UHGV virus genome: UHGV-1591674 | Length of the DNA: 11,865 bases | Direction: 5' to 3' (one strand) | Origin: a virus | Part shown: piece after piece, positions 1 to 11,865 of the stretch | Layout of the letters: the number at the start of each line of letters is the position of its first letter | Position numbering within the stretch: the first letter of the stretch is position 1 | Made by a program: the position numbers and the translations under genes | Notes under the pieces: generated by a model | What the model was told of the DNA's origin: nothing | The model's input: only the letters and a program-made list of their open reading frames with translations | The model's database searches: none

Positions 1-48
1 GATAAAACTCAACAAAAGAGACGTAAGAAGATAACTTACTGAAAAAGG

Positions 49-456
49 TTATTTTTTTTCTGTTCGTTTGCGGGCTTTTAGGAGTTCTTCGAAGAGCTGG
101 TTGAAGTTTTCAACTCGAGCCCGGAGATTTTGGATTTGAGCTTGTTGCTCTGATTCTGGCAAAGAGCGATAGAGCTCAAGCATCTCTTGTTCATCAACGC
201 TTAAAGTTCTCTGCTCTTCAATTGAGACTGGTTCTGCAGGAGTCTGGTCTTCATCACCAAACAAAATCCAAGTAGGGCTGCACTGGAGCACCTTAGCAAG
301 TGCATGCAGGTTCTTACCTGAAGGCTCTGTGTTGTCACTTTCCCATAGCGAAATAGTGGCGTGCGATATCCCGAGAGCTTTTCCAAGATCTCGCTGCGTT
401 AACCCAACATCTTTGCGTCGACGTAATACTCGACGGCCTAAAGTTTCACTATTCAT
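49..456 (-). CDS. Phage repressor, short XRE-family HTH protein (CI-like, lacking an S24 peptidase/autocleavage domain)
   Basis: 135-aa minus-strand ORF, ATG at 456-454 and TAA at 51-49. N-terminal HTH signature LTQRDLGKALGISHATISLWES, then a charged, probably coiled C-terminal tail. Divergent to the cro-like gene. No Shine-Dalgarno upstream, so the mRNA may be leaderless as for lambda cI from PRM. Confidence 0.85.
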   Translation of the reverse strand: MNSETLGRRVLRRRKDVGLTQRDLGKALGISHATISLWESDNTEPSGKNLHALAKVLQCSPTWILFGDEDQTPAEPVSIEEQRTLSVDEQEMLELYRSLPESEQQAQIQNLRARVENFNQLFEELLKARKRTEKK

Positions 457-538
457 GTTTAGATATCTTAATTCTTCTTGACTAAAGAATTCTCACCAAA
501 TAACCTTGTTAAATAAACTCAACAAACGAGGTTGCTTA
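457..538. promoter_or_regulatory. Divergent immunity-region promoter/operator between the repressor and cro-like genes
   Basis: 82-bp AT-rich gap between divergent genes. Inverted repeat AATTCTT (470-476) / AAGAATT (485-491) brackets a -35-like TTGACT (478-483). Cro Shine-Dalgarno ACGAGG at 526-531. On the minus strand a -10-like TAAGAT (plus 465-470) sits immediately upstream of the repressor ATG. Confidence 0.5.
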
Positions 539-778
539 ATGTACAAAATTGATGCCGTGAAATTCTTCGGCACAAACACTCAAGTGGCACATGCTGCTGG
601 CGTCGACCGCTCTGCTGTAAGTCAATGGAAAGAACTTGTTCCCGAGCGCTGTGCTCAGCGTCTCGCTGATGCCTCAAATGGCGCACTCATCTACGACAAA
701 GACGTTTATGACCGTTACCGCCAGGCCAAACGCCTTGGTAAACAGAATACCTGCACAACCAAGAAGGAATCTGATTGA
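539..778 (+). CDS. Cro-like / YdaS-like HTH transcriptional regulator
   Basis: ATG at 539 preceded by ACGAGG. Product MYKIDAVKFFGTNTQVAHAAGVDRSAVSQWKE has the Cro/YdaS-type HTH. The track ORF starts at 506 but the upstream codons lack a ribosome-binding site. Stop TGA 776-778 overlaps the next start (TGATG). Confidence 0.75.
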   Translation: MYKIDAVKFFGTNTQVAHAAGVDRSAVSQWKELVPERCAQRLADASNGALIYDKDVYDRYRQAKRLGKQNTCTTKKESD

Positions 779-1254
779 TGAAAATCAACGAGATTAAATT
801 GCTGGCCATCGAGCTGGAAGAGTGGGCGATGAAGGATGGCAGGAAAGGGGGCTGGAAAAAGATTGTCCCACTGATTACCTCGCATCACTACGGTGATTTG
901 CTGGAAAGTCTGGCGGATATCGTGGACCCGTCAGAGTATGCGCGCCGCCTGCACAACAACACGCAGATCATCCAGCGGGCATTTCGAAATGACACACCGA
1001 ACTATCGTGGCCAGGCAGCTGCGCTTGCGCCAGCAATCAGGGCTGCGATGGATGCAGAGCTGGCTGGTCAGCATGACTTACATAACCTGGTGGCCATTGC
1101 TAACCGCGAGTGCATCGAGGCGACCAGCGCGGTGCTGACTGGTAAGCCAATGCAGGTAATCCGCAAAGAAACGGCAGAGGCAATTCAGGCACTGGCCGAT
1201 CTCATCCCCGGCGTCAGCATTCAGTTCAACCATATTGGTCCGCGCGCGGCGTAA
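778..1254 (+). CDS. YdaT-like / CII-like regulatory protein (function tentative)
   Basis: 158-aa ORF translationally coupled to cro (TGATG overlap), sitting where lambdoid phages carry cII and Rac carries ydaT. Family assignment is from memory of YdaT-like proteins and is not verified. Confidence 0.6.
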   Translation: MKINEIKLLAIELEEWAMKDGRKGGWKKIVPLITSHHYGDLLESLADIVDPSEYARRLHNNTQIIQRAFRNDTPNYRGQAAALAPAIRAAMDAELAGQHDLHNLVAIANRECIEATSAVLTGKPMQVIRKETAEAIQALADLIPGVSIQFNHIGPRAA

Positions 1255-1266
1255 CAGGAGGCTCCC

Positions 1267-1509
1267 ATGCTTGCCCAGGAATTAGTAGACCGCATGAAAA
1301 ATGCGATGAAGCACAAAGTACCGGCGGAGACAGTCGATCGCAGCGCTGAACTGATTCCGGGGATGAAATACCGCAACGAACGCGGACGCATGGTGACGGT
1401 AATGAGAGTTTCTCATCTTCGGGTTATGTACCGATACGAAGGCTATCAGGACATCTGCGAGACCAGTCGCAGAGAGTTTGATTTGAAATTTAAGAAGGTG
1501 CAGCAATGA
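1267..1509 (+). CDS. Small phage protein, DUF4222-like (hypothetical)
   Basis: 80-aa ORF, GGAGG at 1257-1261 five nt before ATG 1267. Stop overlaps the next start (ATGA at 1506-1509). Small basic proteins of this type commonly precede replication genes in enterobacterial prophages. Confidence 0.7.
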   Translation: MLAQELVDRMKNAMKHKVPAETVDRSAELIPGMKYRNERGRMVTVMRVSHLRVMYRYEGYQDICETSRREFDLKFKKVQQ

Positions 1510-2531
1510 GTCTTGATGCCATGCGCTGGGCTAAGAAAGCTAAAACGGGTCGATCGTCTGCCAAGTCAGTTCTGACCTGGATGGCGGACATGTGCGGCGC
1601 AGACTTTACGACATACCCATCAATTGCGGCGCTTGCCGAGGCGACAGAACTGGATAAAAAAACCGTCCAGGCCAGCCTGCAGCATTTGGTGGAAAACGGT
1701 TTTATCCAGGATACCGGAGAGCGCCGCGGACGCACAAAGCAAATCCCCGTTTACAAGCTGGTGGGCGTTGAGGAAAGCATCGAAGACGCAGAACGAACCC
1801 AAAAACGGGAACATTACCAAAAACGGGACACTTTAAAGAAACCCAAAAACGGGACTGTTAAACCAAACGCCCCCAAAAACGGGTGTATTAAAAGCGGTGA
1901 AACGATCCCGTTTTTTCCGTCAAACGATCCCAAAAACGGGATACGGAATCCCCCAGAGGAATCAAAAGACTTAAACCCCACACATAACGCGCGAGAGTCA
2001 GAGGTCGAACCAGTTAACAACAACCCGGTTCCTGAATACCCCGGACAGCCTGGTATGAATTTTCCCGCCGGAGAGTCATATGGGAAGGTCCCAATGACCA
2101 TTGACTGGAAACCGTCGGCTGACTTTCGCCAGCGTGTTGGATTCTGGGGCATAACGATCCCGGATGGACTGAACCTCAGAGCCGAGCTGAACAGCTTCAT
2201 TGCCTACTGGCAGCCAGAGAATAAAGTTTTTTACCAGTCGCAGTGGGAGCAGAAATTTGCCCGCCACCTGCAACAGGCCAAACCCACTAAACCGCGAGGT
2301 AACTCACATGCTGGACTGGATCCAAACTCCACAGCAAACGCAGCTGTACAGCGAGCACGCGCAGCACGCGCTGCACAACTCCGCGCTCGAGGAGAAGGCG
2401 TGGAAGTTCTGGGTTCTCATGCTGGAAATTTACTCCAGCCGATGGGAAACCAAAAACGGATCGGCTCCGTCGGACCTATGGATTGCTCAGATTGGGAATT
2501 TGACCAGCGACCGGATGACGAGCGTCTGTAA
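1506..2531 (+). CDS. Phage replication initiation protein (N-terminal winged-helix/HTH, C-terminal DnaT-like domain)
   Basis: 341-aa ORF. The N-terminus (MSLDAMRWAKK...LVENGFIQDTGERRGRTKQIPVYKL) resembles phage replication-protein HTH domains; the C-terminal region (IDWKPSADFRQRVGFWGI...FIAYWQPENKVFYQSQWEQKFARHL) resembles the DnaT-like ssDNA-binding domain. Iterons lie inside the gene. The last ~75 codons are low-complexity and overlap the P-like gene, so the true 3' end is uncertain. Confidence 0.8.
   Translation: MSLDAMRWAKKAKTGRSSAKSVLTWMADMCGADFTTYPSIAALAEATELDKKTVQASLQHLVENGFIQDTGERRGRTKQIPVYKLVGVEESIEDAERTQKREHYQKRDTLKKPKNGTVKPNAPKNGCIKSGETIPFFPSNDPKNGIRNPPEESKDLNPTHNARESEVEPVNNNPVPEYPGQPGMNFPAGESYGKVPMTIDWKPSADFRQRVGFWGITIPDGLNLRAELNSFIAYWQPENKVFYQSQWEQKFARHLQQAKPTKPRGNSHAGLDPNSTANAAVQRARAARAAQLRARGEGVEVLGSHAGNLLQPMGNQKRIGSVGPMDCSDWEFDQRPDDERL
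1799..1941. repeat. Origin-of-replication iteron array (5 direct repeats of CCAAAAACGGGA plus one inverted partial copy)
   Basis: Direct copies at 1799-1810, 1817-1828, 1843-1854, 1873-1884 (last base T) and 1930-1941. Inverted partial copy TCCCGTTTTTT at about 1906-1918. Each direct copy encodes a PKNG/KNG motif in the initiator protein. Same architecture as lambda ori inside gene O. Confidence 0.65.
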
Positions 2532-2970
2532 CGCGATGGTTGCTCGCTGTGCGGCGGGTAATTCATGGCCACCTGACCTGGCCGAGTTCGTGACGCTGGT
2601 GGCTGACTGTGACGGTGGGAAGCTTGGACTGAAGGTTTCGGACGTTATGGCGGAATACAGGAACTGGCGCAACGAATCTTACCGTTACGCCAGCACTGAG
2701 GAATATTTCATTGACCGCAAATGTAATCCGGTCCTGTACCAGATTTGCACCGAACTTCGCCGAACTGGTGTTGAGCGACAAATGACCCAACCCGAGCTGG
2801 AGAGACTGGCTGCGGACCAACTGGTGAAGTGGGAAAAACACCTGGAGGATGGCAAGCCGATCCCTCCGGTAAGAAAACAGATTGCGGCGCCGCGCCATCC
2901 GGCAGGACCGACACCCGCGCAGCAGCTGCTTGAAGAATACAAACGCCGTAAAGCGGCTGGCTTAATTTAA
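2308..2970 (+). CDS. Replication protein P-like (DnaB helicase loader)
   Basis: The C-terminal region ELERLAADQLVKWEKHLEDGKPIPPVRKQI parallels lambda P ELRRKAADELVHMTARINRGEAIPEPVKQL, and the central WVL...MTSVCNAMVAR region parallels lambda P. Start set at ATG 2308 (GAGG at 2296-2299); the track ORF opens at 2200 but those codons look like out-of-frame readthrough of the upstream gene. ATG 2419 is an alternative start. Confidence 0.75.
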   Translation: MLDWIQTPQQTQLYSEHAQHALHNSALEEKAWKFWVLMLEIYSSRWETKNGSAPSDLWIAQIGNLTSDRMTSVCNAMVARCAAGNSWPPDLAEFVTLVADCDGGKLGLKVSDVMAEYRNWRNESYRYASTEEYFIDRKCNPVLYQICTELRRTGVERQMTQPELERLAADQLVKWEKHLEDGKPIPPVRKQIAAPRHPAGPTPAQQLLEEYKRRKAAGLI

Positions 2971-2983
2971 CCTGGAGAGTTTT

Positions 2984-3646
2984 ATGGAAACCATTTTAGA
3001 CGTACTGAAAGCGATGGAAAAAGCGACTGCCCGTGAAATTGCGGCACGTATGAAAATTGAGCCTGCGGCGGTGATCGGGATGCTGCGTGAACACGAAGAA
3101 CGTAACGAGGTTATTCAGGTTAACGGGTACTGGAAAGTTGCTACCGGGGAAGTTAAATCACAGCCTAACGCGATCAGTTCTGTCAGCAAAGCGCCGGCAA
3201 GTGTATCAGTCAGCGACGTCATCGCATTACTGGCGGAACATGGGCCACAGACATCACTTGAGCTGGCAACACTGGCAGGTATTGAGTCAAAACGTGTGGC
3301 GCCAATGCTGACTCACCACATGACAAAAGGGCGGATCATCCGCGAAAAAGTAGGCAGCAAGTTTGTTTATTCGGTGCCGGCCACTGCGTCAGTGAAAAAC
3401 AAAAGCTCCGCACCACGGGAACCGGAGGCATCAATTCCACCGGTACCAGAAAAATCTGTCACTGAAATTGTTGAGGAAATCCCCGCTTTCGTCAGCCGTC
3501 CTGATGATCTGCTGATCCCAACGGTGCGCGGCATCTCAAATGAAATTCGTCGCACAAAAGCGAAGCTGGCTAACCTGGAAAAACTTCGTGAAGCCGTTCG
3601 CAGCATTCGCAAACACGGCGCGCTGATGCAGGAGCTGGCGCAATGA
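2984..3646 (+). CDS. Hypothetical phage early protein with N-terminal winged-helix-like domain (possibly DUF1627-type)
   Basis: 220-aa ORF, GGAGAG upstream of ATG 2984. N-terminus METILDVLKAMEKATAREIAARMKIEPAAVIGMLREHEE is wHTH-like and paralogous to the N-terminus of the 4085..4339 product. Stop overlaps the next start (ATGA). Confidence 0.8.
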   Translation: METILDVLKAMEKATAREIAARMKIEPAAVIGMLREHEERNEVIQVNGYWKVATGEVKSQPNAISSVSKAPASVSVSDVIALLAEHGPQTSLELATLAGIESKRVAPMLTHHMTKGRIIREKVGSKFVYSVPATASVKNKSSAPREPEASIPPVPEKSVTEIVEEIPAFVSRPDDLLIPTVRGISNEIRRTKAKLANLEKLREAVRSIRKHGALMQELAQ

Positions 3647-3867
3647 AACAGTCTGAGTTAACGCGCTGTCCGACCTGCGGAAATATGCCCGAATACGCGC
3701 TAAAGCCAAACCATATGGGATGGGTATGGGGTGGATTGAAATGTCCGTATGACCATTACCGCGTGAATTTGGATGGTCCAGCCGGTAGCCGCGTGCAGGC
3801 AGAAAAAAAGCTGGCGCCACAGTGGATTGAACTGGTCGAAAAAGTTAATCAGGAGAAATCAGCATGA
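3643..3867 (+). CDS. Small zinc-ribbon-like protein, possibly Lar-family restriction-alleviation protein (tentative)
   Basis: 74-aa ORF translationally coupled on both sides (ATGA overlaps). CPTCG near the N-terminus and CPYDH later resemble the CPFCG-type zinc ribbon of Lar-family proteins. Weak call from memory. Confidence 0.6.
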   Translation: MKQSELTRCPTCGNMPEYALKPNHMGWVWGGLKCPYDHYRVNLDGPAGSRVQAEKKLAPQWIELVEKVNQEKSA

Positions 3868-4088
3868 AAATCGCTTACCAGGACTATGGGGCCGTGGCGA
3901 AAATCGTTATCACCAGTACCGCATTTGAGTTTCGTAAGCATAATCGGGTGGTTGATACCTCCCTGATCTGCACGCCAGGAATAGTTGCAAACCGTAGTGG
4001 AATGTTCTTCATGAAGTCGGTTTTGTCCGGTAAATCCCGCGACATGCTGCGTGCGTACAAAACAATACTGCGGGAGGAAAGACGATGA
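3864..4088 (+). CDS. Hypothetical small phage protein
   Basis: 74-aa ORF, ATG 3864 overlapping the upstream stop, stop overlapping the next ATG at 4085. Sits in a co-directional coupled gene chain. No recognisable motif. Confidence 0.6.
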   Translation: MKIAYQDYGAVAKIVITSTAFEFRKHNRVVDTSLICTPGIVANRSGMFFMKSVLSGKSRDMLRAYKTILREERR

Positions 4089-4339
4089 CTATATTCGAAT
4101 ACATTCAGTCTCACCCAAATACCACCAGCAGTGAAATAGCCAGGAGCATGAATAAAAACCCTTCTTCAGTCTCGGGCATGCTGTCACAACTCTACAGTGC
4201 TGGTCGGATCGTAAAGTCTGGTGTTCGCAGGGGTGTCCCTGCATACCGTGTTAACGATATGCCGTTTGGGTGCAGTAACAGCTTAACCATGATGTTTAAC
4301 CAACTATTGAACAGAGCCAGACAGGGAGCTGCACAATGA
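4085..4339 (+). CDS. Hypothetical winged-helix DNA-binding protein
   Basis: 84-aa ORF. SSEIARSMNKNPSSVSGMLSQLYSAGRI parallels the wHTH segment of the 2984..3646 product. Translationally coupled on both sides. Confidence 0.7.
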   Translation: MTIFEYIQSHPNTTSSEIARSMNKNPSSVSGMLSQLYSAGRIVKSGVRRGVPAYRVNDMPFGCSNSLTMMFNQLLNRARQGAAQ

Positions 4340-4680
4340 GTAAATCTCTGAACGCACGTTGCATCCGTCGCTGGACCGTCGAATTTAAAGGCCGCTGCGA
4401 TTCAAAATACAGTCCGTACTGGCGTAAGCACCACCTTCGCAGTTACATCCGGGAATGCGCCCTGACCACCGCTGATTGCATGGTCGAGCGTATGGCTGAG
4501 GATAATGCGATGGTAGATTTTCAGGGGGCTAATCGAGGATGGTCGCCGGAGTTCTCTGCCTGGTACCACGAACGCCGTGAACAGTATCTCAAAGAGGCGC
4601 GCGACTATCTGAACGAAGACGCCACCAATGACGAGATCGACGAGGAAATCCAGAACGAGCTGGAGGCCTGGAATGACTGA
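4336..4680 (+). CDS. Hypothetical phage protein with acidic C-terminus
   Basis: 114-aa ORF, ATG 4336 overlapping the upstream stop. Acidic C-terminal tail NEDATNDEIDEEIQNELEAWND. Confidence 0.7.
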   Translation: MSKSLNARCIRRWTVEFKGRCDSKYSPYWRKHHLRSYIRECALTTADCMVERMAEDNAMVDFQGANRGWSPEFSAWYHERREQYLKEARDYLNEDATNDEIDEEIQNELEAWND

Positions 4681-4876
4681 GCTGAATTATAACCCGGCAG
4701 ACCCCGATAAAATGCAACTCCCGAAGGGTAAGACCTGCGGCGACTGCGCCCATATCCGTCGCTGTAAGGCAATTTTCGGGCATACCGAAACCGATGCCTA
4801 TTGCGATTGGTCGCCGTCCCGAGCGGTTTTCCGTCAACCATCGAATCCAGAAGGCGGTGACCATGCGATTAATTAA
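4673..4876 (+). CDS. Hypothetical small Cys-rich protein (putative zinc-binding)
   Basis: Start taken at ATG 4673, which overlaps the upstream stop (ATGACTGA); the track ORF opens at 4628. Product MTELNYNPADPDKMQLPKGKTCGDCAHIRRCKAIFGHTETDAYCDW carries a CxxC-x5-C...C pattern. Confidence 0.55.
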   Translation: MTELNYNPADPDKMQLPKGKTCGDCAHIRRCKAIFGHTETDAYCDWSPSRAVFRQPSNPEGGDHAIN

Positions 4877-5105
4877 CCGAGGCAACCAGCAATCCCCGTT
4901 AGCGCGTCAGGCATGCGACATAGCACTGGCCACTCATGCAGAACGTTACGGCGACTATGGCCGCAGCAAGATGAAGGAGACATACACGGTGAGAGTTGAA
5001 GGCGTGAAGGTATGGGTTGAGGTGGTGAACCGTAAGGCGAGCTACGTGGCCACAGCAATGACAGGTATGCGCCGGTTGCGCGCACTTCCGGGTCAGGTTT
5101 CTTGA
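4863..5105 (+). CDS. Hypothetical small phage protein
   Basis: Start taken at ATG 4863 (14-nt overlap with the upstream gene); the track ORF opens at 4794. Its 3' end (5062-5105) overlaps the open methyltransferase-like reading frame. Confidence 0.5.
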   Translation: MRLINRGNQQSPLARQACDIALATHAERYGDYGRSKMKETYTVRVEGVKVWVEVVNRKASYVATAMTGMRRLRALPGQVS

Positions 5106-5214
5106 TATTCGCGCCGAAGAGCACGAGCTGTGCGACGGTCGGCGCCTGGTTATCAGTCCCGACCTGATTTCAGACTTTCGTTCACTGCCGTTCGCTGATT
5201 CTTCTTTTCCAGTT

Positions 5215-5493
5215 GTGGTGTTTGACCCACCGCATCTCGAGCGCGTTGGCCAGTCTGCCTGGATGGGTAAAAAATACGGGCGACTGAACAAAAAAACGTG
5301 GCGCTCTGACTTACGCGCCGGTTTCAAAGAGGCTTTTCGCGTACTGCGGCCACATGGCGTGCTCATATTCAAATGGAACGAGACGCAGATCCCGGTTAGC
5401 CAGATTCTGGCGCTTACAGATGTGAAACCTGCAATTGGTCAGCGTACCGGGAAGAACGACAAAACCCACTGGATTATTTTTGTGAAGGACTAA
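5215..5493 (+). CDS. DNA methyltransferase-like N-terminal fragment (amino-methyltransferase motif IV DPPH; probably truncated or pseudogenised)
   Basis: Product carries SSFPVVVFDPPHL (DPP[YFH] motif IV) and AGFKEAFRVLRPHGVLIFKW (the RVLKPGG-type motif of beta-class N6/N4 methyltransferases), but no FxGxG AdoMet motif. Only 92 aa from the first canonical start (GTG 5215, no Shine-Dalgarno). The frame is open upstream to 5062 with methyltransferase-like sequence. Confidence 0.55.
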   Translation: MVFDPPHLERVGQSAWMGKKYGRLNKKTWRSDLRAGFKEAFRVLRPHGVLIFKWNETQIPVSQILALTDVKPAIGQRTGKNDKTHWIIFVKD

Positions 5494-5496
5494 CTC

Positions 5497-5877
5497 ATGG
5501 CAACTAACAACCACCCGGCGCAAGGTCCTGTATCTGTCGATCGCCTGCACCAGATAAGCGAAATACTCAGCAAAGCAGCAGCACAAAGCGACGGCGGTAA
5601 TCTCGGCTACGCAATGGCTGATGCTGTGAAGGTTATCGACGAGTTGCTGTCGGTGCGGAAGACGGCGGCGCAGGAAGCGGTGTATCAGGTATTAGACGAT
5701 GGAAGTTGGACTGATTACAGCAAACAGCAACTGGAGGTCCTGCTTGAATCGAAACCATCCACACTTTTCCGAGTTGCCTACCCATCTCCAAGTTTAACGC
5801 AGCCAGCGCCGGTAGTGGATGATGCTGTGAAGGTGATTGAATGGGTGCTTGAAGCGAGGAATGCGGGGTCGGAATAA
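5497..5877 (+). CDS. Hypothetical phage protein with internal duplicated motif
   Basis: 126-aa ORF. GAAGGA seven nt upstream of ATG 5497. Internal repeat ADAVKVIDELL / DDAVKVIEWVL. Followed by an intrinsic terminator. Confidence 0.7.
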   Translation: MATNNHPAQGPVSVDRLHQISEILSKAAAQSDGGNLGYAMADAVKVIDELLSVRKTAAQEAVYQVLDDGSWTDYSKQQLEVLLESKPSTLFRVAYPSPSLTQPAPVVDDAVKVIEWVLEARNAGSE

Positions 5878-5916
5878 ACAAATAATTAATGCATTGAATG
5901 AATTGTCCATAGAATG

Positions 5917-5948
5917 AAAAACCATCTTATCACGATGGTTTTTTTATT
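5917..5948 (+). terminator. Rho-independent terminator
   Basis: Stem ACCATC (5921-5926) / GATGGT (5934-5939) with loop TTATCAC, flanked by an A-run upstream and a T-run downstream (5940-5946). Marks the transition from GC-rich phage genes to the AT-rich insertion. Confidence 0.6.
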
Positions 5949-6011
5949 ATTTATGGGATAGAAAGAGGGGGTATAAGTTATCTACCTGAAAATAAAAATC
6001 GAGTTAATCAA

Positions 6012-6794
6012 GTGACAACAAAGAATCGACACGGTCTTTCTCGGCAAGTGCCTGCAGAGGTTAAACGAGTTATCAGGCAAAGATGTGGATTTGGCTGCGT
6101 GATCTGTGGCTTCGGATTCTATGAGTACGAGCACTTCGATCCAGATTTTGCTGATGCTACCGAACACAACCCTAATGGAATGACATTGTTATGTTCTCAA
6201 TGTAACCAGAAACGAGCCAGGGGCAGACTGTCCGCTGAAAAGGTTGCTTCAGCTAATGCTCATCCTAAGTGCCTTCAACAAGGGTTTGCGAATGAGCTTT
6301 TTGATTTTCATAGCGAACCATTGGAAATAGTTTTGGGTGGATTAACGTTCTACAACTGCGAGCACCTTATAGTAGTAAATGATAGGCCTATCTTGTCTGT
6401 TCAGTCATCTCCTGAACCAAACTCTCCAATGTTACTCTCGGGAGTATTCTGCGATGTACTAGGAAGGGAGATGTTAAGAATCCATGAGAATGAATGGTCT
6501 GTTAATTTAGATAATTGGGATGTTGACTGTGAGGGGCCGAGAATAACCATTAGAAGTGCTCCCCGTCAGATTGCCCTTGTTTTGAAAATGAATCCCCCGA
6601 GGGGAATAATTGTAGAGCGATTAGACATGACTTTTGAGGGGGTAAGATTTATAGGGGATGAGCAGAACTTGCGATTTACTATGGATGGAAGTAACTGGCA
6701 TAAGTGGTCTGGCTGCTCAATGAGGAACGGCTATGTAGGTATAGCCATTGAGACTAGGCCAAGAGCGGCAAACGATCCTATGTATATATTATGA
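6012..6794 (+). CDS. HNH endonuclease-domain protein (N-terminal zinc-finger HNH, C-terminal domain of unknown function), AT-rich acquired gene
   Basis: 260-aa ORF with GTG start at 6012. N-terminal motif RCGFGCVICGF...YEYEHFDP...HNPNGMTLLCSQCNQKR fits the CxxC...H...N...CxxC HNH fold. Hand-sampled 60-nt lines give about 40-47% GC against about 60% in a flanking phage gene. Preceded by a terminator. In frame with the downstream methyltransferase fragment, separated by a single TGA (6792-6794). Confidence 0.8.
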   Translation: MTTKNRHGLSRQVPAEVKRVIRQRCGFGCVICGFGFYEYEHFDPDFADATEHNPNGMTLLCSQCNQKRARGRLSAEKVASANAHPKCLQQGFANELFDFHSEPLEIVLGGLTFYNCEHLIVVNDRPILSVQSSPEPNSPMLLSGVFCDVLGREMLRIHENEWSVNLDNWDVDCEGPRITIRSAPRQIALVLKMNPPRGIIVERLDMTFEGVRFIGDEQNLRFTMDGSNWHKWSGCSMRNGYVGIAIETRPRAANDPMYIL

Positions 6795-6806
6795 ATTACT
6801 TTCTAT

Positions 6807-7061
6807 TTGTTAATACTGCAACCACATGAGCTTTACCGTGCTCAGGGCTTCCCTGAGTGGTACATCATTGACCAGGACTATCGGGGCAAGAAGTACGCAA
6901 AAGACAAACAAGTTGCCCGCTGTGGTAACGCCGTACCACCGCCGTTCGCTGAAGCGCTGGTCCGGGCTATTTACCGGAGCTTTGTCAGCAGAAAGAAATT
7001 GCAGCTTAATGTCCGAGTTTCAGAGCAGGGTGTAACAAATCCTGCTACTTCAATGACGTAG
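6807..7061 (+). pseudogene. C5-cytosine DNA methyltransferase C-terminal fragment (motifs IX and X only)
   Basis: PHELYRAQGFPEWY and RCGNAVPPPFAEALVRAI correspond to C5-methyltransferase motifs IX (LQGFP) and X (GNAV), matching the C-terminus of the full enzyme at 8717..10210 (RLQGFPD...AIGNSMAVPV). No motifs I, IV or VI precede it. A second diverged copy of its 3' end lies at about 7452-7580. Confidence 0.55.
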
Positions 7062-7070
7062 ATTCAAACT

Positions 7071-7079
7071 TGATATAAT
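7071..7079 (+). promoter_or_regulatory. Extended -10 promoter (TGATATAAT) for the small gene 7108..7344
   Basis: TG at 7071-7072 followed by a perfect TATAAT at 7074-7079, about 30 nt upstream of ATG 7108. Shine-Dalgarno GAGGA at 7096-7100. A hairpin AGGCTC (7080-7085) / GAGCCT (7099-7104) overlaps the ribosome-binding site. Confidence 0.4.
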
Positions 7080-7107
7080 AGGCTCTTCACAACACGAGGA
7101 GCCTAAA

Positions 7108-7344
7108 ATGCACCATTACATGATCCCTATCAACGGAACTGTTCACCTGATTAAGACTGATTCTCTAATCCCTGAAGGGACTGAGTATAGCTTTGAAGGA
7201 GAAAGTCTAATCTGCGCTCATGCCACTTTTAAATCTGGGACGTATGGCTTCCTGATACCAAAGGGAAATCAGTTGAATAGAGAGCATGCGTTCTGGCATG
7301 TAAGTGGAATTCACCCTAACCCCCTGGAAATAGATAAACCGTAA
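7108..7344 (+). CDS. Hypothetical small protein (AT-rich moron, unknown function)
   Basis: 78-aa ORF with a strong ribosome-binding site and its own promoter-like element. Lies between two diverged copies of a methyltransferase 3' end. No recognisable motif. Confidence 0.6.
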   Translation: MHHYMIPINGTVHLIKTDSLIPEGTEYSFEGESLICAHATFKSGTYGFLIPKGNQLNREHAFWHVSGIHPNPLEIDKP

Positions 7345-7447
7345 TCCACATGCCATCGCCCTGAACACACGGTGGCATGCATCCGGCACTTTAACGGAAA
7401 CGTTAAAGTGCAAAATACAATTCGAGCAATATTCAACCAGTTAAAGA

Positions 7448-7587
7448 TGGCGAATACCACCGCCATTTCGTGCCTTCTGCTGTTTCTATTACCCATTACG
7501 CTAATCCTGCCCAAACATCAGCTCGCTGAGGCGCTGGTTAGGGCTAACCTACAGGAGCTTTGTCAGCATAAACAAATAGCGGCGTAA
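7448..7587 (+). pseudogene. Degenerate second copy of the C5-methyltransferase 3' end
   Basis: DNA at 7452-7461 (TACCACCGCC) and 7522-7580 aligns with 6933-7005 at roughly 80% identity, interrupted by a ~50-bp insertion. The track ORF 7372..7587 ends in AEALVRANLQELCQ, mirroring AEALVRAIYRSFVS in the 6807..7061 fragment. Confidence 0.45.
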
Positions 7588-7604
7588 TAAAACATTGCTA
7601 ATTC

Positions 7605-7632
7605 AACCCACTACGGCGGGTTTTCTTTTTTT
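7605..7632 (+). terminator. Rho-independent terminator
   Basis: Stem AACCC (7605-7609) / GGGTT (7618-7622) followed by TTCTTTTTTT (7623-7632). Confidence 0.5.
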
Positions 7633-7694
7633 CCTACTGACAGAAAATTAACAATTTGTGCTCTTAAAACGTTGATCATTTTCGTGCATAGGTA

Positions 7695-7714
7695 TACTGT
7701 ATAAAAATACAGTA
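7695..7714. promoter_or_regulatory. LexA box (SOS operator) overlapping the dinI-like promoter
   Basis: Perfect 20-bp palindrome TACTGTATAAAAATACAGTA matching the CTGT-N8-ACAG LexA consensus. It lies 19 nt upstream of the ATG of a DinI homolog. -35-like TTGATC at 7672-7677 and -10-like TATACT at 7693-7698 overlap the box. Confidence 0.75.
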
Positions 7715-7732
7715 TATGCAATGGAGGCCATT

Positions 7733-7969
7733 ATGAAAGTTGAATTAACCATTGATCGCATGAAAGAACTTCCTAAAGGCGCGGTACCAGCACTGGAGAA
7801 AGAATTGCTTAAGCGTCTGAATGATCACTATGACAATTGCAGACTCACAATCCGCCGTGCCGGTTCAGATGGGTTAAGTGTTTTTGGCGGTGACAAGGAC
7901 GACAAAAAGAAAATTGAATCAATCCTCCAGGATACCTGGGAAAGTGCAGACGAGTGGTTTGTTAACTAA
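7733..7969 (+). CDS. dinI: DinI-family DNA-damage-inducible protein
   Basis: GGAGG at 7723-7727 five nt before ATG 7733. Product ends ILQDTWESADEWFVN, closely matching E. coli DinI (ILQETWESADDWFV). A LexA box sits immediately upstream. Confidence 0.85.
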   Translation: MKVELTIDRMKELPKGAVPALEKELLKRLNDHYDNCRLTIRRAGSDGLSVFGGDKDDKKKIESILQDTWESADEWFVN

Positions 7970-8090
7970 CACCCCTTAGCTGGTAGCTCCTGCTGCCATT
8001 TTTTAAATCGAGTTTCCGCATCGCCTCGCGCAATTATTGCCAGGTAATTCAGGTCGATTCAGGTGTGGGAATCTTTGCAAGGGGCATCTC

Positions 8091-8273
8091 ATGCAAATTC
8101 CGGATGATTTAATCCTAGGGTTGCCGGAGCACACTGGCCCGGTTCTGATTTATTTCGTGAAGGGGAGCGTGGTGAGGGGATTCGCCTTACGTAAAGATGA
8201 ATTTGTGACGTCTTTACGGGCACTGGAAGAGGCCAGAAAGAAAGCTGGTCTTCCTGTTTCTGATGCAGGATAA
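8091..8273 (+). CDS. Hypothetical small protein downstream of dinI (candidate antirepressor; speculative)
   Basis: 60-aa ORF from ATG 8091 with AAGGGG at 8079-8084; the track ORF opens at 8037 but lacks a ribosome-binding site. Short direct repeats ATTCAGG at 8046-8052 and 8057-8063 lie upstream. Confidence 0.55.
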   Translation: MQIPDDLILGLPEHTGPVLIYFVKGSVVRGFALRKDEFVTSLRALEEARKKAGLPVSDAG

Positions 8274-8417
8274 GTTGGGTTATACTCAACACGGGTCTGA
8301 ACAGCCCGCTGAGTAACACTGCGCCAACCGGGAAAACGCGATGGCGCATAAAACTGAATTACCCCATTCACACCGTTCCTTCGTGAGCGGTGTCGCTGTT
8401 TGTGCTGGTGGTGCAGC

Positions 8418-8720
8418 ATGAGCAGATCAAAGACCAAAGCCGAAAAACTTCATCTTTCCCGCGTAGCCGGGCTGGGTTGTATTGTCTGCAAAAACCTGAA
8501 GCTGGGTGAAACCCCAGCAGAGATACATCACATCCGAACTGGCCAGGGAGTTGGCCAGCGCGCTGACAATTTCAAAGTTATTCCTCTTTGCCCAATCCAT
8601 CACCGTCAGGGCGGACACGGCATAGCCATTCATGCTGGCCGCCAGTCCTGGGAAAACAATTTCGGTACTGAAACAGAGTTGCTGGTGCAGGTTCTCTACG
8701 AACTGGGGGAATCAGCGTGA
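8418..8720 (+). CDS. Ref-like recombination-enhancement HNH-type nuclease (small phage HNH protein)
   Basis: Start at ATG 8418 (GGTGGTG upstream). Product contains CIVC...EIHHIRTGQG...CPIHHRQGGHG, a CxxC/HH pattern typical of Ref-family HNH proteins. Stop overlaps the GTG start of the methyltransferase (GTGA at 8717-8720). Confidence 0.65.
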   Translation: MSRSKTKAEKLHLSRVAGLGCIVCKNLKLGETPAEIHHIRTGQGVGQRADNFKVIPLCPIHHRQGGHGIAIHAGRQSWENNFGTETELLVQVLYELGESA

Positions 8721-10210
8721 GTATTACTTATGGTTCAGTATGTAGTGGAATTGAGGCTGCAAGTATAGCGTGGGAGGTTTTGGGCTGGCGACCGTCATGG
8801 TTCTCTCAGTTCGATCCTGAACACAATTATAAAAACGGTCCAGATTTCCCATCCGCTGTTCTGGCGTATCGCTGGCCGCACGTAACAAACCTCGGTGATA
8901 TGACCAAAATCGCTGCAGCAATACGGCGCGGAGAAATCCAGGCACCAGACATTCTGGTTGGTGGCACACCGTGCCAGGCATTCAGCATCGCTGGTTTGCG
9001 CAATGGTCTGACTGATTCCCGCGGTCAATTAACTCTCGCCTTTGTAGAACTGGTAAACGCAATAGATGAAAAACGAAGAGAACAGGGAAAACCTCCCGTC
9101 ATTGTCGTCTGGGAAAACGTACCCGGAGTATTCAGCAGCAGAGATAACGCTTTCGGATGTTTTCTTGCAGGGCTTGCCGGCGAAAGCCGTGAACTGGAAT
9201 CACCAGGGCGAAAATGGACAAACGCTGGTTATGTGCTGGGACCAGAAAGGGCTGTCTGCTGGCGAGTGCTCGATGCTCAATTTTTCGGAGTGGCCCAACG
9301 ACGCCGCCGTGTGTTTGTTGTCGCAAGCGCTAGAACCGATATCGATCCCGCAAAAATACTTTTTGAGTCCGAAGGCCTGCGCCGGGATACTCCGCCGCGC
9401 CGAAAAGCGGGGAAGGGCATTACCGCAAATACTGGGCGTCGCATTGCTAACGGTAGCCACTGGGATGGGGAATATAATCCACATCCAACCCTCAACCAGT
9501 CACACAACATTGGGGGCATAGGTCAAAGCAACCAGGAATTATTCAGCCAGCGCGGAGGTGGAATCGTTGGTGTCTTTCGCATGCGGGCATTTGGTGATTA
9601 TGTTAATGATGAAACCTCATCCACTGTTAAAGCGCGCGACCATAAAGATGCAACCGATCTCACTGTCACTTATTCGGACGTCAGCAGGACATTGCTTGCC
9701 AAATCTAATGACAGCATGGCTGAAGATTTGGATACATATGCCATTCACGGCACACAAGACCCTGGCACGCTCAAAGACATGGCTCATACACTGGGGCGCA
9801 ATCATGGGCAGGAGAATGCCGTTGCTTATGCATTCAAGGCTGGTCAGGGTGCAAAAGCTGGTGGCATTGGCTGGGCAGAGGAACAATCCCCGACACTGAC
9901 TGCCGCCAGCAGTGGATCGAATTTATCCCCTTCAGTGATGAAAAATATGACCGTTCGCCGCCTGACGCCTGTCGAATGCGAGCGCCTGCAGGGCTTCCCC
10001 GATAACCACACTTTAATCCCCCGGGGTAAGCGCAAGCAGATTACGGCGGATGAATACGCCTATGTGCGCCACCACAACCCAAAGATAACAGCAGAGGAAG
10101 CCTACCGACTGGCGAAAGATGGTCTGCGCTACAAAGCGATCGGCAACAGCATGGCCGTACCGGTTATGCACTGGATCGGTAAAAGAATTAAGGAGGCTCT
10201 TAATGCCTGA
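8717..10210 (+). CDS. DNA (cytosine-5)-methyltransferase
   Basis: 497-aa ORF carrying motif I (GSVCSGIEA), motif IV (GGTPCQAFSIAG), motif VI (VVWENVPG), motif IX (RLQGFPD) and motif X (AIGNSMAVPV). About 245 aa separate the ENV region from motif IX. Translationally coupled to the upstream Ref-like gene and to rusA downstream. Confidence 0.9.
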   Translation: MSITYGSVCSGIEAASIAWEVLGWRPSWFSQFDPEHNYKNGPDFPSAVLAYRWPHVTNLGDMTKIAAAIRRGEIQAPDILVGGTPCQAFSIAGLRNGLTDSRGQLTLAFVELVNAIDEKRREQGKPPVIVVWENVPGVFSSRDNAFGCFLAGLAGESRELESPGRKWTNAGYVLGPERAVCWRVLDAQFFGVAQRRRRVFVVASARTDIDPAKILFESEGLRRDTPPRRKAGKGITANTGRRIANGSHWDGEYNPHPTLNQSHNIGGIGQSNQELFSQRGGGIVGVFRMRAFGDYVNDETSSTVKARDHKDATDLTVTYSDVSRTLLAKSNDSMAEDLDTYAIHGTQDPGTLKDMAHTLGRNHGQENAVAYAFKAGQGAKAGGIGWAEEQSPTLTAASSGSNLSPSVMKNMTVRRLTPVECERLQGFPDNHTLIPRGKRKQITADEYAYVRHHNPKITAEEAYRLAKDGLRYKAIGNSMAVPVMHWIGKRIKEALNA

Positions 10211-10562
10211 ATATCCAATTACACCCGTCGGTAAGCCCAGAATGACGCGCGCTGACAAATGGAAAAAGCGCCCCGAGGTTCTGCGTTACCGGGCTTTCTG
10301 TGATGAAGTTCGTTTGCAGTGTGTTGAGCTACCGGAAAGTGGTTCACATGTCACCTTCATTCTTCCGATGCCAGCAAGCTGGAGCAAAAAGAAACGGGCT
10401 GAGTTAAACGGCAGACCTCACCAACAAAAGCCCGATGTCGATAACCTTACCAAGTCATTACTGGACGCATTGTTTGAGGATGATGCTCATATATGGGATG
10501 TCCGGGTATCAAAATCATGGGGAGAAACCGGGAGAATAATTATTGAGGAGCTAGAAGCATGA
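10203..10562 (+). CDS. rusA: Holliday-junction resolvase RusA
   Basis: ATG 10203 overlaps the methyltransferase stop (ATGCCTGA). 119-aa product with the RusA signature KPDVDNLTKSLLDALF. The track ORF opens at 10119 but its N-terminal extension is out-of-frame methyltransferase sequence. Confidence 0.85.
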   Translation: MPEYPITPVGKPRMTRADKWKKRPEVLRYRAFCDEVRLQCVELPESGSHVTFILPMPASWSKKKRAELNGRPHQQKPDVDNLTKSLLDALFEDDAHIWDVRVSKSWGETGRIIIEELEA

Positions 10563-11158
10563 CGCCACGCCAACGCAGACTACAGCAGTCAGCATTTGAA
10601 AAAGCAGCAGCTGCGCCGCGTAAAAGCTGGCTGGGTAAATGCATTCTCCTGACGGGGATCCAGTCCGGATGGATTAAATCCCTGCTCACTACATGGGGTG
10701 AGGGTGTGGGAGGAAAAACCGCACCCCGTATGCCGCGAGGCCATGCGTGCTGGAATGTGCTTAAGGGACGGAACTGGTCAGATAAGGCGTTAGAGCGATT
10801 CACCGTTGCGTTAAATCAGGCGAGAGAAGAGGGATTCCGTGGACAGCAGGCAATGAACAGGGCACATAGCATTCTCTGGCCCCAGTCACCTGCCAGTGTA
10901 ATTGACGAGGCCCTGCATAATGACGATGTCGATTTTGTTGAGCAATGCGTGCTGCAGGCGCTGAATATAAACGATCCGGTGTATGTGGTAGGTCTTCAGT
11001 ATTACACCACCCGAAAAAAAATCTCAGACATAACCCGGGAACTGCAGGCGATTGCGCCATGGTTAACTGACGGGGAGGCGAGAAAGCGCGTGCGCTGGTG
11101 CCTGGAAATATTCAGAGCAAAGGTCTTTTTGGAAGCACGCAAACAACTATCTGAATAG
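10559..11158 (+). CDS. Late-gene antitermination protein, Q-like (tentative)
   Basis: 199-aa ORF, ATG 10559 overlapping the rusA stop (ATGA). Sits immediately upstream of a strong promoter, terminators and a holin-like gene, which is the canonical Q position. Confidence 0.55.
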   Translation: MTPRQRRLQQSAFEKAAAAPRKSWLGKCILLTGIQSGWIKSLLTTWGEGVGGKTAPRMPRGHACWNVLKGRNWSDKALERFTVALNQAREEGFRGQQAMNRAHSILWPQSPASVIDEALHNDDVDFVEQCVLQALNINDPVYVVGLQYYTTRKKISDITRELQAIAPWLTDGEARKRVRWCLEIFRAKVFLEARKQLSE

Positions 11159-11207
11159 ACTCAATGAACCATTTTTTGGCTATTAGTGCTATTTTTTGAT
11201 AATGGAG

Positions 11208-11235
11208 TTGAAAACGGGCCAGAAAATCAGATAAT
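11208..11235 (+). promoter_or_regulatory. Candidate late promoter (PR'-like): TTGAAA-16 bp-GATAAT
   Basis: -35 TTGAAA at 11208-11213, 16-bp spacer, -10 GATAAT at 11230-11235, located 50-80 nt downstream of the Q-like gene stop. An intrinsic terminator follows about 70 nt downstream, giving the classic PR'-qut-tR' layout. Confidence 0.45.
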
Positions 11236-11305
11236 CAATTCATGCTTGGCAGAGCTGCGCCACGATGGCAGCGACGAAAAGCGAACAATTTGAATATAAT
11301 GAGAA

Positions 11306-11326
11306 CCCCGCCAGCGCGGGGTTTTT
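11306..11326 (+). terminator. Rho-independent terminator (tR'-like)
   Basis: Stem CCCCGC (11306-11311), loop CAGC, stem GCGGGG (11316-11321), then TTTTT (11322-11326). Confidence 0.7.
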
Positions 11327-11335
11327 GCTTTCCGG

Positions 11336-11390
11336 CGATACGACAGGGGTATTCGCGAACGTGCTACGGCACAGTACCCCTGTCATATCG
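11336..11390 (+). repeat. Long inverted repeat (16-bp arms, 1 mismatch) forming a potential stem-loop in the late leader
   Basis: Left arm CGATACGACAGGGGTA (11336-11351) and right arm TACCCCTGTCATATCG (11375-11390) are reverse complements apart from one base, separated by 23 nt. No T-run follows. Confidence 0.5.
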
Positions 11391-11417
11391 TCGATCTAAT
11401 CTTCCCAAAATATAAAA

Positions 11418-11441
11418 CCTCGCAATTCTGCGGGGCTTTTT
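11418..11441 (+). terminator. Rho-independent terminator (second terminator in the late leader)
   Basis: Stem CCTCGCA (11418-11424), loop ATTC, stem TGCGGGG (11429-11435) with one G-U pair, then C and TTTTT (11437-11441). Confidence 0.5.
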
Positions 11442-11558
11442 CATTTCAGGCTCACGGGTATCACTCACTGCGTGCTTTGTTGATAAATCCAGCCCGTGAA
11501 GCCTGAATCTATTTCCCCTCATTCCTGAGAGGACTCACAGCAATTAAGAGGGGGCTAA

Positions 11559-11865
11559 ATGTCCGATCCGATTTCCGGTACTGGGCTGGCTGGTGGTGTC
11601 CTGACGGGGGCCAGCGTCTATGGATTTCTTTCCGGAACCGATTACGGCGTGGTGTTTGGCGCATTTGCCGGAGCTGTATTTTACATTGCAACGGCTGCTG
11701 ACTTGAGTGCAACGCGTCGGCTGGCATATTTTCTGGTGTCGTATATCGCGGGGATCCTTTGTTCCGGGCTGGTGGGTTCAAAGCTGGCTCAGGCGACCGG
11801 ATACAGTGATAAACCACTGGATGCCATTGGCGCCGTAATCGTTTCTGCTTTAGCCGTCAAAATCC
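11559..11865 (+). CDS. Holin-like membrane protein, 5' partial (runs off the window end)
   Basis: AAGAGGGGG six nt upstream of ATG 11559. Open frame to the window edge, at least 102 codons. Product MSDPISGTGLAGGVLTGASVYGFLSGTDYGVVFGAFAGAVFYIATAA...LAYFLVSYIAGILCSGLVG...AIGAVIVSALAV has three or more hydrophobic segments. It is the first gene after the Q-like gene and terminators, where a lysis cassette normally begins. Missing from the ORF track because no stop lies within the window. Confidence 0.5.
   Translation, partial: MSDPISGTGLAGGVLTGASVYGFLSGTDYGVVFGAFAGAVFYIATAADLSATRRLAYFLVSYIAGILCSGLVGSKLAQATGYSDKPLDAIGAVIVSALAVKI

Follow-up and report, generated by a model that had tools for sequence, protein, structure and literature searches.

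The open stretch at positions 5104-5493 (+) of the 11,865-nucleotide viral sequence analysed here (UHGV virus genome UHGV-1591674, below referred to as the window) is very probably a recent 5'-truncated pseudogene of a 157-residue phage class I SAM-dependent methyltransferase. It comprises codons 29-157 and the stop codon of a gene belonging to PHROG 954, and it differs from the intact gene in prophage locus L024 by a single nucleotide, at position 5288. At the protein level, residues 29-157 encoded by the window differ by one amino acid from P0001, the closest of the intact homologues. The remnant matches phrog_954 over positions 77-201 (E = 5.6e-67), the intact protein over positions 50-201. 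The 92-residue ORF from GTG 5215 (5215-5493, +), which was reported on 13 contigs, is a gene-caller artefact on this remnant and had no match in Pfam. Its annotation should be replaced by that of a pseudogene at 5104-5493, derived from a class I SAM-dependent methyltransferase and missing the N-terminus, and the phage should not be credited with this methyltransferase activity.

The window had drawn attention because a frame encoding a DPPH motif is open well upstream of its first canonical start codon. This was borne out, the +1 frame being free of stop codons over exactly 5062-5493, with GTG 5215 as the first ATG, GTG or TTG codon in frame. The preceding ORF was also described correctly as ending with TGA 5103-5105 and containing ATG 5067. 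The initial annotation further regarded the translation upstream of GTG 5215 as methyltransferase-like. This view holds for 5104-5493, but not for the stop-free 14 codons at 5062-5103 (+, 'QVCAGCAHFRVRFL'), which are not methyltransferase sequence but result from reading the 3' end of DUF4060 in another frame. The probability that 14 consecutive codons are free of stops by chance is about 0.5 ((61/64)^14 = 0.51), and no significance therefore attaches to the part of the open frame that extends beyond 5104. Likewise, we examined and rejected 'QVCAGCAHF' (5062-5088) as a degenerate motif I (xVCAG), because this peptide is the out-of-frame C-terminus of DUF4060, and DNA homology to the methyltransferase begins only at 5103.

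The methyltransferase family to which the remnant belongs is very large, as two protein searches yielded 1,588 and 7,858 hits. Among the matches listed, full-length members mostly have 157-170 residues (157 in the case of P0001). These are small phage or prophage proteins annotated as 'class I SAM-dependent methyltransferases', and they correspond to PHROG 954, 'DNA methyltransferase'; DNA is the putative substrate according to the computational annotation of that PHROG family. A literature search for the DPPH motif in phage methyltransferases retrieved nothing, and no experimental characterisation of the family was found. In the homologue alignments, the intact proteins begin with M, 3-5 residues and then ILDMCCGSRMFWFNKQDTRAVFTDIRAEEH, a segment that is at least 90% conserved, and their nearly invariant N-terminus can be written as ILDMCCGSRMFWF.K.D.RAVF. 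Position 1 of Methyltransf_25 aligns to residue 6 of the intact homologues. In contrast, the translation of the window matches the family only from D29 (position 5104) onward. The stretch missing from the remnant comprises β1, the glycine-rich SAM loop and β2, all of which show conservation of 90% or more within the family. Motif I (β1 and the glycine-rich SAM loop, ILDMCCGSRMFWF), which marks class I enzymes, is absent from the window, and the Rossmann-like α/β fold of the remnant is incomplete. The earlier statement that the product has no AdoMet-binding motif, and on its own is no complete methyltransferase, was right. What the remnant has kept is the conserved C-terminal half and, after β4, the motif IV-like catalytic tetrapeptide DPPH (5224-5235, +), all four residues of which (D69, P70, P71 and H72) are the same in 67 homologues. 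Homologues that are equally short and share a conserved GTG start, which would have made the product a genuine small protein, were not what we found: the homologues have 157-170 residues, and GTG 5215 is their internal codon V66.

A structure of an intact homologue was predicted with AF2. The model reached a pLDDT of 52 with a shallow alignment and of 83 after actinophage relatives had been added. Trm11 (E = 3e-5) and M.TaqI (E = 1.5e-4) were among the best Foldseek matches of this predicted structure, while sequence searches of the PDB gave no significant match and NCBIfam gave none above its cutoffs. M.TaqI, an N6-adenine DNA methyltransferase, and Trm11, an m2G10 tRNA methyltransferase, resemble the intact family in having motif I followed by a motif IV-like DPPH-type element after β4. 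Both are amino-methyltransferases with a (D/N/S)PP(Y/F/W/H) motif, a pattern that the DPPH of the family fits. Like members of PHROG 954 such as P0001 of Citrobacter freundii, gp36 of Salmonella phage vB_SosS_Oslo and gp67 of Gordonia phage Nymphadora, the remnant has DPPH together with the C-terminal half of a Rossmann fold. Unlike these members, it has lost residues 1-28 (β1, the GSRMF SAM loop and β2) as well as a start codon and ribosome-binding site of its own, and it is therefore not a functional member of PHROG 954. The conservation of the family across distant hosts is unusual, the enterobacterial and Gordonia phage proteins sharing about 63% amino-acid identity over the full 157 residues. 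Even at the DNA level, the gene for Nymphadora gp67 (L051, 913-1389) matches window positions 5317-5396 over 80 nucleotides with 82% identity.

The origin of the truncation can be read from the two parental arrangements, both of which are known. Loci of the recipient type, the prophage loci L024-L029, were identified by exact-protein look-up of P0001. The identity of L024 and L025 to the window amounts to 99.4% over 1673-4682 and to 99.1% over 5103-5639. The gene order in loci of this type is that of the window, comprising a DnaT-like gene, a lambda-P-like gene, DUF1627, two 74-residue ORFs, an 84-residue ORF (orf84) and a 114-residue ORF (orf114). Of these, the lambda-P-like gene, DUF1627, orf84 and orf114 lie upstream of methyltransferase sequence in the window as they do in L024. 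In the L024-type loci, orf114 is directly followed by the intact 157-residue methyltransferase gene, the ATG of which overlaps the orf114 stop codon. In answer to the alignment with intact homologues that had been suggested, L024-type loci have one 157-residue ORF here, instead of the two frames seen in the window.

The other parental arrangement is a recT-orf114-orf67-DUF4060-xis-int module of many enterobacterial prophages, to which window positions 4336-5107 (orf114, orf67 and DUF4060) are about 92% identical. This donor module is located between recE/recT and xis/int. Among 5,426 complete Escherichia coli genomes, the left part of the arrangement, ending at 5107, and the right part, beginning at 5103, were each present, but never in combination. 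The gene common to both parents is orf114 (4336-4680, +; phrog_6675 1-114/114, function unknown), which forms the left homology arm. Its identity to L024 is 99-100% over the whole length. With the RecET-type loci, it shares only 76-86% identity in the 5' part but 96-98% at the 3' end. In two relatives with the same junction as the window, L018 and L020, this upstream gene is itself disrupted by a TGG to TAG change at codon 69 (W69*), at the equivalent of window position 4541.

The segment of donor type has a length of 427 nucleotides (4676-5102, +) and replaces 80 nucleotides of the recipient (L024, 3004-3083) that correspond to methyltransferase codons 2-28. In other genomes, it is situated between recT and xis-int. 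The best donor candidate is the IMG/VR locus L033, to which the insert is 97.5% identical (11 mismatches over 4676-5109); the exact donor was not found. The segment carries two genes. The first is a cysteine-rich 67-residue ORF, orf67 (4673-4876, +; phrog_10154, function unknown), which lies within the insertion save for its ATG and is called next to DUF4060 in other genomes too. The second is a complete DUF4060 gene of 80 codons (4863-5105, +), the stop codon of which, TGA 5103-5105, falls inside the right junction. Read from ATG 4863, the latter gene matches Pfam PF13269 over positions 1-74/74 (E = 8.8e-35; score 119 bits, cutoff 21) and phrog_1852 over 1-78/79. An identical 80-residue DUF4060 protein is encoded upstream of xis/int in many genomes; a literature search on DUF4060 returned nothing.

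A comparison at the level of single bases showed that the window follows L024 through 4675, the donor type over 4676-5102, and L024 again from 5103. On the left, the last mismatch to the donor type is at 4611 and the first mismatch to L024 at 4676. The crossover is therewith confined to a 64-nucleotide interval at the 3' end of orf114 (4612-4675, +) that is identical in L024 and the donor-type loci. The ATG at 4673-4675, which is the methyltransferase start in L024, starts orf67 in the window. On the right, the junction coincides with the 7-nucleotide microhomology TGATATT (5103-5109, +), which is common to the donor allele and L024 and includes the DUF4060 stop codon. Here, the donor allele of the IMG/VR contigs reads ...CCGGGTCAGGTTTCTTGATATT followed by acttttgg, and L024 reads ...TTTTCACTGATATT followed by CGCGCC. 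A TTC/GAG difference to the left of this junction was considered as a recombination scar and discarded, as the ...GTTTCTTGATATT allele occurs in 21 IMG/VR contigs with no methyltransferase downstream. Altogether, there is a sharp internal homology boundary at 5103-5109, DUF4060 directly upstream of it, and a parent, L024, that is 99% identical on both sides. The initial annotation had listed a truncated pseudogene among several unranked options, and this option turned out to be the right one, with the 5' truncation now mapped against the intact gene of L024. The suggested frameshifted pseudogene can be set aside, since there is no indel and the 5' 28 codons have been replaced by foreign DNA.

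The course of events that we infer from these comparisons would have started from an ancestral phage with the order orf84 - orf114 - methyltransferase, in which the ATG of the methyltransferase gene overlapped the orf114 stop codon, as is preserved in L024. Recombination with a RecET-type prophage module (recT - orf114 - orf67 - DUF4060 - xis - int) would then have copied orf67 and DUF4060 into this phage. The left crossover was probably homologous, within the 64 nucleotides of identical sequence at 4612-4675, and the right one probably illegitimate, at the 7-nucleotide TGATATT at 5103-5109. The event would have removed methyltransferase codons 2-28, while the ATG and ribosome-binding site of the methyltransferase gene would have passed to orf67. 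Gain of a cassette together with truncation of a neighbouring gene through such crossovers is typical of standard phage mosaicism. As in the mosaic-junction pseudogenes of lambdoid phages, one crossover falls within a 'linker' gene common to both parents, in this case orf114, and a short microhomology within coding sequence is the site of the other. Nothing notable distinguishes the present case from typical mosaic junctions, except that the right junction coincides by chance with the DUF4060 stop codon, which creates the illusion of overlapping genes. The remnant is an ordinary recent pseudogene and implies no new biology. Its value lies mainly in the corrected annotation, and also in its clean resolution as a case of phage mosaicism, with both parental arrangements known and both crossovers mapped to the base (64 nucleotides of homology and 7 nucleotides of microhomology).

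A different explanation would be that the junction is an assembly chimera or an indel artefact, and that the real genome carries an intact methyltransferase gene. The window is 100% identical to the ENA scaffold L014, and it is therefore probably itself a metagenome assembly, which is in favour of this idea. However, exact-protein look-up of the 92-residue product from GTG 5215, which was the only source of known junctions, retrieved the identical junction, base for base, on 13 contigs from at least 10 samples that had been produced by different assemblers (ENA scaffolds, k99 contigs and Logan). In all junction-bearing contigs, the spacing from DUF4060 to the remnant is the same, and positions 4570-5633 of the window are matched with 100% identity. 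Outside this range the contigs are not alike, L015 departing from the window after 5633, and L018 and L020 before 4567. The recurrence on 13 contigs from at least 10 samples means that the junction is not an assembly error. In addition, the difference from the intact relative is a replacement of 80 nucleotides by 427 nucleotides and not an indel. We consequently regard an artefact as extremely unlikely. The junction is real, and several mosaic backgrounds have inherited it. Judging from the one substitution in the remnant relative to L024, it is also recent. A search with a degenerate junction pattern found no match in the species-representative genomes, in IMG/VR or in the JGI metagenomes, and the junction is rare.

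We next consider whether the truncated gene could still be expressed. The pairing of the 3' end of the 16S rRNA with positions -20 to -4 of candidate start codons was computed. For 11 of the 15 accepted starts in the window, this gave values of -5.4 to -10.3 kcal/mol, compared to a window-wide median of -2.5 kcal/mol. In the frame of the remnant, the corresponding values were +0.6 kcal/mol for GTG 5215, -2.1 kcal/mol for CTG 5128 and -5.3 kcal/mol for ATT 5107, the latter codon being located 2 nucleotides after the DUF4060 stop codon and preceded by a weak Shine-Dalgarno-like CAGG. The view that GTG 5215 has no Shine-Dalgarno sequence is hereby substantiated. The sequence GAAGAG was correctly placed at 5116-5121, ahead of CTG 5128, but its proposed role as a Shine-Dalgarno element is not tenable: GAAGAG represents the internal codons E33-E34 and the CTG represents L37 of the intact gene (E33 and L37 being invariant), and the pairing is weak compared to that of most real starts. 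This leaves the option of a non-canonical start unsupported. A start codon with a ribosome-binding site at the conserved position is missing from the remnant, the start of the homologues being ATG 4673, which now belongs to orf67. No promoter-like site was found on the + strand, Rfam had no match in the window, and the antisense ORFs at 4899-5372, 5311-5586 and 4873-5124 had no match in Pfam.

Translation of the remnant might nonetheless be imagined to start at AUU 5107 (by reinitiation of ribosomes that have terminated at the DUF4060 stop codon), at CUG 5128 or at GUG 5215, giving an N-terminally truncated protein with methyltransferase fold and some residual or new role. The frame is intact, ATT 5107 lies 2 nucleotides from TGA 5103-5105 with a pairing energy in the 10th-25th percentile range of the window, gene callers report the ORF from GTG 5215, and the databases contain further N-terminally shortened proteins (P0061, P0092). 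These points have to be weighed against the very weak start codons, the weak or absent Shine-Dalgarno sequences at CTG 5128 and GTG 5215, and the identity of the supposed GAAGAG element with codons of the intact gene. Moreover, the product would be devoid of β1, the SAM loop and β2, the high conservation of which is seen in the alignments from both the 1,588-hit and the 7,858-hit searches, and the junction contigs are identical in the remnant, so that there is no sign of selection. Translation from a non-canonical start is thus very improbable. Low-level translation of the 129-codon remnant specifically by reinitiation at AUU 5107, with a non-catalytic role such as binding the substrate of the intact enzyme, is a very improbable variant; if true, such a low-level translated, non-catalytic remnant would explain several of the N-terminally short forms of the family in databases. 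Most likely, the pseudogene gives rise to no functional protein, because it has no start with a ribosome-binding site and because β1, the SAM loop and β2 are missing. An intact open frame of 129 codons with one substitution offers no decay by which a loss of function could be confirmed, and the frame is probably still open only because the event is recent.

The close arrangement of the two frames also raised the possibility that ribosomes make a programmed +1 frameshift towards the end of DUF4060, by which a single DUF4060-methyltransferase fusion protein would be produced. Indeed, the two frames run open side by side over 5062-5105, and the UGA of the 0-frame directly precedes the methyltransferase frame. 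However, the two frames stem from unrelated genes joined by a recent recombination, so that the parental arrangements already effectively refute this idea: elsewhere, DUF4060 stands alone and is followed by xis, the methyltransferase stands alone as well, and the homologues are single ORFs. The two genes are unlinked in other genomes, which also disposes of the earlier suggestion of a frameshift joining them. Neither a conserved two-frame architecture nor a slippery or hungry site was observed. There is no slippery heptamer or prfB-like CUU-UGA in 5062-5105, where the last sense codon is UCU; by our own reading of the slip geometry, a +1 slip from UCU would put the tRNA on CUU. The fusion would still be without motif I, and searches of the genome, viral and JGI metagenome collections did not retrieve the junction. 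A programmed frameshift can be considered extremely improbable, and the truncated pseudogene is the reading we retain.

Several database proteins represent aberrant forms of the same methyltransferase (P0003, P0061, P0092, P0103 and P0006), and the gene seems to be often disrupted or rearranged. In P0003 (224 residues), an upstream gene resembling Oslo gp37 is fused in frame to the methyltransferase at A25, and this protein also lacks motif I. P0061 (137 residues, start MRAEEH) begins at the residue equivalent to I30; an exact look-up of this protein found no contig. P0092 (120 residues) has a foreign N-terminus on the methyltransferase, and many forms of 248 residues are C-terminal read-through fusions with the downstream gene. 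Inside the remnant in the window, there is an A7 tract at 5290-5296 (codons N-K-K-T). The same tract is A8 in E. coli 2018-10-1CC, where PGAP labels the gene 'frameshifted'. In Salmonella phage vB_SosS_Oslo it is A6, and two ORFs of 126 and 49 residues take the place of a single gene; the loci L003 (2415-2892) and L001 (2914-3389) bear on this tract. The A8 and A6 variants represent either two independent disruptions or sequencing errors at one tract. The wider family does not conserve the A7 tract; many of its members have NKDTW.

Lastly, the nin-like region contains, with the remnant described above, three methyltransferase genes or gene fragments. A second stretch that resembles a methyltransferase remnant is found at 6807-7061 (+), directly after a 260-residue ORF at 6012-6794. 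It looks like a C5 cytosine DNA methyltransferase reduced to its 57-63 C-terminal residues (...QGFPEWY...CGNAVPPP...), with no N-terminal catalytic part, and it matches phrog_23072 over 333-389/400 and TIGR00675 (dcm) over 285-328/329. Gene callers left this stretch uncalled in related loci. The ORF upstream of it has a weak HNH-like N-terminus (phrog_6544; phrog_7785, E = 4e-4). An apparently intact Dcm-type C5 methyltransferase of 497 residues is encoded at 8717-10210 (+; TIGR00675, E = 3e-36), after a 106-residue ORF at 8400-8720 (+); the ORF at the equivalent position in L024 is annotated as a DUF968/RecA-dependent nuclease. Closer to the pseudogene, a further mosaic breakpoint lies inside a 126-residue ORF (5497-5877). 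The L024-type loci lose similarity over window positions 5640-5815 (L024, 3596-3620), where they have a 59-residue ORF instead, and L015 (from its position 1077) diverges completely from window position 5634 on, into DUF551 and DNA polymerase III theta genes. The positions 5634-5640 may therefore be a recurrent recombination point.

What the first reader, a model, noticed from the sequence alone, without database searches (positions are those of the whole stretch)
6931..7580. Tandem, diverged duplication of the methyltransferase 3' end flanking the small gene
Sequence at 6933-7005 recurs at 7452-7580. An identical 10-mer TACCACCGCC opens both copies (6933-6942 and 7452-7461), followed by GCTGAAGCGCTGG versus GCTGAGGCGCTGG and an identical GGAGCTTTGTCAGCA block. 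Identity is about 80% outside a ~50-bp insertion in the second copy. Fainter similarity extends upstream (a shared CCACATG near 6821 and 7345). The small gene 7108..7344 sits between the copies. Repeated target fragments bracketing a cassette suggest insertion by recombination at a short conserved segment, or repeated homing events with co-conversion.
Basis: seen in the sequence. Interest (0 to 1): 0.6.

Follow-up and report, generated by a model that had tools for sequence, protein, structure and literature searches.

The report
Methylase gene-end relics bracketing a prophage cassette
Two diverged copies of the last ~66-100 bases of a phage DNA-methyltransferase gene flank a small accessory gene in a lambda-like prophage. 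They are a scar of recombination between related phages, an ordinary but cleanly documented example of how such phages trade gene cassettes.

Summary
The repeat is real. Window 6946-7010 and 7523-7588 align over 66 columns at about 83% with one 1-nt indel (z = 23 against shuffles). Both are the last 21 codons plus stop of a 715-aa C5 cytosine methyltransferase that is intact in Klebsiella and IMG/VR phages. The shared 10-mer lies at 6934/7455, is not colinear, and sits in a hairpin. The "~50-bp insertion" does not exist: copy 2 continues colinearly, about 50% identical, back to about 7488. CCACATG at 7345 comes from a lineage-private 7-nt deletion.

Related phages give the history. MTase is followed directly by terminator and dinI in Klebsiella phage 5. 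MTase is followed by the promoter and the small gene in other phages. Phage mEp237, about 32 E. coli prophages and 5 IMG/VR contigs with an intact MTase carry both arrangements fused: copy 1, promoter, 78-aa gene, structured spacer, stub, terminator, dinI.

The best model is an out-of-register crossover between two lambdoid phages, followed by recombination within the short conserved segment. E. coli M172-1 is an exact 588-bp deletion between the copies. In this window both copies are pseudogene relics. Homing is not supported. This is a new member of a known kind, of low to moderate interest.

The parts
6813..7010 (+). Copy 1: a remnant of the C5-MTase gene (about aa 652-715, motifs IX-X, QGFP...GNAVPPPFAEALV). 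The ancestral stop TAA is at 7007-7009. One A is missing at 6969/6970, which shifts the frame and extends the listed ORF to 7061. The first ~644 codons of the gene are absent.
   Evidence: tblastn with the Klebsiella phage 5 MTase and blastn 6813-7005 at 79%. Pfam PF00145, E 6.4e-6. The 1-nt deletion is seen against mEp237 and E. coli prophages. Restoring the A gives ...ANLPELCQQKEIAA*.
6946..7010 (+). Core repeat, copy 1: the last 21 codons, the stop and 1 nt.
7011..7107 (+). Cassette 5' part. It carries an extended -10 promoter-like TGATATAAT at 7071-7079, a 6-bp hairpin 7080-7085/7099-7104 that overlaps the Shine-Dalgarno GAGGAG (7096-7101), and has 42% GC.
   Evidence: Read from the sequence. 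The mEp237 record annotates a promoter at the equivalent place. The segment is contiguous with the MTase stop in both variant-A and variant-B loci, 84% over 6813-7121. GC.
7108..7344 (+). 78-aa gene of unknown function (phrog_30079), the cassette's payload.
   Evidence: PHROG E 2.3e-47; no Pfam, NCBIfam or PADLOC match. 96-100% identical in 24 IMG/VR contigs and in mEp237. A 41-45% identical variant B follows an intact MTase. The AF2 model has pLDDT 67 and no PDB match.
7345..7487 (+). Cassette 3' spacer. It is non-coding and structured, with hairpins at 7349-7379, 7386-7411 (perfect 11 bp, GAAA loop) and 7445-7468.
   Evidence: RNA fold z = -4.3 with 0 of 200 shuffles as stable. Hairpins 1 and 3 are kept in relatives through one-sided changes. 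Indels of 7, 2 and 1 nt separate lineages. A conserved 25-mer from this spacer occurs only on contigs that carry the small gene.
7488..7522 (+). Distal part of copy 2: a decayed MTase remnant (aa ~684-695, about 50% identical) with an extra A at 7520.
   Evidence: nhmmer colinear alignment in relatives. tblastn aa 684-715 in L014-L018. Fixed-offset identity 15/30.
7523..7588 (+). Core repeat, copy 2: MTase aa 695-715 plus the stop TAA at 7585-7587. It is a different allele from copy 1 and is not part of any intact gene here.
   Evidence: It is 93-97% identical to single stubs in other E. coli prophages, and the stub-to-dinI stretch 7523-7760 is 94-95% identical in those that keep dinI.
7605..7632 (+). 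Intrinsic terminator that follows the MTase stop in the ancestral arrangement.
   Evidence: A similar hairpin with a T-run follows the intact MTase in Klebsiella phage 5 and the stub in ST846-OXA48phi9.2.
7695..7969 (+). LexA-box-like palindrome TACTGTATAAAAATACAGTA (7695-7714) and dinI (7733-7969), the ancestral downstream neighbour of the MTase.
   Evidence: Pfam DinI E 2.3e-25. The sequence itself. MTase-dinI adjacency in L008.
6012..6794 (+). HNH-like ORF (260 aa, phrog_6544) that forms this lineage's private left junction with copy 1. It is context, not part of the repeat unit.

Best explanation
The window is the immunity-replication-nin region of a lambda-like prophage. The two repeats are two alleles of the 3' end of one phage gene, a 715-aa C5 cytosine methyltransferase whose ancestral downstream neighbours are an intrinsic terminator and dinI.

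Inferred origin: a phage carrying 'MTase - promoter - 78-aa gene - structured 3' region' crossed over out of register with a phage carrying 'MTase - terminator - dinI'. The join fell about 100 nt before the recipient's MTase stop. The product kept a complete MTase (copy 1, contiguous with the cassette) and a displaced, useless stub of the recipient's gene end (copy 2, contiguous with terminator and dinI).

Shown by comparison: the two ~66-nt cores, 80-85% alike, have since served as substrates for recombination between short diverged sequences. Such events delete the cassette, swap alleles and move module boundaries.

Inferred consequence: the core of the stub is repeatedly refreshed or exchanged, while its distal 35 nt only decays. 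This would explain the jump from about 50% to about 83% identity at 7522/7523.

In this window the MTase has also been destroyed. Codons 1 to ~644 are replaced by other ORFs, including an HNH-like gene, and copy 1 carries a 1-nt deletion. Both copies are therefore pseudogene relics with no function of their own. The only likely functional unit between them is the small moron-like gene.
For: (1) The repeat is significant and derives from the MTase.
(2) All three predicted arrangements exist.
- MTase directly followed by terminator and dinI: Klebsiella phage 5 LV-2017.
- A stub followed by terminator and dinI: ST846-OXA48phi9.2, E. coli KL53 and ECCWS199; two Citrobacter species carry a stub plus terminator.
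- An intact MTase followed directly by the same promoter and a variant-B small gene, with no downstream stub: L038, L040, L041.
- An intact MTase, then cassette, then stub (followed by terminator and dinI in four of the five): L016, L017, L018, L031, L034.
(3) The fused module is conserved at about 92% in phage mEp237 and about 32 E. coli genomes, but copy 1 has at least four different left junctions. The truncations are therefore later and independent.
(4) The two copies are different alleles. The copy 2 signature AAACAAATAGCGGC occurs in intact MTase genes of L038-type phages, and copy 1 type ends occur in intact genes of L016-type phages.
(5) E. coli M172-1 equals AR_0118 minus exactly 588 bp. 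Its single remnant is identical to copy 1 for 114 nt and to copy 2 thereafter, and the crossover is confined to GAGGC. The left flank has 5 mismatches in the proximal ~2.8 kb, and the right flank has none in the first 1125 nt.
(6) The window-versus-mEp237 comparison is a patchwork: up1 79%, core1 85%, intergenic 95%, gene 97%, spacer 87%, distal stub 85%, core2 98%, downstream 95%.
(7) The spacer travels only with the small gene.
(8) The cassette is 44% GC against 50% for the window and 52% for copy 1.
(9) Phage Rad52-like recombinases are documented to recombine short sequences diverged by more than 10% (PMC3945230).
Against: No donor carrying the variant-A gene and spacer without a downstream stub was found, so the founding out-of-register event is inferred, not observed. 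The direction of the M172-1/AR_0118 difference (deletion or insertion) rests on parsimony. Core 2 is better conserved between the window and mEp237 (1 difference in 66 nt) than the adjacent spacer (about 13% divergence), which could instead mean functional constraint on the stub. The window itself shows no phage recombinase gene, so the enzyme responsible is unknown.
Confidence: 0.78

Rival explanations
1. In-situ tandem duplication of the MTase 3' end, by slippage or unequal sister exchange within one phage. The two copies then diverged and the small gene was inserted between them.
For: The arrangement is tandem and direct, and both copies end at the same stop codon position.
Against: Identity changes abruptly from about 83% in the core to about 50% in the distal 35 nt, which uniform decay of one duplicate does not explain. 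Each core matches a different allele class that is found in intact genes of other phages. The copy 1 end is contiguous with the cassette promoter even in phages that have no second copy.
Confidence: 0.05
2. Homing: a free-standing endonuclease cut the MTase 3' end, and repair from a donor co-converted the flanks and inserted the cassette, possibly repeatedly.
For: An HNH-like ORF (6012-6794) abuts copy 1 in the window. A homologue lies about 0.9 kb upstream of an MTase stub in Klebsiella phage ST846-OXA48phi9.2.
Against: The HNH-like ORF is outside the repeat unit and absent from mEp237, from the E. coli prophages examined and from all IMG/VR loci with the same tandem except the two identical to the window. 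The cassette ORF has no nuclease signature. Homing normally leaves a clean insertion, not a 100-nt diverged duplication.
Confidence: 0.03
3. The stub is retained because it is functional. It could be part of a 3'-end-derived RNA ending at the terminator, a signal needed for dinI-region expression, or the C-terminus of a small hydrophobic peptide (ATG 7447 to 7587, 46 aa) whose start codon sits in hairpin 7445-7468.
For: At least six independent 5' truncations all keep the last 66 nt or more before the terminator. Core 2 differs by 1 of 66 nt between the window and mEp237, against about 13% divergence in the spacer. The first 24 codons of the 46-aa ORF have no indels in any lineage and stay hydrophobic. 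The upstream RNA is strongly structured.
Against: There is no Rfam match. The fold of 7523-7635 is not unusual, z = -1.4. All 7 substitutions in the hydrophobic segment between the window and mEp237 are non-synonymous. The ATG is ATT in L013, and a 1-nt indel changes the C-terminal frame in L014-L018. The ORF has no family match. Retention is also expected if deletions must spare the terminator and dinI promoter, and if recombination keeps re-importing the segment.
Confidence: 0.1
4. Chance similarity in this base composition.
For: None beyond the weak upstream motifs, the CCACATG and the 10-mer, which do look like chance.
Against: z = 23 against shuffles. Both copies hit the same MTase residues at the protein level. 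The feature is conserved across many genomes.
Confidence: 0.01

Closest known systems
Morons and out-of-register 'novel joints' in lambdoid phage mosaicism (Hendrix/Juhala model; cited from my own knowledge of the HK97/HK022 literature)
   Same: A small transcription unit with a promoter-like site, lower GC and an unknown ORF sits between two genes that are adjacent in a related phage (MTase and dinI in Klebsiella phage 5). Its boundaries coincide with a gene end.
   Different: The insertion left a visible ~100-nt duplicate of the upstream gene's 3' end, so the register error of the founding crossover can be read directly. No canonical terminator closes the unit: there are hairpins without a T-run.
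Relaxed homologous recombination between short diverged sequences by phage Rad52-like recombinases (De Paepe et al. 2014, PMC3945230)
   Same: Mosaic boundaries lie in short stretches of partial identity (66 nt, 80-85%), equivalent to that paper's 'HR traces'. Exchanges occur among temperate phages and prophages of enterobacteria.
   Different: Here the partially identical stretches are in direct repeat within one genome, so they also cause deletion (M172-1). That paper notes that phage genomes usually lack repeats. No recombinase gene is present in this 11.9-kb window.
icd / icdC flanking prophage e14 (and phage 21) in E. coli K-12 (Hill et al. 1989; PMC13626634)
   Same: An inserted element is bracketed by a gene whose 3' end it supplies and by the displaced C-terminal pseudogene fragment. 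Loss of the element recombines the two into a chimeric gene end, just as M172-1 looks relative to AR_0118.
   Different: e14 uses a site-specific integrase and an att site inside icd. No integrase, att-like inverted repeat or other mobility gene is associated with this 0.5-kb cassette, and the host 'gene' is itself a phage accessory gene.
[quoted passage not shown] 2010, PMC2839356)
   Same: Short repeated sequences flanking non-essential genes act as recombination substrates for insertion, deletion and replacement. Recombination between neighbouring repeats could release a small circle carrying the gene.
   Different: PeSLs are dedicated promoter and stem-loop elements dispersed many times in a genome. 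Here the repeat is a relic of a coding sequence, present only twice, and no circle has been shown.

Membership tests
C5 cytosine DNA methyltransferase gene (PF00145), functional member | Complete catalytic core: motifs I-VIII including the PCQ cysteine, plus motifs IX-X | tested here: not met
   Only profile positions 278-323 of 324 are present in copy 1. tblastn of the 715-aa homologue finds only aa 645-713 and 695-715 in the window. Copy 1 is also frameshifted. Both copies are remnants, not genes.
C5 cytosine DNA methyltransferase gene (PF00145), derived remnant | Significant sequence homology to the C-terminal motifs IX/X of intact family members | tested here: met
   Copy 1: E 2.5e-28. Copy 2: E 3e-4, extended to aa 684 in relatives.
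Moron (lambdoid accessory transcription unit) | Lies between two genes that are adjacent in a related phage | tested here: met
   MTase and dinI are adjacent in Klebsiella phage 5 LV-2017. They are separated by the cassette in the window, mEp237 and L016-type phages.
Moron (lambdoid accessory transcription unit) | Own promoter and own terminator, expressed from the prophage | tested here: inconclusive
   An extended -10 TGATATAAT lies at 7071-7079, and the mEp237 record annotates a promoter. The simple scan did not call it because the -35 is poor. Downstream hairpins lack a T-run. Expression cannot be tested with these tools.
Moron (lambdoid accessory transcription unit) | Base composition differs from its neighbours | tested here: met
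   The cassette is 44.0% GC, against 52.0% for copy 1 and 50.0% for the window. However, dinI is also 43.5%.
Homing-endonuclease cassette | An endonuclease gene inside the inserted segment | tested here: not met
   The only ORF between the repeats has no nuclease or other family match and no PDB fold match. The HNH-like ORF is outside the unit and lineage-private.
Transposon / IS target-site duplication | Short identical direct repeats next to terminal inverted repeats and a transposase | tested here: not met
   The repeats are 66-100 nt and 83% identical. No transposase-like ORF and no terminal inverted repeats were found at the cassette ends.
Site-specific integration with replacement of a gene's 3' end (e14/phage 21 in icd type) | Duplicate of the target gene's 3' end on both sides of the insert | tested here: met
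Site-specific integration with replacement of a gene's 3' end (e14/phage 21 in icd type) | Integrase/recombinase gene carried by the insert, with identical att core at both ends | tested here: not met
   The insert is about 0.5 kb with one 78-aa ORF. The longest exact match between the copies is 17 nt inside the core, and the ends are not identical.
Mosaic joint formed by relaxed homologous recombination | Exchange boundaries fall in stretches of partial identity above background | tested here: met
   The M172-1 crossover lies in GAGGC inside the core. Segment identities alternate between 79-87% and 95-98%, with switches at or within the cores.

The most novel reading that the evidence does not exclude
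The 66-nt methyltransferase end may work as a portable homology arm. Recombination between the two copies would release a ~0.59-kb circle (hybrid core, promoter, 78-aa gene, spacer, distal stub). One crossover could then re-insert that circle into the 3' end of any related MTase gene in another phage, recreating the tandem and leaving the recipient gene intact. That would make this a recombinase-free, homology-guided gene cassette system at the MTase|dinI boundary of lambdoid phages, analogous to the PeSL mini-circles of T4-type phages. It would also explain why the distal stub always travels with the small gene while the core matches the recipient's allele.
Probability: 0.15. Interest if true: 0.5.

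Novelty: new member of a known kind. Interest (0 to 1): 0.27.

Why it matters
The locus preserves all the intermediate states of one mosaic event in lambdoid phages. These are the uninterrupted MTase-dinI arrangement, the donor-like MTase-cassette arrangement, the fused product with a readable register error, later 5' truncations, and a natural deletion between the repeats with the crossover mapped to 5 nt.

That makes it a convenient natural test case in the debate between illegitimate and short-homology recombination in phage mosaicism. It is also a practical warning for annotation. ORFs 6807-7061 and 7372-7587 are relics, not genes, and the mEp237 'DNA methyltransferase' gp46 is a fragment. 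It does not reveal a new kind of system. The 78-aa gene remains of unknown function.

Tried and rejected
1. I rejected it in favour of a colinear ungapped extension. nhmmer gives E = 1.1 for the 10-mer region, tblastn reaches aa 684-715 in L014-L018, and the fixed-offset identity test agrees.
2. MTase ancestry of the spacer 7345-7487. Identity is at chance level at the colinear offset (22-28%). nhmmer finds no hit when the core is removed, though that run passed no residues through its filters and is weak evidence.
3. A third copy at the end of the intact second C5-MTase (8717-10210). It has an unrelated tail, GNSMAVPVMHWIGKRIKEALNA.
4. Known RNA families. None were found in the whole window at gathering score, nor at E <= 1 in 6700-7800.
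5. Function of the 78-aa protein.
- No Pfam, NCBIfam or PADLOC match, and PHROGs gives only an unannotated family.
- Only 2 clusters in the 5.8-billion-protein search.
- The AF2 model has pLDDT 67 and no PDB match with E < 0.1.
6. GTDB species-representative genomes.
- The small gene was not found.
- A 24-nt core pattern found only two Citrobacter single stubs.
7. A search for the spacer in another context. All 23 IMG/VR hits are contigs that also carry the small gene.
8. A literature search for mEp237 returned only unrelated DOI strings.
9. A possible short stub in L039 (blastn extension from w7556). On inspection it is the end of an unrelated 72-aa ORF, so I did not count it.
Full report
**1. 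Context**

The window is the early region of a lambda-like prophage. PHROG and Pfam matches identify these genes:
- a CI-like repressor (49-456, minus strand) and a CII-like activator;
- O-like and P-like replication proteins and Ren-like proteins;
- a run of small accessory ORFs;
- DinI (7733-7969);
- an intact 497-aa C5 methyltransferase (8717-10210);
- RusA and a Q-like antiterminator.

Two IMG/VR contigs (L011, L012) are 100% identical over the region tested. Phage mEp237 and about 32-50 E. coli chromosomes carry the finding's region at about 92% identity.

**2. The observation**

A local alignment of 6790-7070 against 7330-7600 returns one segment, 6946-7010 against 7523-7588. It has 66 columns, about 83% identity and a single 1-nt indel. 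The score is 70, against 17.6 +/- 2.3 in 1000 dinucleotide-preserving shuffles, so z = 23. The repeat finder reports the same two blocks.

Both copies are the last 21 codons plus the stop of a C5 cytosine methyltransferase.
- The intact 715-aa homologue from Klebsiella phage 5 LV-2017 ends ...GNAVPPPFAEALVRANLPEMCLKKDIAA*.
- It hits window 6795-7001 (aa 645-713) and 7522-7584 (aa 695-715).
- Pfam PF00145 matches copy 1 at the extreme C-terminus of the profile.

Copy 1 in this window lacks one A at 6969/6970 relative to mEp237 and three E. coli prophages. With that A restored it reads ...ANLPELCQQKEIAA* and stops at 7007-7009, the same position as copy 2's stop at 7585-7587. The listed ORF 6807-7061 is therefore a frameshifted remnant. 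ORF 7372-7587 merely runs into the stub.

**3.

The 10-mer.
- TACCACCGCC is at 6934 and 7455.
- A DNA profile of 17 distinct MTase 3' ends aligns the stub colinearly, without a gap, for about 98 nt before the stop in L016, L018 and L014. In those loci it reads ITHCVNAVQSSLAEALV, a decayed VARCGNAVPPPFAEALV.
- The window and mEp237 lineages differ from these by one extra A (7520). The 10-mer region scores only E = 1.1.
- tblastn independently extends the stub to aa 684 in L014-L018.
- At the colinear offset, 7489-7518 is 15/30 identical (37 of 11635 offsets do as well), and 7446-7488 is at chance level.

So copy 2 spans about 7488-7588 with a sharp drop from about 83% to about 50% identity at 7522/7523. 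There is no 50-bp insertion.

The 10-mer lies in the loop and 3' arm of a hairpin (7445-7468). That hairpin belongs to a strongly structured spacer (7340-7525: z = -4.3).

CCACATG at 7345 results from a 7-nt deletion private to this lineage, and it is out of register.

**4. Comparative anatomy**

Four arrangements exist.
- (a) MTase, terminator, dinI with nothing between them: Klebsiella phage 5 LV-2017.
- (b) A single MTase stub, with varied 5' breakpoints, followed by the terminator (and by dinI where the downstream gene was examined):
  - E. coli KL53, aa ~684-715;
  - ECCWS199, from about aa 694;
  - Klebsiella phage ST846-OXA48phi9.2, aa 656-715;
  - Citrobacter pasteurii and Citrobacter sp., stub plus terminator only.
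- (c) An intact MTase followed directly by the same ~100-nt promoter region and a 41-45% identical variant B of the small gene, then a terminator and holE, with no second MTase fragment: L038, L040, L041. MSB1_9D has a truncated MTase in this arrangement.
- (d) The fused arrangement of the window: copy 1, promoter, variant-A gene, spacer, stub, then usually terminator and dinI.
  - It occurs with an intact 715-aa MTase in L016, L017, L018, L031 and L034.
  - It occurs with four or more different 5' truncations of copy 1 elsewhere. These are the window itself, mEp237 (aa 594-715), AR_0118/L019-type (from QGFP, aa 661) and L013 (from inside the core at w6981).

The spacer is never found without the small gene. 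The truncations are therefore secondary. The tandem arose in a phage whose MTase was, and remained, intact.

**5. Mechanism**

Copy 2 adjoins the ancestral downstream neighbour. The 3' end of copy 1 is contiguous with the cassette promoter in both (c) and (d). The two cores belong to different allele classes, each found in intact genes elsewhere.

The simplest origin is one out-of-register crossover between two syntenic lambdoid genomes. The donor would be of type (c) and the recipient of type (a). The join would link the donor's sequence downstream of the small gene to a point about 100 nt before the recipient's MTase stop. This step is inferred, because no stub-less variant-A donor was found.

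What happened afterwards is visible. E. coli M172-1 differs from AR_0118 by exactly 588 bp.
- Its single remnant is identical to copy 1 for 114 nt and to copy 2 from there on.
- The crossover is confined to the pentamer GAGGC at the start of the core.
- The left flank shows 5 mismatches in the proximal ~2.8 kb, and the right flank shows none in the first 1125 nt.

The window and mEp237 are a patchwork: up1 79%, core1 85%, intergenic 95%, gene 97%, spacer 87%, distal stub 85%, core2 98%, downstream 95%. The differences in core 1 are concentrated in its first 25 nt.

This fits recombination of short sequences more than 10% diverged, as documented for phage Rad52-like recombinases (PMC3945230). 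It would also explain why the stub's core looks 'fresh' while its distal part, too diverged to recombine, has decayed.

**6. Rivals**

- In-situ duplication does not explain the identity step or the allele classes.
- Homing is unsupported. The cassette ORF has no nuclease signature. The HNH-like ORF 6012-6794 is outside the unit and private to the window's lineage. A homologue does lie upstream of another MTase stub in one Klebsiella phage.
- A function for the stub cannot be excluded. Core 2 is unusually conserved and all independent truncations spare it. Against this, Rfam finds nothing and its fold is unremarkable (z = -1.4). The 46-aa hydrophobic ORF 7447-7587 shows only non-synonymous change, a lost ATG in L013 and a frame-changing indel in L014-L018.

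**7. Comparison with known systems**

It works like a moron insertion with an out-of-register novel joint (Hendrix model, from my own knowledge), followed by relaxed homologous recombination (PMC3945230).

Structurally it mirrors icd/icdC around prophage e14, including the chimeric gene end formed on loss of the insert (PMC13626634). It lacks an integrase or an att core.

It also resembles PeSL-mediated shuffling in T4-type phages (PMC2839356). Here, however, the repeat is a coding-sequence relic present only twice.

It is not a transposon target duplication, an intron or intein, or a homing cassette.

**8. Verdict**

This is a real feature, correctly spotted but partly mis-aligned. It is an ordinary kind of scar in lambdoid phage evolution, with an unusually complete set of natural intermediates. 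I class it as a new member of a known kind, with interest about 0.27.

The most novel reading not excluded is a homology-guided cassette that moves through a small circle using the MTase end as a portable arm. I put its probability at about 0.15.

Noticed in passing
window 1757, 2595, 8404, 9857, 11589, 11768 (+) and 4122-4129 (-): There are seven exact Chi octamers (GCTGGTGG) in 11.9 kb, against 0.41 expected from shuffles. Six are on the + strand. None lies inside the repeat, although some MTase-end alleles carry 7-of-8 variants (GCTGGTGA or GCTGGTGC) at the ALV codons, right next to the observed crossover site.
   Followed up: partly
window 7349-7379, 7386-7411, 7445-7468: Three hairpins follow the small gene's stop. 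The middle one is a perfect 11-bp stem with a GAAA loop. The region folds far better than shuffles (z = -4.3). None is followed by a T-run. Hairpins 1 and 3 are kept in relatives by one-sided changes, while hairpin 2 is degraded in the mEp237 lineage. They may act as an RNA 3'-end stabiliser or an atypical terminator.
   Followed up: partly
window 7447-7587 (+): A 46-aa ORF, MANTTAISCLLLFLLPITLILPKH..., has one hydrophobic helix, and its ATG is paired in hairpin 7445-7468. This is superficially like a type I toxin. Its first 24 codons have no indels in any lineage. However, the changes are all non-synonymous, the ATG is lost in L013, and the tail's frame varies.
   Followed up: partly
window 6012-6794 (+): A 260-aa ORF with an N-terminal Cys-rich HNH-like region (phrog_6544; weak HNH PHROG hits; faint IscB HNH-region hit, E 0.004). 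Its stop codon is followed in the same frame by the MTase remnant. Its only phage-database homologue (65% identity, Klebsiella phage ST846-OXA48phi9.2) also lies upstream of an MTase stub and dinI.
   Followed up: partly
related loci L003/L004, L005, L006, L007, L035, L036, L037: Independent 5' truncation points of this MTase cluster near the conserved motif IX/X codons (QGFP at aa 661-665, VARCGNAV at aa 684, PPPF/AEAL at aa 694). This may reflect recombination with other MTase genes at conserved motifs, or it may only reflect the limits of detection.
   Followed up: no
window 5215-5493 (+) and 5497-5877 (+): A 92-aa ORF (GTG start) matches only the C-terminal half of phage class I SAM-dependent DNA methyltransferases (phrog_954 positions 115-201 of 229), so it may be a second MTase remnant. 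It is followed by a 126-aa ORF of unknown function (phrog_6144). Together with the HNH-like ORF, they occupy the place of MTase codons 1-644.
   Followed up: no
window 8717-10210 (+): An intact 497-aa C5 cytosine methyltransferase of a different lineage (GTG start; tail GNSMAVPVMHWIGKRIKEALNA) lies 1.1 kb downstream. The prophage therefore still encodes a cytosine methylase even though the one studied here is destroyed.
   Followed up: partly
window 7080-7104 (+): A six-bp hairpin AGGCTC...GAGCCT in the small gene's leader overlaps the Shine-Dalgarno sequence GAGGAG. This could allow translational control.
   Followed up: no
window 7695-7714 (+): A near-perfect LexA-box palindrome, TACTGTATAAAAATACAGTA, lies 19 nt upstream of the dinI start, as expected for an SOS-regulated phage dinI.
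   Followed up: no

Follow-up and report, generated by a model that had tools for sequence, protein, structure and literature searches.

The locus described here raises the question of how a small gene lying inside the early operon of a temperate phage is expressed, and what its product might do. The gene encodes a protein of 78 amino acid residues and is called ORF78 below. The window, by which we mean the whole stretch of 11,865 nucleotides of the virus genome UHGV-1591674 that was analysed, comprises the immunity, replication and nin regions of a lambda-like prophage, with its genes on the + strand (for the cI-like repressor, see Table 1). The O-like and P-like replication genes are followed downstream by small accessory genes, the C5 methyltransferase and RusA. 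The cassette carrying ORF78 sits in the accessory block of the nin region, which is the rightward early operon. The closest sequenced phage is mEp237, which is 92% identical across positions 6813-7800. Since a complete C5 methyltransferase gene is found in addition to a decayed remnant of another, the prophage has one live and one dead locus of this enzyme. The GC content of ORF78 is 43%, that of the window 50%, that of the accessory block 41-47%, and that of the HNH gene and dinI approximately 44%. The description of ORF78 as AT-rich in the first-pass annotation is correct relative to the window, but the shift is mild and is found in the accessory block (about 44%) as well. The positions of the features are presented in Table 1.

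Table 1. Features of the window, with positions, strand and the evidence or remarks for each
Feature	Position	Strand	Evidence or remarks
cI-like repressor	49-456	minus	followed by Cro and a YdaT/cII-like gene
HNH-like gene, 260 aa	6012-6794		phrog_6544; weak HNH matches
Methyltransferase remnant, last ~70 codons of a 662-aa C5 gene	6795-7009	+	tblastn; Pfam PF00145 C-terminal match
Conserved promoter block	7036-7079	+	near-palindrome, -35-like ATGACG, extended -10
Leader hairpin	7079-7105	+	5' (anti-SD) arm 7079-7088, loop 7089-7095, 3' arm 7096-7105
ORF78, gene of a 78-aa protein	7108-7344	+	ATG start; phrog_30079
Two 3' UTR hairpins	7349-7379; 7386-7411	+	I1, I3; without U tract; the second has 11 bp and a GAAA loop
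Second, fossil copy of the methyltransferase 3' end	7447-7588	+	direct repeat of 6934-7010; D1-D3; blastn, 82-88% identity; tblastn LAEALVRANLQELCQHKQIAA; KL53 alignment
Intrinsic terminator	7605-7632	+	terminator scan; KL53 alignment; first one downstream of ORF78
RecA-dependent-nuclease-like gene	8400-8720		PF16786; directly before the second C5 methyltransferase
Second C5 methyltransferase, complete, 497 aa	8717-10210

The coordinates given in the first-pass annotation for the extended -10 element, the reading frame and the inverted repeat all proved correct on re-examination. The reading frame of 78 codons does have the strong Shine-Dalgarno (SD) sequence claimed for it, GAGGAG at 7096-7101, at a spacing of 6 nt from the ATG at 7108. 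The PHROG profile listed in Table 1 matches residues 1-77 of 78 with E = 2.3e-47 and has no annotated function. The protein has 96-97% identity with gp47 of mEp237 (YP_007111420) and 42% identity with WP_016247098. All of these are of the same kind as ORF78 and are annotated as hypothetical or of unknown function. Intact copies of ORF78 occur in 24 IMG/VR contigs, 9 metagenome contigs, phage mEp237 (as gp47) and, among complete E. coli genomes, in AR_0118 and approximately 30 others. In all, more than 30 viral or metagenomic contigs carry it.

Five clades of the family can be distinguished: the window/mEp237 type (clade 1), WP_016247098 (clade 2, from E. coli H5 and MSB1_9D), P0004 (Citrobacter), P0007 and P0009. 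Their proteins are mutually 37-55% identical, and the clade-2 protein also belongs to phrog_30079 (E = 1.2e-49). Between clades the synonymous sites are saturated, with pS of 0.7-0.9 and pN of approximately 0.38. The ratio dN/dS, calculated for those pairs that allow it, is 0.13-0.25, the value for E. coli H5 against Citrobacter (L004 and L032) being 0.25. The invariant residues include Y4, P7, K16, P22, G24, G31, C36, H38, Y46-G47, G53 and P70-N-P-L73. ORF78 is a genuine gene under purifying selection. An exhaustive HMMER profile search of 1.8 billion representatives returned approximately five true ORF78 clusters, so the family is rare, and the metagenome scan revealed no clades beyond the five. 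ORF78 is thus a rare accessory gene of lambda-like prophages.

Several observations on database records of the family may be added. In AR_0118 (L002, 3109-3345) and approximately 30 other RefSeq E. coli genomes the intact clade-1 gene has no RefSeq/PGAP annotation, the 600-bp match having no feature under it at all; the clade-2 homologue is annotated as WP_016247098. A small, conserved gene is thus missing from the RefSeq annotation of about 30 complete genomes of E. coli. Protein P0006 (142 aa) has a YdaT-like N-terminus fused to residues 21-78 of ORF78. It probably arose by a deletion in a decayed prophage, with loss of the replication genes.

Searches with the protein itself gave no indication of its function. 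The second AlphaFold model (pLDDT 81.7) consists of five beta strands followed by a C-terminal helix, and fold searches with the predicted structure returned no match. Pfam, NCBIfam, PADLOC and PDB profile searches were likewise empty. PHROG 30079 is the only match, in agreement with the earlier statement that the protein has no recognisable motif. Two groups of hits were rejected as homologues: the matches of GTYGYLxP in large beta-repeat proteins (HMMER), which are a resemblance at the level of a motif, and a Cyclobacteriaceae match (L029) together with a metagenome match (L046), both of which lie inside large unrelated proteins. The suggestion that ORF78 is an immunity or anti-defence protein found no backing in PADLOC or among known folds. 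The only hint comes from the neighbourhood, where two small proteins, DinI and theta, act by binding to host factors; one may guess that the product of ORF78 is likewise a small binder of a host protein.

The control region upstream of ORF78 is more informative. The sequence TGATATAAT at 7071-7079 is a perfect TGnTATAAT extended -10 element, present as the first-pass annotation had claimed, and is the sole TGNTATAAT in the window. Such a site is not rare taken alone: 0.23 are expected per window, and 43 of 200 shuffles contained at least one. The site was missed by a scan of the window for the classical -35/-10 consensus, since a -35 hexamer at the required spacing of 16-18 nt is lacking. A -35-like ATGACG is found at 7053-7058, 15 nt from the -10, and was used by the annotators of mEp237, who marked a promoter here. 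Extended -10 promoters work without a -35. The TGNTATAAT element occurs in 5/5 clades, 28-36 nt before the ATG. In the most divergent locus, L030, it takes the form TGGTATAAT and is retained although no alignment is possible for the remainder of the intergenic region.

A comparison of clades 1 and 2 gives 93-98% identity for the block of 44 nt at 7036-7079, against 83% for the methyltransferase tail just upstream, 62-76% for the leader and 51-53% for the ORF78 coding DNA. This conservation could in part reflect recent recombination at a mosaic joint and not selection. In locus L031 the promoter, the leader and ORF78 are found together in a different region, upstream of xis/int and without a methyltransferase, the homology beginning approximately 55 nt before the ATG. 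This arrangement indicates that the promoter travels with ORF78. Taken together, these features mark a putative sigma-70 promoter of the extended -10 type at 7071-7079. In addition, the block contains a near-palindrome, TACTTCAATGACGTA at 7046-7060, in the position of a -35, where L031 (approximately 1225-1260) has the perfect palindrome ACGTCAGATGACGT. The near-palindromic block may be a candidate binding site for a regulator or a recombination linker.

The leader that follows can fold into a hairpin. The inverted repeat AGGCTC / GAGCCT reported earlier is present, and the RNA stem is longer than was described: positions 7079/7080-7088 pair with 7096-7104/7105 in 9-10 bp, including one G-U, around a loop of 7 nt. 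The folding energy in the window is -13.4 to -15.5 kcal/mol (z -5.6 to -7.2), none of 200 and none of 500 shuffles folded as well, and the hairpin ranks sixth among the 27-nt local folds on both strands of the 11.9-kb window. In these in silico foldings every base of the SD is paired in the stem, with a probability of being unpaired close to zero. The stem is significant in six of the seven distinct leader variants, with z of -7.2 in the window and -3.1 to -7.9 in the five others. The exception is L030, the leader that has diverged most, where the stem falls short of significance (z -0.8); L008/L011 carry a disrupting G-to-T change.

The loop differs between clades (ACAACAC and AAUCGACAA(A), respectively), but the arms persist. 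A test for covariation found compensatory double changes in 0 of 10 pairs and one-sided changes in 4, with 84.6% of the cells paired. The one-sided changes are switches between G-C and G-U and would still allow the RNA to pair; the 3' arm, being the SD itself, is under constraint in any case. An Rfam search of the window gave no match. Two other roles for the hairpin were considered and rejected: it is not a terminator, since a U tract is absent after the stem on both strands, and it is not an RNase III site, since a stem of 10 bp is too short.

The relative positions of promoter and hairpin allow a regulatory mechanism to be proposed. RNA polymerase normally starts 6-9 nt after the -10, and in every variant that has the stem the 5' arm lies within 0-10 nt after the -10 hexamer. 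From the usual distance, a local start is predicted at approximately 7085-7089, inside or after the 5' arm. Counted from the -10, the first A beyond this arm comes at 9-11 nt in all variants with the stem, namely the window, L001, L008, L004, L032 and L031. Simulated RNAs starting 6-10 nt past the -10 fold with -0.6 to -3.6 kcal/mol (-2 in the window) and have the SD free; those containing the 5' arm fold with -9 to -16 kcal/mol and have the SD paired. With the anti-SD arm occupying the stretch from the -10 to the expected start, a read-through RNA would bury the SD and a locally started RNA would not.

The mechanism would then operate as follows. The cassette promoter would belong to the sigma-70, extended -10 class (TGATATAAT), would lack a usable -35 and would be followed by a short leader, in which the 10 nt right after the -10 hexamer are the complement of the SD. 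Long transcripts, whether from pR, from the methyltransferase gene or from the HNH gene, would contain both arms and form a stem of approximately -14 kcal/mol, and since this stem would bury the SD, ORF78 would remain untranslated on them. Read-through RNA is to be expected, because the terminator scan detected no terminator between the HNH gene and ORF78. The upstream reading frame ends at 7061 (the ancestral frame at 7009), which appears to be too distant for a terminating ribosome to melt the stem. Transcripts started locally would begin inside or after the 5' arm, form no stem and be translated. The level of ORF78 would be set by its own promoter and insulated from the strong early lytic transcription running through the cassette, and expression from this promoter would presumably take place in the lysogen too.

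The hairpin probably keeps ORF78 untranslated on the long phage transcripts; we infer this effect on translation, and the expression in the lysogen, from the arrangement of the sites. The first-pass annotation had already proposed a promoter of the gene's own and a hairpin hiding the SD on read-through transcripts only. At the level of sequence, the proposal is supported by the -10 in 5/5 clades, by the position of the arm and by folding; covariation (0/10) lends it no support. The regulatory reading is plausible and has good support in geometry and conservation, although unproven.

The alternative that survives best is that ORF78 is an ordinary nin gene served mainly by the long pR transcript, with TGATATAAT being weak, vestigial or fortuitous and the hairpin simply damping translation of a protein required in low quantity, so that no distinction between two kinds of transcript would be involved. 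The missing -35, the failure of the scan tool to call a promoter and the fact that one TGNTATAAT per window is not rare by chance would all fit this reading, as would the orientation of the gene, which is the same as that of the operon at every locus, the lack of covariation in the stem and its weakness in L030. However, a stem of -14 kcal/mol that pairs the whole SD would nearly silence the gene if read-through were the sole message. Moreover, the -10 is retained in 5/5 clades even where the flanks cannot be aligned, the promoter block is more conserved than both of the flanking coding sequences, and promoter and ORF78 move together in L031. We therefore regard a gene dependent mainly on pR as rather unlikely, though it is the competitor to be taken most seriously.

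Gating of a gene by a promoter placed within a hairpin has precedents, and it is useful to compare ORF78 with them. In gene e of T4 and in I-TevI, the ribosome-binding site is concealed in the long early RNA that reads through into the gene, while transcripts from a promoter situated immediately upstream are missing the 5' strand of the stem and are translated (PMC3014915). The ORF78 leader has the same geometry: its -10 abuts the 5' arm and its SD lies inside the 3' arm. The stem sequesters the SD in silico, and the start, placed by its usual distance from the -10, is predicted to fall inside or past the 5' strand. The two differ in their promoters. Those of T4 are gp55-dependent late promoters (TATAAATA) that provide timing in the lytic cycle, while ORF78 has no gp55 late promoter and carries instead a host sigma-70 extended -10 in a temperate phage. 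For this reason the likely purpose in ORF78 would be insulation and lysogenic expression and not late timing, and the leader, which belongs to a lambdoid prophage, works like the T4 cases without being a member of the T4 system. There is no sequence relationship between the T4 leaders and that of ORF78, for which the mechanism is a prediction.

A second precedent is IS10, in which fold-back inhibition is described as a protection against external promoters (Davis, Simons and Kleckner 1985, cited in PMC13181058). On that description, IS10/Tn10 resembles the ORF78 cassette in that a mobile unit shields a gene and that only the read-through RNA has an upstream arm able to pair with the ribosome-binding site. 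It differs in that the protected gene is the transposase and the arm lies in the end of the element, whereas ORF78 is a phage accessory gene that moves by phage recombination and not by transposition.

The borders of the cassette are defined by remains of methyltransferase genes. In tblastn searches, for which the full-length methyltransferases of L004 and L030 were the queries, the DNA directly upstream was recognized as the 3' end of such a gene, frameshifted near 6969 and with its ancestral stop codon TAA at 7007-7009; the ORF78 cassette starts directly after it. The open reading frame at 6807-7061 is this frameshifted 3' end and was rejected as a gene. Downstream of ORF78 there is a second, fossil copy, and the two 3'-end copies are direct repeats that are 82-92% identical. 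The fossil marks what we take from the sequence to be the right-hand recombination joint of the cassette.

A four-way alignment shows homology up to the methyltransferase stop, after which it splits into two alternative cargos. In E. coli KL53 the methyltransferase stub is followed by the terminator and dinI, and in the near-isogenic E. coli MSB1_9D by the promoter, ORF78, a terminator and a theta/HolE-like gene. In the window the two cargos stand in tandem. The methyltransferase stop codon is, by this alignment, a mosaic joint.

The presence of alternative cargos at this joint accounts for the linkage of ORF78 with the methyltransferase, which could otherwise be taken to mean that ORF78 is a functional partner, modulating the activity or specificity, of the upstream C5 enzyme of 662 residues. 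ORF78 does lie downstream of a methyltransferase 3' end in 33 of 34 loci (the exception is L031), and the gene is full-length in seven of them (L004, L010, L011, L012, L025, L028 and L030). However, most loci retain only a stub of 20-120 codons next to an intact ORF78, the L031 cassette has no methyltransferase, methyltransferase genes or stubs also occur without ORF78, and the protein has no similarity to Vsr, to C-proteins or to other known methyltransferase partners. A partnership of this kind is improbable.

In the window, the first terminator lies 260 nt past the ORF78 stop; in clade-2 loci a similar intrinsic terminator is found approximately 35 nt past the stop, and in prophages without the cassette the corresponding terminator comes directly after the methyltransferase stop. 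Between ORF78 and the fossil copy there are two hairpins in the 3' UTR, which together fold with -31.7 kcal/mol (z -5.3). The hairpin at 7349-7379 is kept in L008 with G-U-compatible changes, and that at 7386-7411 is degraded in mEp237-type loci. These hairpins may stabilise the 3' end of the RNA.

A moron is an independent transcription unit consisting of an extra gene among conserved phage genes, with its own promoter and terminator and a different GC content (PMC3594210). Like the prophage morons HK97 gene 15 and lambda bor and lom (PMC3594210), ORF78 is an extra gene with a candidate promoter and a terminator of its own, a GC content somewhat below that of the window and a pattern of presence and absence. 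KL53 and MSB1_9D differ by it at the same junction between the same flanks, and a downstream terminator exists both in clade 2, about 35 nt away, and in the window. With presence and absence, a candidate promoter of its own, a terminator and lower GC, the cassette appears to fit the definition of a moron. Differences should also be noted. The terminator in the window is 260 nt downstream, past the fossil methyltransferase fragment, so that the unit is less compact than a textbook moron, and the GC shift is modest and common to the neighbouring accessory genes. We give about even chances to the full reading, in which 7010-7632 is a moron-like cassette with its own promoter, a conserved gene and a hairpin that gates the read-through RNA.

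The inverted repeat of the leader could in principle be read at the level of DNA, as an operator for a dimeric repressor that overlaps the transcription start, and not as an RNA hairpin. The repeat lies just downstream of the -10, a classic position for a repressor, and there is a second near-palindrome at the position of the -35 (7046-7060), which is perfect in L031. However, the extended stem contains a T-G pair that is acceptable in RNA and mismatched in DNA, the differences between clades are switches between G-C and G-U, and the 3' arm is simply the SD. In the operator search, the repeat did not resemble the region between cI and cro in this prophage, and repeats of the motif TGACGTAG in the window did not exceed chance. 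An operator is very improbable here, and the RNA hairpin is the reading we retain.

In the weakest proposal, made in the first-pass annotation, ORF78 would serve the HNH-like gene as an accessory factor in immunity, anti-defence or regulation, and this can hardly be upheld: the genes adjoin each other in the window, L005, L006 and L034 and both are below the GC content of the window, but these are 4 of 34 loci, the other 30 having no HNH-like gene, the methyltransferase remnant lies between the two genes, the conserved upstream neighbour of ORF78 is the methyltransferase 3' end, PADLOC is empty for both genes, and the HNH-like gene seems to have been inserted independently, in place of codons 1-591 of the methyltransferase. 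The distribution of neighbours over the 34 loci indicates that ORF78 is not an accessory of the HNH gene and is unlikely to need the methyltransferase.

The HNH-like gene itself deserves a short comment. It replaces the methyltransferase codons with an identical junction in the four loci, one of which, L034 (1770-2552), carries the other ORF78 clade. A strong intrinsic terminator is found just upstream of it, at 5916-5944. Its sequence context suggests a nuclease, mobile or free-standing, that entered the methyltransferase gene in a separate insertion.

As to its wider meaning, the ORF78 cassette belongs to known kinds (the moron, and insulation by a promoter placed in a hairpin) and encodes an orphan protein; nothing points to a new class of system. 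If confirmed, it would be a clear example, with sigma-70 and in a temperate phage, of a promoter set inside a hairpin, a device familiar from T4 late genes and IS10. It would then show how an accessory gene that is passed on horizontally can maintain an expression level of its own when it lies within an early operon with strong transcription. Its practical value would lie in predicting which prophage genes are made by lysogens. A more far-reaching and rather doubtful extension is that the cassette is a portable, self-insulating moron, in which the anti-SD arm occupies the gap between the -10 and the start, a lysogen-expressed protein of 78 residues and of a new fold acts on a host replication or repair factor, in the manner of the neighbouring DinI and theta, and the block of 44 nt adds a further regulator. 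Were it true, the expression of a horizontally moving gene would be independent of the operon in which it lands.

Two neighbouring genes may be noted for their control regions. In E. coli H5, the theta (HolE-like) gene has a stem running from TATAAT to the SD (L004, 3402-3445; -14 kcal/mol, z -3.5), and in the Citrobacter theta leader (L032, 4287-4337) the stem is lost (z -0.2). Stems that connect a -10 with an SD can therefore be evolutionarily labile. Either the design recurs among the cassettes of the nin region, or such stems are labile. The dinI gene (7673-7969) has an SOS-type control region of its own, in which the LexA box TACTGTATAAAAATACAGTA at 7695-7714 is perfect and overlaps a -10 of the sequence TATACT. 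Its start is likely the ATG at 7733, preceded by the SD GGAGG at 7723-7727, rather than the ATG at 7721.

Follow-up and report, generated by a model that had tools for sequence, protein, structure and literature searches.

Within an 11,865-nucleotide stretch of the virus genome UHGV-1591674 (the window), a dinI homologue with a LexA operator at its promoter and the small open reading frame that follows it are likely to make up the SOS-sensing half of a bipartite switch for prophage induction, of the Gifsy and Qin kind. Homology, synteny with two systems that have been studied experimentally, and comparative statistics speak for this interpretation, and from them we infer co-transcription of the two genes, repressor binding by the small protein and the induction phenotype. 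The region is most likely a fresh example of a known induction strategy, Gifsy-like in its working, and by sequence it belongs to the Rem/DicA pair family and not to the GftA family.

The window is identical to positions 1911–13775 of a 20-kb locus (L008) in assembly GCA_013425705.1, and the NCBI records naming the identical 60-aa product of the small gene (P0001) are from Citrobacter freundii. It spans a lambdoid prophage from the immunity region to a Q-like gene. The immunity and early genes comprise a DicA-type repressor, a P22_Cro-like gene (a 79-aa call in the identical loci), a YdaT-like gene and DnaT/P-like replication genes. Within the nin-like region lie the LexA box, dinI and the small gene, then a C5 methylase, RusA and the Q-like protein. 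Since the flanks carry lysis, terminase and portal genes, according to the annotation of identical loci, the prophage looks complete as far as sampled. Table 1 lists the features discussed below.

Table 1. Features of the window that bear on the proposed induction switch
Feature	Position	Strand	Basis and remarks
DicA-family prophage repressor, 135 aa	49..456	-	Pfam HTH_3, 1e-15
Cro-like gene, P22_Cro family	539..778	+	Pfam P22_Cro, 8e-13; divergent from the repressor; immunity-region marker
Terminator-like hairpin and T-run upstream of the SOS promoter	7605..7632	+	Terminator scan; -7.4 kcal/mol
Putative σ70 promoter of the dinI operon	7672..7698	+	TTGATC (7672-7677), 15-nt spacer, TATACT (7693-7698)
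LexA operator TACTGTATAAAAATACAGTA	7695..7714		Only perfect CTGT-N8-ACAG core in the window
dinI homologue, 78 aa, first gene of the LexA-controlled unit	7733..7969	+	Pfam DinI, 2e-25; phrog_189
Hairpin with 7-bp stem (7981-7998) and 4-nt loop, then ATTTTTT	7981..8005	+	Terminator scan; -11.2 kcal/mol, z -2.6
Rem-family small protein, 60 aa, predicted antirepressor	8091..8273	+	PF27490 'Rem' (precomputed annotation of the identical protein P0001)
Second terminator-like hairpin, downstream of the Rem-type gene; the SOS unit may end here	8370..8393	+	Terminator scan
DUF968/RecA-dependent-nuclease-like gene	8418..8720	+	Pfam RecA_dep_nuc, 8e-10; DUF968, 8e-7; phrog_1588

The LexA operator agrees with TACTG(TA)5CAGTA at 18 of 20 positions, and its outer form, TACTGT-N8-ACAGTA, arose in none of 200 dinucleotide shuffles of the window. 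The match is far beyond chance and it is unique, since the search for further boxes that a previous sequence-only reading had called for found this single perfect core both in the window and in the whole 20-kb locus. That reading had also placed a DinI homologue under control of a perfect LexA box; the box is present and overlaps the putative dinI promoter at its −10 element. The promoter was not reported by a consensus promoter scan, because its spacer is only 15 nt, and the layout of promoter and operator aligns column by column with Gifsy-2, mEp237 and two diverged viral contigs. The terminator-like element ahead of the SOS promoter also recurs at this position in Gifsy-2, mEp237 and one other locus (L038), and terminators ahead of the LexA box have been described by Lemire et al. 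(PMC3121763). The dinI product scores 89.2 bits against the NCBIfam DinI model (E 1.8e-25), which is under the curated cut-off of 111 for this equivalog. Its start is taken as the ATG at 7733, favoured over that at 7721 because of a GGAGG at 7723–7727.

By its sequence the repressor is of the non-cleavable DicA/Gifsy class. The NCBIfam model 'transcriptional repressor DicA' (NF007257) covers it over positions 1–135 of 135 with 216.1 bits against a cut-off of 101, and it is 61% identical over its full length to DicA of E. coli K-12, which also has 135 residues (E 4e-58). Residues 1–72 match the N-terminal domain of P22 C2 (E 3e-18) and all PDB matches are confined to the N-terminal HTH, giving an architecture of a P22 C2-like HTH followed by a short helical C-terminal part. 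Unlike lambda CI, P22 C2 and LexA, this repressor lacks a C-terminal S24 peptidase domain and an Ala-Gly site: Pfam gave no match to Peptidase_S24 even at E 0.1, and direct reading of the sequence showed neither an AG nor a CG dipeptide. RecA-stimulated self-cleavage is thus not expected. This bears out the earlier description of a 135-aa repressor without an S24 domain (we find HTH_3 only), and neither the cleavage site nor the peptidase fold that would have spoken against that description was found. DicA and the Gifsy repressors have been grouped before as non-cleavable and antirepressor-controlled (PMC3121763 and, in the available part of that paper, PMC10448788). A search for S24 domains would not flag such a repressor as SOS-responsive.

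Public records leave the small gene without annotation or list it as hypothetical. Its product falls in phrog_340 (2.6e-10), common to Rem of Rac-like phage, shares 54% identity with K-12 Rem over a 41-residue core (BLASTP pairwise E 5e-12), and in tblastn matched a gene whose annotation reads 'rem: prophage antirepressor' (E 3e-7). The local Pfam models, among which PF27490 is not included, gave no matches. The Rem family is small: a profile search of 1.84 billion representative proteins collected only 52 clusters at E ≤ 1e-3, nearly all of 56–99 aa. The ATG at 8091 is backed by an AGGGG at 8080–8084 and by homologues starting at the same MxIPDD; a 78-aa reading initiated at a TTG (8037–8273) was ruled out, most homologues having 59–60 residues and the same methionine. 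The sequence-only reading had proposed this frame as an antirepressor candidate, and the proposal gains support from membership of the Rem family together with a DicA-type repressor in the same element. We infer that the 60-aa protein is the antirepressor of that repressor.

Functional evidence for the family is confined to the member encoded by the Qin prophage of K-12, where expression of Rem gave a 165-fold derepression of the DicA-controlled promoter dicBp and three other candidate proteins gave none. In the available part of the report, the evidence for a Rem–DicA connection consists of reporter and filamentation assays upon Rem overexpression, and the authors state that the inducing signal of Rem is unknown (Ragunathan et al. 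2023, PMC10448788). The window shares with Qin the DicA-type repressor and a small protein of the same family as Rem. The two differ in that K-12 Rem has 83 residues, the N-terminal 35 of which are missing here; in that K-12 rem comes after hokD and a terminator with no LexA box or dinI, whereas the gene here stands in a LexA-controlled dinI unit; and in that Qin is cryptic, whereas the present prophage has lysis, terminase and portal genes in its flanks.

In layout the parallel is with the Gifsy prophages. Gifsy-1, -2 and -3 of Salmonella carry the LexA-controlled operons dinI-gfoA/gftA/gfhA-irsA, and their induction depends on LexA and on the small gene; with PBAD in place of the promoter and operator region of Gifsy-2, induction required arabinose, and the small gene by itself sufficed for it (Lemire, Figueroa-Bossi & Bossi 2011, PMC3121763). 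The order in Gifsy-2 (L003) is a terminator, a LexA core at 11083–11098, dinI at 11119–11352, a 111-nt spacer, gftA (GUG at 11464) and irsA. Both elements have a short non-cleavable HTH repressor in the immunity region and, several kb to its right, a module in which a terminator and a LexA-overlapped promoter precede dinI as first gene, followed by a spacer of about 110–120 nt with a hairpin and then by an ORF of 60–80 aa. The sequence-only reading had likened the region to a Gifsy-type antirepressor module; this holds for the layout up to the small gene, but not for homology to GftA or for irsA. We detected no homology between the 60-aa protein and the GftA family (hhalign probability 0.06%), and comparison of its family with gp49 of mEp237, itself related to GftA, gave a probability of 2.6%. 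One faint bridge appeared in the comparison of Rem-type proteins with gp49 and GftA (P0081, E 0.006), and the AlphaFold2 model of the GftA family (pLDDT 59) was too poor for fold comparison. DUF1367, the domain of Gifsy-2 irsA, had no match among the scanned ORFs of the window, and the irsA slot is taken by the DUF968/RecA_dep_nuc gene. The repressor is DicA-type and about 25% identical to GtgR of Gifsy, the small gene starts with ATG where those of Gifsy start with GUG or UUG, and the host is Citrobacter instead of Salmonella.

Other LexA-controlled antirepressors that bind a non-cleaved repressor are Tum of phage 186, the split tum/dinI of PSP3 and Fels-2, and AntC of N15 (PMC3121763). As compared by the description in that paper, the likeness to Tum, PSP3 and Fels-2 lies in the association of an antirepressor with DinI-like sequence. 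In 186 the two parts are fused with the antirepressor first, whereas here the genes are separate and dinI comes first.

We next consider how commonly Rem-type genes are under LexA control. From GTDB genomes and IMG/VR we gathered 56 Rem-type loci and counted the 49 non-duplicate ones with at least 700 bp upstream; the GTDB genome scan yielded only 3 loci, so that IMG/VR contigs form the basis of the survey. Ahead of the Rem-type gene, 38 of the 49 have a perfect LexA core together with dinI, four (L015, L039, L056 and L066) have the core without dinI, and seven have neither. The core is kept in 42 of 49 loci, with several different spacer sequences, against a background of 0.05 perfect cores per 700 bp in the same loci. 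With about 85% of the surveyed loci, LexA control is the majority state of the Rem family. Those with neither feature, seven in all, are mostly Klebsiella phages like ST405-OXA48phi1.2, and in loci of this Klebsiella type one finds instead three upstream copies of AAATAGGGGGTTG. In E. coli, the Rem genes of Qin, Rac, mEp460_ev081 and PhiR42_1 come after hok/mok and lack a LexA box.

In the four loci without dinI, the distance from the box to the start of the Rem-type gene is 37–144 nt, and for three of the four it does not exceed about 70 nt. That the box is kept even where dinI is missing speaks for the small gene as the target of regulation. The same loci weigh against the view that DinI, or RecA acting directly on the repressor, causes induction and that the small ORF is a passenger. 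DinI is encoded by the first and best-expressed gene of the unit, and the antirepressor Tum of phage 186 has a DinI-like half (PMC3121763), but direct action of RecA would meet a repressor with neither an S24 domain nor a cleavage site, and we regard this explanation in either form as very improbable.

The window is 94–96% identical to E. coli prophages and mEp237 over a stretch that ends about nine bases before the dinI stop codon. After dinI, mEp237 has a different small ORF, the GftA-related gp49 (hhalign probability 73%), and we therefore collected loci for all three antirepressor types. The repressor was classified in loci with at least 7 kb upstream, and the counts are raw, with shared ancestry ignored. 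Rem-type genes were accompanied by a DicA-type repressor in 38 of 41 loci, with no other type and none found in 3 (dinI upstream in 32 loci). For GftA-type genes the partner was a GtgR-type repressor in 49 of 52 loci, again with no other type and none found in 3 (dinI upstream in 52), and for genes of the mEp237 gp49 type it was a gp39-type repressor in 63 of 67, with a GtgR-type one in 1 and none found in 3 (dinI upstream in 67). By these raw counts, in which shared ancestry is ignored, the pairing of Rem-type with DicA-type is near-exclusive, and it holds over about 7 kb of mosaic DNA.

Near-identical Rem proteins (97–98%) are found beside DicA-type repressors sharing only 53% identity with that of the window (L020 and L021); recombination has thus taken place, though not beyond the family. 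Across 26 distinct partner repressors, conservation is highest at residues about 46–70 and 91–128, and the recognition-helix region and residues 71–90 are variable. This pattern fits a cognate interaction with conserved repressor parts that do not set DNA specificity, and the two conserved segments, central and C-terminal, would be the likely contact. The pairing is also consistent with the cross-talk of heteroimmune phages described for Gifsy. One locus (L011) has an identical dinI-Rem module beside a 250-aa repressor with HTH and Peptidase_S24 domains, hence a DicA-type partner need not accompany the module.

The near-exclusive partnership also bears on whether the 60-aa protein has another role altogether, either within a hok/mok-type module or in modulating RecA and the SOS response together with DinI and the neighbouring Ref-like nuclease. 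Such a role would suit the position of rem next to hok/mok in E. coli prophages of the Qin/Rac type, one record that reads 'Antitoxin Rem', and the restriction of the similarity with K-12 Rem to the core described above. Structure gives no pointer to a mechanism: the AlphaFold2 model (pLDDT 80) has a beta-hairpin followed by a helix, for which Foldseek returned nothing from the PDB at E ≤ 0.001, and a sequence profile of the protein found no meaningful match among PDB chains. We nevertheless consider another role to be quite improbable, given that in the 41 loci classified the partner is never of either other repressor family, that the gene occupies a position identical to that of the proven Gifsy antirepressors, and that K-12 Rem, unlike the other candidates in the available part of that study, derepressed dicBp (PMC10448788).

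The terminator-like hairpin that the sequence-only reading had noticed between dinI and the Rem-type gene is real and lies a few bases off the position first given for it (7982–8007), and its remark that no clear promoter precedes the small gene agrees with a consensus scan of 7970–8090, which showed no σ70-like promoter. Both features had been raised as doubts, but both also occur in Gifsy-2, where a hairpin and T-run again follow dinI and the upstream promoter still induces. A GC-rich hairpin is found at the corresponding place in 15 of 15 aligned diverged spacers, in which the T-tract is often degraded (ATTTGTT or ATTGTTA). Covariation in the hairpin is weak, with a double change at only one of five pairs. 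The hairpin is probably a leaky terminator or attenuator and not a barrier, because in Gifsy-2 a promoter upstream of dinI drives gftA-dependent induction past a similar structure.

If the hairpin were instead an efficient terminator, only dinI would be SOS-controlled and the Rem-type gene would be expressed mainly from antiterminated early-right transcripts. Its product would then come into play once derepression had occurred, as a feed-forward lock or by acting on other prophages in trans, and would not be the primary trigger of SOS induction. The stability of the hairpin and the run of six T residues after it could end most transcripts, and the constant presence of the hairpin in the diverged spacers and of the module beside a self-cleaving S24 repressor in L011 would be in keeping with this. 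It would resemble FsoA of Fels-1, which is not under LexA control and targets the repressor of another prophage (PMC3121763). However, a hairpin that is kept as its T-tract decays is unlike a strong terminator, the Gifsy-2 precedent applies here as well, and a perfect LexA box ahead of the Rem-type gene, with no dinI between them, is found in the four relatives described above. We therefore hold efficient termination to be unlikely and retain the reading in which part of the SOS transcripts would reach the Rem-type gene.

The whole spacer (7970–8090) is predicted to fold with −40.4 kcal/mol (z −3.0), and none of 200 shuffles folds as well. The predicted structure is closed by a helix between CCCCTT (7972–7977), which directly follows the stop codon of dinI, and AAGGGG (8079–8084), the Shine-Dalgarno sequence of the small gene. 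A second, diverged type of spacer (L025–L032) is predicted to form this helix too, but the Klebsiella type is not. In shuffle controls of this pairing, 4–29 of 300 shuffles reach the observed value, and it is suggestive only. Should the pairing be real, translation of the antirepressor would be coupled to that of dinI or held down. An Rfam scan of 7400–8800 matched no known RNA family.

Taken together, we propose that in the undamaged cell LexA would sit on its operator and shut the dinI promoter, since operator and −10 element overlap, and the DicA-type repressor would keep the lytic promoters off. Upon DNA damage, activated RecA would stimulate self-cleavage of LexA and the promoter would fire. 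Transcription would run through dinI and in part read past the weak hairpin into the Rem-family gene, the product of which would bind the repressor non-covalently and remove it from its operators, so that the lytic genes are expressed. As the repressor would stay uncleaved, such a switch would in principle be reversible.

A wider reading combines three elements: that the LexA box and dinI form a common socket for antirepressors, that SOS is the original trigger of Rem, and that the hairpin and Shine-Dalgarno pairing make up a tuned attenuator or coupling device. We put this joint reading forward tentatively, as somewhat less than an even bet. The socket may accept at least three antirepressor families (Rem-type, GftA-type and mEp237 gp49-type) that have little or no detectable similarity to one another, each of which may be matched almost exclusively to its own repressor family. 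If SOS is the original trigger of Rem, the Qin/Rac branch would have lost it; and if the attenuator or coupling device is real, it would set the level of SOS signal needed before the prophage commits to lysis.

The modest addition to the known strategy is that Rem-type antirepressors are usually LexA-controlled, that three families share the dinI socket and each goes with a repressor family of its own, and that a structure for attenuation or coupling may lie between the two genes. The comparison links two experimentally studied branches of induction, that of Gifsy in Salmonella and that of Rem and DicA in E. coli Qin, and the LexA box before Rem genes offers a testable answer to the question of the inducing signal of Rem raised in 2023. 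Prophages of the DicA/Rem-LexA class would be inducible by DNA-damaging antibiotics, and the pairing of antirepressor and repressor families could serve as a simple rule to predict cross-induction among the prophages of polylysogens.

Downstream of the small gene, an ORF at 10559–11158 was considered as an irsA homologue and rejected, being Q-like (phrog_753). The DUF968/RecA_dep_nuc gene, which may be part of the LexA unit, comes after the Rem-type gene in many related loci. The second terminator-like hairpin, which may mark the end of the SOS unit, has a comparable counterpart at the same place in one further locus (L002).

Similarity between the window and both phage mEp237 and 52 E. coli genomes runs at 94–96% and stops ~9 bases 5' of the dinI stop codon. 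Beyond this breakpoint the mEp237/E. coli side carries a different small ORF (gp49, GftA-like). The promoter–dinI part thus acts like a conserved socket into which different antirepressor genes can be swapped as cassettes. A LexA box–dinI–Rem module identical to that of the window was also found in a metagenomic contig (L011), where a repressor with HTH_3 and Peptidase_S24 domains stands in place of the DicA-type repressor. In that contig the antirepressor might simply be carried along as a passenger, or might target other prophages in trans.

Rem homologues also occur in other settings. In Klebsiella phages related to ST405-OXA48phi1.2 (L002, L054, L058 and L065), which possess a DicA-type repressor, the homologue has 67% identity; the single GenBank record examined for it (L002) leaves it without annotation. 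Both dinI and the LexA box are absent from these Rem loci, as they are from L057 and L059. Upstream of the ST405-OXA48phi1.2-related Rem homologues we find three copies of AAATAGGGGGTTG, possibly sites bound by another regulator. The Qin/Rac-type rem genes of E. coli (L069, L230, L231 and L001) encode proteins of 83–86 aa with an N-terminal extension and are preceded by hok/mok and a terminator; no LexA box was found within these loci. In one record the rem product is annotated as 'Antitoxin Rem'.

Coordinates of features in the window and in comparison loci
Feature	Sequence	Position	Remark
Similarity breakpoint	window	about 7960	
Similarity breakpoint	mEp237 (L004)	9361	
CCCCTT	window	7972-7977	immediately 3' of dinI stop codon
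dinI–rem spacer	window	7970-8090	
Shine-Dalgarno AAGGGG	window	8079-8084	Rem-type gene
Hairpin	window	8370-8393	ahead of Ref-like gene
Ref-like gene	window	8418-8720	DUF968/RecA-dependent-nuclease-like
Repressor, 250 aa	L011	2171-2923	
LexA box–dinI–Rem module	L011	9607-10183	
Rem locus	Klebsiella phage (L002)	8680-8940	
Qin/Rac-type rem region	L069	4652-5130	
Cys-rich ORF, 260 aa	window	6012-6794	
C5 methylase remnant	window	6807-7061	
C5 DNA methylase, 497 aa	window	8717-10210	

The spacer between dinI and the Rem-type gene has a predicted fold of −40.4 kcal/mol (z −3.0), in which CCCCTT pairs with the Shine-Dalgarno sequence; shuffle controls make this pairing suggestive only. A diverged spacer type (L025–L032) is likewise predicted to form this closing helix. 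Such pairing could provide translational coupling or sequestration.

The irsA position, 3' of the antirepressor gene, is held in the window, and in many Rem-type loci, by a Ref-like gene. With dinI on the other side, the antirepressor gene is therefore flanked by a RecA-filament binder and a putative RecA-dependent nuclease.

Two further ORFs match the C5 cytosine methylase family. Since the shorter matches only Pfam positions 278–323 of 324, the C-terminal end, we consider it a gene remnant; directly 5' of it lies the Cys-rich ORF, for which no family match was found. In the longer, the 324-position model is stretched across residues 7–492, indicating a large insertion between conserved motifs, and the 3' end of this gene overlaps the RusA gene.

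Follow-up and report, generated by a model that had tools for sequence, protein, structure and literature searches.

The window, an 11,865-nucleotide stretch of the virus genome UHGV-1591674, is part of a Citrobacter-type lambda-like prophage. A CI-type repressor gene (positions 49 to 456, minus strand; HTH_3 and Phage_CI_repr) stands divergent from a Cro gene at 506 to 778; all other features described here lie on the plus strand. We focused on a block of four genes, encoding a Ref-core HNH nuclease of 100 amino acids (8418 to 8720), a C5 DNA cytosine methyltransferase of 497 amino acids (8717 to 10210), a RusA Holliday-junction resolvase (10203 to 10562; PF05866, E = 1.6e-15, and the junction sequences) and, as its last gene, a Q-like antiterminator (10559 to 11158; PHROG 753, E = 9e-61). 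The nuclease and methylase ORFs occupy exactly the coordinates given in an earlier, sequence-only reading, which had also pointed out the GTGA overlap between them: the junction reads ctgggggaatcagcGTGAgt, with GTG at 8717 to 8719 and TGA at 8718 to 8720. The rusA ATG and the methylase stop codon overlap as well (ATGCCTGA). A Shine-Dalgarno-like run of five Gs (GGGGG, 8705 to 8709), read from the sequence, precedes the methylase GTG by 7 nt, and an AAGGAGG lies 6 nt upstream of the rusA ATG, within the methylase 3' end. Counting a junction as overlapping only if the downstream gene starts inside the terminal part of the upstream ORF, we found overlaps of 4 to 8 nt at 11 of the 20 gene junctions of the window. 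An Rfam search of the window and a PADLOC search of the small neighboring ORFs gave no match.

The nuclease begins at ATG 8418, the start shared by its homologues (MSRSK...), and matches the Pfam family RecA_dep_nuc (PF16786) at 39.5 bits (cutoff, 26.9) as well as DUF968. BLASTP aligned it with residues 78 to 182 of P1 Ref at 25% identity (E = 4e-5). Since a first profile of the nuclease (A2) contained P1 Ref itself and was therefore circular, we used a profile without Ref (A3) instead, whose sole PDB match was 3PLW (E = 0.0019). The AF2 model of the nuclease is of high confidence (pLDDT, 87.9), and its only significant PDB match in Foldseek was P1 Ref (3PLW; E = 1.7e-5; TM, 0.79/0.72). The residues of the pattern C-x2-C...HH...C-x2-HH (C24, H37, H38, C58, H61, and H62) are invariant, P1 Ref included. 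The Pfam score, the invariant zinc/HNH residues and the Ref fold of the predicted model thus support the earlier suggestion that the protein is probably a Ref-like nuclease.

P1 Ref and the window nuclease share their fold, the C-x2-C / HH / C-x2-HH residues and PF16786 but differ in size (186 versus 100 amino acids), given that the window protein is without the N-terminal basic region of about 76 residues and the alignment begins at Ref residue 78. This region of Ref is disordered in the crystal and is needed for DNA binding. Unlike the gene setting of P1 Ref, that of the window nuclease is a NinB/RusA-type recombination cluster, comparable to the nuclease-RusA-Q block of lambdoid nin regions (e.g., YbcO-RusA in DLP12 and HNH-RusA in mEp237). 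Common to both is a small Zn/HNH nuclease gene overlapping rusA, immediately upstream of Q, with DinI and small ORFs ahead of the nuclease; only in the window is a methylase ORF inserted at the nuclease/rusA overlap. We also considered the HNH protein upstream of RusA in mEp237 as a relative of the window nuclease and rejected it, since the two show no sequence similarity.

The methylase gene starts at GTG 8717, the earliest start available behind a stop codon and the sole one that retains motif I (amino acids 9 to 13); the start residue is the same in close homologues. Its product matches PF00145 (E = 4.7e-37; 128.6 bits; cutoff, 22), a model of 324 positions in total, and TIGR00675 (125.6 bits; cutoff, 100.65), and its identity to P1 Dmt places it in the P1 Dmt family. 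Six motifs follow in canonical order. Motifs I (CSGIE, amino acid 9), IV (PCQ, amino acid 85, with the catalytic Cys retained), VI (ENV, amino acid 133), and VIII (QRRRR, amino acid 194) lie in the first part of the catalytic core (amino acids 1 to 198; 8717 to 9310), delimited from the motif positions and invariant alignment columns. Located from their motif positions beyond the variable region are motif IX (RRLTPVECERLQGFP, amino acid 414; 9956 to 10000) and motif X (GNSMAVPV, with GNS at amino acid 476; 10142 to 10165), separated by a 47-residue helical segment (10001 to 10141) that is kept in the clade of the window enzyme and in P1 Dmt. Motif I is a CSGIEA variant that is invariant across the family, and the C terminus extends 15 amino acids past motif X with no fused Dam (PF02086) domain. 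The gene thus encodes a complete C5 methyltransferase with all motifs intact, which is predicted to form m5C.

The spacing between motifs VIII and IX is 215 residues, and that between motifs IX and X is 47 to 49, about 22 more than the norm of 27 in the wider family. The earlier estimate of about 45 residues for the latter was therefore approximately right, whereas the distance from ENV to motif IX, put at about 245, measures about 278. Several independent Citrobacter copies are 95 to 98% identical to the window methylase, while the complete genomes of E. coli hold no close copy. A PDB sequence search with the whole methylase returned only the core motifs of M.HhaI and M.HaeIII, and an AlphaFold model from a 28-sequence alignment reached a mean pLDDT of 45 (22 to 30 in the variable region) and lends no structural support.

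The sequence-only reading had described nuclease and methylase as a cotranslated pair. The GTGA overlap on which this was based is real, but it is not specific to these two genes, given that overlaps are common throughout the operon and that the same backbone exists without the methylase. A functional pair, either a small restriction-modification-like module or an obligatory translational coupling, would fit the constant nuclease-methylase-RusA order in Citrobacter and Enterobacter prophages whose cassette sets differ, the joint movement of the nuclease allele and the methylase, and a Klebsiella phage in which the same nuclease overlaps a different, unrelated N6 methylase downstream. However, within the fetched flanks we found nuclease-RusA-Q without a methylase in a near-identical Citrobacter backbone (L098 and L100), in Salmonella (L105 and L106), and in Serratia (L107), and the methylase follows RusA in two Salmonella loci (L103 and L104). 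Among 80 species-level loci of family methylases, the nuclease adjoins the methylase in only two, both times downstream. The G-run ahead of the GTG would permit independent initiation, and the predicted fold matches the recombination nuclease Ref, so that we regard such a pair as very improbable. The lone Ref-methylase "fusion" (P0058), which could have been taken as evidence for a partnership, was rejected as an internal deletion missing motif I, and a type II restriction-modification pair was rejected because the nuclease occurs without the methylase in the five loci named above. We assign the nuclease to the recombination cluster of the phage, together with NinB and RusA; to the methylase it is a neighbor and not a partner.

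The methylase sits at the nuclease/rusA overlap as an insertion, and in prophages without it (L097) the same G-run stands before the RusA ATG. We therefore propose that the methylase entered this prophage lineage as an ORF-sized insertion exactly at this stop/start overlap, where it would have taken over the ribosome-binding G-run of rusA and brought a new AAGGAGG for it. The nuclease allele beside the methylase is only 74% identical at the nucleotide level to that of methylase-less prophages, compared with 91 to 95% in the flanks, and nuclease and methylase were therefore exchanged as one block. For annotation, the lesson is that overlapping genes in a nin-type operon do not imply a partnership.

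Two further methylase genes of the window are remnants. The first (5104 to 5493), an amino (N6/N4-type) methyltransferase whose 5' part is missing, covers positions 115 to 201 of the 229 of PHROG 954; it retains a DPPH motif, has no start in its open frame before GTG 5215 and is, from position 5104, 85% identical at the nucleotide level to the methylase of Salmonella phage Oslo. The second (6807 to 7061) consists of the last ∼57 codons of a C5 methyltransferase gene and covers motifs IX and X only (PF00145 positions 278 to 323 of 324), and is 88% identical at the nucleotide level to mEp237 gp46, which is annotated as a C-terminal fragment. The separate methyltransferase fragments noticed earlier upstream of the full-length gene are thus both real, and together with that gene they support the idea of several methyltransferase acquisitions by this prophage.

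Between motifs VIII and IX, the window methylase contains a linker and an array of five cassettes of 26 to 39 amino acids, each with a conserved TL/TV core. The linker, L0 (amino acids 199 to 245; 9311 to 9451), has a conserved first half and a basic, variable second half, and in the 150 nearest representatives the best-matching stretch mostly stops around amino acids 240 to 250. Cassette A (amino acids 246 to 284; 9452 to 9568; core HPTLNQS) is swapped for other cassettes in some relatives (P0012, P0054, P0055, and P0119) but 82 to 85% conserved in others whose cores are 48 to 60% identical. Cassette B (amino acids 285 to 317; 9569 to 9667; core SSTVKARDHKD) stands alone in one relative (P0287) and is present in P1 Dmt, and cassette C (amino acids 318 to 343; 9668 to 9745; core SRTLLAKS) is missing from P0071, P0072, P0100, and L104. 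Cassette D (amino acids 344 to 371; 9746 to 9829; core AHTLGRNHG) ends in AVAY, and its junction with E is an insertion hot spot, where clean inserts of 38 to 39, 115, and 116 amino acids follow amino acids 367 to 369 (P0003, P0009, P0028, P0017, and P0013). Cassette E (amino acids 372 to 408; 9830 to 9940; core SPTLTAASSGSN) takes the canonical position before motif IX.

The variable region contains eight T-[LIV] dipeptides compared with 2.8 expected, a count reached by 5 of 2,000 shuffles. Comparisons of the cassettes with recognition domains of Bacillus enzymes gave marginal scores (z at most 3.8; 1 to 2 of 300 shuffles, over many tests): weak matches were found for E, which resembles the phi3T domain SPTLTTMGGG (z = 3.7; 1 of 300 shuffles), and for cassettes F, G, and M, which do not occur in the window enzyme, while A to D showed no significant similarity to characterized recognition domains. 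A PDB search with an eight-cassette variable region returned nothing relevant, leaving A to D without a match. Among the cassette families themselves, hhalign linked only E with H (84%) and J with a (83%), all other pairs being nonsignificant. At the cassette junctions the amino acids are conserved and the codons differ, and there is no long DNA repeat to explain recombination.

To gain an idea about how this array varies, we compared it among relatives. Across 120 homologues, the catalytic motifs remain constant, whereas the VIII-IX region ranges from 140 to 361 amino acids in steps of ∼38. About 40 distinct cassette strings were observed, of which that of the window is A-B-C-D-E and others are A-B-C-D-H-E, A-B-C-D-H-G-I-E, O-M-N-D-F-E, and A-B-C-D-E-I-H-F. 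The order of cassettes varies by lineage. At least 19 cassette types were recognized, with 1 to ∼11 per enzyme and enzyme sizes from 352 amino acids with one cassette to 756 with about 11. P0003 and P0009 are 94.6 to 96.8% identical to the window enzyme across all 497 aligned residues, and the sole difference in the array is one extra cassette of 38 to 39 amino acids after amino acids 367 to 368 (F in P0003, G in P0009); P0017 and P0013 carry three-cassette insertions at the same site. At the extremes, the entire variable region of P0287, a complete enzyme of 352 amino acids, is one B-type cassette, J and A are near-sole cassettes in some enzymes, and the 451-residue region of P0312 holds about 11. 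Hybrid cassettes fused at the TL core also occur (H/E in P0057 and C/E in P0063). Cassettes are thus gained, lost and reordered among relatives. Given a subfamily median of 253 amino acids (range, 83 to 451), the VIII-IX region of the window enzyme, at 215, is typical, and what is unusual is the subfamily itself. Of the two observations that the earlier reading named as counting against it, one, a variable region of the size usual for the subfamily, is thus made.

Both the cassettes and the gene are under purifying selection. The dN/dS ratio is 0.09 over the variable region (against L084), 0.03 to 0.23 per segment and 0.0 to 0.1 for A to C, and dS varies between 0.09 and 1.5 over the length of the gene, a spread that indicates intragenic recombination. 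The cassettes are 60 to 85% conserved where cores are only 47 to 60% identical, and A and B exceed the catalytic core in conservation across distant members. These values bear on the idea that the methylase is decaying or inactive like the two upstream remnants, as two dead genes in the same prophage and deletion derivatives among the relatives (P0058) might suggest. However, the full-length ORF keeps its six motifs and the catalytic Cys, the independent Citrobacter copies are nearly identical, and the low dN/dS extends to all segments, which makes decay hardly credible.

A more serious alternative is that the enzyme is monospecific, with only cassette E, beside motif IX, reading DNA and with A to D acting as a scaffold or as inherited, inactive pseudo-domains. 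Consistent with this, E is the only cassette of the window enzyme that resembles a characterized recognition domain, A to D lack a PDB match, and A-B-C-D is common to most close relatives, as expected of a scaffold. Furthermore, Bacillus phage enzymes reportedly carry inactive pseudo-domains, an observation said to go back to Lange et al. in 1991. Because of such pseudo-domains, the cassette count is to be taken as an upper bound on the number of specificities. On the other hand, the complete P0287 has a lone B-type cassette as its whole variable region, A, B, C, and D are each absent or swapped in some intact relatives, and neither the dN/dS of A to C nor the conservation of A and B above the core suits inert sequence, so that we find a single specificity rather unlikely. 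We instead favor, as the somewhat more probable interpretation, an orphan C5 methyltransferase of the P1 Dmt family with a five-cassette recognition array and an anti-restriction role, for which the nuclease is only a neighbor.

In this proposed mechanism, one catalytic core (motifs I to VIII, IX, and X) would serve five target-recognition cassettes, A to E, each of which would dock the shared core onto a different DNA sequence, by analogy to the multispecific enzymes of Bacillus phages. Several motifs would in this way be modified by a single enzyme, and phage DNA would be protected during replication against several restriction systems of the host. The CI-type repressor would keep the entire rightward operon, including the methylase, under lysogenic repression. 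Given that the methylase gene belongs to this early-right operon under repressor control and lies shortly before Q, we expect it to be silent in the lysogen and made after induction or infection, and a lysogen methylome would probably show nothing. This agrees with prophage methylases being commonly silent in lysogens (PMC3526280, PMC12707154).

If the cassettes work as they do in Bacillus, then recognition modules that can be exchanged would exist in very large natural variety in enterobacterial prophages and P1. From natural variants one cassette apart, the DNA motif belonging to a cassette could be read off directly, an aid to understanding sequence recognition by C5 methylases and a source of parts for engineered ones. 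It would also account for the movement of Citrobacter, Enterobacter, and Salmonella temperate phages between strains whose restriction systems differ. A further lesson for annotation is that a P1 Dmt-family gene is not to be labeled as a Dcm-like enzyme of single specificity.

The closest known system is P1 Dmt itself, a bifunctional C5/Dam enzyme whose N-terminal C5 half is 50.5% identical to amino acids 3 to 495 of the window protein. Both enzymes have the CSGIEA-type motif I, an IX-X segment of 47 to 49 amino acids and a B-type cassette (AFRMAAFGEYIDDETASTVKARDFKDATDLAV in P1 Dmt), and both are encoded by repressor-controlled phage genes. P1 Dmt differs in its fused Dam domain, which is absent from the window protein, in its shorter VIII-IX region (∼173 amino acids) with otherwise dissimilar cassettes, and in its gene position, after hrdC and not after a Ref-like nuclease; its record lists C5 methylation only as "perhaps." Dam-fused relatives of 778 to 854 amino acids also occur in Salmonella and Citrobacter. 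Overall, clustering of the P1 Dmt family at 50% identity yields more than 4,000 clusters, distributed over Proteobacteria and the phages that infect them.

The second comparison is with the Bacillus phage enzymes M.SPRI, M.phi3TI, M.rho11sI, and M.H2I, as well as M.phiBssHII and M.BceSV, in which tandem recognition domains confer several specificities (PMC8936443, PMC12707154). As a control, we measured their VIII-IX regions (215 amino acids in M.SPRI, 279 in rho11s and H2, and 186 in phi3T, compared with 215 in the window enzyme) and found that these four differ by T-[LI] cassettes of 33 to 60 amino acids. As in the window enzyme, one catalytic core is combined with an enlarged VIII-IX region of consecutive short T-[LIV] units, whole units are present or absent between relatives, and the enzymes are orphans carried by temperate phages (PMC8936443, PMC12707154, PMC3526280). 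With this control and the gain, loss and reordering of cassettes among relatives, the earlier remark that the enzyme recalls multispecific phage methyltransferases gains good support by comparison, and we infer that the cassettes may act as independent recognition domains, by the same analogy. The lineage is a different one, however: BLASTP found only motifs IV to VIII (30% identity) and motif IX and nothing significant between the variable region and the Bacillus phage enzymes, which also differ in motif I type and in the conserved linker ahead of the cassettes. In the full-text literature that we searched, multispecific C5 methylases were described only for phages of Bacillus or Firmicutes, and a 2025 review of restriction-modification credits the strategy of multiple recognition domains to Bacillus phages alone (PMC12707154). 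The cassette repertoire of the window family far exceeds that of the Bacillus enzymes. We put forward tentatively, with a little less than even confidence, that the P1 Dmt family forms another lineage of multispecific C5 enzymes, independent of the Bacillus one and much larger, with 1 to ∼11 cassettes shuffled at junctions such as A-[VI]-A-Y, in which the window enzyme would have three to five unrelated motifs as its targets, and the C5 half of P1 Dmt, long without an explanation, would be accounted for as a multitarget anti-restriction methylase.

The methylase of the window (8717-10210, 497 aa) begins at GTG 8717-8719, the earliest possible start in its frame and the only one preserving motif I. 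This codon overlaps the nuclease stop (TGA 8718-8720) at a junction that reads ...ctgggggaatcagcGTGAgtatt.... Motifs were located at aa 9 (CSGIE), 85 (PCQ), 133 (ENV), 194 (QRRRR), 414 (RRLTPVECERLQGFP) and 476 (GNS). All features named in the sequence-only reading (ORFs, GTG/TGA overlap, motifs and upstream methylase fragments) were recovered, and the long spacing it described between ENV and motif IX stands, at about 278 residues and not the 245 given there. The distance between motifs VIII and IX is 215 residues, and that between IX and X is 47 to 49. The enzyme is 50% identical across aa 3-495 to the N-terminal half of Dmt, the bifunctional methyltransferase of phage P1, whose database record lists methylation of GATC adenines and "perhaps" of C5 cytosines; the two share the long IX-X segment and one type of repeat block (cassette B, see below). 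The P1 Dmt family comprises 4,338 clusters (50% identity; E at most 1e-30) across Proteobacteria, in stand-alone (351 to 756 aa) and Dam-fused (778 to 854 aa) forms.

To resolve the variable region, we compared 120 homologues, in which the catalytic motifs are fixed and the IX-X distance is constant inside clades, while the VIII-IX distance ranges from 140 to 361 aa, with values often ∼38 aa apart. Compared directly, the variable regions prove to be mosaics assembled from discrete blocks of 26 to 42 aa. With boundaries drawn by eye and local alignment, and block seeds placed by local alignment, we distinguished ∼40 architectures. The window enzyme reads L0-A-B-C-D-E, where L0 is a linker and the letters are cassettes; its most frequent relative is A-B-C-D-H-E, and others include A-J-B-C-D-H-E, A-B-C-D-H-G-I-E, O-M-N-D-F-E, A-M-P-N-D-E-I and A-B-C-D-E-I-H-F. 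The cleanest cases are two relatives aligning over all 497 residues, P0003 (96.8% identity) and P0009 (94.6%), whose sole difference in each case is an insertion after residue 367-368, of 39 aa (cassette F) and 38 aa (cassette G), respectively. The same site holds H in P0028 and three cassettes (115 to 116 aa) in P0017 and P0013. All cassette families conserve a T-[LIV] core (HPTLNQS, SSTVKAR, SRTLLAKS, AHTLGRNHG and SPTLTAASSG in the window enzyme), and a hydrophobic strand resembling A-[VI]-A-Y closes most of them. The variable region of the window enzyme contains T-[LIV] 8 times where 2.8 occurrences would be expected, a count reached by 5 of 2,000 shuffles; the 282 residues outside the region contain it only twice. 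Because 215 aa is typical of the subfamily (median, 253; range, 83 to 451; 106 parsable nearest representatives), the gene is unexceptional within its own family by the comparison that the sequence-only reading had proposed.

Several results suggest that the cassettes behave as recognition domains independently of one another. P0287, 352 aa long, is a complete enzyme that has all six motifs and the N-terminal subtype of the window enzyme, and its variable region consists entirely of L0 and a single B-type cassette. Among the other short members, the content is in essence J on its own or A with one further cassette, and the longest variable region (P0312, 451 aa) holds ∼11. Cassettes A to D are each missing from, or replaced in, some intact relative, and cassette order varies (G-I-E in Enterobacter enzymes versus G-E-...-I in P0312). 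In distant members, shared cassettes are more conserved than the catalytic core: P0322 and the window enzyme have cores of 47 to 48% identity versus 82% for cassette A and 68% for B, and in P0312 cores of 52 to 55% contrast with 70% for G, 72% for I and 67% for E. Relative to a 95% identical Citrobacter copy (L084, 6001-7494), the variable region shows 41.5 synonymous and 15.5 nonsynonymous differences (dN/dS, 0.09). Along the gene, dS is strongly mosaic: the core and cassette A have 0.09, B-C 0.23, D-E 1.5 and the C-terminal part 0.64. This jump from 0.09 to 1.5 is the signature of intragenic recombination; the 3' half therefore differs from the 5' half in its recent history. Hybrid cassettes joined at the TL core were found as H/E in P0057, C/E in P0063 and D/E in P0054, and hhalign detects homology between E and H (84%).

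A second insertion hot spot of the family is the IX-X loop. P0350 carries a ∼135-aa insertion there with an HAE...C..C signature and a subthreshold match to cytidine/dCMP deaminases (PF00383; 21.5 bits, cutoff 25), and P0355 carries 252 aa in the same loop. A methylase with a built-in deaminase-like domain, as P0350 would be, merits separate study. Dam-fused relatives with the C5 half first, as in P1 Dmt (L090 5001-7337, P0088, from Salmonella, and P0110/P0117 from Citrobacter; 778 to 854 aa), occupy a different prophage context, 3' of a PerC-like gene and 5' of a LexA-like gene and RusA, with a 352-aa DUF968 protein further downstream replacing the 100-aa nuclease.

The window corresponds to the early-right arm of a lambda-like prophage. 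At the left end, the minus strand encodes a CI-type repressor (49-456); beyond it come Cro, a YdaT-like protein, DUF4222, an O-like replication protein carrying a DnaT domain, a P-like protein and DUF1627. The P-like ORF as mechanically listed (TTG 2200; 2200-2970, plus strand) overlaps the O-like ORF (1506-2531, plus strand) by 330 nt, and its real start is probably an internal codon near 2528. Small accessory ORFs lie in a lower-GC stretch (5600-8000; GC, 0.42 to 0.46), which also contains DinI (7721-7969). The block studied here then runs from the small nuclease (8418-8720) through the methyltransferase (8717-10210) and RusA (10203-10562) to a Q-like antiterminator (10559-11158). Consensus scans place a terminator-like hairpin directly 5' of the nuclease gene (8370-8393) and, 3' of Q, two promoter-like sites and then a terminator-like hairpin (11176-11235 and 11418-11435), a layout that would be expected for a late promoter and a Q-antiterminated terminator. 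Citrobacter freundii, C. portucalensis and C. braakii carry the nearest copies of nuclease and methylase (95 to 98% identical); complete E. coli genomes contain no close copy.

The nuclease matches the Ref family (PF16786) with 39.5 bits (Pfam threshold, 26.9) and aligns with P1 Ref over residues 78-182 of that protein (25% identity; E, 4e-5), sharing its invariant C-x2-C, HH and C-x2-HH residues. A profile built without Ref has the Ref crystal structure as its sole PDB match (E, 0.0019), and the confident AlphaFold model (pLDDT, 87.9) has a single significant structural match, again Ref (3PLW; E, 1.7e-5; TM, 0.79/0.72). The protein is therefore a Ref nuclease core without the N-terminal ∼76 residues, and NCBI names its relatives "Ref family recombination enhancement nuclease."

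The evidence speaks mostly against a partnership between this nuclease and the methylase. Short stop/start overlaps (4 to 8 nt) are the norm along the operon and occur at 11 of 20 junctions, counting only pairs whose downstream start lies inside the end of the upstream ORF, among them methylase/RusA (ATGCCTGA) and RusA/Q (ATGA). Citrobacter prophages of the same backbone have nuclease-RusA-Q and lack the methylase, with flanks 95.4% (DinI-Rem region), 91.4% (RusA) and 94.3% (Q) identical to the window at the nucleotide level. Their nuclease/rusA junction reads GGGGGAGTCGACTCATGCCTGA, and the window methylase ORF is placed exactly between GGGGGAATCAGC and ATGCCTGA; the G-run serving rusA there is used by the methylase here, and the methylase ORF supplies AAGGAGG for rusA. 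Elsewhere, we found nuclease-RusA-methylase-Q or nuclease-RusA-Q (Salmonella salamae prophages), nuclease-Q (a Serratia prophage), a nuclease overlapping an unrelated N6 methylase (a Klebsiella phage) and N6 methylase-NinB-nuclease-RusA (Vibrio phages). Among 80 species-level loci of family methylases, the nuclease adjoins the methylase in two, downstream in both. Some linkage would fit the order nuclease-methylase-RusA, which Citrobacter and Enterobacter prophages retain regardless of their cassettes, and the nuclease allele beside the methylase, which is only 74% identical in DNA to that of methylase-less prophages, so that the two genes were exchanged as one block. RusA and NinB constantly accompany the nuclease, suggesting that it acts in recombination. 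An apparent Ref-methylase fusion (P0058, L088 5273-7003) was rejected as an in-frame internal deletion that fuses nuclease residue ∼73 with methylase residue ∼72 and removes motif I; known from one short-read contig, it may represent either a misassembly or a dead allele.

Both upstream methylase fragments noticed earlier are real. The first (5104-5493) is an amino-methyltransferase remnant with a DPPH motif, covering only positions 115-201 of 229 of a phage methylase profile. The reading frame stays open as far upstream as 5104, with no start codon ahead of GTG 5215, and DNA identity to the Salmonella phage Oslo methylase starts abruptly at 5104. The second (6807-7061), a C5 remnant with motifs IX-X only, shows 88% DNA identity to mEp237 gp46, which likewise bears the annotation of a C-terminal fragment. 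Related prophages, including L097, carry an N6_N4 methylase 3' of Q; together with the remnants, this makes the region a recurrent landing site for methylase genes. Between the two dead genes, in a lower-GC stretch, lies a 260-aa ORF (6012-6794, plus strand; PHROG 6544, E, 2e-102) with an N-terminal HNH-like Cys/His region weakly matching that of IscB and with no Pfam or PADLOC match; it may be a free-standing homing-type or defense nuclease that took the place of the missing 5' portion of the C5 gene. Where the window has these remnants and this ORF (∼5000-7700), sister Citrobacter prophages with an identical methylase (L085, L086 1822-4455, minus strand) have an 877-aa Mrr_cat plus nSTAND1 gene and a 404-aa ORF. 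The stretch from the replication genes to DinI looks like a hot spot for defense and accessory genes.

Both genes are ordinary and already annotated, the methylase as "DNA cytosine methyltransferase." By analogy, one catalytic core would most likely be served by five alternative recognition cassettes, several motifs being methylated, although some cassettes may be pseudo-domains. Expression of the enzyme is predicted, most likely upon induction or infection, from the early operon under repressor control, and progeny DNA would most likely be shielded from host restriction; reviews describe prophage methylases as typically silent in lysogens (PMC3526280, PMC12707154). In the full-text literature searched, we found no description of the P1 Dmt family, Dmt included, as having a cassette-built variable region of the multispecific type, although REBASE may contain one. 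That literature reports C5 enzymes with multiple specificities only from Bacillus and related phages, and a 2025 review attributes the multidomain strategy to Bacillus temperate phages (PMC12707154).

As a positive control, the same treatment was applied to the original multispecific enzymes, those of Bacillus phages SPR, rho11s, H2 and phi3T. The window enzyme lies outside their lineage, since BLASTP against M.SPRI matches only motifs IV-VIII (30%) and IX. No relative of cassettes A to D was detectable among characterized recognition domains, and likenesses at cassette level were marginal (1 to 2 of 300 shuffles), namely between E and the SPTLTTMGGG unit of phi3T, between G and the shared FTVNTIDRHGVA unit, and between M and SPTITTN of SPR. 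VIII-IX distances are 215 (SPR), 279 (rho11s), 279 (H2) and 186 (phi3T) aa, and the four enzymes differ mutually by blocks of 33 to 60 aa, each with a T-[LI] core. This is the same pattern of block gain and loss as in the family of the window enzyme, and in the literature it is ascribed, for the Bacillus enzymes, to tandem recognition domains that address several target sequences (PMC8936443, PMC12707154).
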